Shown here: positions 1-64,000 of the stretch, piece by piece
Numbering within the stretch: position 1 is the first letter of the stretch
Layout of the letters: every line of letters starts with the position of its first letter
Assembly (NCBI RefSeq): GCF_905203285.1
Contig: NZ_CAJKVK010000001.1
Span: 10,802 to 74,801 of the forward strand
DNA length: 64,000 nt
Direction of reading: 5' to 3'
Source of the DNA: an uncultured Succinatimonas sp.
GTDB lineage: Bacteria > Pseudomonadota > Gammaproteobacteria > Enterobacterales > Succinivibrionaceae
The notes under the pieces: model-generated
Databases searched by the model: none
Told to the model about the DNA's origin: nothing
Seen by the model: the letters and a program-made list of their open reading frames with translations, nothing else
Translations under genes and position numbers: made by a program

Positions 1-108
1 GCGCTTAGATTATACCTTAGGCTTTTACTCTTTTTCTCCGCTTCTAAGTTAAAATACACAACGATTTGTTTATATTCATTTTTCTTTTCCTAAAAAGAGC
101 TTAGCTTT

Positions 109-1047
109 ATGTTTGATTTGTGGGTTAATGAAATTAGACCGAAAACCTTGCTGCTTGCTGCAAGTAATTGCGCGGTCGGGTCCTTTTTGGGTTTGTATTA
201 CGGTGAGATTTCTGCTTATACGATTGTTTTGATGCTTTTGATTATCCTCACCGGAGTGCTGCTGCAGATTGTCTCCAATCTTGCAAATGATTACGGTGAT
301 GCTTGCAAGGGTGCTGACGGAGCAGCCCGCATCGGACCGATTCGTGCCGTAATGTCTGGAGGTTTGGCGCTTACTCAGTTAAGAAAAGGCATCGGAGTTA
401 CCATTCTTCTTGCTGTGGTTGTCGGTGCCATAGCGGTAGGAATGTCTTTTTTCAATAATATAAACGCTCTTGCATGGTTTCTTTTTTTAGGCGCCGTATC
501 TATTGTCGCGGCTCTTTTGTATACCGTAGGCATGGCTTACGGATATAAAGGTTTGGGCGATTTGTCGGTATTTATTTTCTTCGGCATCCTTGCCGTGGTC
601 GGTCCGCAGATCATGCTAAGCAACGCCAGTGATTTGGGGGTTGCAGTATATCCTGATACGGTTTTGTTATGCATAAGCGTCGGTGCTTCATCAGTAATGG
701 TTTTGCATGTTGCCAACATGCGTGATATTGATGAAGATGTGCTTAACGGAAAGAAGACGATTGCGGTGCGCTTGGGCCGTAGAATGGCAGGTTTTTATCA
801 TGCCTTTTTGTTTATTTTAACTTTGGTTTTCTCTCTTGCCGCCTGCTGTTTGTCGCATCGCGTATGGGAATGCGTAATTTTGCTTGTAGGCCTCATTCCT
901 TTGTTGTTATCGGCTTTTCGTGCGATAAATCATATTAAGGATCCGCTTCTTGTTGCTAAAGAGTTAAAGCATACGCTAATCGGTTGTTTTTGCCATAACG
1001 TAGCTTGGATAATCGTAATTTGCGTTGATTTTGTCTTATATATTTAG
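109..1047 (+). CDS. menA: 1,4-dihydroxy-2-naphthoate octaprenyltransferase (UbiA family)
   Basis: 312-aa polytopic membrane protein with the UbiA-family Asp-rich motif NDYGDACKGAD and about nine hydrophobic segments. Confidence 0.75.
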   Translation: MFDLWVNEIRPKTLLLAASNCAVGSFLGLYYGEISAYTIVLMLLIILTGVLLQIVSNLANDYGDACKGADGAARIGPIRAVMSGGLALTQLRKGIGVTILLAVVVGAIAVGMSFFNNINALAWFLFLGAVSIVAALLYTVGMAYGYKGLGDLSVFIFFGILAVVGPQIMLSNASDLGVAVYPDTVLLCISVGASSVMVLHVANMRDIDEDVLNGKKTIAVRLGRRMAGFYHAFLFILTLVFSLAACCLSHRVWECVILLVGLIPLLLSAFRAINHIKDPLLVAKELKHTLIGCFCHNVAWIIVICVDFVLYI

Positions 1048-1104
1048 TTAATTAAGGTGGCGCTTTTACGCGTCACCTAAATGAAGAAAACAATCCTTTT
1101 TTAA

Positions 1105-2556
1105 TTACTTACGCCAGAAGAATCGGGTGAAGCATAACAGTACCGGAATAATTTCAAGACGTCCAAGCAGCATGTCGATAGAGAAAAGAAGATGCAAGGG
1201 ACCAGATAAGGACGCAAAGTTTGCGGAGTTCGGCAGAACTACGTCACCCATGGTAGGACCGATGTTTGAAAGACAGGTAAGCGTAGCGGTAAAAGCATCG
1301 GTGATTGGAAGACCCATTAAGGTAGCAGCTAGCGTAGAACAAAAAGTAACTAGAATATATGCGACGAGAAAACTTACTACCGAAAACGAGGTCATGGAGT
1401 TGATTTCGGTTCCGTTAAATCTAGGATAAATCACGCCGTGCGGATGCAGGCTTCTTAGCATGTTGCATTTAAGCATGCGGTAGCATACTTGGATACGGAA
1501 AATTTTAATACCGCCTGAAGTAGATCCTGAGCATCCGCCTATCGCGAAAATGCTAAGGAAGATAACGCTTGCAAAAGGATTCCATTGGGAGAAATCTTCA
1601 AGAGTAAAGCCGGAACTTGAGATAATTGAAGTTACGTTAAAAAGACCGACGCGGATTGCTCTTTCGACATCGTATCCGTTATAGAAAATCAAAGATAAGA
1701 TTACCGCCGCGGAGAAAATCAGAATAATAAGAAACAGGCCTTTCACCTGTTCATCTTTAAAAAATACCGATCGGCTTTCGGTAAAAGAAGCAAGGATTAT
1801 AAGGAAGGGACAGGAACAGATGAACATGAAGAAAATGGCGCTGTAATGAACACCTGCAGGAAGTCCGTTCATTGATGCGTCAATCGGCATCATTCCGCCG
1901 GTTGCCACTGTACACATGGCGGCATTAATTGCCAGGAATATATCAAGACCGAAGAAGATATAGCATCCGGTGCACAATACGAGCAGCACGATGTAGAACA
2001 TCAATAAAGCAAACGCCATGGTTTTGATGTGCGGTGTAAGTTTTGTCCTTCCGTCAATCGATTCGGTTTTAAACAGATTCATACCGCCTAAAGCCAAGGT
2101 CGGGAGCACGGCAATACCGATAACGACGAATCCGATGCCGCCTAAATATTGCAGGATTGAACGCCACAACAATATGGAAGGCGGGCGAGTGTCAAGGTTA
2201 TTTATAACGGTAGCGCCGGTAGTTGATAAAGATGAAACCGATTCAAAAAGAGCAGCTAAAAAATCAATGTCGTCAAGCTGAATGAAAAAAGGGAATGATG
2301 CAATAAACGCTAAGATGCTCCATAAGAGAAAAGTAAACAAAAACAACTCTCTTAGCGCAATGAAGTTAGGTGAATTTTTACCGATGATTCTAAGGATGTT
2401 TCCGATTGCAACAGCTAAAACGGTAACGGAAACGAAGCTGAAAGCTCCCGGCGTCCCTGAAATTAACGCATATATGGCAGGAATAAGAGCAATTACCCCA
2501 AAGCCTGTAATGGCGGGGCTTAACATTTTAGCGATAATGCGGATATTTACTACCAT
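1105..2556 (-). CDS. trkH: Trk potassium uptake protein TrkH
   Basis: 483-aa membrane protein with TrkH/KtrB-type selectivity-filter-like repeats (GGxxxSTSGGIK). It overlaps trkA by a few nt, as in the trkA-trkH arrangement. Confidence 0.85.
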   Translation of the reverse strand: MVVNIRIIAKMLSPAITGFGVIALIPAIYALISGTPGAFSFVSVTVLAVAIGNILRIIGKNSPNFIALRELFLFTFLLWSILAFIASFPFFIQLDDIDFLAALFESVSSLSTTGATVINNLDTRPPSILLWRSILQYLGGIGFVVIGIAVLPTLALGGMNLFKTESIDGRTKLTPHIKTMAFALLMFYIVLLVLCTGCYIFFGLDIFLAINAAMCTVATGGMMPIDASMNGLPAGVHYSAIFFMFICSCPFLIILASFTESRSVFFKDEQVKGLFLIILIFSAAVILSLIFYNGYDVERAIRVGLFNVTSIISSSGFTLEDFSQWNPFASVIFLSIFAIGGCSGSTSGGIKIFRIQVCYRMLKCNMLRSLHPHGVIYPRFNGTEINSMTSFSVVSFLVAYILVTFCSTLAATLMGLPITDAFTATLTCLSNIGPTMGDVVLPNSANFASLSGPLHLLFSIDMLLGRLEIIPVLLCFTRFFWRK

Positions 2557-3935
2557 GACGGGATCCAGAATGAACGAGGTCTGAACAGCTTGGTTAAATG
2601 GCGCAGCTGTTTATGATCGGTAAGGAAGGCGATAAGATGATCGCCGTCCTCAAAACGCAGATCCTTATCAATTTTTAATACTTTATTGCCGCGAGTGATA
2701 AGACCTAAGGTTACTCCTTTGGGCAAATTGATGTCGTCTACTTTTTTACCGATGACTCTTGAGCTTAAGCGTGAACCGCGGATTGCCAGCTCCACGCCTT
2801 CTGCCATACCGTGGCGGAACAGGTAAGTTTTTTCCAAACCGTCTTGGCGGATATTGGATAAAAGTTCGGAAATCGTCGCGTCTTTAGGTGACACGATGGT
2901 ATCGATTTCGCGGGATGAAGCCAAAGTTAAATAGCTTTCATTGCGGATGATAGTGAAAGTTTTGGCGTGATTCGTGCGCTTTATCATAAATGATGAAATG
3001 ATGTTGGTTTCATCATCATTCGTGGCGGCAATGAAATAATCGGAATCGTAAATATGCTCTTCTAAAATGAAGTTGATGTCACTTGGATTGGAGCAGAAAA
3101 TTTCAACTTCAGTATCCTGTAAGCTGTCGGCTACGCGTTTGGCTCTTTGCGGATCCGATTCGATGAGTTTTACCCTAAAACGACGGGAAAGACGGCGGGC
3201 CAGCTCGTCTGAAATATGCGATCCGCCTGCGATGGTTATGGTTTTTACGCATTGATCGATAGGAAGAATGCCGCCAAGCACGCTTAGCGATCGGGCTTTT
3301 TCACAGCAAAAATAAATTTCGTCGCCTTCGCTTAATTCGGCGTTAAGAAAATCTCTTACCGGTCTTTCATTGCGGTAAAGCGCCAGAACGCTGACTTTTG
3401 CCCCGAAATCTTCAAGCTTTGATACTTTTTGTCCAAGAAGCTTTCCGCCTCTTGAACATTTGGCAGCGGCGATGACAAGACGCCCTGAGCAGTAATTTGA
3501 AACCGATAAGGCACCGGGCAGATCGATTAGATCCATGATGAAGTCGGCGATAAGATGCTCAGGAGCAATAATATGATCGATAGGAATTGCGTGCGGACCG
3601 AAGATTTCGTCTGCTTCAGTAAGGTAATCTGGCGTCCTGATGCGGGCGATTTTACGCGGAATTTGGAACAAGGAGGCAGCGATAGAACAGGCTGCCATAT
3701 TGATTTCATCAATATTGGAGGTAGCAACCAGAAGTTCAGTGTTTTCTGCGCCGGCGCTGCGCAGCACGGAAGGACGCGAGGGCATGCCCTGAACTACTCT
3801 TAAGTCAAGGCGGTTGCCGATTTGCGCCAATTCTTCTGACGGCGTATCGATTAAAGTTACCGCATGTCCGCTTCCGACCAGATATTCGGCAAGACCGATA
3901 CCCGCAGTTGTGGCTCCGATAATGATGATTCTCAT
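2550..3935 (-). CDS. trkA: Trk system NAD-binding subunit TrkA
   Basis: N-terminal Rossmann GxGxxG motif (MRIIIIGATTAGIGLAEYL). Tandem KTN/RCK domains, ~460 aa. Position between rsmB and trkH is conserved. Confidence 0.9.
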   Translation of the reverse strand: MRIIIIGATTAGIGLAEYLVGSGHAVTLIDTPSEELAQIGNRLDLRVVQGMPSRPSVLRSAGAENTELLVATSNIDEINMAACSIAASLFQIPRKIARIRTPDYLTEADEIFGPHAIPIDHIIAPEHLIADFIMDLIDLPGALSVSNYCSGRLVIAAAKCSRGGKLLGQKVSKLEDFGAKVSVLALYRNERPVRDFLNAELSEGDEIYFCCEKARSLSVLGGILPIDQCVKTITIAGGSHISDELARRLSRRFRVKLIESDPQRAKRVADSLQDTEVEIFCSNPSDINFILEEHIYDSDYFIAATNDDETNIISSFMIKRTNHAKTFTIIRNESYLTLASSREIDTIVSPKDATISELLSNIRQDGLEKTYLFRHGMAEGVELAIRGSRLSSRVIGKKVDDINLPKGVTLGLITRGNKVLKIDKDLRFEDGDHLIAFLTDHKQLRHLTKLFRPRSFWIPSW

Positions 3936-5263
3936 GTGTTTTTAATCATCCTTGCATAGAAAAATCCGTCAGCGTCGTCATCCCCCGGCAAATGCTGGAA
4001 GGTTCCGCCTTCGTGACCGAAAATGTTAAACGGCAGCAATTGCGCATCAGGGTGGCGCGATAAGAAAGCTTCAATTTGTTCGGAGTTTTCCTCAGGTAAA
4101 ATCGAACAAGTGGTATAAACCAAAATACCGCCCTTTTTAAGTTTGGAAAAAGCACTGTCTAAAATTTTAGCTTGAATCGCGGTTAAATTAGCGATATCTC
4201 CTTCACGTCTTAACCATTTTATATCAGGATGACGTCTTATAACTCCGGTTCCGGAGCAGGGAGCATCAACTAAAATGCGGTCAAATTCACCGTCAAACGC
4301 GGAGAGATCTTGAGCGTCAAGTACTTTAAAATCAGCATCGCGCTGCAGGCGGGAAAGATTTTCTTTAGCGCTTGCAAGACGTTTTTCATCGCAATCAAGA
4401 GCGGTTAATTTTACTGAAGGTTCCAGATCGAGAATATGCGCACTTTTTCCGCCGGGAGCCGAGCAGGTATCAAGTACCTTAATCTGCGGCTTTAAATCAA
4501 GAAGCGGCGCTGCAAGCTGGGCGGCTAAATCCTGTACGCTCACCCTGCCGCGCTTGAATAACGGCAGTTTTTCCGCAATTACCGGCTCTTCAAGCTGTAA
4601 AGCGCTGCTGCATAACGGCGTTCTTATGGCAAAAATATCGCAGTTTTCAAGTAAGACCAAATAATCATCGGTACCGATTTTCGAGTTCTCGACACGCAGC
4701 CACATCGGGGCATGCTCGTTTGAAGCTTTAAGAATAGCTTTGGTTTTGTCGCCGTAAGCGTTTTTAATTTTAGAGTAAAGCCAATTCGGGAAAGAAAACT
4801 CTACCGCTTCTTCGGTGCTGTGCTGTAAATGAGCACCTTCACGTAAAAAGCGTCTTAATACCGCATTGACCATGCCGGTAAAAGACTGGCACTTGCACAA
4901 TGCGCAGGCGCCTACCGTTGATGCTACAACGGCATGCGGAGGAGTTCGCATGAAGACTATCTGATAAATGGCACTTAAAAGTAAAGTATTCACTTCGCGG
5001 TATTTGGAACTTAACTTGTGATCTAAAAGCGGATGCAGGCTTAGATTCAAAAGTCTTCTGTGTCTTAAGGTGCCGTGTACTATTTCACTTACTAATGCGC
5101 GATCGCGTAAATCAAGCTCGGCGGTAAAACGCGGCATCAAATCGCTAAGCGATTGTCCTGTTTCCACTCCCGCAAGAATTTTGGCGGCAGCGGCCCGGCT
5201 TTGCGAACCTTGACCTATGACGGCTTTTTTACCGTTATTGCGCGGTTTATAAAATTTACTCAA
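3932..5263 (-). CDS. rsmB: 16S rRNA (cytosine967-C5)-methyltransferase RsmB/Sun
   Basis: 443 aa with an NusB-like N-terminus and a SAM methyltransferase C-terminus (DAPCSGTGV, PC and TC catalytic motifs). The fmt-rsmB-trkA order is conserved. Confidence 0.9.
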   Translation of the reverse strand: MSKFYKPRNNGKKAVIGQGSQSRAAAAKILAGVETGQSLSDLMPRFTAELDLRDRALVSEIVHGTLRHRRLLNLSLHPLLDHKLSSKYREVNTLLLSAIYQIVFMRTPPHAVVASTVGACALCKCQSFTGMVNAVLRRFLREGAHLQHSTEEAVEFSFPNWLYSKIKNAYGDKTKAILKASNEHAPMWLRVENSKIGTDDYLVLLENCDIFAIRTPLCSSALQLEEPVIAEKLPLFKRGRVSVQDLAAQLAAPLLDLKPQIKVLDTCSAPGGKSAHILDLEPSVKLTALDCDEKRLASAKENLSRLQRDADFKVLDAQDLSAFDGEFDRILVDAPCSGTGVIRRHPDIKWLRREGDIANLTAIQAKILDSAFSKLKKGGILVYTTCSILPEENSEQIEAFLSRHPDAQLLPFNIFGHEGGTFQHLPGDDDADGFFYARMIKNT

Positions 5264-6194
5264 ATTTCTTACCTACTGAAAAAATATCGCTTCTTGAACG
5301 GGCGAAATCGGCGGCATTGACGCGTCCTTTTCCCGGTGCCTGTATGATTTCAAGGCAAATTGCGCCCTCACTGCAGGCAACTGAAATCCCGTTTTTGTCA
5401 ACTGCGATTACGGTACCGGGCTCTTTTCCTTGGTTATCGTTTAAAACTTTAGCCTTGAAAATTTTAAACACGATATTGTTTATTGATGCGTTGGCAATCG
5501 GCCACGGATTAAGCCCGCGGATTTTAAGGTCGCAGTTTTTTGCACTGTCGCTAAAATTAAGTCTCGCTTCTTCTTTAGTGATTTTTTTAGCATAAGTCAC
5601 TAAAGCGGGATCCTGCGCACAAGGTGTTATTTTCTCTGAGAGAATAGCAGGAAGATTTTCTACTAAGGTTTTAGCCCCTAAAGAAGCCAGTTTGTCAAAA
5701 AGCGATCCTGATGTGTCATTTTCGCTGATGGGCATTTTTGCTTTTACAAGCATGTCGCCGGCGTCAAGCTCTTTGACGATTTTCATGATGGTAACGCCGG
5801 TAACGGAGTTGCCGTCTAAAAGAGCTCTTTGAATCGGGGCGGCGCCGCGATATGCAGGAAGGAGCGATCCGTGAACATTAATGCAGCCAAGTCGCGGTCC
5901 GTGAACAACGCTTTCAGGAAGAATAACTCCGTAAGCGACTACTATTGCAAGATCGGCGTTAAAACTTAAAAACTTTTCTACGTCTTCGTTATTTTTAAAG
6001 TTTTCAGGCGTTAAAACTTCAATATTGTGTAAAAGAGCCAACTCTTTTACTGGGCTTGGCGTAAGCTTGTGTCCGCGGCCTGCCGGACGATCAGGCTGAG
6101 TGTAAACTGCGCAGGGAATTATTTCCGCGTCGATTAACGCTTTTAGGTGAACTGCGGCAAAATCAGGAGTCCCGGCAAAAATAATCTTACTCAT
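5256..6194 (-). CDS. fmt: methionyl-tRNA formyltransferase
   Basis: 312 aa. N-terminus MSKIIFAGTPDFA, formyltransferase HGSLLP motif. Adjacent to def. Confidence 0.92.
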   Translation of the reverse strand: MSKIIFAGTPDFAAVHLKALIDAEIIPCAVYTQPDRPAGRGHKLTPSPVKELALLHNIEVLTPENFKNNEDVEKFLSFNADLAIVVAYGVILPESVVHGPRLGCINVHGSLLPAYRGAAPIQRALLDGNSVTGVTIMKIVKELDAGDMLVKAKMPISENDTSGSLFDKLASLGAKTLVENLPAILSEKITPCAQDPALVTYAKKITKEEARLNFSDSAKNCDLKIRGLNPWPIANASINNIVFKIFKAKVLNDNQGKEPGTVIAVDKNGISVACSEGAICLEIIQAPGKGRVNAADFARSRSDIFSVGKKFE

Positions 6195-6714
6195 GAGCGC
6201 GCGAAAGCTCCTTTTTAAGCTTGCGGTATTTGGTTAAAAGACGATCTCTTTTTAATCTTGACAGGTAATCAATGAAAAGTTTTCCGTCCAGATGATCAAG
6301 CTCGTGCTGCATGCAGATGGCAAGAAGTCCGTCTGCTTCATAGACTTGTTTTTGTCCGTTTAAATCCTGGCATTCTAAAGTGATCTTTTCAAAACGCTTT
6401 ACTTCGGCACGGTATTCAGGAACGGACAGACAGCCTTCCTCTGAGGCAACTTCACCTTCCTTGGCGGTGATTTTAGGATTAATCAGCACGAGTTTGTTTT
6501 TTCCCTGTTTCCCGTCCTCTTCAGGAATATCAATAACGACGATACGCTTTTCAATACCGATTTGCGGAGCTGCAAGGCCAATGCCTTCATCGTCATACAT
6601 GGTTTCAAACATATCGTCGGTAAGTTCTTTTAATGTGTCGTCAAACTCGGTTACCGGAGCACAAATTTGTCTTAATCTTTCATCGGGAAAAGTGACGATT
6701 TCACGGATAGCCAT
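6187..6714 (-). CDS. def: peptide deformylase
   Basis: 175 aa with the three PDF motifs GIGLAAPQ, EGCLSVP and HELDHL. Confidence 0.95.
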   Translation of the reverse strand: MAIREIVTFPDERLRQICAPVTEFDDTLKELTDDMFETMYDDEGIGLAAPQIGIEKRIVVIDIPEEDGKQGKNKLVLINPKITAKEGEVASEEGCLSVPEYRAEVKRFEKITLECQDLNGQKQVYEADGLLAICMQHELDHLDGKLFIDYLSRLKRDRLLTKYRKLKKELSRAHE

Positions 6715-6934
6715 TTCTTCTCCTTAAAGCGGCATCTTTAAAAATTTCGCTAAATAACATTTAAAGCACACATACGTAAGTTGAATTTTACCACGTAGCG
6801 GATTTTTCCGCATTTTTGGGCTGTTTCACATGAAAAAGCGGGTTTAAAAAATATATAACCAAAAGATAGTGTTGAAAATTAGGCGTTTTTTTGTTTTTTA
6901 GTTACAATTGCACCTCTTTTTTTGAGGGCACAAA

Positions 6935-7528
6935 ATGCAAACTAAACAAAAAGAACTGGAAGATCAATGTAAAGCCGATGACGGATTGGATGTAGGCGAT
7001 CCTTGTCCTAAATGCGGTTCTCCTTTGGTTTTGCGCCAATCTTCTCACGGTGAGTTTTTAGGCTGTTCGGATTTCCCTGCCTGTAAGTTCGTACAATATT
7101 CAAGGTTTAAGCATGCGGTAATGACCTTGCTGCGTCTTGACGCTCCGTGCCCTAAATGCGGAGCTCCTTTAGAAGTTAAAAAAGGCCGTTACGGTATGTA
7201 CATCGGCTGTTCTGATTACGAAAACTGTAATTTTATTTATTCGGAAACGGAAAAAACGCTTATTGCTTGCCCTGTGTGCAAAAAGGGTAAATTGATTGAA
7301 AGAAGCAATAGAACGGGGAAAAGATTTTTCGGCTGTTCAAATTATCCTGAATGCGGTTTTTCCGTACCGGGAGAGCCGGTAGAAAGTACTTGCGCACATT
7401 GCGGATTCCCGCTTAAGTTTAAGAAAAGGATTAAAGACGGAAGAATTGTCTTAAAGTGCGGCAATCCTGTTTGCTCTTCACGCAGATCTCGAAAATATGA
7501 GTTTTTTGCTGAAGAAAAAGTAAGTTAA
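6935..7528 (+). CDS. topoisomerase-I-type C4 zinc-ribbon protein (YrdD-like)
   Basis: 197 aa with four repeated CPxCG...GCSxYPxC zinc-ribbon units, as in the topoisomerase I C-terminal domain and YrdD. Sits upstream of tsaC/aroE as yrdD does in Enterobacterales. Confidence 0.7.
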   Translation: MQTKQKELEDQCKADDGLDVGDPCPKCGSPLVLRQSSHGEFLGCSDFPACKFVQYSRFKHAVMTLLRLDAPCPKCGAPLEVKKGRYGMYIGCSDYENCNFIYSETEKTLIACPVCKKGKLIERSNRTGKRFFGCSNYPECGFSVPGEPVESTCAHCGFPLKFKKRIKDGRIVLKCGNPVCSSRRSRKYEFFAEEKVS

Positions 7529-7602
7529 AGTCCATTTGCTTGGTCTTAAAATGCTAAAATTAATCTTTGTTTTTATTTTTAGCGCGATTTATGGAGTTAA
7601 CG

Positions 7603-8103
7603 ATGTCAAAACATTTCGTGGCTATTTTGATGGGTTCTGATTCTGATTTGCCTTTAGTCCAGAATACTATCGATATTTTAAAGAGTTTTAACATTAAAGT
7701 AGAAGTTCGCGTGGCTTCAGCTCATCGTACTCCTGATGTGGTTTCCTCTTTCGTTCAGGACAGTGAAAAACGCGGATGCGGCGTTTATATTTGTGCCGCA
7801 GGTCTTGCCGCTCATTTAGCCGGTGCCGTTGCCGCCCGCACTACTCGTCCTGTTATCGGTATTCCGGTTGACGGCGGTCCTTTAAAGGGTGTTGACGCTT
7901 TATATTCAACCGTAATGATGCCTGGCGGAATTCCTGTTGCCACCGTTGCCGTAGGTAAAGCCGGTGCTAAGAATGCCGCATATCTTGCAGCTCAGATTTT
8001 AGCTTTGACCGATCCTGATCTTGATGCTTTGGTTAAAGCCGATCGTGAAAAGGCAGCTAAAGAAGTCATGGCTAAAGACGCTGCATTGCAGGAAAAACTT
8101 TAA
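7603..8103 (+). CDS. purE: N5-carboxyaminoimidazole ribonucleotide mutase PurE
   Basis: [16 protein letters not shown]...AGLAAHLAG matches the class I PurE signature. Start placed at the second ATG (7603). The ORF track opens at 7567. Confidence 0.85.
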
Positions 8104-8673
8104 GTGGACGATCCTAAGCTTGTAAAGGCTGCAGAGATCTTAAAACAAGGCGGGGTAGTGATTGCCCCGACCGAAGGTCTTTACGGAATAAGCTGTCTTG
8201 CTTCAAATGACAGGGCAGTTGAAAGAGTAATTAAGGTTAAAGAACGTTCAAGCGCCAAAGGTCTTATCGTGGCCGTATCGTCTTTTGACATGGCTCAAGA
8301 CCTTATCGATTTTTCAAAGCTTAGTTCTGAAAACATTGATTTTATGCTCAGTATGTGGCCCGGTCCCCATACTTTTATCGTGCCTGCGGCAAAAAGCGTG
8401 TCATCGCTTGTAACCGGAGGCAGGGATAATATCGCTTTGCGCTTTACCGCTTTCTCTACATTGCAAAGACTATGTGATTTAAGCGGCGGTCCTCTTATTT
8501 CAAGCAGCGCTAATATTTCAGGCTATCCTCCGCTTATGACGCTCCACGAACTTAATGCTGTTTTTGGCGGTAAAGTTGATTATATTCTTGATTTACCTTG
8601 CCAAGGTCTTAAAGGACCGAGTTCCATTCATGATGCGATAACCGGTAAGTTATTGCGTAAAGGCGGGGTTTAA
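8104..8673 (+). CDS. tsaC: L-threonylcarbamoyladenylate synthase TsaC/YrdC
   Basis: 189-aa YrdC/Sua5 fold with a GTG start directly after the purE stop. Gene order tsaC-aroE as in E. coli. Confidence 0.85.
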   Translation: MDDPKLVKAAEILKQGGVVIAPTEGLYGISCLASNDRAVERVIKVKERSSAKGLIVAVSSFDMAQDLIDFSKLSSENIDFMLSMWPGPHTFIVPAAKSVSSLVTGGRDNIALRFTAFSTLQRLCDLSGGPLISSSANISGYPPLMTLHELNAVFGGKVDYILDLPCQGLKGPSSIHDAITGKLLRKGGV

Positions 8674-8685
8674 CGGTGATTTTTT

Positions 8686-9507
8686 ATGTCAGATAAATAC
8701 GCGGTTTTCGGTAATCCGATAGCTCACTCTCTTTCCCCTTTGATTCATGCTTTTTTTGCCAAAACCTTAAATGAAGATATTGAATACGGCAGGGTCTTGG
8801 TAGAGGAAGGCGGTTTTGTTAAAGCGGCTGATGAGTTTAAAGCAACAGGCGGCAAGGGGGTTAATGTCACGGCACCTTGTAAAATTGATGCTTTTAATTA
8901 TGTTGACAAATTATCTGACGCGGCAAAAATAGCCGGTGCCGTTAATACCGTTAAATTTACCGCTGACGGGGTATTAGGTGACAACACTGACGGCGTCGGT
9001 TTTATTTCCGATCTAAAAAGGCTCAAGGCAAAGCTCGAAGGTGCCAACGTCCTGTTAATCGGTGCAGGCGGCGCGGCGCAGGGAATTTTATATCCTTTAG
9101 TTAAATCGGAAGCTGCAAAGATTACGGTGGTAAACCGTACGGAGAGTAAGGCTTTGTCTTTAGCTAAGAAATTCAATTCCGATAAGGTTGATGCTAAAGG
9201 CTTTGATTCTCTTACCGGGGATTTTTCGGTAATTATCAACGCCAGCTCTTCAAGCCTTTTTAAAGAGTTGCCGCCCATTAACGATGCTTTTATTAAAAAG
9301 GCGGCTTTCGTTTACGATCTTGCTTACACTAAAGAAGGCTCGACCGTGTTTACGCAAAAAGCTCAAAGTCTTGGCGTAAGCGCGGCTTTTGACGGCCTGG
9401 GTATGCTCATTATGCAGGCTGCTGCAAGCTATGAAATCTGGCGCGGCGTTCGTCCCGATGTTGAGGCGGCTATTTCTTATATGCGTTCTGTCCTGAGTTC
9501 GCGCTAA
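8686..9507 (+). CDS. aroE: shikimate dehydrogenase
   Basis: 273 aa. N-terminal substrate-binding motif YAVFGNPIAHSLSP and an NADP Rossmann motif GAGGAA. Confidence 0.88.
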   Translation: MSDKYAVFGNPIAHSLSPLIHAFFAKTLNEDIEYGRVLVEEGGFVKAADEFKATGGKGVNVTAPCKIDAFNYVDKLSDAAKIAGAVNTVKFTADGVLGDNTDGVGFISDLKRLKAKLEGANVLLIGAGGAAQGILYPLVKSEAAKITVVNRTESKALSLAKKFNSDKVDAKGFDSLTGDFSVIINASSSSLFKELPPINDAFIKKAAFVYDLAYTKEGSTVFTQKAQSLGVSAAFDGLGMLIMQAAASYEIWRGVRPDVEAAISYMRSVLSSR

Positions 9508-10251
9508 ATGCTTACGGTTAAACTTTATCCTGATTCAAATATCGTATTAAATGACGATCTTAAAAGTGATCTTGAAGAGATACAAAAACTTCAGGTAAGT
9601 GATGACATCACTTTACATATCGCGGATAAAGTTTTTCTGTCTTGGGACTCTGATCCTAAATTAAAGCCTTTATGCTTTGACTTTTTATCCGATAAGCTTA
9701 TTTATCGGATAAGTCATGGCGGCAAACACAAAGAAAATGTGGCTAGGGCGGTGACATCAGGACTTAGTCATCCGGTTGTTTTTGATGCAACGGCAGGCAT
9801 GGGCCGAGACTCTTTTATTTTACAGTGTGCCGGGTGCAGTGTTTATATGTTTGAACGCAATCCGGTAATTTGGCTTTTGCTGCGCGATGCTTTAACCCGT
9901 GCGTCTTCTTCTCCTTTTTTTAAAGATTTACCCAACGGTCTTCCTTCTTTGATGCCTTGCGGTGAGGCGTGTCGCTATCAAGGTGATGTCGTTCCTGACG
10001 TCATATATTACGATCCGATGTTTCCTGACAGGAAGAAAAGCGCTTTAGTAAAAAAAGAAATGCGGATTTTCAAAGCGCTTATCGGTGCGGACGAGGATAT
10101 TGAAAGCACTCTTTTAGCGCTTATCCGTATGGCAACACATAAAGTTATCTTAAAACGTCCGCAAACTGCAGCACCTATTTCTTTTCAAGATGTTAAGCCC
10201 ATCGGCTCGGTAGAGGGCGGAGCTTGCCGCTTTGATATCTATATGCACTGA
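9508..10251 (+). CDS. rsmJ: 16S rRNA (guanine1516-N2)-methyltransferase RsmJ
   Basis: 247 aa with the RsmJ/YhiQ signature DATAGMGRDSF. Its start codon abuts the aroE stop. Confidence 0.8.
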   Translation: MLTVKLYPDSNIVLNDDLKSDLEEIQKLQVSDDITLHIADKVFLSWDSDPKLKPLCFDFLSDKLIYRISHGGKHKENVARAVTSGLSHPVVFDATAGMGRDSFILQCAGCSVYMFERNPVIWLLLRDALTRASSSPFFKDLPNGLPSLMPCGEACRYQGDVVPDVIYYDPMFPDRKKSALVKKEMRIFKALIGADEDIESTLLALIRMATHKVILKRPQTAAPISFQDVKPIGSVEGGACRFDIYMH

Positions 10252-10308
10252 TGTTTTTCATCTTTTTTGAGTAAATAAAAACTAAATTTTGCTCAAATTT
10301 CCAAAAAT

Positions 10309-10318
10309 TTTGCGCAAA
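10309..10318. promoter_or_regulatory. 10-bp perfect palindrome TTTGCGCAAA upstream of the LacI-family regulator (candidate autoregulatory operator)
   Basis: Seen directly in the sequence. The same decamer recurs at 11457-11466 upstream of the transketolase/TRAP operon. Confidence 0.4.
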
Positions 10319-10396
10319 TAATCTCGGAATTTTTGTATACTAAAAATGTTTTTTTAGTAATAGACCGATTTTTGCGTCAATTTGCGGTGAATAATT

Positions 10397-11389
10397 TTGG
10401 TTAGTATTGTCGATATTGCTAAAGAGTGCGGCGTTACTCCGTCAACTGTTTCGCGTGCTTTAAACGGTAAAGACGGTGTCTCAGAGGCATTAAGGGATAA
10501 GATCATAAAAACAAGCGTTGAGCTTGGCTATGAATCAAATGAAAAAGCCCGCTGGCTTGCCACCAAAGAAAGCCGGCAAATCGGCTTGATTCTTCCTGAT
10601 ATCACTTCTCCTTTTTATGCCGCAATCGCCAAAGGAGTATGTGATTATTTAAGGCCGCTTGGCTACAGCGTGCTTTTGTGTAATTCTTCCCGCGATCGCA
10701 ACGAAGAAAAAGAAAACATTAAATTACTGCAGCGTCAAAGAGTAGACGGCGTAGTAATTATTTCCGTAACCGCAAAAGAAGAAGAGCTTTTTCCTCTTGT
10801 TAAAAGCGGCATTAAAGTGGTAGCTGCCGACGTTGAAATCGGTCCGAGTTTTTCAAGCGTAGTTAATGATAACTATCAAGGCGCGCTGATGTTGTTTCGG
10901 CACATGATAAAGTGCGGGAGCAGGAACATAGGCTGCATTTTAGGTGAGGCGCAGTCCCAAACTACTGTTGATCGACTCAATGCCTTAAAACGCGTACTTG
11001 AGGAAAACTCCATTACATTTAATAAAGATAACGTTATTTACACTGATGCTACTTTTGAAAACGGCTATAAAAAAGCAAAACAGCTTATAAGTAAAAAAAT
11101 AGATTCCCTTTTTGCCATTAATGATACCGTGGCTTTAGGCGTGATTAAGTACTGTCAGGATCACGGCATTAATATTCCTCATGATCTTAAGGTCGCAGGT
11201 TATGACGATCTTGAGATCGGAAGCATGATTGATGTTCCTTTAACTACGGTGCATCAGCGTAAGGTATTGCTTGGCAGAAAAGCCGCGGAGTTATTGCTTC
11301 AGGAAATAAAATCCCATTCCGAGCCGTTTAAGATCGTTTTGGCTCCTAAGCTTACCGTTCGTTCTTCTTGTGGGGAGAAGCTTCTTTAA
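10397..11389 (+). CDS. LacI/GalR-family transcriptional regulator
   Basis: N-terminal HTH (VSIVDIAKECGVTPSTVSRALNG) followed by a periplasmic-binding-protein-like sugar-binding core. Apparent TTG start. Confidence 0.85.
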   Translation: MVSIVDIAKECGVTPSTVSRALNGKDGVSEALRDKIIKTSVELGYESNEKARWLATKESRQIGLILPDITSPFYAAIAKGVCDYLRPLGYSVLLCNSSRDRNEEKENIKLLQRQRVDGVVIISVTAKEEELFPLVKSGIKVVAADVEIGPSFSSVVNDNYQGALMLFRHMIKCGSRNIGCILGEAQSQTTVDRLNALKRVLEENSITFNKDNVIYTDATFENGYKKAKQLISKKIDSLFAINDTVALGVIKYCQDHGINIPHDLKVAGYDDLEIGSMIDVPLTTVHQRKVLLGRKAAELLLQEIKSHSEPFKIVLAPKLTVRSSCGEKLL

Positions 11390-11450
11390 AAAATAGTTTT
11401 GCGGATTTTGTCAGTAAATGTCCGCAATTTGTGATAGTTGTCACTGTAGT

Positions 11451-11466
11451 CAAACGTTTGCGCAAA
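11451..11466. promoter_or_regulatory. overlapping palindromes CAAACGTTTG and TTTGCGCAAA (LacI-family operator-like) about 50 bp upstream of transketolase
   Basis: CAAACGTTTG is the core of classic PurR/CcpA/LacI-type operators. Seen directly in the sequence. Confidence 0.45.
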
Positions 11467-11516
11467 TATACTCAAATTATATAGTCCAATAAATGTTTTT
11501 TAATTTCGGAGTATGT

Positions 11517-12332
11517 ATGCAAGCTGATTTACAGCAGATAGCCGCTAAATTACGCGGTTTGGCATTGGAAGCTATATTTGCAGGCGGCTCGGGACATCCG
11601 GGCGGATCCTTGTCTTTAGGCGAAATCATGGCAGTTTTGTATTTTGAGGCTGCAAATATTGATGCAAACGATCCTAAAAACCCCAAGCGCGATCGCGTTG
11701 TTTTAAGTAAGGGCCATGCCTGCCCGATTTTATATGCCGCATTATGCCTTAAGGGCTTTATTACCAAGGAACAATTGCTTTCATTGCGCCATACCGACAG
11801 CTTCCTTCAGGGCCATCCGGATATGAAGGGAACCCCCGGCGTTGACATGTCAACCGGATCTTTAGGTCAGGGTATCTCGGCAGCTTGCGGCATCGCGATG
11901 GGCGCTAAGCTTAAAAAAGAAGATTTTCATGTTTATGCAATTTTAGGCGACGGTGAGCTTGATGAAGGTCAGGTTTGGGAAGCTCTGATGTTTGCCGCTC
12001 ACTACAAGCTTGATAATCTTACGATTATCGTTGATCACAACGGTTTGCAGATTGACGGACCTAACAGCGAGGTTATGGATTTATCCAACTTAAAGGCACG
12101 TTTTGATGCTTTTGGTTTAAATACCATTGAAATTGACGGAAATAATCTTGATGAAGTAAGACAATCTCTTGCGCTTGCCCGTGAAGTGAAAGGCAAACCT
12201 ACTCTTATCCTTGCCAATACCGTTAAAGGTAAGGGAGTAAGCTTCATGGAAAATCAGGTAGGTTGGCACGGCAAAGCCCCGAGCAAAGAAGATTTGGCTA
12301 AGGCACTTGCAGAGTTAGGCGTAGAGGAATAA
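11517..12332 (+). CDS. transketolase, N-terminal (TPP-binding) subunit of a split transketolase
   Basis: TPP motifs GHPGGSLS and GDGELDEGQVWEA. Protein is ~270 aa, and the C-terminal half is encoded by the next gene. A GGAG RBS precedes the ATG at 11517. Confidence 0.85.
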   Translation: MQADLQQIAAKLRGLALEAIFAGGSGHPGGSLSLGEIMAVLYFEAANIDANDPKNPKRDRVVLSKGHACPILYAALCLKGFITKEQLLSLRHTDSFLQGHPDMKGTPGVDMSTGSLGQGISAACGIAMGAKLKKEDFHVYAILGDGELDEGQVWEALMFAAHYKLDNLTIIVDHNGLQIDGPNSEVMDLSNLKARFDAFGLNTIEIDGNNLDEVRQSLALAREVKGKPTLILANTVKGKGVSFMENQVGWHGKAPSKEDLAKALAELGVEE

Positions 12333-12337
12333 AGAAA

Positions 12338-13252
12338 ATGAAAGCAAATCGACAGGCATTCGGTGAAGCTTTAGTAGAGCTTTACAAATCAAAGCCCAAC
12401 ATCGTCTCCCTTGACGCTGATTTGGCTGCAGCTACTTACAGCGCTGTCTTCCAAAAAGAACATCCTGAATCTTTTATTGACTGCGGTATTGCCGAGCAGA
12501 ATATGATGACCGTGGCGGCAGGTTTGTCAACTACAGGTCTTATTCCTTTTGTCAGCACCTTTGCCGTTTTTGCAAGTCTCCGCGCCGGAGAACAGTTCCG
12601 CAACAGCATTTGTTATCCGCACCTTAACGTTAAAGTTGTAGGCACCCACGCAGGTATTGAATGCGGCGCTGACGGCGCTACCCATCAGGCCCTTGAGGAT
12701 ATCGCCCTGATGCGTACCATTCCGGGAACCGTCGTTTTGGCTCCGGCTGACGCATACGCCACTCGCGCTCTCGTGTTTGCGATGGCGGATCATGAAGGTC
12801 CTTGCTATATGCGTGTGGGCCGCGACAAAGTAGAAGAGATTTATGACGCTTCAGCTAAATTTGAAATCGGCGGATCTCATTGCTTGCGCAAGGGCGATAA
12901 AGCAGCAATTTTAGCCGCAGGCGACAGAGTACAAAGCGCTCTTGAGGCAGCTTCAATTTTAGAAAAAGAAGGCATTAAGGTCAGCGTCTACGATATGTAC
13001 TCAATTAAGCCTTTAGATGAAAATGCCGTTAAAGAAGCTGCAGAATGCGGATTAATCGTGACGGTTGAAGATCATCAGAAGGTCGGCGGATTAGGCAGTG
13101 CCGTTTGTGAGTGCGTACGCCGCAATAAGCCGTGCAAAGTCGTAACCATGGGCATGGAGAGCTTCGGACGCTCAGGCCCGTCTTCAGAACTATTCAAATT
13201 TTACGGTTTAGATGCTGATGCAATAGTTAAAACCGTTAAAGAAAATATTTAA
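12338..13252 (+). CDS. transketolase, C-terminal (pyrimidine-binding/transketolase-C) subunit
   Basis: 304 aa matching the transketolase Pyr and C-terminal domains. Lies 5 nt after the N-terminal subunit gene. Confidence 0.85.
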   Translation: MKANRQAFGEALVELYKSKPNIVSLDADLAAATYSAVFQKEHPESFIDCGIAEQNMMTVAAGLSTTGLIPFVSTFAVFASLRAGEQFRNSICYPHLNVKVVGTHAGIECGADGATHQALEDIALMRTIPGTVVLAPADAYATRALVFAMADHEGPCYMRVGRDKVEEIYDASAKFEIGGSHCLRKGDKAAILAAGDRVQSALEAASILEKEGIKVSVYDMYSIKPLDENAVKEAAECGLIVTVEDHQKVGGLGSAVCECVRRNKPCKVVTMGMESFGRSGPSSELFKFYGLDADAIVKTVKENI

Positions 13253-13280
13253 TAAAAACCGTTTTTATCACTGTGAGGAG

Positions 13281-14282
13281 ATGAACATGAAAGTTAAAAC
13301 TATGTTAGGTGCAGCTTTAGCTGCCGCATTGATGGCAAGTGCCGGTATGTCCCAGGCTGATGATACCATCACCATGCGTTTTGCCAACGCTACCAACCAG
13401 GCGGCAAAAGACGCAGCTGTAGCAATGATTGACGTGGTACAGAAAGAATCTGGCGGTACCATTCAAATCAAACATTTCCCTGACAATATGTTAGGTGATG
13501 ACCGTGTTGCTATCGAGTCCACCATTATGGGTGATATCGATATCGTTTTGGCACAGCCTTCAACTTTAACTTCATTTATTCCTGACGTTTATTTGTGGGA
13601 CGCTCCGTTCTTGTTTGCCACCGCTGAAGATGCAATCCGCTGCTTTAACAGCGATATCGGCAAGACCATTAACGGTAAAGTAGAAAGCCGCAATCTTCAC
13701 TACTTCACCATGGTAGGCAACGGCTTCCGTCACTACACCAACAATAAAGTTGCAGTAAAGGTTCCTGCTGACGTCGCAGGCGCTAAGGTTCGTGTACAGG
13801 AATCTGAAATTCAGATGGCTCAGTGGAAAGCCTGGGGCGCAAATCCTACCCCGATGGCCTTTGCTGAAGTATTGCCGGCTTTGCAGCAGGGCACTATCGA
13901 CGCTCAGGAGAACCCTCTTGCCATTATCGATGCCAACAAGCTTTATGAAGTTCAGCACTATATTTCATTGACCGGTCATCAGTACAGCCCGCAGATCCTG
14001 CTTATGAATAAAGCACGCTGGGAATCTTTGTCCGATGCTCAGAAGAAGGCTATGAACGACGGTGTGGAAACCTTCATTAAAGTTCAGCGCGAGCGCTCTA
14101 TTGAACTAGACGCTCTTTCCGAGAAGAAGTTCAAGGACGCAGGCTGCGAAATCATTACTCTTACCGATGCTGAGCGCCAGCAGTGGATTGACAAAGCCAA
14201 AGAAGGCGGCGTTTATGACTTGGTCAAGAGCATGATGGATACTCCTGAGTACGTTGACCGCGTCTTGAATAAAGACTACTAA
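13281..14282 (+). CDS. TRAP transporter substrate-binding protein (DctP family)
   Basis: Signal peptide. DctP-family fold, 333 aa. Followed by DctQ and DctM genes. An alternative start lies at 13287. Confidence 0.85.
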   Translation: MNMKVKTMLGAALAAALMASAGMSQADDTITMRFANATNQAAKDAAVAMIDVVQKESGGTIQIKHFPDNMLGDDRVAIESTIMGDIDIVLAQPSTLTSFIPDVYLWDAPFLFATAEDAIRCFNSDIGKTINGKVESRNLHYFTMVGNGFRHYTNNKVAVKVPADVAGAKVRVQESEIQMAQWKAWGANPTPMAFAEVLPALQQGTIDAQENPLAIIDANKLYEVQHYISLTGHQYSPQILLMNKARWESLSDAQKKAMNDGVETFIKVQRERSIELDALSEKKFKDAGCEIITLTDAERQQWIDKAKEGGVYDLVKSMMDTPEYVDRVLNKDY

Positions 14283-14356
14283 TCCCTCTATTTAAGCCTC
14301 CACGTTCGTGGAGGCTTTAACTTAGCCTCAGTCTGTTCCCTATATTCTGCGGTTTT

Positions 14357-14869
14357 ATGATGAAAATATTAGATTTTTTAAATAATAAATTAGAGATGTG
14401 GATTTGCGTGATCTTGATGTCGGCTATCGGTATCGTACTCAGCTTCCAGGTTATCATGCGCTATATTTTCCATTCATCTTTAGGCTGGTCAGAAGAACTT
14501 GCACGTTATATGTTCGTGTGGCTTGTTTTTATCGGCATCAGCTATGGTGCCAAAGTCATGCGTCATATTAAGATTGATGCCTTTTTATTTTTGTTCCCTA
14601 AAATTCTTCGTCCGTACGTAGTTATCTTAGGTGACGTTCTTTCATTGGTTTTTGCTATAGCCGTAATTTATTTAGGTTGGGGCATGGTTCAGACTCAGCT
14701 TATGATTGGACAGTTATCACCTGCAATGCGTATTCCTATGTGGATTGTGTATTTAGCTCCTATCGTAGGCTTCGGATTGGCATCCATTCGCCTGATTCAG
14801 GGAATTATTTACCATATTAAGCATTTAAAAGACGGCGAAGGTGATCCTAATGCCGAGATTGAGCAGTAG
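14357..14869 (+). CDS. TRAP transporter small permease (DctQ family)
   Basis: 170 aa with 4 TM segments, located between the DctP and DctM genes. Confidence 0.8.
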   Translation: MMKILDFLNNKLEMWICVILMSAIGIVLSFQVIMRYIFHSSLGWSEELARYMFVWLVFIGISYGAKVMRHIKIDAFLFLFPKILRPYVVILGDVLSLVFAIAVIYLGWGMVQTQLMIGQLSPAMRIPMWIVYLAPIVGFGLASIRLIQGIIYHIKHLKDGEGDPNAEIEQ

Positions 14870-14880
14870 GGAGTAGCAAG

Positions 14881-16161
14881 ATGGCATCAACAGTTCTTTT
14901 AGTTTCTCTTGCGATCTTTTTGATCTTAAATATGCCGGTCGGTCTTGCAATCGGCTTGTCCACTCTTGCGGCTTTACTTACCGGAGAGACATTAAGCCTT
15001 AATGCTCTTTCTCAGCAGATGGTAATTAGCTGCGATTCTTTCCCGATTCTGGCTGTTCCTTTGTTTATTTTGGCTGGCGACTTGATGGGAGCCGGCGGCG
15101 TATCCCGCAGAATTTTAAATGTCTGTAACGTCTTTTTCGGACGCATCACCGGCGGTCTTGCAATCGTTACCGTTTTAGTCTGCATGTTCTTTGCCGCAGT
15201 TTCAGGCTCTGGTCCTGCAACCGTGGCTGCCGTAGGCTCCATGGTTATTCCTACCATGATCGAGCTTGGCTACAAGCGCTCTTTCGTTTTGGCCTTAGTC
15301 GCAACGGCCGGAACTATCGGCGTAATTATTCCGCCGTCTATTCCGATGGTGCTTTACGGTGTTTCTACCGGAACTTCCGTTACCTCTTTGTTTATGGGCG
15401 GATTTTTCCCAGGCTTTTTAATCGGCGGCGCTTTGATGCTCTATTCCTATATTTACTGCAAGGTAAAAGGATATAAGGGACACAGTGAGCCGTTCTCCGG
15501 TAAAAAAGCATGGGATGCCGTATGGGAAGCCAAGTGGGCTTTAATTAACCCGATCATCATTTTAGGCGGTATTTACGCCGGTATCTTCACTCCTACCGAA
15601 GCTGCCGCAATCGCCGCTTTGTATGCATTTATCTGCGGTGCCTTCATTCACCGCGAGCTTGATGCAAAAGGCTTATTTAAAGCAATTGCCACTTCATGCT
15701 GCACGACCGGTACCGTTATGGTAATTTTGGCATGCGCGACCGGTTTCTCCAAGATTTTAACCGTAGAGCAGGTTCCGCAGCTTGTAACTCAAACATTGCT
15801 TGAGATCACCGACAGCAAGATTGTCTTGTTAATTTTGATTAACATCATGCTGCTTATCGTCGGATGCTTTATGGATCAGACCCCTGCAATTTTGATTTTG
15901 GCTCCGATCCTTTTACCGGTTGCCGTTTCTTTAGGTCTCGATCCGGTTCACTTCGGCCTTATCATGGTCGCAAACCTTGCCATCGGCTTTATTACCCCGC
16001 CTTTGGGCATGGCGCTCTTCGTGGCGGCTCGTATTTCCAATACGAAGCTTGAAGTCGTGTTAAAAGGCATCGTTCCGTTTATCTTCCTGACTATCGGTAC
16101 TTTGACTTTGATTACTTTCATTCCACAGATCACTATGTTCTTGCCGAATTTGATGAAGTAA
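14881..16161 (+). CDS. TRAP transporter large permease (DctM family)
   Basis: 426-aa polytopic membrane protein of the DctM family. Confidence 0.88.
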   Translation: MASTVLLVSLAIFLILNMPVGLAIGLSTLAALLTGETLSLNALSQQMVISCDSFPILAVPLFILAGDLMGAGGVSRRILNVCNVFFGRITGGLAIVTVLVCMFFAAVSGSGPATVAAVGSMVIPTMIELGYKRSFVLALVATAGTIGVIIPPSIPMVLYGVSTGTSVTSLFMGGFFPGFLIGGALMLYSYIYCKVKGYKGHSEPFSGKKAWDAVWEAKWALINPIIILGGIYAGIFTPTEAAAIAALYAFICGAFIHRELDAKGLFKAIATSCCTTGTVMVILACATGFSKILTVEQVPQLVTQTLLEITDSKIVLLILINIMLLIVGCFMDQTPAILILAPILLPVAVSLGLDPVHFGLIMVANLAIGFITPPLGMALFVAARISNTKLEVVLKGIVPFIFLTIGTLTLITFIPQITMFLPNLMK

Positions 16162-16195
16162 TAGATAGTTAATTAATAGATATTTAAGAAAAATT

Positions 16196-16233
16196 AAAAC
16201 CGATCTTGCGTAAATGTAGGATCGGTTTTTTTG
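16196..16233 (+). terminator. rho-independent terminator after the TRAP operon
   Basis: Stem AAAACCGATC/GATCGGTTTT followed by a TTTTTTT run. Confidence 0.7.
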
Positions 16234-16277
16234 TTGGATTGCACTACGGTTTTTATCCGATAAAAAAGCTCCTAATG

Positions 16278-16532
16278 TTAATAGTGCTCTTTAGATTGGA
16301 TAATTTCACAGCAATCGTTTTTTACAACGAAAACTAAGCGATTCTTTAAGTCGATTCGTCTGCTCCAATATCCCGAATACTCATATTTTAATTGTTCAGA
16401 GCTCCCCGCTCCTTCATATGGAGATCTTGTTATAGCCTCAATTAAGTTATTTATTTTCTTTAATGCCTTTTTATCTGTTTGCTGCCAATACAGATACTCG
16501 TCCCATGCTGCTTTAGAAAAGATAATATTCAG
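16278..16532 (-). CDS. YoeB/Txe-family type II toxin (RelE superfamily mRNA interferase). No canonical start codon
   Basis: Manual translation gives LNIIFSKAAWDEYLYWQQTDKKALKKINNLIEAITRSPYEGAGSSEQLKYEYSGYWSRRIDLKNRLVFVVKND...KEHY. This is collinear with E. coli YoeB (SEESWDDYLYWQETDK...FWSRRI...RYHY), and the catalytic E/R/H/Y positions are conserved. The frame opens immediately after the antitoxin TAA with CTG AAT ATT ATC, and there is no in-frame ATG, GTG or TTG. Confidence 0.75.
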   Translation of the reverse strand: MNIIFSKAAWDEYLYWQQTDKKALKKINNLIEAITRSPYEGAGSSEQLKYEYSGYWSRRIDLKNRLVFVVKNDCCEIIQSKEHY

Positions 16533-16799
16533 TTATTCCTCCAAAGCTCTTAACTCTTGCATTGTTTTTGTGACTTTTTCTTCATTGTTTAAAGACCAAA
16601 TGCTGTGATCCAAAGCTTCCCGATTGGCTTTAGAGTAAAAAGAATCAGCAGTAGGAGTAAAAGGCAACTTACGAAGATTAACCATTTGTGTTAAACACAT
16701 GCGGATCACGGATGTTAAATCAAGGCCCATTGCCTTTGCTGCTTCTTGTGCTTGTTTTTTTAACGTTTCATCAATGCGAACTTGTAATAATGCTGACAT
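16533..16799 (-). CDS. RelB/DinJ-family type II antitoxin
   Basis: 88 aa. VRIDETLKKQAQEAAKAMGLDLTSVIRMCLTQMV...LPF parallels E. coli DinJ (VRARIDEDLKNQAADVLAGMGLTISDLVRITLTKV...LPF). Confidence 0.85.
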   Translation of the reverse strand: MSALLQVRIDETLKKQAQEAAKAMGLDLTSVIRMCLTQMVNLRKLPFTPTADSFYSKANREALDHSIWSLNNEEKVTKTMQELRALEE

Positions 16800-16974
16800 C
16801 TTTGAACTTCTACACTAAATGAATCATGTCTTAACTATAATTGAAAATGTTTTGCGTTACAAACACATACAATACTATTCATAATGTTCATCTGAAGAAA
16901 GTGTTAAAACTTAAATAGTTAGCGTTAATGATTTGTTGAAAAACAAAGATAAATCTATAGAAAGTTGATTTAAG

Positions 16975-17017
16975 AATAAATAAAAATAATGAGCCTTAGT
17001 TTTCATGAAAGGCTCAA
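16975..17017 (-). terminator. rho-independent terminator downstream of the MFS-EIIA/binding-protein operon
   Basis: Stem TGAGCCTT/AAGGCTCA, followed on the minus strand by TTATTTTTATTT. Confidence 0.6.
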
Positions 17018-17043
17018 ATAAAGATGAAACAGTGTTTGTAAGC

Positions 17044-17853
17044 TTATTTACTCTGCCAACCCGGTAAACGTAAATCAAGTTGACCTTTTTCCGTAGGATT
17101 TAATGATCCGAAGCCGAAAGCTTCAAGCAGGGTTTGTGCTTCATCACTTTCTCTTAAAAAGCGGGTGAAGACCAACGCGTCATCGCGTTTTGGCGAGTCG
17201 TCAATAATTAAAGTGTAGTAAAGAATATCAGGATAATATCCGCGCGGAACTACCCAGTATGAACCGTTTGCCATTCTGGTTTTGGAGCTTATTAAAGGGA
17301 GGGTTATAAAACCTGCTTCCACGTTTTGGTTTGCAACCATGGAATGGACTTGGTATTCGTGCTCAGGATAGAAAATTTTATTTTTCAGATATCCTGTCGG
17401 AAATCCTTTGTTAGAGACGATTTGCTTTGCGGCAAAACCCACAGGGGTAAGTCTTGGGTCAGGAATTGCCAGTGATTTTAGTTTTTTGGAGTAAATTGCA
17501 GAAATATTACCGTTAAATAAGCGCGGATTAGCTGACCAAAGAATAAGTTTGGCGCGGGTAAAGGGAATAAAGGATGCAGGGGAGGTCTTATTTAAACGAA
17601 TGAGACTAATAGGCAGTCTTTCATCCGGACTTATTATGACATCGCACTTTAACTTATTATTGATAATTCCGGTATAGATATTGGATGCGGTAGTGTAGTG
17701 AGCATCAAATTCAACCGGAACTTTAGGCGTAAGTGCTTCAAGAGCGTTGTACATTTGCGCGGTGGCGCAAACTTGAAGTTTTTTATCTGAAGCTTGAGCG
17801 CAAAAAGATAAAGACACGATGGCAGCTAAAGCAATAAGTTTTTTAAACAGCAT
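17044..17853 (-). CDS. periplasmic substrate-binding protein, ModA (molybdate/tungstate-binding) fold
   Basis: Signal peptide. Blockwise similarity to ModA (LQVCATAQMYNALEAL vs ITVFAAASLTNAMQDI; DVIISPDERL vs DLFISADQKW). No ABC permease or ATPase genes are adjacent. Confidence 0.6.
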   Translation of the reverse strand: MLFKKLIALAAIVSLSFCAQASDKKLQVCATAQMYNALEALTPKVPVEFDAHYTTASNIYTGIINNKLKCDVIISPDERLPISLIRLNKTSPASFIPFTRAKLILWSANPRLFNGNISAIYSKKLKSLAIPDPRLTPVGFAAKQIVSNKGFPTGYLKNKIFYPEHEYQVHSMVANQNVEAGFITLPLISSKTRMANGSYWVVPRGYYPDILYYTLIIDDSPKRDDALVFTRFLRESDEAQTLLEAFGFGSLNPTEKGQLDLRLPGWQSK

Positions 17854-17870
17854 AAAATTTACAAAAATAA

Positions 17871-19715
17871 TTAATCAAAGTGTTGGGCATAACGGGCAAT
17901 GCGCGTAACAACTTCGCGCGCGGTTCCGGCATGACGAAGTGAATCGGCAAATCCCTGCTCGTTTAAAACCAATGATAAACGACCTAAAAGATTTAAATGG
18001 GTTTGTCCGTCATCAGGACTTGCGATTAAAAATATAAGATCGCATTTTTTACCGTCATAAGATCCTAAATCAAGAGGTTTTTCCAAAACGGCAATGGCAA
18101 TAGCCGGTCGTTTCACGCATTCGCCGCGGGCGTGCGGAATGGCTATACCTTCAGCAATGCCGCAAGGAGTAACTTTTAGCCTTTTATTAAGCTCGGATCT
18201 GAATTCTGAAATAGATGAGATAACACCACTGCGGGCAAGACAGGACACAAGCGGACTTAAAACCTCTTCTAATGTTTCTCCTTTAAGCTTTAGCAGTACG
18301 TTATTTTCATCGATTGCATAACGGATAAGTCTTTGCGTGTCATGAATCATTCCGTCTGAAGTTCTTAGTTTTTCAAGGGTGGAAAGCATGGATTTGAACA
18401 AAATGCCGTTTAGCTTGTAGTAACGGCTATAGATCCAAAGCGAAATTAAAATAAGCAGACAGACGATGACAAGAGCCAGACGGAAGCTGAACTCCTGATG
18501 AACGAATGTGATTTCACGGGGAATGTAAGCTGCCGCGGATATAGAAAGACCGGACATGAAAAGGGCAATGCCGGTGCCTAATTTTGCAGAGAATGTTTGC
18601 AGTGAAAAGATTAGGGCTTCAGAGCGGATGCCGTTTTTAAATTCACCGTAATCAACGCAGTCGGCAAGCATTGAAGTTGTTATTCCAATCATAAGAGCCA
18701 TACCGCAATTGGCAAGGCAGAAGCTTACGCACAGTACTATCGGGTTACCGGTCGTAAGTGACAGGAAAATCATGGAAATAAAACCGCATAACATCAAAAT
18801 GCCTGATATATAAAATGCGGCTTTGCGGGAAATAATGCCGATTATTTTGGGCAACAAAATATACGTTAAAAATTGAATTACGGCACCGCCTGACATAATG
18901 AGAGTGAAATGCTTGGCGGTAATTACATGCTCTTGGAGGAAATAGAAAATAAGTGAGCTGTTGACGATTCCGATGGCAATTTGCTGCAAAACCATAATAG
19001 AAACGGTAGCTAGCAGCTGATCGTTTTTGGTTATAAGTTCAAAGGCTTTACTTACTGAGAATTTAGCGTATTTAAATTTTTGTCGGCGCGTTTTGAGGGT
19101 AAAACACATTAAAAACTGAGTTATTACGAAAAATAATGCGCAGGCGGCGGCAAGCGTGAAAAATCCTTCTGATAAGTCATGCTCTGCGTTAAATGTAAGC
19201 TTGCCGATTAAAAATAACCCGAAAATAAGAATGAACTGTCCGCCGACAACCGTCATGGCACGGGGAATTGCGGTCATGATTAGGCGATCTTTGCCGACAG
19301 TACCGAAATTAGGAATTAATGACCAAAACGGTATATCCATCAGCGAATAAGCGATGATGGTAAGAAAATAAAAGCTAAGACCGTATAAAGTAAGATCGGA
19401 TCCTTGAAGATTCGGTTTATAAAACAGGCAAATAACCGACGCGGCGGTTAACAGACTGCCGATGATGATCCAAGGTTTGAATTTACTAAAACGCGCAGCG
19501 GTGTTATCTATCGCGTAGCCTAAAAAGGGATCGAGAAAAGCGTTGGCGATTTTGCCTATTAAGAAAATAAAACCGATAAATGCTGCGGATAATCCGTAAA
19601 AATCGGTAAAGTACAGCATCAGATAAGCGCCGATGAACCAATAAATGATGTCTTTGCTCATGGCGCCCAAACCGAAAGCGATCTTTTCGCTTAAAGTTAC
19701 ATGGGATTCTTTCAT
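17871..19715 (-). CDS. GPH-family (MelB-like) MFS cation symporter fused to a C-terminal PTS EIIA-2 (IIA-Fru/Ntr-type) domain
   Basis: N-terminus carries the GPH signature LDPFLGYAIDNTAARFSKFKPW. The C-terminal ~150 aa carry the EIIA-2 active-site motif GIAIPHAR. Confidence 0.8.
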   Translation of the reverse strand: MKESHVTLSEKIAFGLGAMSKDIIYWFIGAYLMLYFTDFYGLSAAFIGFIFLIGKIANAFLDPFLGYAIDNTAARFSKFKPWIIIGSLLTAASVICLFYKPNLQGSDLTLYGLSFYFLTIIAYSLMDIPFWSLIPNFGTVGKDRLIMTAIPRAMTVVGGQFILIFGLFLIGKLTFNAEHDLSEGFFTLAAACALFFVITQFLMCFTLKTRRQKFKYAKFSVSKAFELITKNDQLLATVSIMVLQQIAIGIVNSSLIFYFLQEHVITAKHFTLIMSGGAVIQFLTYILLPKIIGIISRKAAFYISGILMLCGFISMIFLSLTTGNPIVLCVSFCLANCGMALMIGITTSMLADCVDYGEFKNGIRSEALIFSLQTFSAKLGTGIALFMSGLSISAAAYIPREITFVHQEFSFRLALVIVCLLILISLWIYSRYYKLNGILFKSMLSTLEKLRTSDGMIHDTQRLIRYAIDENNVLLKLKGETLEEVLSPLVSCLARSGVISSISEFRSELNKRLKVTPCGIAEGIAIPHARGECVKRPAIAIAVLEKPLDLGSYDGKKCDLIFLIASPDDGQTHLNLLGRLSLVLNEQGFADSLRHAGTAREVVTRIARYAQHFD

Positions 19716-19800
19716 TACACCTTAAAAATGTTAAATTTATGAAAAAGCACATGATTTTACCGTAGATTCGGCGAAAACCTGCGCTTTTTCTGTTTTTTCA

Positions 19801-21630
19801 TCACTCAACTGTGACGGACTTCGCTAAATTGCGAGGTTGATCAACATCCGTACCGTTAATTAGTGCTACGTGATAAGCAAGCAGCTGCAGCGGTATGGTG
19901 TAAATCACGCTTTGCAAATATTGTCCTGATACTTTGAGCTTGATGACGCGGGTGGTGGCATCTTCTTTGATTGCGGTTTTGTCTGAGGTGAAGATGTATA
20001 AAATACCGCCGCGGGCCTTTACCTCTTCAATGTTGGATTTAAGTTTGCCGATAAGCTCGTTGTCAGGAGCCACAACCACAACCGGCATTGAAGCGTCGAT
20101 AAGAGCAATCGGTCCGTGCTTTAATTCACCTGCGGCATAGCCTTCGGCATGGATGTAGCTTATTTCTTTAAGCTTTAAGGCGCCTTCAAGAGCTATAGGA
20201 TACATTTCACCGCGGCCCAGGAAGAGGCAGTGATGTTTTCCTGCAAATTCTTCGGCAAGTTTTTCAACGGTAGCAGCTGTTTTAAGCGCACTGCTGATTT
20301 CATCGGGAAGCTTTTTAATCTCTTTAATTATTTCAACGGCCTGCTCTTTACTTAAAGTCCCTTTTACCCGTCCGATGCGGATTGCAAGGAGAATAAGAGC
20401 GATAAGCTGAGTGGTAAAAGCCTTGGTGGAGGCAACACCGATTTCAGCACCGGCTCTGGTTAAAAATACGTAATCCGATTCTCTTACAAGTGATGAGCCC
20501 GGAACGTTGCAGATGGCAAGTGAGCCTTTATATCCTGAATTCTTGGCTTTTCTTAAAGCGGCAAGAGTATCGGCGGTTTCGCCTGACTGGGATAAAGTTA
20601 CCAGAAGAGAATTTGGCAAAGTGATGCTGTTGCGGTAGCGATACTCTGAAGCGATTTCAACTTCCGTATGCACCTTGGCGAGATTTTCAAGGAAGAATCT
20701 GCCGACAAGTCCTGCGTGATATGAGGTACCGCAGGCGACTATCTGAATGTTGTCCACATCCTTAAAACTGTTTTCATCAGTGCCGAGGAAAGCTTCAAAG
20801 CTGACGTTATCTTCTTCGATACGGCGTTCGAAAGTATAGGCAACTGCTCGCGGCTGCTCAAAAATTTCTTTTTGCATGAAGTGGCGGTACGGGCCTTTTG
20901 ATACCGAGTAGACGTCAAGCTCGCTTTCTTTGACGGTTTTTTCGATAGGCTTTAAGTCCTTGTCGTAAATCTTAAGCTCTTTGCGCTTTAAAACTGCGAT
21001 TTCATCATCATCAAGATAGATAAAGCGCTGTGTCACGGGCAGCAGCGCCAACACGTCGGAGGCGACGAAGTTTTCTCCGAAGCCTAATCCGATAACGATA
21101 GGAGAGCCTTTACGAGCGGTGTATAAAGTATCAGGCTCGTGTTTGTTGATAAGCGCGATGCCGTAGGTGCCTTCGACGTCGTTTAAAGCAAGGCGCAATG
21201 CCTTTTTGGTGTCGGACTCGGTTTGGGCGTAATAAGAAATTAAATGAGCCAAGACCTCGGTATCGGTTTGAGAGTGAAATTCAAAACCTTCTTTTTCAAG
21301 TTTGGCTTTAATCTCTTTGAAGTTTTCAATAATGCCGTTATGCACCAGGGCAAAATCACCGCTTATATGCGGATGGGCGTTTTCAACCGAAGGACGGCCG
21401 TGGGTTGCCCATCTGGTGTGAGCGATGCCTAAAGAGCCAGAAAAAGACTCTTTGCTTACGGCTTCTTTTAATGACGAGACTTTGCCGGTGACGCGTACGC
21501 GCTTGAAGTCATTGTCATGAATGACGCACAGACCTGCCGAGTCATATCCGCGGTATTCAAGGCGGGATAAACCTTCAAGTAAAATGTCTACGATATCTCT
21601 TTGAGCAATGGCTGCAACAATTCCGCACAT
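19801..21630 (-). CDS. glmS: glutamine--fructose-6-phosphate aminotransferase
   Basis: MCGIVAA N-terminal nucleophile, two SIS domains, 609 aa. Confidence 0.95.
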   Translation of the reverse strand: MCGIVAAIAQRDIVDILLEGLSRLEYRGYDSAGLCVIHDNDFKRVRVTGKVSSLKEAVSKESFSGSLGIAHTRWATHGRPSVENAHPHISGDFALVHNGIIENFKEIKAKLEKEGFEFHSQTDTEVLAHLISYYAQTESDTKKALRLALNDVEGTYGIALINKHEPDTLYTARKGSPIVIGLGFGENFVASDVLALLPVTQRFIYLDDDEIAVLKRKELKIYDKDLKPIEKTVKESELDVYSVSKGPYRHFMQKEIFEQPRAVAYTFERRIEEDNVSFEAFLGTDENSFKDVDNIQIVACGTSYHAGLVGRFFLENLAKVHTEVEIASEYRYRNSITLPNSLLVTLSQSGETADTLAALRKAKNSGYKGSLAICNVPGSSLVRESDYVFLTRAGAEIGVASTKAFTTQLIALILLAIRIGRVKGTLSKEQAVEIIKEIKKLPDEISSALKTAATVEKLAEEFAGKHHCLFLGRGEMYPIALEGALKLKEISYIHAEGYAAGELKHGPIALIDASMPVVVVAPDNELIGKLKSNIEEVKARGGILYIFTSDKTAIKEDATTRVIKLKVSGQYLQSVIYTIPLQLLAYHVALINGTDVDQPRNLAKSVTVE

Positions 21631-21648
21631 GGTTTTTATCCTTTTTCG

Positions 21649-23034
21649 TTATTTCTTGTTTTTGACAGGGCGCTGGTAATTTTTAAAGTAAATAGGTCTT
21701 ACGCGCGTAATGACCAAAGCTTTTTCGGGAACTTCCTTGGTTACGGTGGTACCGGCGCCGATTGTGGCGCCTTTGCGCACGGTAACAGGGGCTACAAGCT
21801 GAGTGTCGGATCCGACGAACACCTCATCTTCAATCGTGGTTCGGTGCTTGTTGGCGCCGTCGTAATTGCAGGTGATGGTTCCGGCGCCGATATTAACATC
21901 AGTTCCGATGTCACTGTCACCTAAATAGCTTAAATGACCTGCTTTGGTTCCAAAGCCTATATGAGAATTTTTTACCTCAACGAAGTTGCCGACATGAACT
22001 TCATCCTCAAGTACGTTGCCAGGGCGCAGTCTTGCAAAAGGTCCTATGGTGGTATGGCGCATGAGCTTAGATTTTTCCATGACGGTGTAAGGGGAAATGA
22101 TGCTGTCATCGCCTATTGAAACATCTTTTAGCACGCATCCGGCACCTATGATAACGTTATTGCCTAAAATTACGTTGCCTTCAATAATGACGTTTACATC
22201 AATAAAGACATCTTTACCGTGAGTTAAAGTGCCGCGCAGATCAAAGCGCTTGGGGTCGGCAAGAGTTACGCCTTCCTCAAGTAAGGTTTTTGCTGCTCTT
22301 TCCTGATAGAGCCTTTCGATAAAGCTAAGCTGAACTTTGTTGTTGACGCCGCATAATACCGAAAACTCCGGTGCCTTTACCGGATTTACTTCTTTTCCGT
22401 CAGCGCGAAGAAGGGCGACTAAATCGGTAAGGTAATACTCGCCTTGGGCATTTTCATTATTAAGCTTGGGCAAATATTCATTAAATACGCAGGCAGGTGC
22501 TGCCATCATGCCGGTATTTACTTCATTTATAAGTTTTTCTTGAGCATTCGCGTCTTTTTCTTCGACGATTTTTTCAATCAGGCCGTCGTTATTTCTTACG
22601 ATGCGTCCGTAGCCGAAAGGATTATCGGCAATGGCGGTAAGAAGACACATTCCGTCTTTGGGGCAGGCCTTAAGCAAAGCTTTAAGATCGTCTGTTGGTG
22701 TAAGTGGAGTATCTCCGTAAAGGACGACGACGTTTGAATCTTTTTGTACGCAGGGCATGGCGGTATTGACTGCATGTCCCGTACCTAATTGTTCTTTTTG
22801 CTCGACGATATTTATTTTTGAGAAAATCTCTTGCGGTAAAGAGGTTAGAGACTGTCTTACGATTTCTCCGCCGTGTCCTACTACGACATGGATTTTAAGA
22901 GGGTCTAAAGTTAAAGAGGTGTCGATAACATGCCTAAGCATGCTTTTGCCTGCAACTTTATGTAAAACTTTAGGCAAGTCAGAATGCATGCGCTTGCCTT
23001 TGCCTGCTGAAAGAATAACGATTTCAAGGGACAT
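21649..23034 (-). CDS. glmU: bifunctional UDP-GlcNAc pyrophosphorylase / GlcN-1-P acetyltransferase
   Basis: N-terminal LSAGKGKRM nucleotidyltransferase motif, C-terminal left-handed beta-helix hexapeptide repeats, 461 aa. Immediately upstream of glmS. Confidence 0.93.
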
Positions 23035-23046
23035 GTTGCTACCTTC

Positions 23047-23823
23047 TTAATTTAGACGCTTGTGTCGTGAATAGATAATAAGGATTATTCCTAAAATAAT
23101 AAACGGAATGCTTAAAATCTGCCCGACATTTAGGGCAATTCCGGTGGTGTAATCAGCCTGTTCGACTTTAAACGGCTCAATAATAAAGCGGGCTGAGAAA
23201 ATTAATATGAATAAAAGTCCGAGGATAAAGCCGGGACCGCGTTTTTTAACGTAAAAGTAGGCAAGAGTCAAAATTATAAAAATTATAAAATAGGCAAAGG
23301 CTTCAAAAAGCTGCGCAGGATAACGCGGCATGGTGTCGCCGATGCGGGCAAACACAATGCCCAAAGGACTGTCGGTGTACTTGCCTAAAATTTCCGAGTT
23401 CATGAAATTGCCAAGACGGATGAAGGTGCTGACAAGAGCTACGGGAATGCACAGCATGTCGGCAATAACTAAAAAACGGTAATGGCAGCGCTTTGCAAAA
23501 ATGTAAATGGCTAAAAGTACGCCTATAGTCCCGCCGTGGCTTGCAAGACCCCCATGCCAGATTTTTAAGATCTCAAGAGGATGCGATAAATAAAACTGCG
23601 GCTCGTAAATAAGACAGTGGCCTAAACGCGCACCGACGATCGTACCGATGAATAGAAAGGTTAAAAGCTTATCTAAATCTTCAGTTTTATAACCGGCTTT
23701 TCTGAACAGAAACTGCATAATGAAATAGCCGATAATAAAGCCTAAAGCAAAAAATAATCCGTAGTAACGGATTACGACGGGCCCTATGGAAAAAGCAATC
23801 GGATCGCCGTTCCAGACTAACAT
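23047..23823 (-). CDS. lgt: prolipoprotein diacylglyceryl transferase
   Basis: 258-aa membrane protein. Lgt signature region (IGPVVIRYYGLFFALGF, HGGL). Confidence 0.85.
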   Translation of the reverse strand: MLVWNGDPIAFSIGPVVIRYYGLFFALGFIIGYFIMQFLFRKAGYKTEDLDKLLTFLFIGTIVGARLGHCLIYEPQFYLSHPLEILKIWHGGLASHGGTIGVLLAIYIFAKRCHYRFLVIADMLCIPVALVSTFIRLGNFMNSEILGKYTDSPLGIVFARIGDTMPRYPAQLFEAFAYFIIFIILTLAYFYVKKRGPGFILGLLFILIFSARFIIEPFKVEQADYTTGIALNVGQILSIPFIILGIILIIYSRHKRLN

Positions 23824-23886
23824 GGATTTATCCTAATTAACTGTTTTAAATGCTATACTTATAAAAGAGATCATAGCAAAAAAAGC

Positions 23887-24309
23887 ATGTTTTTTATGAT
23901 ATTAGCAGCTGAAAGATTCTTTTTATATTCAGGCGCCTGCCTTTTTGTTTTAGGCATTATCACCTGCTTTATTCCACGTCATATGCGCCTTGGCATCGTC
24001 AGTATGTTGATCGGTGATGCGCTCTTTGCCGCAGGAATCGCCTTTTTGGTAAAAAGCACCGATATCCTTATAAGTCTCGGTCTTGAGACCGATTTGTTTA
24101 TTAAGCATAACCTGATTTTCGCTATAGTTTTCTCGATTGTTTTGTATGCTTTGATGCTTGCCGTTTTCGTAAAGTTCTTTAAGCGTAAAAAGAAAGCCGT
24201 CGCCGAAAAAGAAACGGTCGCCGATGAGGGACAGGGAGCTTCTTCAAAGAAAGAGGCTGCGGCAGATGCTGCTCTTTTTGCTAATGTCGGTAAAGAAAAT
24301 AAGGAATAG
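23887..24309 (+). CDS. small membrane protein of unknown function with a charged Lys/Glu/Ala-rich C-terminal tail
   Basis: 140-aa ORF with 3-4 predicted TM helices. No recognisable family. Confidence 0.4.
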   Translation: MFFMILAAERFFLYSGACLFVLGIITCFIPRHMRLGIVSMLIGDALFAAGIAFLVKSTDILISLGLETDLFIKHNLIFAIVFSIVLYALMLAVFVKFFKRKKKAVAEKETVADEGQGASSKKEAAADAALFANVGKENKE

Positions 24310-24316
24310 ACATTAA

Positions 24317-25018
24317 GTGAAAGTTGTCATTTCTAATTTAGACAGTCTTCTTGTGTCTGTTGCTTCCCTACCGCAAAGCGATCATGAAATAGCTCGCGAT
24401 TTTCAACCTAAAAAGAAAAAGACATTCTTAGCAAGCCGGGTGTTGCTGCGCCTTGCGTTAAAATCGTTTTATGCTTTAAATGATATTCCTTCTTTGTCTT
24501 TTGGATCTCACGGTAAGCCGTATTTTGATCCGTCGCTTTCCTTATTTTTTAATTTTTCGCACTCGGGAAATTATATCGGAGTTGCTTTTAGTAACATTGA
24601 GATGGGATTTGACATTGAGTGCGTCAAAGAACGAAAAAACTTTCATGGTTTGTGTAAAAAGGTATTAACCGATCCTGAGAAAAACTGTATTTTCAAACTC
24701 TCTGAAAAGGAGCAAAGAGAGTTTTTTACTTTATTGTGGACAGTTCGTGAGTCTTTATTAAAAGACTCAGGCCTTGGCCTTGTTGGTTTATCCAAACTGC
24801 ATATCGATCCTGAACATAATTGCGGAATGGCATCTGATAATCCCACATTGCGTGTTCATTCTTATAACATTGCTTCACTTTTTCCTAAATCCTCAGAAAG
24901 AGCTTATTTTTCGTTAACTGATAGAAAATCTGACAAGGTAGAGTTTTTTACGGTTGAGGGCAATGCTTTAAAAGAGCTTAATAACCCACAGTCAGAGAGA
25001 GTAATTAAGATTAACTAA
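24317..25018 (+). CDS. 4'-phosphopantetheinyl transferase (Sfp/EntD/AcpT type)
   Basis: PPTase motifs FNFSHSG, GFDIE and WTVRESLLK (the W-x-x-K-E-A-x-x-K variant). GTG start. No adjacent carrier-protein, NRPS or PKS genes. Confidence 0.7.
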   Translation: MKVVISNLDSLLVSVASLPQSDHEIARDFQPKKKKTFLASRVLLRLALKSFYALNDIPSLSFGSHGKPYFDPSLSLFFNFSHSGNYIGVAFSNIEMGFDIECVKERKNFHGLCKKVLTDPEKNCIFKLSEKEQREFFTLLWTVRESLLKDSGLGLVGLSKLHIDPEHNCGMASDNPTLRVHSYNIASLFPKSSERAYFSLTDRKSDKVEFFTVEGNALKELNNPQSERVIKIN

Positions 25019-25255
25019 AAACACTCTTTTGAAATTTTTAATAACTTTTACACTAAAGGACAACTATTCTCTCTTGTCTAGCGTAAAACATCATTCATAC
25101 GCTGCCGAAAAAGAATTTTGATCCAGACCTGTGTTTGTAAGCACAAATTTTTATTCTTTAGCGCGAAGTTTAAAAATGGCATTGCATCAAAGAAAGTAAG
25201 CATATGCTCTATTTATTTGTTTTACTGTTTTTTTGTAATTTTCATATCCATGTCC

Positions 25256-26710
25256 TTAAGCATATGAAAAATTAGCCTCAATCGTAGTCTTTATCGGGGC
25301 TTTAGCCAAAAATTCAATCACAGCTTCAAAGCTTTTAAATTCTTCTTTCCGCGTGTTTGAAGTTTGTGATTTTCGATATTGATTGGCAATAGTTCGGATC
25401 ATCTTAAAATTCTGCTTAAGCGCACGGATGTTGAGTTTAAATAAATTTACGCAATATTCGTCCCACCACGGGTCACAATTGACGAATACCTTGTACATGG
25501 AGATGTAATACCTGTGTTTTTCATCAAGATAAAGGTAAATCAGGTATTTTATGATTGCCGCAATAAGACTTGCCTGAGCAACGGTATAGACAATGGTGAG
25601 ATAGGAAGTATTGACGCCTCTTAAATTAACTCTGCTTTTAAGGCATTTAAACAGGAGCTCTATCGACCAACGCAGCTTTTGGATTAATACTGCATATTGT
25701 GCCGGAAAGCATTGCCGCGGAATATCGGTGATTAGATAAGATACGGTACCTTTGTTGTTGCTCCATACCCTCAGAACTCTTACTTGTAAGCCGTTATTTA
25801 AGATTACGTCCATATCAAGAATGTCATGCGGACGATAGGCCCTTAGCAGCGGCTCTTTTAAATCCTTGTCAATAAAATTAGTTAAGCTTTTTCCTTTAAG
25901 GAAGCAGGCGGTAATTTTCCCCGTCATATTACATTTACCGAGCAGCATAAAATAAGAGCCGGCTTTATGAATAAGTTCAAGTAAAGCATAGCTGACATAG
26001 CCGGCATCCATGATTTTAAGTACCGGATGTTGTTTGTCTGCGTTTACGACCTCTCTTTCATCGGCGGTGCCGGAAGTAAAAGTTACGGCTTTAAACATAC
26101 CCGTGACTAAAGAAAATACCGTCTGCATACCGATTTGAGCGTTCTTAGGCTCCTTGCTTACGGCATTACCTTGCTCGTCATAGCTGTCAGGCAGTTCATC
26201 GCCTTTAGCGGCGGTACGGCAGCCGGGAAAAATATCTTCAAGCTTATCGTTTACATGCCAATATGAGCCGTCAACCGCTTCGATATCTTCAACGGCAAGA
26301 CCGTGCTCTCTTAAAATATTTAATAAAAGTCTCCCGTGCTTGGGTTGGGCAAATTTAGCACTGAGAAAATCCGTATAGCGCTTAAGCAACATACCCATCA
26401 ATTGTGTAACCTCCGGCTTTTTGATTTTATTGTGAAACGGTTTGCTCTCCATACTCTGCCCTGACAGAGCGGCATAACGGGCACCGATTGAAGCTATGGT
26501 GAATTTAGCGCCTGAGCCTGTCTGCACAATGATTGACGTTACAAAACTGACGGGATTAAAACGGCATTTTCTCCGGTTAAGACCGACTTTTCTTGCCATA
26601 CGTCCGATGAAAGATGCCGAAACGGTAGAGGAAAAATACTCTTTTAAAGAACGTTCGTTAATTTGGGACTTGCAGTTACGGTCTTTTAGGATAGATAATA
26701 AACGCGGCAT
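25256..26710 (-). mobile_element. IS4-superfamily DDE transposase gene (484 aa). The IS ends are not resolved
   Basis: C-terminal motif RWSIELLFKCLK, with IS4-type R-x3-E-x6-K spacing. DDE-like acidic residues are present. Confidence 0.75.
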
Positions 26711-26968
26711 AGGAACTCCTGAATTTGATTTTTCACAACTTAATTTTAGAGATTTCTATGCCTTCTTTTTGATCCTTCCTTAACAAGTTTCACTTTTAAA
26801 ACCAACAGGATATTTAACTGTTTAACGATGTTTTCTTGATCCTTAAGATCATTGCTATGATTGATTTTTGTAAATTTGTATCATTTGTGTTGCTATTGTA
26901 TATATATTTGCAATTTTTATTGTAATATGTGGGTATATCTTCCATTCGTTTAACAAAGGAGCAAAAAC

Positions 26969-27232
26969 ATGGAAACAGCATCTATAAATTTTCGTGTTGA
27001 TAAGGAATTAAAGAAAAATTTTGATGAACTTGCTCAACAATTGGGGATGAACGCATCTACAGCTTTAAATGTGTTTATGCGTCAATTTGTTTCCTATGGA
27101 GGATTTCCATTCCCTGTTACTACGATGTCGGACAAAGAAAGGAAGGAGCGGGCCTTTGCCGAAAAAATGGATCAAATGTTTCTTTCTATGAAAGAAGGAC
27201 ATGCCGAAATTCATGATTTAAAAGAGATTTAG
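26969..27232 (+). CDS. RelB/DinJ-family type II antitoxin (second copy)
   Basis: 87 aa. FRVDKELKKNFDELAQQLGMNASTALNVFMRQFV...FPFP parallels DinJ and the antitoxin at 16533-16799. Confidence 0.8.
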   Translation: METASINFRVDKELKKNFDELAQQLGMNASTALNVFMRQFVSYGGFPFPVTTMSDKERKERAFAEKMDQMFLSMKEGHAEIHDLKEI

Positions 27233-27235
27233 TCT

Positions 27236-27499
27236 ATGATGAAAATATGGAGTCCTAAAGCATGGAAAGACTATGAAAATTGGATTGATACTGATATAAA
27301 AACCGTAAAGAGGATTAATAAACTTTTAAAAGATATTGAACGCTGTGCTCCTGGTAGTCCAACTGTAGGAAAAGCAGAAAAACTTAAATATTCCAATCAA
27401 GGATTATTAAGTATCAGAATTGACAAAAAGAATCGCCTAATTTATCGAATCGAGCAAGAAGGTTTATATATTATTTCTTGTTGTGGGCATTATGATTAA
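27236..27499 (+). CDS. YoeB/Txe-family type II toxin (second copy)
   Basis: 87 aa. KAWKDYENWIDTD...RIDKKNRLIYRI...GHYD has YoeB-like architecture. Starts 4 nt after the antitoxin stop. Confidence 0.75.
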   Translation: MMKIWSPKAWKDYENWIDTDIKTVKRINKLLKDIERCAPGSPTVGKAEKLKYSNQGLLSIRIDKKNRLIYRIEQEGLYIISCCGHYD

Positions 27500-27609
27500 T
27501 GTGTTCTTTATAAAAAAGAGATTCGGTATTTGGTTTTTATAAAAAGGAGCCGGTGGTTAAGGCCTTTACACTGTCTCGGGAGACTCCAGATGCGGTTTCT
27601 AAAATAATT

Positions 27610-27657
27610 AAGCGTCAGACAGCAGTAAAATACCACGCTGACGCTTATGTTTTTTTA
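27610..27657. terminator. bidirectional rho-independent terminator between the yoeB-like gene (+) and dnaE (-)
   Basis: 9-bp stem AAGCGTCAG/CTGACGCTT with a 19-nt loop, a T7 run on the plus strand and a T-rich tract on the minus strand. Confidence 0.65.
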
Positions 27658-27746
27658 GACCGCCAATTTCTCTATGTTTCATGAAATTTTGCTTCAGCGG
27701 CTTTATTTACATTTATAGTAAATTTTTTTGATACCCCGCCCAAAAA

Positions 27747-30700
27747 TCAGTAACCGATGCTTACAGCACTGTTTCCGGCAATTTCTCTTAATGAATCCAA
27801 CAGATCGTCACTTGGGTCGTAACGATTGACGTTATTGGTAAACCGCAACAGAGTATTTCCGAGCATCAAGTTAAAAGAACAGCCTTGCCCTTCATTATCG
27901 GGATTTTCTCTTATTGAATAGCGCTGTGCAGTATTCATGCCGTTATTTTGTACGGCGATGACATTGTTTAGAAGTGCAGAGCTTAATTCATTAAAGTTTT
28001 TGGAAAGCTGCTCCTCGCTTAAGCGCAGAGTCAGGTTTTTAGCGTTTTTACGTCTGATGCTTTCAAGAGTTTTGAGTTCACGAACCCTAAGACGCGTAAG
28101 ATTATCCTCGGTAAGTGACAACATTCCGCTTACGATTAAAACCAATGGTGACGGAATGGTTTTTGACGGATCGGTTTCCTGCATTACTTTTTGTTTTTGC
28201 AGTTTTGCTCTTTCATACAAGATTGCTCCGTATTGTTCTGCTACGGATCCGTAAAGTGAAAATTCAATCTGAGAGGTACCGTCATCCAAGATCAGAATAT
28301 AGAATTTGCTGCCGTCGTTTTTAGACGTACGTTCGGTGCTTGAGATAACGACTCCGTAAAAGGTAACGGGATTGGGGCGCTGGGCTGTGCCTGGGCGCAG
28401 CGTGCTTATCGTGCTGCGGTAGTTGCGGGTTAGCTCATCAATATAAATATTTATAGGATGCCCTGACAGATAAAGCCCCAACACGTTCTTTTCAAGGTAG
28501 AGACGGTATTTTTCCGACCAAGGACGGCATGCAACAAAAGTTGGTGCTGTGGTTTCACTTATTGCGGCAAACAGATCAAGCTGCCCGGATGCTGCATCCG
28601 TGCTTTCCTGTACGGCATATTTCATAGCTGTCGGGATGGAAGCCATCATTTGTGCGCGGGATGGACCTAATTTATCAAGGGCCCCGCTTGCAACTAAAGC
28701 TTCAAAGGTTCTGCGGTTTAAATGATTAGGTCCGATGCGCTTTATAAAATCAAAGAAGTCTTTAAACGGCTCTTTGGCTCTTTCTTTAACGATGTCTTCT
28801 ACAACATCTTCGCCGATGCCTTTGACTGCACCGATACCGTAAATAATTTCTTCTGCGTCATTTACCGTAAAGTTAAATAACCCTTCGGTTACATCAGGCG
28901 GATTAACTTTAATTTTGAGGCGATTGCATTCTGCGATATATGACACCAGTTTTTCGGTTCTCTGGCGGTCAGCCGTCATCATGGCGGCCAGGAATTCGGC
29001 GGGATAATGGGTTTTAAGCCATAAGGTCCACCATGCAACCAGGGCATAAGCAGCCGAGTGGGACTTGTTAAAACCGTATTCGGCAAACTTTTCCACCTGA
29101 TCGAAGATTTTCATTGCGATATCGGTATCTTTGCCTTTTTTAGCGGCACCTTCTTTAAAGACGCTGCGCTGCCCTGCCATTTCGGCTGGGGTTTTCTTAC
29201 CCATGGCACGGCGCAGAATGTCAGCGCCGCCCAGGGAGTAACCCGCAAGAACCTGGGCAATCTGCATTACCTGCTCTTGGTAAACGATAACTCCGTAAGT
29301 TGAGTCAAGAATCGGTTTTAGGTCAAGATCCTGAAAGTCAGGGGACGGATAGGCAACTTCTTCTTTACCGTGTTTACGCTGTACAAAGTGATCGACCATG
29401 CCGCTTTTGATAGGACCGGGTCGATAGAGAGCTACAAGAGCGATTAAGTCGTCAAAACGGTCAGGCTGCATTTGGCCTATAAGCTTACGCATACCGGCAG
29501 ATTCAAGCTGGAAGACAGCCGTGGTTTCACATTGTTGCAGCACGGCAAAGGATTCAGGATCTTCATACGGTACGGCATGGATATTGACAGGCGGTTCATG
29601 ATGCTTTGCCTTTCTGGCATTAATCATGGTAAGGGCATCGTCAATGATGGTAAGCGTGGTAAGACCTAAAAAGTCGAATTTTACTAAGCCTGCGTGTTCA
29701 ACGTCCTTTTTGTCAAATTGGGTAATTGAGTTGCCGTCAGAATCAAGCATCAGAGGCGAGAATTCCGCGGTTCGGGTAGGGGAAATGACTACGCCCGCCG
29801 CATGCTTGCCGATATTGCGGATAACGCCTTCAAGGCGCAGCGCGATATGGATAAGCTCAACGCGCTGCCTGTCATCATCTTGTAATGCTTTTTGGTAAAG
29901 ATTTACAAAATCCGGAGCTAAAGGATCGCATGGTTTGCCGTCTTTGCCGATGCCCATGGCCGCTTTAAAGGTAAGTCCGGGCTGCGTTGGCAGCTGTTTT
30001 GCGACAAAGTCAACGGCACCGTAGCCCATGCCCAGGGCACGGCCGGCATCTTTAATGGCGGCTTTTGGAGCCATGGTACCGAAAGTGGCGATTTGGGATA
30101 CTGCGTTATTACCGTAGCGCTTTTTAACGTGTTCAAGCGTTTTTTCACGGTTTCTCTGGCAGAAGTCGACGTCAAAGTCCGGCATTGAAACACGCTCTGG
30201 GTTTAAGAATCGCTCAAAGAGTAAGTCAAAGCGCAAAGGATCAAAATCGGTGATTTTAAGCGAGTAGGCAACAAGCGAACCGCCGCCTGAGCCGCGGCCG
30301 GGGCCTACCGGTACGCCGTGCTCTTTGGACCATTGGATAAATTCCATAACGATGAGGAAGTATCCGGGGAAGTCCATGTTGATGATAACGTCAAGCTCGG
30401 TATTTAATCTGTCTACATAGGTCTGACGTTTTTCGTTTCTCTCTTTTTCGTCCGGGTAAAGGAATTCAAGTCGCTCTTCAAGCCCTTCTGCCGCTTTTTT
30501 TCTTAAATAGTCGGCGGGGGATAAATCACCTGTCGGGTAACGGGGTAGTCGCGGGTGGTCAAGTTCAATTTCGATATTGCAGCGCTCGGCAATGTTTCTC
30601 GTGTTCTGTAAAGCTTCAGGAATATCGGCAAATAGTGCTTCCATTTGCTCGGGAGTTTTTAAATACTGTTCTTTTGAGTATTTGCGCGCCATTTCTTTAT

Positions 30701-31415
30701 TGCCGCGCTGACAGCCGGCCTGAATCGAGACGCGGACGTCATGAATTTGATAGTCGGAAAAGCCGTCTTTTCCGACGTTGTCTTCACCGAAAAGAAAAAC
30801 CGTGTCGTTGGTCGCAACAGGGGCAATATTGTATTCAACGCATAAATTTAAGGCAAAGTTTTCAAATTCGCTTTCACCGATACGGTTGGTGCGGGTGATT
30901 TCAAAACAGAAGCGATCGTTAAAATTTTCCAAATAGAATTTAAGTCTGGATCTTATTGCCTTGGAGTCCTTTCTTTGCGCCATAGCGGCGATATCGCCGC
31001 GAAATCCGTCAAGAATAATGATGCCTTCGCTGTATTTTTTTAAGTCGGCAAGTGAGGTTTTAGCGTTAAAGGCTCCGGCATCTGAGCGCAGCCATGCTTC
31101 GGATAAAATGTCATAAAGGTTTTGCTGACCGACGCGATCCATGGCAAGGAGAGTCAATTTAAAGGATGTAGCCTTTTCTCCGGGCTTAACCTCTTCTTCA
31201 ACTTCTATATCAGCTCCCATGATGGGCTTGATGCCGGCACTTTTACAGGCGGTATAAAATTTGATGAAACCGCAGATGTTGGAAATATCGGTGATTGCAA
31301 GAGCCGGGATCTTAAGCGCGGCGGCACGTTTTCCGATGGCGCCGACGCTTTCAAGACCGTCCATAATCGAGTAGTCGGAATGTACGTGAAGCGGAATATA
31401 AGTAATGTTGGGCAT
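27747..31415 (-). CDS. dnaE: DNA polymerase III alpha subunit
   Basis: 1222 aa. N-terminal PHP domain (LHVHSDYSIMDGL), polymerase core, OB-fold C-terminus. Confidence 0.95.
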   Translation of the reverse strand: MPNITYIPLHVHSDYSIMDGLESVGAIGKRAAALKIPALAITDISNICGFIKFYTACKSAGIKPIMGADIEVEEEVKPGEKATSFKLTLLAMDRVGQQNLYDILSEAWLRSDAGAFNAKTSLADLKKYSEGIIILDGFRGDIAAMAQRKDSKAIRSRLKFYLENFNDRFCFEITRTNRIGESEFENFALNLCVEYNIAPVATNDTVFLFGEDNVGKDGFSDYQIHDVRVSIQAGCQRGNKEMARKYSKEQYLKTPEQMEALFADIPEALQNTRNIAERCNIEIELDHPRLPRYPTGDLSPADYLRKKAAEGLEERLEFLYPDEKERNEKRQTYVDRLNTELDVIINMDFPGYFLIVMEFIQWSKEHGVPVGPGRGSGGGSLVAYSLKITDFDPLRFDLLFERFLNPERVSMPDFDVDFCQRNREKTLEHVKKRYGNNAVSQIATFGTMAPKAAIKDAGRALGMGYGAVDFVAKQLPTQPGLTFKAAMGIGKDGKPCDPLAPDFVNLYQKALQDDDRQRVELIHIALRLEGVIRNIGKHAAGVVISPTRTAEFSPLMLDSDGNSITQFDKKDVEHAGLVKFDFLGLTTLTIIDDALTMINARKAKHHEPPVNIHAVPYEDPESFAVLQQCETTAVFQLESAGMRKLIGQMQPDRFDDLIALVALYRPGPIKSGMVDHFVQRKHGKEEVAYPSPDFQDLDLKPILDSTYGVIVYQEQVMQIAQVLAGYSLGGADILRRAMGKKTPAEMAGQRSVFKEGAAKKGKDTDIAMKIFDQVEKFAEYGFNKSHSAAYALVAWWTLWLKTHYPAEFLAAMMTADRQRTEKLVSYIAECNRLKIKVNPPDVTEGLFNFTVNDAEEIIYGIGAVKGIGEDVVEDIVKERAKEPFKDFFDFIKRIGPNHLNRRTFEALVASGALDKLGPSRAQMMASIPTAMKYAVQESTDAASGQLDLFAAISETTAPTFVACRPWSEKYRLYLEKNVLGLYLSGHPINIYIDELTRNYRSTISTLRPGTAQRPNPVTFYGVVISSTERTSKNDGSKFYILILDDGTSQIEFSLYGSVAEQYGAILYERAKLQKQKVMQETDPSKTIPSPLVLIVSGMLSLTEDNLTRLRVRELKTLESIRRKNAKNLTLRLSEEQLSKNFNELSSALLNNVIAVQNNGMNTAQRYSIRENPDNEGQGCSFNLMLGNTLLRFTNNVNRYDPSDDLLDSLREIAGNSAVSIGY

Positions 31416-31508
31416 ACTATCCTTTATTTATATGTTTTTTATTGTTTTATTAAGTAAAAAGAGTGATTTGTGTTATTTGATTCTTTAAAGCATAGTCATA
31501 TTACAACA

Positions 31509-32873
31509 CTATTTAACTTTTTGATGCGAAATTAATCCTGATAAACAAAAAGCAAAACCGATAATTGCTATACACGCGGAAATCATGAAAGAAAAAGAAA
31601 TAGCGTCGCTTAATTCACTGATATAGAGCTTAGTGTCATGAGGAGCGTCGATGTAGCTGTTTAATATTGTGGTAAGAATTGCCATACAGCAGGCCATTCC
31701 TACGGTTCTAGTAATAGCCTGCAGTGCGGACGCTAAAGCAAGCTGTTCGCGCCTTACCGAGCTCATGACTATAGTCGTGTTAGGCGCTGAAAATAAGCCG
31801 AAACCTACTCCGGCGATAATTTGGCAAATTACCATGTAGAAAAGGGAACTTTCAGGATGCAGAAAATGCAGAAGAGTTAATGCCGTAAAAATGAGTGCCA
31901 TTCCAACACTTTCTGAGATATGTGCATTCATATATTTGGCAATTTTGCCGGCGCATGATGACAAAACCATCATGATGGCTGGTTGAATTACCAGAAACAC
32001 TCCGGTGTGGGATGCGGAAAATCCCAGAATAAACTGCATGTGAAGGGCAAGCAGCAGGCTGATACTGAAATTTGACATATAGTTAAAGGCAGAAGCGCCC
32101 AGCGCCAGCGTCAAAGTTCTGTTTCCCATAACGAGCTTGATCGGAAACACGGGATGTTTTGATTTGTTTTCAAAGAAAAGATAAATACTTAAAAAAGTGA
32201 AGCCGCAGATGACAAGAATTAAGGCGGTTATATGAGACGAGGCAATGGAAAAAGACAGCAAAATTAAAGCGATGCCCAAAAAACATAAGCTCATTTTCGG
32301 CAAGTTGAAATGATGAGTGTTAGGTTCATCTTTTGAAATTTTTTTAACTAATACTCCTGCAGCAAATAATCCTATGACCGTGACGAAGAAAATTGATCTC
32401 CAGCCCAAAGAGTCGGCAATTACCCCTGCAATAAGCGGAGATAAGGAAAGTCCGGCGTAAACGGCCCCGACCACGAGGCCTATGGCGGTTGCGCGTTTTT
32501 CTTTGTCTATTTTGTCAACAAGTAAAGCCATGGAGCTGCAAAAGACCAACGAAAGGCAAATTCCCTGCATGACTCGTGCACATAGAAGCACGCTGAAAGT
32601 CGGGCTTAAAGGTACGGCAAAAGTTGCGGCGGAGGCTAAAAGACAGCCTGAAAAATAAAGATTGCGGTAGCCGAAGAAGTTGGCAAGAGCGGTAGCGGGC
32701 AGCAAAAATGACGCTGTTGCAATCATATAGACGTTAATTACCCATGTGATGTTTTCAGGAGCGGTGGCATATTCTAAAGAAAGAGCAGGAACGGCTATAT
32801 TAAGTGAATTGCCCATGAAGGGACAAAAGAATTGAATTAGACAGACGCTTAAGATTAGTAGTCTTTGCTGCAT
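31509..32873 (-). CDS. MFS transporter (DHA2-like, about 14 TM segments)
   Basis: 454-aa polytopic protein with MFS motifs. Substrate unknown. Confidence 0.75.
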   Translation of the reverse strand: MQQRLLILSVCLIQFFCPFMGNSLNIAVPALSLEYATAPENITWVINVYMIATASFLLPATALANFFGYRNLYFSGCLLASAATFAVPLSPTFSVLLCARVMQGICLSLVFCSSMALLVDKIDKEKRATAIGLVVGAVYAGLSLSPLIAGVIADSLGWRSIFFVTVIGLFAAGVLVKKISKDEPNTHHFNLPKMSLCFLGIALILLSFSIASSHITALILVICGFTFLSIYLFFENKSKHPVFPIKLVMGNRTLTLALGASAFNYMSNFSISLLLALHMQFILGFSASHTGVFLVIQPAIMMVLSSCAGKIAKYMNAHISESVGMALIFTALTLLHFLHPESSLFYMVICQIIAGVGFGLFSAPNTTIVMSSVRREQLALASALQAITRTVGMACCMAILTTILNSYIDAPHDTKLYISELSDAISFSFMISACIAIIGFAFCLSGLISHQKVK

Positions 32874-33014
32874 TTATCGGCTCCGAGTTTTTCCTCGGTA
32901 ATTATGCCCCTCTTTTTTGTCGTCTGCATATTAAAAGGCAAGATTTTGCAGGTAAAAAAGAAACCTCCTAAAAGGAAGTTTCTTTAGTTCCGGAGTCAAT
33001 ATGTAAATGAAAAG

Positions 33015-33926
33015 CTATTTGATAAGGCCCATGTTTGTCAGTTTTTCTTTTAAAAGTTCCTTCTTTTCCTCAGGTAAAGGTAAAGACGGAGGCAACACTA
33101 CGGTGCTGATGTCCTTTAAAGCGCAAAGCTTGGTTGCTTCCTTGACGACGTTGACAAAAGGATTATCAAGCGCATACAGATCGGGCATCTTCATTAAAGT
33201 GGCAAAAGTCTTGCAGGCATTTGCCATATCGCCTTCTTTAAAATATTTATAGGTGGCAACCGAGTAATAAGGGGCAAAATTACCGCTTGCCGAAATCATG
33301 CCGGCGCCTCCTGCCATGAGATTGGTCAGGAAATGATTGTCAAAACCGTTGAATACGGCAAAGTCGGGATTAACCGCACAGACGGTATTAATCATGGATG
33401 TGATGTGTCCGATGCTGTCAATGGTTTCTTTAATTCCGACGACATTTGGGTTATTAATTACTACTTCTTTAACGAATTCAGGATCAAGATCTTGTCCGGT
33501 AAGGCCCGGGAAGTTGTATAAAATAAGCGGAAGTGGTGCTACGCTTTTTGCTATTTGGGAAAAATAATTTAAAAGCTTTTCACGAGTTACTTTCCAGTAA
33601 TAAGGGTTAATCGCGACGACGCCGTCGGCTCCGCATTCTTTGGCGTGAACGGCAAGATCGACAGCTTCGCGCATGTTGGTTGATCCGACGCCGATAAGTA
33701 CTTTGACACGTTTGTTGACGTACGGTACGGCAAATTCAGCTACTTCCTTTCTTTCTTCGGCGGACATTTGGGAAAATTCTCCGCCTGTGCCTAAAAAGAA
33801 TATGCCGTCTACGCCGTTCTCAATTAAAAAATCGATTTGTTTTTTATAGCTTTCTTTATCAATTTTAAAATCAGGGGTAAAGAAAGAAGAAATTGGCGGA
33901 AATATGCCTTCAAAAACGCGTGCCAT
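33015..33926 (-). CDS. DapA/NanA-family class I aldolase (dihydrodipicolinate synthase family protein)
   Basis: Motifs GTGGEF, YNFPGLTG and GIKET (Schiff-base Lys) are collinear with E. coli DapA (GTTGES, YNVPSRTG, GIKEA). The IclR/MFS context suggests a catabolic paralogue. Confidence 0.75.
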   Translation of the reverse strand: MARVFEGIFPPISSFFTPDFKIDKESYKKQIDFLIENGVDGIFFLGTGGEFSQMSAEERKEVAEFAVPYVNKRVKVLIGVGSTNMREAVDLAVHAKECGADGVVAINPYYWKVTREKLLNYFSQIAKSVAPLPLILYNFPGLTGQDLDPEFVKEVVINNPNVVGIKETIDSIGHITSMINTVCAVNPDFAVFNGFDNHFLTNLMAGGAGMISASGNFAPYYSVATYKYFKEGDMANACKTFATLMKMPDLYALDNPFVNVVKEATKLCALKDISTVVLPPSLPLPEEKKELLKEKLTNMGLIK

Positions 33927-34060
33927 AGTAACTCCTTATGTTAAATTTATTTCAATATGTGGAACTATAATTCTATATATTGAAACAGTCAATTAAAAAG
34001 TAAAAGAAGTTACGTCCCGATCACGCTTTAAATCGGGATTTAAAGCTAAATGATTAATAT

Positions 34061-34834
34061 TTAGTCGGAAGCTTTAAGACTAATCGCTGCGGCTGCTTCT
34101 TTAAGGTACTCGACAAATTTTTCCATCGGCATTTTGTCGTATTGCGCTAAAACGCCGGACATGCTGATAGCCGCAAGCAATTCGCCCTTGCGGTTTAATA
34201 TCGGAGCGGCGAGGCAGAAAATTCCTTTGGCGTCTTCTTCATCGTCTATGGCATAACCGCGGTCTTTAATTTCTTTTATTTGTTCAAATAAAATCTTGTC
34301 ATCGGTGATGGTGTTAGGCGTAAATTTCGGTAAAGGCTGCTGCAGGGCTATAAGTTCCTTGGCTTTTTGTTCGGTAGAAAAAGATAAAAATATTTTTCCT
34401 AACGCCGAGCTGTTAAACGAGAGCCTTTTGCCGATCCAACTGTTGATGATTACTGGATAAGAGCTTTCAATCTTGAGTAAATATACGGGATTGGTTCCTT
34501 CAAGGATCCCAAGATGACAGGTTAGATCCGTATCGTCTCTGAGTTTTTTTAAAACCGGCAGGGCAAATTCTTTAATATCAAAGTGCGCAAATGCATAACT
34601 GCCGATTTCATAAAGCCTAAGTCCAAGGTCAAACTTATCATGATCTTGGCGCAGCAGTTTATGCGCAAGCATACTGTTTAAAAGTGTCGACGTCGAGCTT
34701 TTGGGTAAAGCCAAATTTTGATAGATGGTACTGAACGTCTGCGGACCGTTATGGGCGATAAAATCAATGATAAGCATGATTTTATCAAGGGCTGGGGTTG
34801 CAGTTTTAACCGTCGTAGTACTCATATATTTCAA
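34061..34834 (-). CDS. IclR-family transcriptional regulator
   Basis: 257 aa. N-terminal winged HTH, C-terminal IclR effector domain. Confidence 0.8.
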   Translation of the reverse strand: MKYMSTTTVKTATPALDKIMLIIDFIAHNGPQTFSTIYQNLALPKSSTSTLLNSMLAHKLLRQDHDKFDLGLRLYEIGSYAFAHFDIKEFALPVLKKLRDDTDLTCHLGILEGTNPVYLLKIESSYPVIINSWIGKRLSFNSSALGKIFLSFSTEQKAKELIALQQPLPKFTPNTITDDKILFEQIKEIKDRGYAIDDEEDAKGIFCLAAPILNRKGELLAAISMSGVLAQYDKMPMEKFVEYLKEAAAAISLKASD

Positions 34835-34930
34835 CCTAATTTAAGACACTTATGGAATATATCTTACTCACTTGGCGTAAGAGAATCAAAGGAGTGAATT
34901 GATTCTCTTAGAGGATTTTGGAGTCGGAGC

Positions 34931-35860
34931 CTAATTTTCACCTACCTTGCGGCTGGTCAAATCAGGAGCGAAAGTCGGCGATAATTTTAGGGCAAGCTCT
35001 TTTACCGCGCTTATAGTACGATTATGTTCTTTTTCTTTTAAGTAACAAAGTGCAACGTTAAATCCCGTATCGGGTAAGGTTTTTAAAATGTTGACGTCGT
35101 TTTTAAACGGGGACAGGTCAAGAACGAGTTTAGGCACGACGGATACGCCAAAGCCCAAAGCGGTCATGCTTACAATTGATTCATGTCCGGCGATTTCTGC
35201 GTAGGTAATTGGCTTAATTTTTTGTTTTTTAAAGAATCGGTCGACTTCAGTCTTAAGCTGACCTTTTTCAGGCATGATAAATGGGACTTTATTTAAATTC
35301 GGGTTTTCGTTATTAAGATCAAGTGAACGGTAGGCCGGAGATTTCGGGGCTATTAGTACTAGAGGAAAAGATACTAAATGTACGTAATTTACGTTATCGG
35401 GAATATTGTCGGGTAGTGCTGAAATAACAAAATCGGTATCCGGATCTTGTAAATGATCTAAAGCCTCAGCGGCATCGCCGGTTTCAAGCCGTAGCTCAAG
35501 TTTCGGATAAGACAGCCTAAGTTCGCTTAAAAGACGCGGAATAAAAATATAGCTTGCAGTGACTGAGCAATAAATTTTGATGCTGCCGTCTATAGCTGAA
35601 CTTTCCTGTTTTAATTCCGCCTCAAGGGCTTTAAAGTCGGCAATAGCCTTGCTTGCATAATCGGCAAAGCGTTTCCCGGCCTTAGTTATTGTTATGCCCT
35701 TTTGATCTCTAACGCATAAAGTTGCACCTAAATCTTCTTCGAGTTTTGATACGGTGCGGCTAAGCGTTGAAGGACTTACCGAAGATAATGCGGCGGCTCG
35801 CGTAACGTTTTCCGTCTCGCACAGGCGCAGGAAAAAAGCTGCATCTTTTAAATCAATCAT
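34931..35860 (-). CDS. ilvY: LysR-family regulator, IlvY-like, divergent from ilvC
   Basis: HTH MIDLKDAAFFLRLCETENVTRAAALSSVSPSTLSRTVSKLEEDLG parallels E. coli IlvY. The divergent ilvY-ilvC arrangement is conserved. Start placed at the MIDLK Met. The ORF track extends 15 codons further. Confidence 0.8.
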   Translation of the reverse strand: MIDLKDAAFFLRLCETENVTRAAALSSVSPSTLSRTVSKLEEDLGATLCVRDQKGITITKAGKRFADYASKAIADFKALEAELKQESSAIDGSIKIYCSVTASYIFIPRLLSELRLSYPKLELRLETGDAAEALDHLQDPDTDFVISALPDNIPDNVNYVHLVSFPLVLIAPKSPAYRSLDLNNENPNLNKVPFIMPEKGQLKTEVDRFFKKQKIKPITYAEIAGHESIVSMTALGFGVSVVPKLVLDLSPFKNDVNILKTLPDTGFNVALCYLKEKEHNRTISAVKELALKLSPTFAPDLTSRKVGEN

Positions 35861-36011
35861 GATATTTTTTCGTAAAAAATTAGAAGTGCGTTGCATATTT
35901 TGCAATATACAACATTTTGTGTGTCATTTTCTAAAATATCTGCTATTATGTTCTCACGCTGTGATAACGGCCAAACAGAATTCCTTTTAAAGATATAGAA
36001 ATCGTGGAAGA

Positions 36012-37499
36012 TTGAAAATGGCAAATTACTTTAATACTTTAAATTTAAGACAGAAACTTGCCCAGCTTGGATGCTGTGAATTAATGGATAGAAGCGAATT
36101 TGCAGACGGCTGCAATTTCCTTAAAGGCAAAAAGTGCGTAATTATCGGTTGCGGAGCTCAGGGCTTGAATCAGGGCCTTAACATGCGCGATTCAGGTCTT
36201 GATGTCAGCTATGCTCTTCGTCCTGCCGCTATTGCAGAAAAACGTGCTTCTTTTAAGCGTGCTACCGAAAACGGCTTTAAGGTCGGTACTTATGAAGAAT
36301 TAATTCCGACTGCCGATTTGGTCATCAATTTGACTCCTGACAAGCAGCATTCCAATGTTGTTGAGTCCGTTATGCCTTTGATGAAGCCTGGTGCAGCTTT
36401 AGGTTATTCCCACGGCTTTAATATCGTTGAAGTCGGTCAGCAGATCCGTAAAGACATTACTGTTGTCATGATGGCTCCTAAGGCCCCCGGTACTGAGGTT
36501 CGTGAAGAGTATCGCCGCGGTTTCGGCGTCCCGACTTTGATTGCCGTTCATCCTGAAAACGATCCTAACGGTGAAGGCTGGGCAATTGCTAAGGCATGGG
36601 CCAGTGCAACCGGCGGTGATCGTGCAGGCGTTTTGCGCTCTTCCTTCGTTGCTGAAGTTAAGTCGGACCTCATGGGCGAGCAAACCATTTTGTGCGGTGT
36701 TTTGCAGGCAGCCTCAATTCTCTGCTTTGATCGCATGGTCGAGCTCGGTATGGACAAAGCTTATGCATGCAAGTTGATCCAATACGGTTGGGAAACCGTT
36801 TGTGAGGCATTAAAGCAGGGCGGCATCACCAACATGATGGATCGTTTGTCAAATCCTGCCAAGATCCGCGCATGCGAGCTTGCCGATGAGCTTAAGTGCA
36901 TCTTAAAAGATCTGTACTTAAAGCATATGGATGACATTGAAAGCGGTGAGTTCTCCCGTGTCTTGATGGAAGACTGGGCCAACGGTGACGTCAAGCTTTT
37001 GACCTGGCGTGAGAATTTTGCAAAATGCGGTTTTGAAAATGCTCCGCAGTGTGACACCAAGATCAGTGAGCAGGAATACTTTGACAAGTGCATTCTGTTG
37101 GTTGCCTTCGTTAAGGCCGGTATTGAGCTGTCCTTTGAAACCATGACTCATTCAGGTATTTACCCTGAGTCTGCTTACTATGAGTCATTGCATGAGTTGC
37201 CTTTGATTGCCAACTTGATTGCTCGTCGTCGTCTTTATGAGATGAATGTGGTTATTTCCGATACCGCCGAGTACGGTGATTACCTCTTTGCCAACGCTGC
37301 AATTCCTCTCTTAAAGGACTTTATGGCTAAGATTGATCTTGATGTTATGGGCAAAGGTCTTGATGGCGACAATGCTGTTGATAACATTGAGCTTATCCGT
37401 ATTAACGATAAGATCAGAAATCATCCGATTGAGGTCGTTGGACGCAAGCTTCGTGCTTACATGTCAGACATGAAGGAAATTGCCGTAGGCAACAATTAA
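36012..37499 (+). CDS. ilvC: ketol-acid reductoisomerase, class II
   Basis: 495 aa. Rossmann motif GCGAQG and enterobacterial-type long form. Confidence 0.95.
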
Positions 37500-37520
37500 T
37501 CTTTTAAAGATTAAATAAAG

Positions 37521-37560
37521 AAAAACCTCCTAAGCTTCTTCATGCAAGGGAGGTTTTTTA
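37521..37560. terminator. bidirectional rho-independent terminator after ilvC
   Basis: Stem AAACCTCC/GGAGGTTT followed by TTTTTT. T-runs are present on both strands. Confidence 0.75.
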
Positions 37561-37575
37561 TAATTAGTCAGTGTT

Positions 37576-38187
37576 TTATGAAAATTGGTTTTTTATATAT
37601 TCTTCGAATTCTTTTTGGTTGAAGGTATAAACATCATTAAAGCAAAAATTTTTAAATGAAGACAACTTAAAGCATATAAGGTGTTCACTTTTTGTTGTTT
37701 TGGCAATGGATTTAGCTAAGTTAATGAAACTATTTGAGTATTCAACATTTGCCGGATCTGATAATCTTTTTTGTATTAATATAGGGTCTTTTGAGTTTAT
37801 ATTTGCCTTATCGTTGTATACTAATATATAGTCAATATATATGCGCGAAGCGGAAATATTTGCATTATCTTTTTGCAATATATCAAAAAGGATCAATAGG
37901 CTGTCATAGATCTTCTTTTTTAATTCTGCTTGTACTATCTTATTAATTTGTCCATTCTTAAATTCAATAAATAACCACTTTTTATTTTTGTTATTAAAAA
38001 CAAGGCAATCATTTGAAGAGGGCGGTTCTTTTAAATAAAGATTTTTTATATATTGTTCCTTGACTTTATCAAAATTTATAACTTCAATACAAGAATTGGT
38101 CATATATTCATTTTTGTTTTTATCGTGAGATGCATTTTTTAAACTGGTTAAGTTGCTTTTAAAAATATCTAAATTTCTATTAATCAT
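37576..38187 (-). CDS. hypothetical 203-aa protein, partner of the upstream ATPase (AT-rich island)
   Basis: ORF sits 7 nt downstream of the ATPase gene on the same strand. Lys/Asn/Ile-rich. I could not recognise any catalytic or HTH motif (no HNH, TOPRIM E/DxD or PD-(D/E)xK). Confidence 0.5.
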   Translation of the reverse strand: MINRNLDIFKSNLTSLKNASHDKNKNEYMTNSCIEVINFDKVKEQYIKNLYLKEPPSSNDCLVFNNKNKKWLFIEFKNGQINKIVQAELKKKIYDSLLILFDILQKDNANISASRIYIDYILVYNDKANINSKDPILIQKRLSDPANVEYSNSFINLAKSIAKTTKSEHLICFKLSSFKNFCFNDVYTFNQKEFEEYIKNQFS

Positions 38188-38194
38188 TTCGTTT

Positions 38195-39427
38195 CTAAAT
38201 ATCTTCTAGTTGTTGTAATGGAACAAAAAGTTTTTTATAAATTTGTTCTATGTCTGTTGAAACATCTACAATAGTTGCCATTTCTTCGGAAATACATTCT
38301 GAAAGATAATATTTACATGTGTCGGCAATTTCATATTTTCCTGCAAAAACTTGAATTGCCCTTAAAAAATAAGGACTATGTGTATTTAGTAACACATGCA
38401 AATTAAATTCTTTTTGTAAAAGGACAATTAATTCAGCCAGAAGCAATTGCCATTGCGGATGCAAATGTGTTTCCGGCTCGTCCAGTATTATTACACCATT
38501 ATAGTTTATAGCATTGTTTAATAATAAGGTCTTTAAAATAACAAAGGTCTTAAGACCGGTTGAAAGATTTCGAATATCTAATAATTTACCGTTTTCTTGG
38601 AATTTAAAGATATTATTTTTATCCCGAACAATTCTTCCTTTACAGGTTTTTTCAATTAAAGTAAAAATATTTTCTAATTTATTGCTATTAATTAATTCAT
38701 CTAATAAGTTGTTATTTTTTGATTCTAATTTCTTAAGTAAGTGTATTTTGTGTTTAAAACTATCAAAGTAAGGAACAGGTAAAGAATCAATAATTGAGAA
38801 GTCATCAATATAAATAGCTTCGTTTATGATATCAAAATTTATTGTTTTTTGTATGGATTTAACAATATTGTTATTGAATTCAAGTTTGATGCTATTATCT
38901 TTTAACTGTAATTTAATATAATTAGATTCGCTGTTAAATATATTACTAACTTGATTGTTAAACTCATAATTAATATTTTTTGTTAACACTAATTTAGTTA
39001 ATTCGTCATCAGTAATATTTAATGTTTCAAGAATTATATTGATAATATCTTTAAATGTTGAGTCTGATATTTCCTTATCTGTATAAATATCAAGATCACA
39101 TAAATTTATAATATCTTTTTGTAATGTATTATAATTATATGGATTATTTTTATTGTTTGAAATTAATGTTGAAGCAATATTTTCCAATGCTTCTTGTGTA
39201 AAGTTAGGCCTTTTCTGAATAATTACAAAAGACAATCTATTTATTATACTGTTTATTCTCTCGCTCTTTACTTTTTGTTCTAAAGAAAAGAAAGAGTTAA
39301 AAGTGGAAAACAGCGCTCTACTTACAGTGCTTTTACCTGTGTTGTTTTCACCTGCAATAACTGTAATTCCGTTTATTTCAATTTTAGCTTGCTTAAGTTT
39401 TCCGATATTTTTTAATGATAATTGCAT
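38195..39427 (-). CDS. ABC/SMC-like ATPase (AAA_21/AAA_15 type) of the kind found in OLD, PARIS AriA, Septu PtuA, Gabija GajA and RloA modules
   Basis: Walker A GENNTGKST, signature-like LSTGLK, Walker B plus D-loop ILDEPETHLHP, and an H-loop in NTHSPYF. 410 aa. Strongly AT-rich coding sequence. Confidence 0.8.
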   Translation of the reverse strand: MQLSLKNIGKLKQAKIEINGITVIAGENNTGKSTVSRALFSTFNSFFSLEQKVKSERINSIINRLSFVIIQKRPNFTQEALENIASTLISNNKNNPYNYNTLQKDIINLCDLDIYTDKEISDSTFKDIINIILETLNITDDELTKLVLTKNINYEFNNQVSNIFNSESNYIKLQLKDNSIKLEFNNNIVKSIQKTINFDIINEAIYIDDFSIIDSLPVPYFDSFKHKIHLLKKLESKNNNLLDELINSNKLENIFTLIEKTCKGRIVRDKNNIFKFQENGKLLDIRNLSTGLKTFVILKTLLLNNAINYNGVIILDEPETHLHPQWQLLLAELIVLLQKEFNLHVLLNTHSPYFLRAIQVFAGKYEIADTCKYYLSECISEEMATIVDVSTDIEQIYKKLFVPLQQLEDI

Positions 39428-39475
39428 ATTATTATCTCAATTAATTTTAAGCGTATGTTCGCTTAATTATTTACA

Positions 39476-41491
39476 TTATAGCAGTCCCTTTAACATATTA
39501 AGTCCTCTATCAAGCATCATATCGCTTTCTTCTTTATCAATTTTTTTAGGAGCCCCTAAAAATTCACGCGCAAGATCTTCCTGCGGCATTTCGGCGATAA
39601 ACCGGCTGGGCTCATTTGCAGTTGCTTCACGTCCTCTTTTTCTTTCGCGGCAATAGGTAATGGTAAGCTCTACTTTTGCGCGAGTTACTCCTACATAAGC
39701 AAGGCGTCTTTCTTCTTCGATGCCGTTTGGCAGATCAAGGCTGTTGCGGTGCGGGAGGATCCCCTCCTCCAAGCCGATTAGAAAGACGTACGGAAATTCA
39801 AGTCCCTTGGCCGAATGTAATGTCATAAGCTGGACAGCGTCGTTTTCAGATCCGTCCTCATTTTTATCCATCATTTCGCGAAGACCGAGCTTGTCTACGG
39901 CTTGCGAGAATAATAAAGGAGGCTCTCCGCGGCGGCCTTTTACCAAATCTTCTATCCAGCTCATTAAAGTACGGACATTTTTTATTTTGACGTCAACGCT
40001 TTTATCGTTGGCTCCCGTTCCTCTTAGATAGCCTTCGTAACCGATAATATCAATAAGCTTTTGAGCAAGCTGCAAATCCTGATGAGTCTTAAGAAGATTT
40101 TTTAAGCTGTTATACAGCTCTAAAAAAGATGTAATAGATTTGTTTTGACTGGAGGAAAGCTTGGCGTAAAGCTGTTTTGAACGTAAAGCAGTATATAGAT
40201 TTACCGAATACTCCGAGGCAACTGATGCTATGGTGCTTAAAGTTTCAGCACCGATGCCGCGGCGCGGAATATTGATAATTCTAAGTAGGGCAGCATTATC
40301 GCCTTCATTTGAAAGCAAGCGGCACCAGGCGAGGATATCCTTTACTTCCATCATGTCAAAAAAGCTGCTGCCTCCGGTTATAACGCAAGGGATACGGGCA
40401 GAGCGGAAAGCTTTTTCAATGCTGCGTGACTGAGTGTTGCTGCGATAAAGTACGGCATAATCTCGCCACGGTTTACGGTATAAATAGCGGTGCTTTAAGA
40501 TTTCAGAAGCGACTCTTTCGCTTTCAGCGTTTTCATCCTGTACTTCAATGACGGCAATTTTTTTGCCTTCATCCAAGTTTGAAAATAATGATTTTTTAAA
40601 TAAGTGCTCATTGTTTTCAATGATTTTGTTGGCGCAATGCAGAATTCTTCCTGAAGAACGGTAATTTTGCTCAAGCTTAATAACTTTCAGATCAGGAAAA
40701 TCTTGCGCCAATATGTTGATATTTTCCGGACGGGCACCACGCCAGGAATAAATAGACTGATCGTCATCGCCTACTACAGTAAAACGGCGTCTTTTGCTTA
40801 CCAACACTTTTAGCAGTTCATATTGAGTAGTATTTGTATCCTGATACTCATCGACAAGAACATAGCGAAAATAATTTTCCCATTTGGAGGCTGTTTCCCG
40901 GTCGCTTTTTAGAAGTCTTGTGGTTAAAAAAATCAAATCATCAAAGTCAGCGGCGTTACAGGCTTTAAGGTAAGCTTGATATTCTTCGTAAAGAGAAGAC
41001 AGCGTTGTCTTCGGTACTATGTCTTGAGGGGTTTTTAATTCACCTTTCCATAAAGAAATTTGCTGCAGTGCATCAAAAATGCAGTCTCGCTCGGATTTAC
41101 CGTCAAGCATTAAAGGGTAATTTTCTCGAATAAGATCGCGCACGATTTTAAATTGATCAGATTCGTCAAATAAGGTGAAATTGCGTTTAAGCCCGACTTT
41201 ATTATGTTCTACGCGCAAAATGCCGAGGCCTAAAGAATGGAAAGTTGAAATCCAGATCTCTTTTGCAGATTCCTGACCTAATTCCTGAGCTACTCGTTCT
41301 CGCATTTCCGCCGCGGCCTTATTGGTAAAAGTGACAGCGCAGACGGTTTTTGCAGGAAGTTTATGTCCGGTTATCAGGTTAACAATTTTGGCGGTAATTA
41401 CTCGGGTTTTTCCGGATCCGGCTCCGGCTAAAACCAGACATGGCCCGTCAATATAAGTGACGGCCTGCTGTTGGGCATCGTTAAGTCGCAT
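39476..41491 (-). CDS. rep: ATP-dependent DNA helicase Rep
   Basis: MRLNDAQQQAVTYIDGPCLVLAGAGSGKTRVIT... is near-collinear with E. coli Rep. 671 aa of the UvrD/Rep SF1 family. Confidence 0.92.
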   Translation of the reverse strand: MRLNDAQQQAVTYIDGPCLVLAGAGSGKTRVITAKIVNLITGHKLPAKTVCAVTFTNKAAAEMRERVAQELGQESAKEIWISTFHSLGLGILRVEHNKVGLKRNFTLFDESDQFKIVRDLIRENYPLMLDGKSERDCIFDALQQISLWKGELKTPQDIVPKTTLSSLYEEYQAYLKACNAADFDDLIFLTTRLLKSDRETASKWENYFRYVLVDEYQDTNTTQYELLKVLVSKRRRFTVVGDDDQSIYSWRGARPENINILAQDFPDLKVIKLEQNYRSSGRILHCANKIIENNEHLFKKSLFSNLDEGKKIAVIEVQDENAESERVASEILKHRYLYRKPWRDYAVLYRSNTQSRSIEKAFRSARIPCVITGGSSFFDMMEVKDILAWCRLLSNEGDNAALLRIINIPRRGIGAETLSTIASVASEYSVNLYTALRSKQLYAKLSSSQNKSITSFLELYNSLKNLLKTHQDLQLAQKLIDIIGYEGYLRGTGANDKSVDVKIKNVRTLMSWIEDLVKGRRGEPPLLFSQAVDKLGLREMMDKNEDGSENDAVQLMTLHSAKGLEFPYVFLIGLEEGILPHRNSLDLPNGIEEERRLAYVGVTRAKVELTITYCRERKRGREATANEPSRFIAEMPQEDLAREFLGAPKKIDKEESDMMLDRGLNMLKGLL

Positions 41492-41492
41492 A

Positions 41493-43427
41493 TTAGTAAA
41501 TGGAGAATTTCTGATCTCGTCCTAAAAGATCATAGGTAAAGAAACTAAGATCGTTTTTATCATTCATCGAAACTTCAATGTTTTGAAGGGCATAGGCTTC
41601 AGCCGTAAGAGTTTCGTTTTCATTGCACAGGCTTATAAACGGCGTTTTTAATTCAGCGCTTAATGAAGAAAGGTTCATTAAGCAATTTCTAAGTTCTGAT
41701 GAAGTTAACCCGGTTAAATCTATTATCGGACAGAAATTCTTTTCTCCCTGAAGATATAAAGCTCCGACCGCTTCTTCAATAGCTTGCGGCAGATCGTCCG
41801 TGTTTTGGATTTCAAGAAGTTTAGCTCGATTCCATGGAGCAAAGACAGCTCCGTCATCATAATGCTCACGGCGTTTTAACAAGGAGCAAACCATATTCCA
41901 TTGTTCTTTGGTACCGACGTAAATAATGCGCATGTCGGTTTGGACTTTGGCACTGATTATTTCAGCGACAAGCCGCTTTAAGATCACGCTGCGTCCTGAC
42001 AAGGAGTAAAGGCATGGGGATAATTGCAGGGAATACAAAGCAACTGCGGATAATACCGGAGAGTACGTTTTAGGCTGCAGCGGAACGGTTTGCAAAGAAA
42101 AAGATAAAAGACGTTCAAGATTATTAAGTCTTGTAAGCAGCGTTTCTCTATCTTTGCACAAGGCCTCATTCGGATCTTTATAGGGAAAAGCAAGATTGAT
42201 GCGCTTAAACGGGATATGCATATATTCAAGGCCTTGAGCCAATGAAGCTGCCGCCTCAGCGCCGGCCTTGTCGTCATCAAGAGCTATATAAAACATTCTT
42301 TCATAGACAGGATGTTCTTGAATGTAGTCAAGGAGCTTACGGATATTTGAGACTCCGCCTAAGCTTACGGCACTATAGCCCAATGTTTCGATACTTAAAG
42401 CGTCAAATTCGCCTTCGGTGATAAAGATCATGCCGGGTTTATCTAAAGCATTTTGATTAAAAATTCCGGCAGATCCTTGTTTCCTGATGCGATCTTTACT
42501 GCGTGAATCGGTATTTCGCGCCATATAGGCAGTTTCGCTGTAAGGAATAATTACTGCCTGCCAGACGATTTTATCTCCGGTTCGCGGATCGATTCCGGCG
42601 GTGAAATCATTATCAAAACCAAGACGGAATTTTTCTGCTACCGTTTCTGAAATTCCTCTTAATCTGAAATAGTCGGTTTGTAAACGGCGGCTTGCGCATT
42701 GCTTTAAATATTCTGTGTAATTGTGTCTTACTTCAGTTCTGAAATCCGAAAAGTGGCTGTCGCTTTGTCCAAAAGTGTTTTTGTTTCCTGATCCGATAGC
42801 GTTAAAGTTGTCTCTTACGCCAAAAACAGCGCCTTGAGTAGGGTGAAAGGAGCTGCGGGCTGAATTGTTAAGATCTTGAGAATCGTCATTTAGCGGATCA
42901 AAATTATGGAATAAAGGATCATTTTCGTCTCGTTTGTGGATAGAAAAATCATTAAAAGGAACAGTATTTGCCTTATCGTTTTCATCACGAAAATTACTGT
43001 CGGCAATACCGAAGCTTACGGGACCGGGAGTTTTTCCTGAGGTAAAATCAAGATTGTCATCTGCTTCGTCATTATCATGAAGTCTGAAGTCGTTTTGTTT
43101 TTCTTGTCCGCTAAAATCGTCGTTAGCTTCAATAAATTCGTTATCTCCGGTGCTTAAAAACAATTCACAGGCTTTATCAAATTGATCTTTAAAATCAGAA
43201 AGACCGAAGTCCAGACCGATAATTTCGAAAATATCGTAGGTTGCATTACAGCTAAAGCAATGAACGGTTTGATTCTTCGGGTTATAGCTCATGCTCGGAT
43301 GGATATCTTGATGATTAGGATTCAAGCAGCGAAAAGGAGCATTAATATTAATGCCTTTGTTGCGCAGATACTCAGGAAGTTGTGTTTTAAGATATTCTTT
43401 GGTTTTGGCAAAATCGTTGTATAACAT
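41493..43427 (-). CDS. primase-like protein with an N-terminal CHC2 zinc finger, a low-complexity D/N/F-rich linker, a DnaG-type TOPRIM domain and an uncharacterised C-terminal domain
   Basis: CHC2 zinc finger in CLNPNHQDIHPSMSYNPKNQTVHCFSCN. YLKQCASRRLQTDYFRLRGISETVAEKFRLGFD resembles the DnaG linker. TOPRIM motifs in IFITEGEFDALS and YIALDDDKAGAEAA. Confidence 0.7.
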   Translation of the reverse strand: MLYNDFAKTKEYLKTQLPEYLRNKGININAPFRCLNPNHQDIHPSMSYNPKNQTVHCFSCNATYDIFEIIGLDFGLSDFKDQFDKACELFLSTGDNEFIEANDDFSGQEKQNDFRLHDNDEADDNLDFTSGKTPGPVSFGIADSNFRDENDKANTVPFNDFSIHKRDENDPLFHNFDPLNDDSQDLNNSARSSFHPTQGAVFGVRDNFNAIGSGNKNTFGQSDSHFSDFRTEVRHNYTEYLKQCASRRLQTDYFRLRGISETVAEKFRLGFDNDFTAGIDPRTGDKIVWQAVIIPYSETAYMARNTDSRSKDRIRKQGSAGIFNQNALDKPGMIFITEGEFDALSIETLGYSAVSLGGVSNIRKLLDYIQEHPVYERMFYIALDDDKAGAEAAASLAQGLEYMHIPFKRINLAFPYKDPNEALCKDRETLLTRLNNLERLLSFSLQTVPLQPKTYSPVLSAVALYSLQLSPCLYSLSGRSVILKRLVAEIISAKVQTDMRIIYVGTKEQWNMVCSLLKRREHYDDGAVFAPWNRAKLLEIQNTDDLPQAIEEAVGALYLQGEKNFCPIIDLTGLTSSELRNCLMNLSSLSAELKTPFISLCNENETLTAEAYALQNIEVSMNDKNDLSFFTYDLLGRDQKFSIY

Positions 43428-43429
43428 TT

Positions 43430-44206
43430 TTAAGCCTGTTTAACTATTTTATTTAAAAGCCAAGAAGCCATCAAAAGGCCTGCTGAAGCGGTTACTGCCA
43501 TTGCGGCTCCGAATTTGGGCAAGTCAGAAGCTTCCTTATCTGAATAAATGGGAGCTTCAGATGAATACGTACAGAAGACATCCATTTTTTCTCCGTTTTT
43601 AGGAAAATTATAGTGGCGTCTTAATTCGGTTCTAAGCCTTGAAATTAATGCGTCTCCATGGGCATTTGCGATATCGTCGATTTTAAGTTTGCCAGGATCG
43701 ACTCGTCCGCCTGCACCTCCTGAGACAATAAAAGTTTTATTCTTTTTATAAAGATAGTCAACTAAAAAAGCTTTAGCTTGCAGATCGTCAATGGCATCTG
43801 CAATAAATTGCGGACAATCTTTTAGGATTTCAGGAATATTTTCCTTTGTAAGCGTTGTTTCAACCGTATGGATTTTTATTTCGGGATTAATAGTAATAAG
43901 TCTGTCTTTTAATGCTCTGACTTTATATTGATTTAAAGTTAAATCCGTAGTGTGCAATTGTCGGTTGGTGTTGCCAAGCTCAATAGTATCAGGATCTATT
44001 AAAGTTAAAGTTCCAACTCCTGAGCGGCAAAGCGCTTCAGTAAGCCAAGAACCGACGCCGCCGCAGCCAATGACCATGACGTGGGCAGTTTGTAATTTTT
44101 TAAAACCTTCTTCCCCGTAAAGAGCGCGGATCCCGCGAAAACGTACAGATAATTCGTGCAAAATGAATATCCTTGTAGTGCTATTGACTTGTGAGCATTT
44201 TAACAA
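43430..44206 (-). CDS. tcdA: tRNA threonylcarbamoyladenosine dehydratase (E1-like, ThiF/MoeB fold)
   Basis: 258 aa. Rossmann motif VMVIGCGGVGSW. Matches TcdA/CsdL length and fold. Confidence 0.8.
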   Translation of the reverse strand: MLKCSQVNSTTRIFILHELSVRFRGIRALYGEEGFKKLQTAHVMVIGCGGVGSWLTEALCRSGVGTLTLIDPDTIELGNTNRQLHTTDLTLNQYKVRALKDRLITINPEIKIHTVETTLTKENIPEILKDCPQFIADAIDDLQAKAFLVDYLYKKNKTFIVSGGAGGRVDPGKLKIDDIANAHGDALISRLRTELRRHYNFPKNGEKMDVFCTYSSEAPIYSDKEASDLPKFGAAMAVTASAGLLMASWLLNKIVKQA

Positions 44207-44284
44207 AAGATTTTTGAGAACTTAGCTTCACAAAGCGAAATATCCTGATATAATGTGCAAACTTGACAACCGAATGTATCGAAC

Positions 44285-44361
44285 GGTCCCGTAGCTCAGT
44301 TGGATAGAGTATCGGTTTCCGAAGCCGAGGGTCATGAGTTCGAATCTCATCGGGATCGCCA
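44285..44361 (+). tRNA. tRNA-Arg (anticodon CCG)
   Basis: Manual cloverleaf fold. Acceptor stem GGTCCCG/CGGGATC, anticodon loop TTCCGAA, T-arm GGTTCGAATCC-like (GAGTTCGAATCTC), 3' CCA encoded. Confidence 0.85.
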
Positions 44362-44377
44362 GTCAAGCTTCTCTAAT

Positions 44378-44462
44378 GCGAAAGTGGCGAAATTGGTAGA
44401 CGCGCTAGCTTCAGGTGCTAGTACCGCAAGGCGTGAGGGTTCGAGTCCCTCCTTTCGCACCA
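44378..44462 (+). tRNA. tRNA-Leu (anticodon CAG)
   Basis: Acceptor stem GCGAAAG/CTTTCGC, anticodon loop TTCAGGT, long variable arm, T-arm GGTTCGAGTCC, 3' CCA encoded. Confidence 0.85.
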
Positions 44463-44548
44463 CCTTTATTTCCCTGACTTTGATTAAAAGTTTCGCTCCG
44501 GAGATTTCGGGGTGTGAAAAACTTTTGTCTTAATTTTAAGTAAGAGAA

Positions 44549-44578
44549 CTCGGCTTCTTATTTTTAAGTGAAGCCGAG
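44549..44578. terminator. stem-loop (9-bp stem CTCGGCTTC/GAAGCCGAG) between the tRNA pair and the convergent NSS transporter gene. Probable bidirectional terminator
   Basis: Seen directly in the sequence. A/T-rich flanks lie on both sides. Confidence 0.5.
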
Positions 44579-44587
44579 ATAATTTGA

Positions 44588-45973
44588 TTAGATGATATTA
44601 AGTTCTGATAAGAACACTAAAAGAATTAAAACCGGTACTACAAAGCGTACGGCGAATAAAAATAGTCTTAATCCTTTAAATCTTACCAATCCGTGACTTG
44701 TAAGTTCTACCCATAAAGGACGGATTTTAAGCTTCCATCCGACAAATAATGCAAAGAATGCAGCAGCAATCGGCAGCATGATCTTGGCGGTAAAGAAGTC
44801 AAAGAAATCGAAGATGACCATATCCGCAATCTTAAAGTCGCCAAGCGGACCCATGGATAGGGAACAGACGCAGCCTAATAAGATAGTGGATACTGATACC
44901 ATAACCGCAGCTTTATGACGGGAAGGACCGAATGTTTCAGAAATAAAGGCGGTAATTACTTCATGTAGTGAAATCGTTGAGGTAATGGTTGCAAAAACCA
45001 AAAGCAGGTAAAAGAGAACGGGAACGAGCCATGCAAGAATAGGACTGCCGCTTAAGGCTGAATTAAAGATATTGGGTAAAGCGATAAACACAAGGCTCGG
45101 TCCTTGTCCCGGCTCCATGCCTTGGACGGAAAATACCGCCGGGAAAATAATAATGCCGGCCATAATGGCAACGAAAGTATCCATACAGCCTACGGTAATG
45201 GCGGTTTTAGGCAAATTGGCGTCTTTTCTAAAATATGAAGCGTATGTACATAAACAGCCCATGCCCAAGCTTAAAGAGAAAAAGCATTGACCTAATGCCG
45301 ACAATACTACTTTTGAATTTATTGCGCTAAAGTCCGGATGGAATAAGAAATAAAGTCCTTGTTTTGCTCCCGGCATGGTTAAAGCGCTTATCGCCAGCAC
45401 TATAACGATGATAAACAATGCCGGCATAAAAATTTTAGCTGATTTTTCAATACCTTTTTCAACTCCGCGCATGATAATCACGTGAGTGAGAAGCATAAAA
45501 ATCACTAAAAATAAAATCGGTTTTAACGGATCGGAAACAAATTCCATGAAGTTTACGGAAAAGGGATTTGCTCCGCCCGGAGTCATGGTCCCTGCAAGTT
45601 CAATAAATGTTCCGGTAACGGCTTCATATAGATACGCAAGAGTCCATCCGGCTACTACGTTGTAATAAGACAAAATCAAGAAAGCAGCCAATACGGAAAA
45701 GCGTCCTAACCATTTCCAATTAGTATTAGGAGCCAATACCATAAAAGCGCTTCCGGTATTAGCGCGAGAGTGTCTTCCGATAACGCATTCGGCAAGCATC
45801 AAAGGCAAGCCTAAGCAAATTACGCATAGCAAATAGACAAGAATAAAAGCGCTGCCGCCGTTTTCACCGGCTTGGGTAGGAAATCTCCAGATATTGCCAA
45901 GACCAACTGCAGATCCTGCTGCTGCCAGAATGATGCCTAATTTGGAGCCGAAACTTCCTCTTGTTGAACTCAT
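44588..45973 (-). CDS. sodium-dependent transporter, NSS (neurotransmitter:sodium symporter) family
   Basis: N-terminal GLGNIWRFP motif. 461 aa with about 11-12 TM segments. Confidence 0.88.
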   Translation of the reverse strand: MSSTRGSFGSKLGIILAAAGSAVGLGNIWRFPTQAGENGGSAFILVYLLCVICLGLPLMLAECVIGRHSRANTGSAFMVLAPNTNWKWLGRFSVLAAFLILSYYNVVAGWTLAYLYEAVTGTFIELAGTMTPGGANPFSVNFMEFVSDPLKPILFLVIFMLLTHVIIMRGVEKGIEKSAKIFMPALFIIVIVLAISALTMPGAKQGLYFLFHPDFSAINSKVVLSALGQCFFSLSLGMGCLCTYASYFRKDANLPKTAITVGCMDTFVAIMAGIIIFPAVFSVQGMEPGQGPSLVFIALPNIFNSALSGSPILAWLVPVLFYLLLVFATITSTISLHEVITAFISETFGPSRHKAAVMVSVSTILLGCVCSLSMGPLGDFKIADMVIFDFFDFFTAKIMLPIAAAFFALFVGWKLKIRPLWVELTSHGLVRFKGLRLFLFAVRFVVPVLILLVFLSELNII

Positions 45974-46053
45974 CGGTAAATCTCCGCACTAAAAATAAAA
46001 AAAGATGAAGCTTTATTAAGCTTCATCGTTATTTAAATCAAAATTTGTTGTTA

Positions 46054-46575
46054 TTAATCTTTTGCTTTAAGACCAAAAGCCGGTCTTATTTGTTCGCACC
46101 ACTTTTTGATTCGTTCATCTGTAAGATCTGACTGATTATCTTCATCTATTGCCAGGCCTACGAAGTGGTCATGATCAAGAAGCGGCAGCGGGCTTGTAAA
46201 ATCATATCCGACAGTCGGCCAGAAACCGATGAATTTTGCGCCGCGGAATTGGAAAGTTTCATAAAGCATTCCCATGCCGTCAAGGAAGGTATCAGGATAG
46301 CCGATTTGATCGCCAGTTCCGAAAAGGGCAACGGTTTTTCCTTCAAAGTTCATGGTTTGCAGTTTCGGCATGAAATTGTCCCAGTCTTCCTGTAACTCGC
46401 CGATACTCCAGGTTGAAGTTCCGATAATCAATTTGTCGTATTTGTCCATCTGCTCACCGTCGCAGCAGATATTGTGCAAATCTACATTATCACGCCCTAA
46501 CTCATTGGCTATTTTTTCTGCAATCATTCCGGTTATTCCGGTGTAAGTACCATAAAAAAGACCGATCTTATCCAT
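46054..46575 (-). CDS. fldA: long-chain flavodoxin
   Basis: GLFYGTYTGITG FMN phosphate-binding loop. 173 aa. Confidence 0.88.
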   Translation of the reverse strand: MDKIGLFYGTYTGITGMIAEKIANELGRDNVDLHNICCDGEQMDKYDKLIIGTSTWSIGELQEDWDNFMPKLQTMNFEGKTVALFGTGDQIGYPDTFLDGMGMLYETFQFRGAKFIGFWPTVGYDFTSPLPLLDHDHFVGLAIDEDNQSDLTDERIKKWCEQIRPAFGLKAKD

Positions 46576-46787
46576 AACTTTCTCGACTTTTGTGTAAATG
46601 ATTTTGGCAATATCAAATTAACTTTTGCTCAAATAACATTTGCGCTTATCTGATTGTAATTAATTTTCGGTGAAAATGAAATTTGTTGCAAAGCATTATC
46701 AAAAATGTAAATTTTTATCTTAATGCGAATTTCTGTCAACATCTTTTTGTTAAGTCATGTATCCTATTGCAAAAAAGAGAGGTGGAT

Positions 46788-47930
46788 ATGTCAGATTTCA
46801 TAGTAAATGAGTCTAAATTTATTGTAGACATGGATGCAAAAACGGATTCTTTTTTGTCTGTAGGTGAGATTTTGCCAGACGGCTTGCAAGTTAGCGATAT
46901 GCTTGATAATGCAGCAGTATGGCAGATATATGCAAGTGAAGATAACAGTGCTTTGATTTTGGCTGTAATGCCCGATTTGGCAAAGCGCTGGGTAGCAGAA
47001 GGATATATTAAGGAAAGCGCTGTTTTTCATCACGTAAGCGGCGGCAGAGAAGTTGCTTTATTAATTTCTCCTTCTTCTTTAATTGTTTCTCCGGTCACTG
47101 CTGTACGCTTTGACCATTCACAAAATTATGCCCGTTCTTTTTTCTGTGCATTGTTTAATTCACGTCTTAAAAATCATGAGATTAATTTACGTGATTCGAT
47201 ATTTTTCGAACTTTATGACGTCTTGCTCCCTACATATACTTTGACGCGTAATGTAGCGGACAAAGCTATTTTTAACAATGCTTCAGGCTTGTCTTTAACT
47301 GAAGATTTATCTTCCCCGGAAGATTTAACAGATCCGGGAGTTTCTTATCCTTATTTACTTAAAATTTTAAGGGATACAGATTGTAATGTTTGTTCCTGCG
47401 ATCCTTACTTGGTGCAGGGAGAAAGAGTTGACGATTTTTTAACCGTTGAAGGAGCCTCGGTTATTACTGGACCTTTAGTTATTCGTGAAAATTTTCAGGT
47501 ATTTGCTACCGACAGCGATAAAGTCGTTTTACTTATGGAAAACGATTTTGCCTTAAGCATGGTTGAGGCGGGACTTATTGAGCAGATGGATTTAAAGTCA
47601 GTTCAATTAGGCTTTGGCGTGCTAAGAGCTTTAGTGTTAAACCGCCGTTTTGCAGTCGAGTGTTTAGATGACAGACATTATGGCCTTACCGTAAATTCAT
47701 CTTTAAAGCTCGCTTCAACTATTTACAGAATGCGTGTAAAAAATGCTCAGGCATCTTTAAACAACGGTCTGTACCTTGAGGAAAAAGGCATAATTTTGGC
47801 TAATAATGCTGAATCTAAAGTAAACGACGCAGCTCTGATGCGTTCTATTATGCTTGAAGGCCCTTTTGCTTTGGCTCCTTTTTCGTATGAAGATATTGAT
47901 GATGCCGTGACATTAGCATCCCGTCGTTAA
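46788..47930 (+). CDS. hypothetical acidic 381-aa protein, no recognisable domain
   Basis: A strong SD (GAGAGGTGGAT) lies 5 nt before ATG 46788. Long uninterrupted ORF with ordinary codon usage. Confidence 0.55.
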   Translation: MSDFIVNESKFIVDMDAKTDSFLSVGEILPDGLQVSDMLDNAAVWQIYASEDNSALILAVMPDLAKRWVAEGYIKESAVFHHVSGGREVALLISPSSLIVSPVTAVRFDHSQNYARSFFCALFNSRLKNHEINLRDSIFFELYDVLLPTYTLTRNVADKAIFNNASGLSLTEDLSSPEDLTDPGVSYPYLLKILRDTDCNVCSCDPYLVQGERVDDFLTVEGASVITGPLVIRENFQVFATDSDKVVLLMENDFALSMVEAGLIEQMDLKSVQLGFGVLRALVLNRRFAVECLDDRHYGLTVNSSLKLASTIYRMRVKNAQASLNNGLYLEEKGIILANNAESKVNDAALMRSIMLEGPFALAPFSYEDIDDAVTLASRR

Positions 47931-47985
47931 TCATTTAAAAAAATCCCCGCAGCATGAGCTTGCGGGGATTTGAAATTACTTCTCT

Positions 47986-50900
47986 TTACAAATTGTCGAT
48001 TCTCTTAGCTTCCTCAGCTTCTCTTGATTTCTGATAAAGCCTTTCAAGTCTCTGACGTTCTCTTTCAGCGAGCTTTTTCTTGGTTTCAGGCGGAATATAC
48101 TTCGTGAAGTATCTCATGATAAGGACGAAGAATACCGGAACGAAGAAAATAGCAAGCACGGTTGCTGATAACATACCGCCGATAACGCAGATACCGATTT
48201 CGTTTCGACCGGCAGCGCCTGCACCGGAGCTTACGGCAAGCGGCAATACACCTAAAATGAATGCCGCTGAGGTCATAAGGATCGGGCGCAAACGGATTTT
48301 GGCAGCTTCGATAACCGCTTCGGTAAGGCGCGAACCTTTATCGTAAAGCTCTTTGGCAAACTCTACGATCAAAATAGCGTTCTTTGCCGACAATCCCACT
48401 GTCGTCAGCAAACCTACCTGGAAGTAAACGTCATTGGTAAGTACCGTTTGAACAGGCACGTATTGAGTAATAAGAGCTGCAAGTACGGCACCGATAATAC
48501 CAAGCGGCAGAACCATCATAACGGCAAACGGAATTGACCATGATTCATACAAGGCAGCCAAGCATAAGAATACTACCAAGATGGATACGGCATAAAGCAT
48601 AGGAGCTTGCTGTCCTGACAATCTTTCCTGGTAGGAAACACCGGTCCAGGAAATACTGTAGCCTGGTGGCAGTACTTCAGCTGCTATGCGTTCCATTTCA
48701 TCCATAGCTTCACCGGTTGAAACTCCGGGTGCAGGGGCACCTTGAATATTCATGGCGCCGACACCGTTATAACGTTCAAGTCGCGGTGAACCGTAAGTCC
48801 ATTCAGTTGAGGCAAAAGCACTGAACGGAATCATCTGTCCTTCGTTGTTGCGTACGTACCACTTGTTAAGGTCAAGTTCGGTCATACGGGCAGAAGCTTC
48901 TGCCTGCAGATAAACTTTTTTAACACGTGAACGCTCCATAAAGTTATCGATATAAGCAGAACCCCAAGCAACTGACAGAGTATTGTTAATATCAGCAATG
49001 GACAAGCCCAGCGACATTGCCTTTTCGTAATCAAGGTTCAGCTTAAACTGAGGGGTATCATCCATACCGTTGGCACGAACTTGCATTAAAAGCGGGGATT
49101 GCTGTGCGGCATAGACATAGTCTTGTCTTACTTTGGTCAGGGCTTCGTGTCCGGCACCGCCGTTATCCATTAAGTACATATCAAAGCCGTTTGCTGTACC
49201 CAATTCAGGAATTGCCGGAATGTTGAATGCATATGCAAGACCTTCACGAATGCCCATAAGCGGCATGTAAGAACGGTTGGCGATTGCGTCCGCATGCTGA
49301 TCGGGCTCTGTTCTTTCTGACCAATCTTTAAGCCTTACGAAAGCAAGACCTGCGTTTTGTCCGGAACCGGCGAAGGAGAATCCGGTTACGTACATTACGG
49401 AGGCTACATTTTTTTCTTCCTCAATAAGGAAGTAATCTGCCATTTTACGTAATGCTCCGCCGGTCTTCTCTACGGTAGAACCTGCCGGTAAATTAACCAT
49501 AGCAAGGAGCACACCCTGATCTTCTGTCGGCAAGAACGCTGACGGAATTTTCAGGAAGCAATAAACCAAGGCAACGCAAATACCGATATAAATAACGATT
49601 TGACGTTTAATCTGATGTACTACTTTGCTTACATGTTTTTGGTAGCTTACGCTTAAAGCGTTATAAAAACGGTTAAAGCCGGAGAAGAAAAACTCAAGCG
49701 GTTTAAACAATATGGAAAAGCCACCGGAGATTTTTCTTAAAATGACATTTTTCGGCTTAAGGTTACGATGATCTTTTCCTTGCAGAATGGTAGCGCACAA
49801 AGCAGGAGTCAAAATCAAAGCAATCAGCACCGACAAAGTCATGGCTGAAACGATAGTGATGGAGAATTGGCGGTAAATAACACCGGTAGAACCGCCGAAG
49901 AATGCCATCGGAACAAAAACGGCTGATAGTACCAATGCAATACCGATCAAAGCTCCGGTGATCTGATCCATGGATCTTTCTGTCGCTTCTTTTGGCGGTA
50001 GATTCTCTTCATGGATGATTCGTTCCACGTTTTCGACAACCACGATGGCGTCATCCACCAACAAGCCGATCGCCAATACCAAGCCGAACATGGTCAAGGT
50101 ATTAATTGAAAAGCCGAATACCGACATAATGGCAAATGTGCCGAGCAGTACGACCGGAACCGTAATCGTCGGAATCAAGGTTGCTCTTACATTTTGTAAG
50201 AACACGTACATAATGATAACGACGAGGATAATTGCTTCAATTAAGGTATGGAATACTTCGTTAATTGAAATATTAATAAAGTCGGTGGTGTCATACGGAT
50301 AATTGACTTCGATCCATTCAGGGAAGTATACGCTTAACTCATTGATAAGCTCTTTAACGCGTTTTGCCGTATCAAGAGCGTTAGCGCCTGATGACAAACG
50401 AATAGCAAGACCTGATGAAGGCAAGTGGTTGTATGAGCCTTGAACGTTATAACTCTCAGAACCAAGTTCAATTCGAGCTACATCTTTAAGGTGTATTTTG
50501 CTTCCGTCCTGGTTTACGCGAATGAGGATGTTTTCAAATTGTTCAACATTTTGTAAACGCGATTGACCGGTGATGGAATATGCGTATTGCTGTCCGGCAA
50601 CAGCAGGAGTACCGCCTAATGAGCCGTAAGTGATCTGAGCGTTTTGTGCTGTGATTGCCGAATTGACTTCAGCTACGGTAACGGCAAGGTTGTTAAGTTT
50701 TTCAGGATCAAGCCAAATACGCATTGCGTACTCAGAACCGAATACCATTAAGTCGCCTACACCCTGGACACGAGCCATCGGCTCTCGGATGTTGGCATAA
50801 ATATAGTCTGATAAGTCGGTATTGGTGTGAACTCCGTCAATGGCGTTAAGACCAACTACCATCAAGAAAGCGTTGGTACTCTTGGTGACATCAACACCGT

Positions 50901-51273
50901 TTGACTGTACGACTTCAGGTAACTGAGACTGAGTCTGCTGCAGCTTGTTTTGCACCTGAACCTGGGCAATATCCGGGTTAGTTCCCGGTTCAAAGGTGAT
51001 AGTGATGTCTGAATTACCGTATGAGTCGGAAGTTGCCGACATGTACATGTAGCCGTCAAGACCGGTCATGTTCTGCTCAATGATCTGAGTAACGGAGCGC
51101 TCTACGGTAGTTGCGTCAGCACCAGGATATGATGAGCGAATGGAAACTGACGGAGGTGCAATTGTCGGATACTGGGAAATAGGCAGCGTGAAAACTGCGA
51201 ACAATCCCGCAAGCATGATGACAATCGCAATCACCCATGCAAAAATCGGGCGATTAATAAAGAAACGAGCCAT
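47986..51273 (-). CDS. RND multidrug efflux permease (AcrB/MexB family)
   Basis: [24 protein letters not shown]-terminus. 1095 aa with about 12 TM segments and two large periplasmic loops. Charged ~45-aa C-terminal extension. Confidence 0.92.
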
Positions 51274-51299
51274 TATTTATTATCTCCAATCAATCCTTA

Positions 51300-52463
51300 T
51301 TATTCCGCCTTATCTTTTTCCTGACTGTTGTCAACTTCAGAGACATCAGTTCCGGTACGGATCTTCTGGATATTGCTGGTAATGACTTTGTCCCCTGGCA
51401 TAAGGCCGTCGGTAATAACGAAAATGTCCTGATACTCGGTACCGACTTTAACCACGGTTCTTTTAGCTTTGTTTTCAGGGGTAATGGTGTAAACATAAGT
51501 TTCACCGGCAGCTTCTCTGATTACTGCATCTTTACGGACAACTGTGGCATCCGGGATATAACCTTCGTTAATATCGCCTCTTATGAACATTCCGGGAAGG
51601 ATAACGTTATCCGGGTTAGGCAGAATTGTACGAAGGTTTACCATGCCGGTAGTTTCGTCAACCGTTATATCGGAGAACTCAAGTTGGCCAGGAAGGTTAT
51701 ATTTACTGCCGTCAGAGAAATAAATATCAAGCGGGGCTTTTCCGTCAACAAGCTTAAAAGAACCGCTTTCTACAGCGCGGCGCAGAGCCAAGTGCTGCTC
51801 AACGGACTGACCTAAATCAACGTACATCGGATCAAGCTGCTGAATGGTGGCAAGAGGGTTTGCCTGCTGAGCACTGACTAATGCACCTTCGGTGAAGTCA
51901 GATTTTCCGATACGTCCTGAAATAGGGGCATAGACTTTGGTATATGCAAGATTGATTTCAGCGGTTTTAAGCTGTGCTTTGGCGCTGTTTACGCTTGCTT
52001 TTGCCTGCAGGTATGCAGCTTCGGCGTCGTCATAATCCTGTTTACTGATAGCGTTTGATTTTATAAGTTTTTTGTAACGGTCAAAACGCAAAGAAGTGGA
52101 AGTTAAAGTTGCTTTAGCACTTTCAAGCTGTGCTTTGGCGCTGTCTACAGCTGCTTCGTACAAAGCAGGATCAATTTGGTAAAGCTGCTGTCCTTCTTCA
52201 ACGATAGAGCCTTCGGTAAATAAACGTTTAAGAATGATGCCTGAAACCTGCGGTCTCACTTCGGCTTTTCGGACAGGGTCGGCGCGTCCTGTAAGTCTTG
52301 AAGTTACCGGAACGTCCATGGTTGTAACTACTGCAACGTCTACGGGGACTGCAGCGCTGGCTGCTTGAGTGGCAGCTTCTTTTTCACATCCGGAAAGAAT
52401 AAAAACTGAAAGAGCAATTGCTCCCGGGATAAGATTTTTATGCTTGACCTTAGACAAGAACAT
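51300..52463 (-). CDS. RND efflux periplasmic adaptor (AcrA/MexA family)
   Basis: Lipoprotein signal peptide ending in LSGC. Coiled-coil hairpin and lipoyl/beta-barrel domains. 387 aa, upstream of the RND pump gene. Confidence 0.9.
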   Translation of the reverse strand: MFLSKVKHKNLIPGAIALSVFILSGCEKEAATQAASAAVPVDVAVVTTMDVPVTSRLTGRADPVRKAEVRPQVSGIILKRLFTEGSIVEEGQQLYQIDPALYEAAVDSAKAQLESAKATLTSTSLRFDRYKKLIKSNAISKQDYDDAEAAYLQAKASVNSAKAQLKTAEINLAYTKVYAPISGRIGKSDFTEGALVSAQQANPLATIQQLDPMYVDLGQSVEQHLALRRAVESGSFKLVDGKAPLDIYFSDGSKYNLPGQLEFSDITVDETTGMVNLRTILPNPDNVILPGMFIRGDINEGYIPDATVVRKDAVIREAAGETYVYTITPENKAKRTVVKVGTEYQDIFVITDGLMPGDKVITSNIQKIRTGTDVSEVDNSQEKDKAE

Positions 52464-52536
52464 ATAATTTTTCCTGGTTTTAGCTTGTTATTGTAAAGAG
52501 AATTATGACCTTAAATTATAAAACTTTTATTTTAAA

Positions 52537-52552
52537 CATACACTAATGTATG
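52537..52552. promoter_or_regulatory. palindromic operator CATACActaaTGTATG about 90 bp upstream of the adaptor gene (candidate TetR-family repressor site)
   Basis: Perfect 6-bp inverted repeat CATACA-N4-TGTATG. A second copy lies at 52804-52819. Confidence 0.5.
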
Positions 52553-52803
52553 AATAAAATAATTGTCACGAAGATTAAGTAATATTTTCATTTTATTTCA
52601 ATAAGATAACAAGAAAAATGAATAAATCGCCAAATACTTATAAAGACAAAAATGCAAATTATGAATGCAAGCTCTTTTTGATTAAAAAACAATAGCCGGA
52701 AATTTGTCTCTTATAAGGGATAGAGAGGAGTTTTATCGTAAAAAATTTTTATTCGATGCCTATTCACAGATGAATATTTTTATGTAAACTAAGTCAAAAT
52801 AAA

Positions 52804-52819
52804 CATACACTGATGTATG
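52804..52819. promoter_or_regulatory. second copy of operator CATACActgaTGTATG about 60 bp upstream of the TetR gene (candidate autoregulatory site)
   Basis: Same inverted-repeat arms as the 52537 copy. Seen directly in the sequence. Confidence 0.5.
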
Positions 52820-52879
52820 TTATTCTTCAAAAAGACTCAATCAAATATTTTATATTTAAAATCATAAGGTTAAACAATA

Positions 52880-53518
52880 ATGCCGAAGCGTACACATGAA
52901 GAAGCCTTGCAGACTAAAAAACAAATAATGGATGCAGCCGTTACTTTGTTCTCTTCAAAAGGTTATGAAAAAACCAGTTTATCGGACGTTGCCCGAGCTG
53001 CTGGTGTTACGCGCGGTGCTATTTATTGGCATTTTGAGAATAAAGGGGAGCTTTTAATTGAGTTGCTGCAGGCAATTGCCAAGGATAAAAATTTGGTTGA
53101 GCCGCTGCTTGATTCAGCCAAAGAAAGTGAATTTGACCCTTTAGGCTGTATCCGTAAATGGCTTTATGCTCACGGTACTGAAGCTAATTTATTGTTTGTC
53201 TCGGAAATTGCAAAAATCGGATTGAGCGCTTTACTTGAGATTATAGGTGAAGAAGAGCTTCACTATAGAATGCATGAGCTGGTGCGAAATCGCGTTTATT
53301 ATTTAAAAGAAGGTATTAAAAATGCAATTCGCCGCAGACAGCTGCCTGCAGATGTCGATGTAGAGCTGGCGGCTGAAGCAATTAATCTGATGCTTGTAGG
53401 ATATGTTCTTGCAGTACGTAAAGATAAAGCTTTTTGGACTTTAAACCGTTATTATCGCTTGGTTGATGCTTGCCTTATTTCTCTTGTAAGCATTAAGCGT
53501 GATATGAATTCTTATTAA
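52880..53518 (+). CDS. TetR/AcrR-family transcriptional repressor
   Basis: N-terminal TetR HTH (YEKTSLSDVARAAGVTRGAIYWHFENK). Divergent from the RND operon. Confidence 0.88.
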   Translation: MPKRTHEEALQTKKQIMDAAVTLFSSKGYEKTSLSDVARAAGVTRGAIYWHFENKGELLIELLQAIAKDKNLVEPLLDSAKESEFDPLGCIRKWLYAHGTEANLLFVSEIAKIGLSALLEIIGEEELHYRMHELVRNRVYYLKEGIKNAIRRRQLPADVDVELAAEAINLMLVGYVLAVRKDKAFWTLNRYYRLVDACLISLVSIKRDMNSY

Positions 53519-53575
53519 TTATGATATTAATCAAAAGCAGAAATTACCTGCTTTTGATTAGAAATCTAAAATAAT

Positions 53576-54052
53576 CTATTTAATCGACCCGTCTTCTTTT
53601 AAGCCGACGCAAGCGGCATCAATTCCGTATTTGGCGATTTCTTCTGCGTTGTCAGGAAGCGGACGAGGTCTGCCGTTATCATCAACTGCAACATAAGTAA
53701 AAGATGCCTCGGTAACTTTATTGCGTGATGCTCTTTCTGTTTCGTAAACTTTTTTTACCCAAATCTCAAGTTTGATTTTAAGAGAAGTATGTCCTACGTG
53801 TATGCAGCGGCCGTAACAGCAGACGACATCACCGACATTTACCGGTTTTAAAAAGCTCATGGCATCAACTGCGACGGTAACAACTCTTCCACCGGCAATT
53901 TCTCTTGCTAAAATTGCGCCTGAGATGTCCATTTGCGACATGATCCATCCGCCGAAAATATCTCCTGCAGGATTGGTATCTCCCGGCATGGCAAGAGTTC
54001 TTAATAATAAGTTGCCGACAGGAGGATGCTCTTGTTCTTGTGTTTGTGCCAT
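53576..54052 (-). CDS. acyl-CoA thioesterase, hotdog fold (YciA-like)
   Basis: 158 aa. LAMPGDTNPAGDIFGGWIMSQMD matches the YciA N-terminus. Confidence 0.8.
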   Translation of the reverse strand: MAQTQEQEHPPVGNLLLRTLAMPGDTNPAGDIFGGWIMSQMDISGAILAREIAGGRVVTVAVDAMSFLKPVNVGDVVCCYGRCIHVGHTSLKIKLEIWVKKVYETERASRNKVTEASFTYVAVDDNGRPRPLPDNAEEIAKYGIDAACVGLKEDGSIK

Positions 54053-54114
54053 CTTGCTTCCTTAATTTTGTTACAATTGTTGTCGTGATTTTACTACAAA
54101 AAAGAAGAAGCAAA

Positions 54115-55140
54115 ATGCCTGAAATCCAAGCTATGTCTTTAGAAAAGCAACAAGACCACTTACAAAAAGTGTCACGCACTTTTGCATTGACCATTCCTCT
54201 TTTACCCCCTGACCTTAGGGATTATGTGGGAAATGCTTATTTGTTGTGCCGCATCGCCGATACCATCGAAGATGATCCTAAGGCTGATGCTGTAAAAAAA
54301 GCAGTATGGCTTAAAGATTTCGCTTTTTTGGCTTTTAACGGTTTTCAAAATGAAGCTTTATTAATCTCTTTAAGAGAAAAAGCTCTTTTATTGGTTAAAG
54401 ACGGGGCAAAAGAGGCTGAATACGCTTTGCTTGAAGATATGGTAGAGGTTATCAACCGTACTTTGTCTTTTCCTAAAATGCAGCTTGATATCCTATCCCG
54501 CGGGGTCGGGGTTCTTTCCTCGGGAATGGCGGATAAAATTGCTGAAACCAAGATAAAAAATGAAGATGACGTTGATGATTACTGCTATATGGTGGCAGGC
54601 GTTGTCGGTGAGCTTTTGGCTTCGTTATTTTTTAATATTACCGTCAAAAGCGCATCCCCCGGTATGGATATCATGGCAAAAGCGGTAAGCTTCGGTGAGG
54701 GGCTGCAGCTTACCAATATTTTAAAAGATCGCTACGAAGATAATGTCCGCAGTGTTTCATTTTTGCCTAGAGTTGCAGAAGACAAGCGTAAGGACGAGAT
54801 AGAGTTTTATGTCAAAAAGACCATGGGGCATCTTGATGACGCTTTGGATTTTGTTTTATCCGTTCCTGCAAAAGAAAGGGGGATAAGGCTCTTTTGTTAT
54901 TTTAATGTAGCGATGGCGATCATGACTTTAAAGAAAATCGCCAAGAACCCTTTTGGAAAAAGCAGTGATTTAAAAATTTCGCGTTCTGATGTAAAACGAC
55001 TTGCGGCTTTATGCCAATTTGCAGTAGGCTCTGATTTCTTGTTGAAGACACTGCATCGTCATTTAAGCTGCAGAATGCAGCGTAAACGCCAAGATATAAA
55101 AAAGCTTTATGCCAAAGTTACAAGATGGCATATGCTTTAG
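54115..55140 (+). CDS. squalene/phytoene synthase-family protein (trans-isoprenyl diphosphate synthase, head-to-head type)
   Basis: SRTFA near the N-terminus, Asp-rich region RIADTIEDD, and the family signature DDYCYMVAGVVGELL (YCyyVAGtVG). Start at ATG 54115. The ORF track begins upstream at 54040, inside yciA. Confidence 0.7.
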   Translation: MPEIQAMSLEKQQDHLQKVSRTFALTIPLLPPDLRDYVGNAYLLCRIADTIEDDPKADAVKKAVWLKDFAFLAFNGFQNEALLISLREKALLLVKDGAKEAEYALLEDMVEVINRTLSFPKMQLDILSRGVGVLSSGMADKIAETKIKNEDDVDDYCYMVAGVVGELLASLFFNITVKSASPGMDIMAKAVSFGEGLQLTNILKDRYEDNVRSVSFLPRVAEDKRKDEIEFYVKKTMGHLDDALDFVLSVPAKERGIRLFCYFNVAMAIMTLKKIAKNPFGKSSDLKISRSDVKRLAALCQFAVGSDFLLKTLHRHLSCRMQRKRQDIKKLYAKVTRWHML

Positions 55141-55150
55141 GAGTAAAAAT

Positions 55151-55765
55151 ATGATTAAAAAATTTCTGGTGTCAATTTTGGCAATTGTCGGTTTTTTTTC
55201 CTGTCAGGTGCAGGCGGCAGATGCTTTTAAAGAAGGTGTAAATTATAAAGTAATTGCGCAAACCGCAACGCCGCATAAAGAGATCCGTGAATTCTTTTCG
55301 TTTTGGTGCGGACATTGTTATTCGCTTCAGCCGATGTTCAATCAGATTGAAGAACGTTTTAAAAATGAAGCAGCCTTTGAACGCAATCCCATAAATCTTC
55401 TGGGTGGCAATATGGGGGTAGAGTCGCAAAAAGCTTTAGCTGTAGCTCAGCTGCTTAAAATTGATGATTTGTACGTGGAAACCTTATTTAAGCAAATGCA
55501 CGTTGACGGCAATATTCCGTCATCACATGACGATTTTGTTAAGCTGTTTGAGTCTCTCGGCGTCCCGGCACAGACTTTTGAATCCGATTACAATTCTTTC
55601 CCGGTCTTAGGTAAAGTCTCAACTTGGGATAAACTTACTGATGACTATAAACTTGATGCCGTTCCTGAGGTCGTGGTAAACGGCAAATATCTTACAATTA
55701 TGGAGTCAGTGGACACTCAGGGCGAGTTTATTGATTTAATCGCTTATCTTTTGACTCTTGATTAA
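55151..55765 (+). CDS. dsbA: thiol:disulfide interchange protein DsbA
   Basis: Signal peptide, active site FSFWCGHCY (CxxC), 204 aa. AGGAG RBS before ATG 55151. Confidence 0.88.
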   Translation: MIKKFLVSILAIVGFFSCQVQAADAFKEGVNYKVIAQTATPHKEIREFFSFWCGHCYSLQPMFNQIEERFKNEAAFERNPINLLGGNMGVESQKALAVAQLLKIDDLYVETLFKQMHVDGNIPSSHDDFVKLFESLGVPAQTFESDYNSFPVLGKVSTWDKLTDDYKLDAVPEVVVNGKYLTIMESVDTQGEFIDLIAYLLTLD

Positions 55766-55782
55766 TTATCTTATCCCGCCGG

Positions 55783-56706
55783 TTAATCTTTTTCGGCGGG
55801 GATTTTCATTTTTCTCTTTTTATACATTTCATCAAGCTCGGCATCTTTTCTTTCCCAAAGCTCACGCAGCCATAGGGTAAAAGAATGCTTAAACTGCTTG
55901 TCTCCAAGATAGTCACCGATAATTTCATCCGTCACTTTTATAGGTTCGATACTGGCATAAACGGTCTTAAGCTTTCCTTTTAGCATATCGATAAAAGGAC
56001 TTTCTTCATTATCAGGATAGCGTAGTGTTGTGTTAAAAAGGATCTCAATATCTTTGCCGATTTGCCCGAGGGCAATACCTAAAGATGCGGCTTTAGGCGG
56101 CATCAGGTGATGATAGGGAGATTTTATGGCAGCAGCCTTTTCTTTAGTATAGCGGGTTCCTTCAACGAAATTTACTAAGGTTGAGGGAGCGTGAATAAGT
56201 CTGCGGCATGCTTTGTTGGTGCTTTCGATATCCTTGGTTTTAAGTTTGGGATTTTTCAGCAGTTGCTGTTTGCTGTAACGGCGCAAAAAAGGCATGCCAA
56301 GTCCGAGGCAGGCAAGACCGATTAACGGAATATAAATAAGCGAGTGCTTTAAAAAGAACTTGGTAATAGGAATTTTGCCCCTGAAAATATGGCAAATCAT
56401 TACAATGTCTGCCCAGCTTTGATGATTGCAGATGATGATGCAGGAATTTTTTATTTTATTTAACTCCTCTGAACTTATCTGCCAATCTATTTTGTTGGTT
56501 AGCGCTATGGTCAGTGAGTTGTTTTGGACCCAGATCCCGTATAAAAAAAGATTAAGTCTTTCGATAATTTTAATAACCGGCGCAAAGGGCAATAAAACGC
56601 GCAGCAGAGCAAGGATTAAAATCGGGGTGGCGATTATTACGGTATTAATAACGATTAATATAAAGTTGATGACGAATAATAAAGGGCCAGGAAGAAAAGA
56701 AAGCAT
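55783..56706 (-). CDS. lysophospholipid/glycerol-phosphate acyltransferase-family protein (YihG-like)
   Basis: HX4D acyltransferase motif NHQSWAD. N-terminal TM segments. Lies convergent to dsbA, as yihG does in E. coli. Confidence 0.75.
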   Translation of the reverse strand: MLSFLPGPLLFVINFILIVINTVIIATPILILALLRVLLPFAPVIKIIERLNLFLYGIWVQNNSLTIALTNKIDWQISSEELNKIKNSCIIICNHQSWADIVMICHIFRGKIPITKFFLKHSLIYIPLIGLACLGLGMPFLRRYSKQQLLKNPKLKTKDIESTNKACRRLIHAPSTLVNFVEGTRYTKEKAAAIKSPYHHLMPPKAASLGIALGQIGKDIEILFNTTLRYPDNEESPFIDMLKGKLKTVYASIEPIKVTDEIIGDYLGDKQFKHSFTLWLRELWERKDAELDEMYKKRKMKIPAEKD

Positions 56707-57183
56707 ATTTTGTACCCGATAGATTATGATCGTGCATATTGTGCCAAAAAATGACTGCTTTTGCAGTTTTATTTTGTTGGGTAATGGGTTAATAACTTTG
56801 TGCCTAAAAATAAACGTGCACTATTTTAATGCAATATTGATCTTTTGATGCCTTCTTTTGATGCAAAAATTTCATAAAAAAGATGTGTTTTTTACAGATT
56901 AAAGCGAATAACTATTTGAATTTAATAGATAAATAGTAATAGACTCATACAGATCGAAAATCAATCATCTTATGTGTTTTTTTTTAGATCGATCGGCTTT
57001 ATTTTGCTGTGATAGAATCAAAAACAAGCAGTTGCCGCAGGCTAAAAGCTAAACGGCAAAATCAGAGTCACTGCATAAAAAGGATGCAAGGACCCTTTGA
57101 TTTTTTATACCGGTAACCTCCGACTTAAAAAATCACGAATTCAAAAAGTTATTAAATAAAAGAAATTAAGTAAGGTAAATAAA

Positions 57184-58119
57184 ATGGGCAATACCGCTAC
57201 TACAAAGTATATTTGGTTTAACGGAGAAATGGTTCCTTGGGAGAACGCTAATGTTCATGTAATGACTCATGCTTTACACTACGGTTCTTCCGTATTTGAA
57301 GGTATTCGTGCATACGAGACTCCGAACGGCACCTGCATTTTCCGTTTAAAAGAGCACATCGATCGCCTGTTTAATTCTTCAAAGATTTATCGTTTTGATA
57401 TTCCTTTTACTAAAGAAGAAGTAATGGACGCCTGCTGCAAGATCATGACTGAAAACAATCTTCCGTCAGGTTATATCCGTCCGCTCGTATTTATTGGCAA
57501 CGTCGGCTTAGGCGTAAGAGTTCCTGACGGTGCTAAAGCTCAGGTTATGGTAGGAGCTATCCCTTGGGGTGCTTATCTTGGTGAGGAAGGCTTAAAGAAA
57601 GGCGTTAAAGTCGGTGTTTCTTCATGGCGCCGTTTAGCTCCTGATACTATTCCTACAGAAGCAAAGGCTGCCGGCAACTATCTGTCTTCAATTCTTATTG
57701 CCAATGAGTGTGCTCAAAACGGTTACGATGAAGCAGTTGCTTTGGATGTCAACGGTTATGTTTCAGAAGGCTCCGGCGAAAATATCTTTATCATTAAAGA
57801 CGGCGTTCTCTATACCGCTCCGTATACCTGCGGTCTGCTTCCTGGTATTACCCGCTTGTCTATCATTACTTTAGCTAAGGAAGTCTTAGGCCTTGAGGTA
57901 AGAGAGCAGCGCATTCCTCGTGAAATGGTTTATCTTGCCGATGAAATGTTCTTCTCCGGTACCGCAGCTGAAATCACCCCGATTGCCAGCGTTGACGGTA
58001 TCCCTGTCGGCTGCGGTTATCGCGGACCTTTGACTGAAAAGATTCAGAAGCTGTTCTTTGACGTCGTTCAGGGTCGTGTTGAAGATAAATGGGGTTGGTT
58101 GACTCCGGTTAAGAAGTAA
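57184..58119 (+). CDS. ilvE: branched-chain amino acid aminotransferase
   Basis: 311 aa of PLP fold type IV. Classic IlvE N-terminus (IWFNGEMVPWENANVHVMTHALHYGSSVFEGIRAY). Confidence 0.93.
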   Translation: MGNTATTKYIWFNGEMVPWENANVHVMTHALHYGSSVFEGIRAYETPNGTCIFRLKEHIDRLFNSSKIYRFDIPFTKEEVMDACCKIMTENNLPSGYIRPLVFIGNVGLGVRVPDGAKAQVMVGAIPWGAYLGEEGLKKGVKVGVSSWRRLAPDTIPTEAKAAGNYLSSILIANECAQNGYDEAVALDVNGYVSEGSGENIFIIKDGVLYTAPYTCGLLPGITRLSIITLAKEVLGLEVREQRIPREMVYLADEMFFSGTAAEITPIASVDGIPVGCGYRGPLTEKIQKLFFDVVQGRVEDKWGWLTPVKK

Positions 58120-58146
58120 TTTTTATTTGCTTTAAAAGATCTCAAC

Positions 58147-58183
58147 AAAAGCCCGCTTATCTCATTTCGTGCGGGCTTTTTTG
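58147..58183 (+). terminator. rho-independent terminator (or attenuator) between ilvE and ilvD
   Basis: Stem AAAAGCCCGC/GCGGGCTTTT followed by TTTTTT. Confidence 0.65.
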
Positions 58184-58209
58184 TCAAAAATAATAAAAAG
58201 GAAAATATC

Positions 58210-60057
58210 ATGCCTAAATACCGTTCAAGCGTTACTTATGAAGGAAAAATAATGGCCGGTGCCCGTGCTTTGTGGAGAGCTACCGGTGTTAAAGCTGAAG
58301 ATTTCGGCAAGCCGATTATTGCAGTTGCCAATTCCTTCACTCAATTTGTGCCGGGACATGTGCACTTACATGATATCGGACAGCTTGTAGTTGAAGAAAT
58401 CGAAAAAGCAGGCGGTATCGCTAAAGAATTTAATACTATTGCCGTTGACGACGGTATCGCCATGGGCCATACCGGTATGCTTTATTCTTTGCCTTCACGC
58501 GATATCATTGCCGACAGTGTTGAATATATGGTGAACGCTCATAAAGCCGATGCTTTAGTCTGCATTTCAAATTGCGATAAAGTAACTCCCGGTATGCTTA
58601 TGGCCGCCATGCGTCTTAATATTCCGGTGATTTTCGTGTCCGGAGGCCCGATGGAGGCAGGCCGCAGCAAGGTTATTGACCATAAGCTTGATTTGATTGA
58701 CGCAATGATCATTTCTGCAGAGCCTGATGTGACAGATGAAACCGTAAAGGAAGTTGAGGAAGTAAGCTGCCCGACTTGCGGTTCCTGCTCAGGTATGTTT
58801 ACCGCCAATTCCATGAACTGCCTGACCGAGGCTTTAGGTTTGGCATTGCCTGGTAACGGCAGCTTGGTCGCTACCCATAAATTGCGCCGCGAGCTCTTTG
58901 TCAAAGCTGCACAGCGTATTGTTGAGATGGCAAAGGCTTATTATGAGCATGATGACGAGTCGGTTTTACCGCGCAATATCGCTAATCGTCAAGCTTTTGA
59001 AAATGCTATGACCATGGACATCGCTATGGGCGGCTCCACTAATACCGTATTGCATTTGCTTGCCGTAGCTCAAGAAGGCGGAATCGATTTTACTATGAAC
59101 GATATCGATCGTTTGTCCCGTCATGTCCGTCATTTATGCAAAGTAGCTCCGTCTACCACTAAATATCATATGGAAGATGTTCATAGAGCCGGCGGCGTAA
59201 TGGGCATTTTAGGTGAGCTTTTAAGAAAAGATTTGATTAACCCTGAATGCAAGACCGTTCTCGGTATGACCATGGCAGAGGAAATCAAGCATTATGACGT
59301 CACAACTACCGACGATCCTAAGGTCCTTGATTTTTATAAAGCCGCACCTGCAGGAGTAAAGAGCCTTAAGGCATTTTCTCAGGATTGTCGTTATGACAGC
59401 CTTGATTTAGACAGAAAAGAAGGCTGCATCCGCGATTATGATCATGCATATTCAACAGACGGCGGTCTTGCTGTTCTGTATGGAAATCTGGCGGAAAACG
59501 GCTGTATCGTTAAGACTGCCGGTGTTGATTCTTCAATTTTGAAATTTGTAGGTCCTGCCAGAATCTTTGAATCTCAGGAAGACGCCGTTGACGGTATTTT
59601 GCACGGAAAAGTTAAAGCCGGCGATGTCGTGATTGTCCGTTATGAAGGACCTCACGGCGGTCCCGGTATGCAGGAAATGTTGTATCCGACTTCCTATATT
59701 AAGTCAGTAGGCCTTGGCAAGAAGTGTGCTTTAATCACTGACGGCAGATTCTCCGGCGGATCTTCGGGATTGTCTATAGGTCACGTCTCCCCTGAAGCTG
59801 CAAACGGCGGCAATATCGGTTTGCTTGAAGAAAACGATTTAATTGAAATCGATATTCCGAATCGTTCGATAAGAATGTGCGTTGATGACGAGACTTTAAA
59901 AGCTCGCCGTGAAGAGATGGAAAAACGCGGTCCTAAGGCTTGGAAGCCGGTAAAACGTGATCGCGAAGTATCGTTTGCGTTAAAGGCATATGCAGCTATG
60001 GCATCAAGCGCAGATAAAGGCGGTGTTCGCGATCGTTCTAAGATCGAGGCCTTATAG
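58210..60057 (+). CDS. ilvD: dihydroxy-acid dehydratase
   Basis: 615 aa. Fe-S ligand region CDKVTPG and the IlvD/EDD family signature. Confidence 0.95.
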
Positions 60058-60058
60058 T

Positions 60059-61591
60059 ATGGCTAAAAAATTATTAACCGATCAGGAATATTTACATAAG
60101 ATTCTGTTATCACGCATTTACGAGGTGGCGCGAGTCACCCCGTTGCATAAGCTTGATAAATTATCAGAGCGTTTGGGCGTGAATATTTTGTTAAAGCGAG
60201 AGGATTATCAGAAAATTCATTCTTTTAAAATCCGCGGTGCTTATAACAAAATGTTAAATCTCACTCCCGAACAGTTAAAGCACGGTGTGGTGGCAGCTTC
60301 TGCAGGAAATCACGCTCAGGGTGTTGCGGTCTCAGCCGGAAAACTTCAAACTCGTGCCGTGATTGTCATGCCTACATCTACACCTGATTTAAAAGTGGAT
60401 GCGGTAAGGCGCTTGGGCGGAGAGGTAGTGCTGTTCGGTGAGTCTTTTAATGAGGCTTACGAACATGCCAAAGAGCTGGCTCAAAATGAAGGATTGACTC
60501 TGATCCCTCCGTATGACGATCCTGATGTTATCGCAGGACAAGGAACTATAGCTCATGAGCTGTTAGGCCAGTGTTCTGACATTAATACGATTTTCGTCCA
60601 GATAGGGGGCGGCGGCTTAGCTGCTGGCATTGCCGTATATATTAAGGCGCTTATCCCTTCCATTCGGGTGGTCGGGGTAGAAGCTGAAGGCAGTGCCTGC
60701 ATGAAAGCGGCAATTGAACGCGGTAAACCGTGCGATATCGGTTTTGTTTCGCATTTTGCCGACGGCGTGGCCGTAAGCAAAGCAGGAGATGAGACTTTCC
60801 GTCTTTGCAAACAGTACGTAGATGAAATCATTACTTGTTCAAATGATGAAATCTGTGCTGCGATGAAAGATATTTTCGATGATACCCGTGCCATTGCCGA
60901 ACCGTCAGGTGCTTTGGCTCTTGCCGGTCTTAAAAAGTATGTTCGTGAGAATGAATGTGAAAATAAAGGCAATTACATTGCAGTTCTTTCGGGAGCAAAC
61001 GTTAAGTTCCATACTTTGCGTATGGTTGCCGAGCGCTGCGATGTGGGCGAGATGGCTGAAGGAATTTTATCAGTTGAGATCCCTGAGGAAAAAGGTTCGT
61101 TCCTTAATTTCTGCAAAGCCTTAGGCGATCGTCACGTAACGGAGTTCAGTTACCGCTATTCCCATAAAAATCGTGCTCGTGTCTTTGCATCCGTAGAGCT
61201 TACTAACGGTAAGCAAGAGTTGGACAGTATTTCTGCATCATTAAAAAAGCAGGGATATCTGGTGACCAATCTTACCGATGACGCTATAGCCAAAGATCAC
61301 GTACGTTATATGGTCGGCGGACATCCTACCTTAGAGCTTGACGAAAAGCTGTTTTTATTTGAGTTCCCAAATTCAAAGGAAGCCTTGATAAGGTTCTTGA
61401 ATGCTCTTGGCAATATGTTCAGCATTACGCTTTTCCATTTCCGTATTTCCGGTTTGGAATTTTGCAGCGTTTTGTGCGGATTCAACGTTGCCCAGGATCA
61501 AAGCAAGAATCTGGATGATTTTATTAAGAAAGTAAATTATCCTGCTGTTGAAGTAACGGGAAATACTGCTTATCAACAGTTTTTACGCTGA
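60059..61591 (+). CDS. ilvA: threonine dehydratase, biosynthetic (with C-terminal ACT-like regulatory domains)
   Basis: PLP-Lys motif SFKIRGAY, about 510 aa with tandem regulatory domains. Start placed at ATG 60059 (MAKKLLTD...), immediately after the ilvD stop. The ORF track opens upstream at 59990. Confidence 0.9.
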   Translation: MAKKLLTDQEYLHKILLSRIYEVARVTPLHKLDKLSERLGVNILLKREDYQKIHSFKIRGAYNKMLNLTPEQLKHGVVAASAGNHAQGVAVSAGKLQTRAVIVMPTSTPDLKVDAVRRLGGEVVLFGESFNEAYEHAKELAQNEGLTLIPPYDDPDVIAGQGTIAHELLGQCSDINTIFVQIGGGGLAAGIAVYIKALIPSIRVVGVEAEGSACMKAAIERGKPCDIGFVSHFADGVAVSKAGDETFRLCKQYVDEIITCSNDEICAAMKDIFDDTRAIAEPSGALALAGLKKYVRENECENKGNYIAVLSGANVKFHTLRMVAERCDVGEMAEGILSVEIPEEKGSFLNFCKALGDRHVTEFSYRYSHKNRARVFASVELTNGKQELDSISASLKKQGYLVTNLTDDAIAKDHVRYMVGGHPTLELDEKLFLFEFPNSKEALIRFLNALGNMFSITLFHFRISGLEFCSVLCGFNVAQDQSKNLDDFIKKVNYPAVEVTGNTAYQQFLR

Positions 61592-61595
61592 TATA

Positions 61596-61621
61596 AAAAG
61601 AGGGCTGAGGCCCTCTTTTTA
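61596..61621. terminator. bidirectional rho-independent terminator between ilvA (+) and hemY (-)
   Basis: Stem AGAGGGC/GCCCTCT with loop TGAG, flanked by A5 and T5 runs. Confidence 0.7.
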
Positions 61622-61633
61622 TAGCTGAGATTG

Positions 61634-62797
61634 TTAGCAGCAGCGCATAAAATATTGACTTGCCTTTTCAAATAATCTTAATTTGCTGTAAATCAATGCA
61701 AGGCGATAGCAAATATCTGCATCTTCTTTTATTTGCATCGCTGCCAAAAGATGTTCACAGGCTTTTTCGTTAAGATTTTCATTACTCTCAAGCTGAGCTA
61801 AGGCTTTTAGCATAGAGCATTTAGCCTCATCGTCAGCGGCATGCATCTCAAGCCTTTTACCTACAGCTTCTCTGACTTTTGGCAGAGCTGACTGTAAATT
61901 GCTTATAGCTTTATACAGTTCAGGCTCATCTTGATTGTGACTTAAAAGATCACAGGCAAGCTTGTTAACGGCATTAGTGTCTTTAAACTCATCAATCTTC
62001 AATAAAAGCTGCGTATTTATAGGCAGAATATATCTGACTTTTTTAGGCAGTAATTTTCTTAATGCTAAAGCTTCATTGGTTTTAGTTAATAACGCAAGTT
62101 TTTGCGTGAAAGCTGCGGTATAGATATTATTAGCTTCATGATCGTCAATGATTTTGTCAGAGATGAGACGGGGAGCCATTTCCGCAAGCCCTTCAAAGTC
62201 ATTTTCATTTTTTAAGCTTTGATAGCTTATTTTAGAAATGAAAGACGAGTCTTTAAGCTTTAACGGCTGCAGCGTCTCAAGTGCGGCTTCGACATTTCCA
62301 AGTTTGAAATTCATCTTGGCTCTGACGATTGCAACTGCAACTTTTGCATGCGGATCGCTTTTCTCAATCTCATCCAGAATAGCAGTGGTTTTTGCATAAT
62401 CTCCCAGTTCAAAAGCAGCATCTGCTGCAATGAACTTAGTAAAGGTAGGGATTTGAGCTTTTTTAGGAGCTTTATTGAATAAAGCTAAAGTACGTTTGAA
62501 ATCTCCTTCTTCGTAGGCGATAAACGCATTGTTTTGCCATGTTATTTGTTTCTTGTCGGCACGGCGCTTTAACATCAGCGAGGCTCCGTGCGGCAGGTGC
62601 ATCACGGACAAAACAAAATTGACGGCAAAATAGAAAATGATAAAAGCAATTACGGTCAATACGGTACCGGTAACTACCGACATCTCTATAATATAGTCGT
62701 TTGTCGCAATATGTATGTATCCTTGCGAATCTGCTAAGTACGGACCGATAAAGATTGCAGCGCAGGTTACAAGGAGCGCAATGCAGATTTTAATCAT
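61634..62797 (-). CDS. hemY: HemY-like protein (TPR-containing inner-membrane protein of the hemCDXY cluster)
   Basis: N-terminal two TM helices followed by TPR-like repeats. 387 aa. Immediately downstream of hemX. Confidence 0.75.
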   Translation of the reverse strand: MIKICIALLVTCAAIFIGPYLADSQGYIHIATNDYIIEMSVVTGTVLTVIAFIIFYFAVNFVLSVMHLPHGASLMLKRRADKKQITWQNNAFIAYEEGDFKRTLALFNKAPKKAQIPTFTKFIAADAAFELGDYAKTTAILDEIEKSDPHAKVAVAIVRAKMNFKLGNVEAALETLQPLKLKDSSFISKISYQSLKNENDFEGLAEMAPRLISDKIIDDHEANNIYTAAFTQKLALLTKTNEALALRKLLPKKVRYILPINTQLLLKIDEFKDTNAVNKLACDLLSHNQDEPELYKAISNLQSALPKVREAVGKRLEMHAADDEAKCSMLKALAQLESNENLNEKACEHLLAAMQIKEDADICYRLALIYSKLRLFEKASQYFMRCC

Positions 62798-64000
62798 TGC
62801 TGTTCTCCTCTGTTTACGACATCAATAGGCTCTAAAATTCGCTCTTTGGCAAATTTATTAAATAAAGCACTGCTGCTAAGTACGGTCGGAGTATCCAGAT
62901 CTACACTCTTTTGTAAGAGCTCATTAATATCGTTGATAACAGTCTTGGTGACTTGATGATCATTATCAAAGTAGGCTTTGACTAAAGATAACGCGTCGTT
63001 AAGGTTAAAAGCGTAGTCTTGTGCATCAGAGTAATTAAGATCAGCTTTTGCAAGTAGAATTCTGGTCTTAATATTTTCTCTAAGATAGGCCTCCTGGGTA
63101 GGCGATAAGAAAGCATCGGTTTCTTTTGGATCTTTACGCCTTACTTCAATAAAGCGGGAAGAAAACTCTTTTGCTGAATTCAGGATATTATCTTTCCAAT
63201 TTAAGATACTGTCCGTAGGAGTGGTTTCTTTCTGGAAGGCATCTTTACGCATGTCTGCATCGGAAAAGCCTTTTAAGACCAGATTATCAATGTTTTTATA
63301 AACCTCATTAAGAGCGATATTGATGCCGTAACGATCAATGGGCTTTAAGTTTGAAAGCGTCGTAATATCAGCATTTATCGCTTCTCTTATTGCAATGACA
63401 TCAGTATCTTCAATATCGGCGATAAGCAGGTTGGCATTATTTAAGAACCATAAGGCAGCTTTTACGTCTTTGTCAAAAACCGCCTTCTGCATGGCGTTAT
63501 TGACGAGGAAGAAGCATTCGGCAAGGCGCCAATCATCAGGATTCTGTGTTTCATAACGCTTGAGTCTTGCTGATAATGAAGCAATATTTGAGGCGTTGGT
63601 CTTATTGGCACTTTCGATTCCGGTCAATTTGCCGTCCAATCCCTTATACGAATTTAACGCATCCTCAAGCTCGCCGTTGCGCATTAAAAGCAGATTGATT
63701 TGCTCAGAAGCCTGACTTAAGGATTGAGCCGAGTCTTGAAGCTGGTTTTTAACGTTTAAAATCTCCTGCTGATTTGCTTCAAGCATATCATCTTTTGCCT
63801 GCAGCACATCGGTAGTTTTTACTGAGTAAATGGCAAAAGCGGCAAGACCGATAAAGATCACGACGCTAAGTGATGTCAGAATAAAATTACTTCCTTTTAA
63901 AGATTTAATTTTCTTGTTTAAATCACTTAGTTGCTTTGCCTGATCATAATAAGGATCACTGTAGGTGTTTACAGGATCGGCGCCTTTTTGGCTTTTTTGC
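62794..64000 (-). CDS. hemX: HemX-like membrane-anchored protein, 5' end beyond the window
   Basis: Manual extension of the frame upstream of the internal GTG at 63861 stays open to position 64000 (QKSQKGADPVNTYSDPYYDQAKQLSDLNKKIKSLKG... then the TM helix VIFIGLAAFAIYSV). The gene is therefore partial. Confidence 0.7.
   Translation of the reverse strand, partial: QKSQKGADPVNTYSDPYYDQAKQLSDLNKKIKSLKGSNFILTSLSVVIFIGLAAFAIYSVKTTDVLQAKDDMLEANQQEILNVKNQLQDSAQSLSQASEQINLLLMRNGELEDALNSYKGLDGKLTGIESANKTNASNIASLSARLKRYETQNPDDWRLAECFFLVNNAMQKAVFDKDVKAALWFLNNANLLIADIEDTDVIAIREAINADITTLSNLKPIDRYGINIALNEVYKNIDNLVLKGFSDADMRKDAFQKETTPTDSILNWKDNILNSAKEFSSRFIEVRRKDPKETDAFLSPTQEAYLRENIKTRILLAKADLNYSDAQDYAFNLNDALSLVKAYFDNDHQVTKTVINDINELLQKSVDLDTPTVLSSSALFNKFAKERILEPIDVVNRGEQQ

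Follow-up and report, generated by a model that had tools for sequence, protein, structure and literature searches.

Our results suggest that the AT-rich interval between ilvC and rep in the window, the whole 64-kb stretch of DNA from an uncultured Succinatimonas sp. that was analysed here, carries a horizontally acquired two-gene anti-phage module, in which an ABC ATPase would act as sensor and a PD-(D/E)xK nuclease as effector. We give this reading, including the mechanism proposed below, a probability of roughly 0.6. The cassette, 1.85 kb in size, and its surroundings are composed as follows:

36018..37499, plus strand: ilvC, ketol-acid reductoisomerase (NCBIfam NF003557, 2.8e-276, 917 bits for a cut-off of 713)
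37520..37559, both strands: bidirectional intrinsic terminator (hairpin with U-tracts on both strands)
37576..38187, minus strand: the partner, a predicted divergent PD-(D/E)xK (restriction-endonuclease-fold) nuclease of 203 aa (AlphaFold model, conserved residues)
38188..38194, minus strand: ATPase-partner spacer of 7 nt, from the ATPase stop codon to the partner start codon
38195..39427, minus strand: ABC ATPase of the OLD/AAA_15-AAA_21 clade, 410 aa (Pfam, PADLOC, motifs, AF2/Foldseek)
39428..39475, minus strand: rep-ATPase spacer of 48 nt, separating the stop codon of rep from the start codon of the ATPase
39476..41491, minus strand: rep, Rep-type UvrD-family helicase, 671 aa (NCBIfam TIGR01074 Rep, 2.1e-254)

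The sequence-only reading, made earlier on the same DNA, had described a sharp drop in GC just past the ilvC terminator and a recovery at rep. The profile in 300-nt windows bears this out: the GC fraction is 0.42-0.53 in ilvC, 0.19-0.31 from ~37500 to ~39450 and 0.47-0.49 inside rep, and the lowest-GC 1-kb bin of the 64-kb window is 38001-39000 (24.9% GC). Exactly two credible ORFs, both on the minus strand, are found in 37561-39475. Their domain and structure matches agree with the expected content, an ABC/SMC-like ATPase and a small partner. Profiles of GC and codon usage had been proposed as a check and were run here, taking as reference the 46 other ORFs of at least 150 aa in the window. 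The two ORFs contain 25.0% and 25.1% GC, against 43.1 +/- 2.6% in the reference set (z = -6.9). At GC3 the deviation amounts to z-scores of -3.3 and -4.5, and the two ORFs rank as the top two in the window for codon-usage divergence.

The flanking genes rep and ilvC are native and lie outside the module. With 42.7% GC, rep, whose stop codon is at 39476-39478, has native composition; TIGR01074 is its best NCBIfam model, with 846 bits, just below the cut-off of 951, and the flanking gene ilvY scores 307 bits for a cut-off of 246. The junction had been likened to that of E. coli-like genomes, where ilvC and rep would be near neighbours. This holds for distance, the two genes being 1.2 kb apart in E. 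coli K-12, but there ppiC and the yifN pseudogene lie between them and rep has the opposite relative orientation. Succinatimonas hippei, the sister species, offers a better comparison. In S. hippei YIT 12066, whose Rep protein is 97% identical and whose flank DNA is 87.6% identical to those of the window, rep and ilvC are adjacent and parted by an AT-rich spacer of 264 bp in which no remnant of the ATPase or partner gene was found. Because this gene-free spacer is all that parts rep and ilvC in S. hippei, the cassette is read as an insertion, and both genes, which were to be looked for in related genomes, are absent there. Insertion rather than deletion is called here from composition and one empty site, in the one related genome (S. 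hippei) obtained from a genome-collection scan. The horizontal acquisition suspected from the sequence is thus supported by this empty site, and also by the nearest relatives of both proteins, which are 44-50% identical and come mostly from gut Firmicutes (Clostridia, Lachnospiraceae).

The cassette is foreign DNA placed between rep and the ilvC terminator, and both of its edges can be located. The terminator at 37520-37559, with a hairpin of -19.2 kcal/mol on the plus strand and -15.1 kcal/mol on the minus strand (z -5.1 and -3.3), is common to ilvC on the plus strand and to the rep-ATPase-partner unit on the minus strand, and it is the downstream edge of the insertion; a homologous hairpin is also present in S. 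hippei. The upstream edge is the 39428-39475 spacer, within which the S. hippei alignment falls away. No meaningful direct or inverted repeats were detected at the cassette borders, only AT-rich chance matches, and no integrase, transposase or tRNA was found at the insertion site. Homologous recombination via the flanks is our guess for the insertion route.

A native promoter had been supposed for the module, and none is evident: a consensus scan returned 14 promoter-like sites, no better than the 13.5 +/- 3.1 in shuffled sequences. The 39428-39475 spacer contains no sigma-70-like site and only a weak hairpin (39447-39466, -7 kcal/mol) without U-tract. Read-through from rep into the cassette is likely. 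As the cassette lies 48 nt behind rep and has no evident promoter, it is probably transcribed along with rep, and its expression is probably low and constitutive. It could be asked whether such a locus is simply inert cargo, a recently acquired, unexpressed or decaying remnant that is functionless in its present host. The undetected promoter, the very unadapted composition of the cassette and a frameshifted ATPase in one Succinatimonas metagenome would fit that idea. We consider it very improbable, since neither ORF is truncated or has lost any of the invariant catalytic residues, and the place directly behind rep would supply transcription. Moreover, records of the identical partner protein come from 67 contigs and many samples; in the six places listed the protein sits at the same locus each time, five times with a full-length ATPase. 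The frameshifted variant indicates that the module is dispensable in some strains.

Gene 1 encodes an intact OLD/SMC-like ABC ATPase. It matches Pfam AAA_15 (2.8e-17) and AAA_21 (2.6e-16) above gathering cut-offs and the PADLOC models PD-T4-4_A (3.7e-25), AriA (3.8e-22) and HEC-02A (2.6e-21), whereas GajA models are matched partially (E 4.7e-13). Its motifs comprise a Walker A (G26-x-N-x-T-G-K32-S-T), a Q-loop (Q159), the signature S289-T-G291-L-K293, a Walker B (D316-E317) followed by P318-E319-x-H321-L-H323-P, and an H-loop (H350); all these residues are invariant across 45 homologues. The AF2 model (pLDDT 86.6, pTM 0.86) displays an ABC-type head fold, with PtuA, Rad50, SMC heads and OLD as top Foldseek matches (probability 1.00, E 5e-9 to 1e-6). 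The protein ends at 410 aa and contains neither a TOPRIM domain nor a coiled coil. We predict that it serves as sensor and regulator.

The Rad50 and SMC heads among these structural matches, the partial GajA matches and the location of the cassette, which follows rep at 48 nt in the same orientation and probably shares its transcript, could also evoke an accessory pair for DNA repair or replication (a Rad50/SbcC-like ATPase plus nuclease) working with Rep, or a Gabija-like use of the rep helicase, as Gabija couples an ABC-ATPase nuclease with a UvrD-type helicase. This seems to us scarcely credible. The rep gene is native in composition and its 97% identical counterpart in S. hippei lives without ATPase or nuclease, while no UvrD-family helicase is found beside the pair in the other loci with typed neighbours. 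GajA is defined by a TOPRIM domain, which the ATPase does not have, nor does it have a coiled coil, and a foreign composition with a sporadic, phage-borne distribution is unfit for housekeeping repair. Gabija itself, suggested by a UvrD-type helicase beside an ABC ATPase, was rejected on the missing TOPRIM domain and on the native rep, present without the module in S. hippei.

The partner had been reported as unmatched to any known effector family. As far as models are concerned this stands: it has zero matches among Pfam, NCBIfam, PHROGs and PADLOC models, and the profile of its family found nothing among PDB sequences. It is not of an unknown kind, however, but appears to be a very divergent PD-(D/E)xK nuclease. 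The AlphaFold model is confident (pLDDT 91) and displays the canonical restriction-endonuclease core, with its alpha-beta-beta-beta-alpha-beta order. Foldseek returned no significant match of this model in the PDB; its weak matches are likewise PD-(D/E)xK enzymes. The structures closest to the partner are the DNA endonucleases N.BspD6I, FokI, BstEII, PspGI, NgoMIV and NucS. Among 52 sequences of the family, D40, D60, E75 and K92 are invariant and K77 is at least 90% conserved. D60 stands just before strand 61-65 and E75-F76-K77 at the end of strand 70-77, which places an acidic residue at the start of beta-2 and the (D/E)xK motif in beta-3. D40, D60 and E75-F-K77, plus K92, constitute the candidate active site. 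The product of gene 2, as modelled, has a restriction-endonuclease fold with a conserved D...D...ExK site; it is a predicted nuclease and the predicted effector of the pair. Some members of the family show weak matches to HEC-02B and SduA_C. At 50% identity the family splits into 1,735 clusters, most of them found in gut bacteria or in the prophages of these.

The ATPase and partner genes form one unit in inheritance, translation and divergence. Of 76 sampled loci, 74 have the ATPase gene immediately before the partner gene, and in 52 of 65 loci the partner begins 4-20 nt inside the ATPase 3' end, with 8 nt as the commonest overlap (33 loci). Co-divergence of the two proteins is strong (mirror-tree r = 0.91, Mantel 0/999). 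The unit travels among Firmicutes, a gammaproteobacterium and phages: it is found mainly in gut Firmicutes, and nine IMG/VR viral contigs carry it. Three of these nine have it just ahead of the genes for the small and large terminase subunits; it adjoins a serine recombinase on one and Fic on one. Elsewhere, the pair adjoins an RM-like module made of an HTH and an N6_N4 methyltransferase gene (locus L007) or a type I CRISPR-Cas locus (L010), and its other neighbours include mad2/mad3 (MADS), a type I REase, AbiLi/AbiLii, MzaA and AbiTi. Many neighbours are housekeeping or surface-polysaccharide genes, and in the window no second defence gene was found near the cassette. The association with defence islands is real, but not overwhelming.

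Carriage by phages and proximity to recombinases would suit a toxin-antitoxin-like cassette serving mobile elements for addiction or stabilisation, in which the nuclease is the toxin and the ATPase the antitoxin, and which has no primary role in phage defence. The Pfam label of AAA_21, 'putative AbiEii toxin, Type IV TA system', and the toxicity of over-produced WonB (PMC12137116) would go in the same direction. We hold this to be quite improbable. The label is a historical name, not a tested function, and the cassette of the window is chromosomal and has no mobile element to stabilise, being devoid of flanking repeats, integrase and transposase. In the case of WonAB, a simple antitoxin model has been excluded, as its nuclease needs an active ATPase in order to be toxic (PMC12137116).

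If the pair is an anti-phage module, WonAB, PARIS, HEC-02 and PD-T4-4 suggest by analogy how it would operate. The ATPase would dimerise and keep the nuclease in an inactive complex via its C-terminal extension, at about residues 360-410. A phage-derived cue would then shift the ATP-dependent state of the ATPase and license the nuclease, which would cleave nucleic acid and stop the infection. The target would be RNA of the translation apparatus (tRNA or rRNA), leading to abortive infection and not to direct destruction of phage DNA. By analogy this is the most likely target, yet it is the least certain step of the proposal.

The same kind of module could alternatively work as a direct, non-abortive DNA-targeting system, the ATPase recognising or loading on foreign DNA and the nuclease degrading phage DNA, on the pattern of restriction-like nuclease-NTPase systems such as Hachiman, AbpAB or Shedu. 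The DNA endonucleases that are structurally closest to the partner and the DNA-binding Rad50 and SMC heads among the neighbours of the ATPase argue in that sense; in addition, several PD-(D/E)xK nuclease-NTPase complexes degrade DNA in vitro (10.1101/2025.07.10.664194). We regard this as rather unlikely for the pair, and keep the ATPase-licensed, translation-directed nuclease as our preferred reading. Tentatively, the partner family may be a functionally distinct effector, not another WonB/NERD look-alike, with a new substrate or trigger. Such a substrate could be, for example, one particular site in a tRNA or rRNA, or nucleic acid that is modified or structured; the new trigger could be read by family-specific inserts of the ATPase. 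If this were true, the pair would count as a new defence system with a name of its own, one commonly carried by Firmicutes of the human and animal gut and by their phages.

The view of the cassette as a candidate uncharacterised defence module is to be nuanced: a defence module is plausible by comparison with known systems and no match assigns it to a named one, but the kind is not new. The combination of ABC ATPase and PD-(D/E)xK nuclease is an already validated defence class, represented by HEC-02, PD-T4-4 and WonAB. Confirmation would leave the general picture of how such systems work unchanged; it would add a sizeable unannotated effector family (~1,700 clusters at 50% identity) to the ABC-ATPase-controlled nuclease defences. 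Current annotation tools, which recognise the ATPase alone and call no system, would miss this module. Being compact and having clear catalytic residues, it lends itself readily to testing. The locus would also provide a clean example of a defence cassette passing from Firmicutes to a gammaproteobacterium. Its place in the 3' untranslated region of a housekeeping operon, with no visible mobility gene, is of interest for the spread and the expression of small defence 'islets'.

The PADLOC check that had been proposed was run; it gives partial matches for the ATPase only and none for the partner, so no named system can be assigned. PARIS, Septu, Gabija and OLD share with the pair an ABC ATPase of the same clade, an infection sensor controlling a nuclease. 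The window ATPase matches AriA, PtuA and GajA models or structures, the sequence match reaching no further than the last ~80 residues of the ATPase core. As effectors, the four systems use TOPRIM (AriB, GajA, OLD) or HNH (PtuB) nucleases and not PD-(D/E)xK enzymes. PARIS was rejected, as the partner has no TOPRIM or DUF4435 match and shows a restriction-endonuclease fold instead of AriB; so was Septu, as no HNH domain (PtuB) occurs in the partner or elsewhere in the interval.

HEC-02 of Dickeya dianthicola consists of the ABC ATPase HEC-02A and the NERD-like PD-(D/E)xK nuclease HEC-02B, and defence requires both genes (Payne et al., 10.1101/2024.01.29.577857). Its two genes form an operon in the same order as the pair of the window, the ATPase preceding a small PD-(D/E)xK nuclease. 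In hhalign, 134 columns of the ATPase family align with HEC-02A, the C-terminal extension among them (probability 96.6%, E 6e-10). However, HEC-02A has 342 aa and the window ATPase 410 aa, and the PADLOC match to the latter spans residues 244-368 only, leaving the N-terminal half and the inserts unmatched. As only the C-terminal half aligns, Insert 1 and Insert 2 therefore differ. On the nuclease side, HEC-02B models are the sole PADLOC effector models that match more than one member of the partner family (3, 2 and 2 of 52, with E 1.3e-4 to 7e-3), and the D...ExK cores of HEC-02B and the partner align in register. Yet the partner of the window itself matches no HEC-02B model, the partner profile against the single Dickeya HEC-02B sequence is not significant (probability 0.3%), and the lengths are 203 aa for the partner and 169 aa for HEC-02B. 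The settings also differ: HEC-02 is embedded in Hma systems of Proteobacteria, whereas the family of the pair resides mostly in gut Firmicutes and phages.

PD-T4-4 is a validated anti-phage system from E. coli ECOR58 (Vassallo et al. 2022, PMC9519451), described, like the pair, as a P-loop/ABC ATPase plus a PD-(D/E)xK nuclease. PD-T4-4_A is the best PADLOC match of the window ATPase, with 87 bits. This match nevertheless concerns ATPase residues 140-358 and positions 164-373 of the 460 of the profile, in two stretches covering about half of it. Compared via PADLOC models only, PD-T4-4_B matches neither the partner (E <= 1) nor the 52 family members (E <= 0.1). After purification, PD-T4-4 showed no activity on any of the DNA substrates; the authors propose that it acts on RNA or tRNA, or that a cue was missing (10.1101/2025.07.10.664194).

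WonAB resembles the pair in associating an OLD-type ABC ATPase with a small stand-alone variant PD-(D/E)xK nuclease, and it is prophage-borne. The combination 'OLD-ABC + novel REase' was reportedly first noted in the 2020 survey of ABC ATPases by Krishnan et al. WonAB belongs to the 'OLD-ABC ATPase + Novel REase' operon family and was described in the V. cholerae WASA-1 prophage by Adams et al. 2025 (PMC12137116). Our comparisons employed homologues from the supplement of that paper, not the V. cholerae sequences. WonA-type and window ATPases have in common the motifs '(D/E)EPExHLxP ... THSPY', but they can be aligned only at the Walker A (E 4e-5) and at the signature/Walker B/H-loop region (31% identity, E 2e-6), the BLASTP subject being a Bacteroides ovatus WonA homologue. 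For the nucleases, D40, D60 and E75-x-K77 of the partner are in register with D42, D53 and E67-x-K69, invariant in the WonB family, and the hhalign score of 30.8 lies above those of 60 shuffled decoys (10.7 +/- 3.3, maximum 18.2). The resemblance is nonetheless distant, with an hhalign probability of only 27-34% over 45-47 columns and 10-15 bits in hmmsearch, and WonB has ~140 aa while the partner is extended by further elements at both termini. A search of the homologue tables of the WonAB paper (all of Table 4 and part of Table 5) for signature peptides of the partner family found none, which is weak negative evidence. Gene order is variable in the WonAB family, in contrast to the pair (74/76 loci with the ATPase directly upstream). 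WonAB is an abortive-infection system that is dead when either the ATPase or the nuclease is mutated; it arrests translation without degrading the chromosome, and its predicted complex is formed via the WonA C-terminal extensions (PMC12137116). With its abortive infection, translation arrest and ATPase-dependent nuclease, WonAB provides, by analogy, the best available mechanistic model for how the rep-ilvC cassette may act.

Base composition drops abruptly between ilvC and rep: the GC fraction, 0.42-0.53 outside, falls to 0.19-0.31 and recovers within rep, and the 64-kb window is nowhere else as AT-rich over a kilobase. The segment and its surroundings read as follows.

36018-37499, + strand: ilvC, passing the curated NCBIfam cut-off
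37576-38187, - strand: partner gene, 203 aa, predicted divergent PD-(D/E)xK nuclease
38195-39427, - strand: ABC ATPase, 410 aa, Pfam AAA_15 and AAA_21 both above thresholds
39476-41491, - strand: rep, best NCBIfam match the Rep model
41493-44077, - strand: tcdA-like/Toprim part of the rep operon, with 1-2 nt gaps, rep being the last native gene
43430-44077, - strand: TcdA/ThiF-like adenylyltransferase, first gene of the rep operon
44285-44462, + strand: adjacent tRNA-Arg(CCG) and tRNA-Leu(CAG), upstream of the operon and away from the insertion site

GC content is 25.0% and 25.1% in the two interval ORFs and amounts to 43.1 +/- 2.6% in the remaining 46 window ORFs that encode 150 aa or more (z = -6.9). 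In GC3 the two score z = -3.3 and -4.5, and no other ORF of the window diverges as far in codon usage; both genes are of foreign origin. The sequence-only reading had proposed an AT-rich insertion at 37561-39475 flanked by ilvC and rep. These coordinates are correct within a few bases, the NCBIfam models agree with both flanks (ilvY also scores above its curated cut-off), and the GC and codon profiles confirm the drop. Its remark that ilvC and rep are near neighbours in E. coli-like genomes stands only in part: the neighbourhood is shared, but in E. coli K-12 (NC_000913.3, 3957970-3962698) ppiC and the pseudogene yifN fill the interval and rep is reversed, so that it is only loosely conserved across Gammaproteobacteria.

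Searching one genome per species with the Rep protein led to Succinatimonas hippei YIT 12066. This is a sister species, since its Rep is 97% identical to that of the window and the flanks share 87.6% DNA identity over 11.8 kb. Here 264 bp of AT-rich, ORF-free spacer separate the rep stop codon from a bidirectional terminator hairpin like that of the window, beyond which lies ilvC. Alignments show that homology extends about 45 nt past the rep stop and restarts at the terminator, and the S. hippei spacer contains no remnant of the ATPase or partner gene; thus about 1.87 kb took the place of about 190 bp of the spacer, and the postulated insertion agrees with a related genome devoid of both genes. 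The direction of the exchange would be insertion, as suggested by composition and by the Firmicute affinity of both proteins, whose nearest homologues outside Succinatimonas are 44-50% identical, with S. hippei as the single empty-site genome. The 203-aa partner is identical to an NCBI protein assigned to 'uncultured Succinatimonas sp.', and all six Succinatimonas contigs among the matches listed for this identical protein have it at the same locus. At the cassette borders, neither a target-site duplication nor an inverted repeat is present, nor is there an integrase, transposase or tRNA.

The cassette begins 48 nt past the rep stop codon. The intervening spacer carries only a weak hairpin (-7 kcal/mol) without U-tract, the next strong terminator being the bidirectional hairpin beyond the partner gene. 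The region is not enriched in promoter-like sites relative to shuffled sequence, and the rep-ATPase spacer holds none of them. The cassette is probably transcribed along with the tightly spaced tcdA-like/Toprim/rep operon, all three genes of which are conserved in S. hippei. The middle one encodes a 644-aa primase-like protein with a CHC2 zinc finger, a Toprim_2 domain and a long D/N/F-rich middle region, scoring 72 bits against the DnaG model, under the cut-off of 283.6.

Two further features of the window concern mobile or toxin-antitoxin elements.

16533-16799, - strand: RelB/DinJ-type antitoxin domain protein, 88 aa (Pfam RelB, 3.2e-9)
25256-26710, - strand: DDE transposase, 484 aa (Pfam DDE_Tnp_1, 1.4e-9)

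No recognisable toxin ORF adjoins the former, which sits where the window has its second-highest AT content per kilobase (33.9% GC) and could be either an orphan antitoxin or what is left of a toxin-antitoxin pair. The latter, probably an insertion sequence, sits in a lower-GC stretch (25-28 kb, 36-40% GC) just downstream of a large polymerase-like gene (27747-31415).

The description of the larger cassette protein as an ABC/SMC-like ATPase proved correct. Its gene is intact, and its PADLOC matches are, in order, PD-T4-4_A, AriA, HEC-02A, NsnB, PtuA and GajA. The AlphaFold model (pLDDT 86.6, pTM 0.86) finds PtuA (Septu, retron I-A), Rad50 heads, SMC heads and OLD as nearest structures, while the match to solved structures by sequence is confined to the last ~80 residues of the core. 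On a Succinatimonas metagenome contig (ERR11477751_10092, 4762-5990), an otherwise identical ATPase gene is frameshifted at codon 354 beside an intact partner gene, which points either to an error in sequencing or to strains in which the sensor has been naturally inactivated.

The two genes are obligately paired. The partner profile retrieved 80 metagenomic and 9 viral loci. Of these, 76 extend 1.3 kb or more upstream; 73 carry an ATPase homologue directly upstream on the same strand and a 74th a frameshifted one. Where both genes are near full length, the partner start codon lies inside the ATPase 3' end in 52 of 65 loci, overlapping by 4-20 nt, most commonly 8 nt (33 loci); in the window, 7 nt lie between the two genes. 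Pairwise distances in one protein are correlated with those in the other (r = 0.91; Mantel, 0 of 999 permutations as high). Overlap and correlated divergence would fit translational coupling and a stoichiometric complex, although shared descent under tight linkage would yield the correlation too. One 198-aa metagenomic protein, 99% identical to the partner over half its length only and with a precomputed Pfam PF20224 match, stems from a contig of 775 bp and probably represents a chimera created during assembly.

Elsewhere, the pair adjoins what looks like a small RM-like system (L007: HTH, N6_N4 methyltransferase and a 212-aa ORF), immediately precedes a type I CRISPR-Cas operon that looks complete (cas6, large subunit, cas7, cas5-like, cas3, cas4, cas1) in a complete Clostridia genome (L010, OW818645.1, 8865-16588), or is surrounded by ordinary genes (L011). 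Among 83 immediate neighbours at 22 non-redundant loci, PADLOC matched mad2/mad3, type I REase, AbiLi/AbiLii, MzaA, AbiTi, SoFic and several PDC candidates, and Pfam glycosyltransferases and epimerases (variable surface loci), phage terminases, GH25 lysins and serine recombinases. The pair is mobile: on three IMG/VR viral contigs (L102, 6662-11137; L103, 6662-11372; L106, 6596-10328) it directly precedes the genes for both terminase subunits, small and large, and the recurrence of this position suggests that these Firmicute phages have a hotspot for cargo there. Another contig carries it beside a serine recombinase and a fifth beside a Fic protein. Sporadic spread, phage carriage and frequent but non-universal defence neighbours form a pattern typical of defence cargo.

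Foreign composition, the empty S. hippei site, pairing and defence or phage context thus support the earlier proposal of a horizontally acquired candidate defence module, and a predicted anti-phage function is plausible (probability about 0.6-0.7). By reference to its relatives, an ATPase dimer would hold and control the nuclease, a phage cue sensed via the ATPase would license it, and its cleavage would halt infection.

The combination of ABC ATPase and PD-(D/E)xK nuclease is a known architecture. In HEC-02, an ABC ATPase and a NERD-like nuclease are both required for defence (10.1101/2024.01.29.577857). PD-T4-4, said to consist of a P-loop NTPase and a PD-(D/E)xK nuclease, left all 11 DNA substrates uncut when assayed as a purified complex (10.1101/2025.07.10.664194). 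WonAB, carried by the WASA-1 prophage of V. cholerae, acts by abortive infection and needs both its ATPase motifs and the lysine of its nuclease; nuclease toxicity requires an active ATPase, and translation is halted with the chromosome intact (PMC12137116). ATPases of the same clade control tRNA nucleases in PARIS and, according to a 2026 preprint, in OLD. By analogy, we would favour an RNA target and abortive infection over the main rival, a DNA-targeting nuclease, because the nearest tested relatives either act in that manner (WonAB) or are inactive on DNA (PD-T4-4), and because of this tRNA nuclease control.

Sequences from the supplements of the cited papers were compared with the module. 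HEC-02A matches the ATPase family with 96.6% hhalign probability over 134 columns, reaching into the C-terminal extension, whereas a WonA homologue matches at the nucleotide-binding motifs only. The partner shows an REase fold, and its active site is conserved. Its family matches an alignment of 15 WonB/'Novel REase' sequences with 27-34% hhalign probability, all four conserved acidic and lysine positions being in register, and the score is 30.8 against 10.7 +/- 3.3 (maximum 18.2) in 60 column-shuffled decoys. HEC-02B models match weakly a few family members and leave the window partner unmatched, the family profile has no significant match to a single HEC-02B sequence, and PADLOC PD-T4-4_B models match neither partner nor family. 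The HEC-02B, WonB and PD-T4-4_B comparisons place the effector in no named family, in keeping with the initial failure to match it. From these comparisons, together with those of HEC-02A and WonA, the module belongs to the ABC ATPase plus PD-(D/E)xK class, with HEC-02 nearest on the ATPase side. It is not a new kind of system; its novelty is that of an unannotated effector and an ATPase variant inside a known class.
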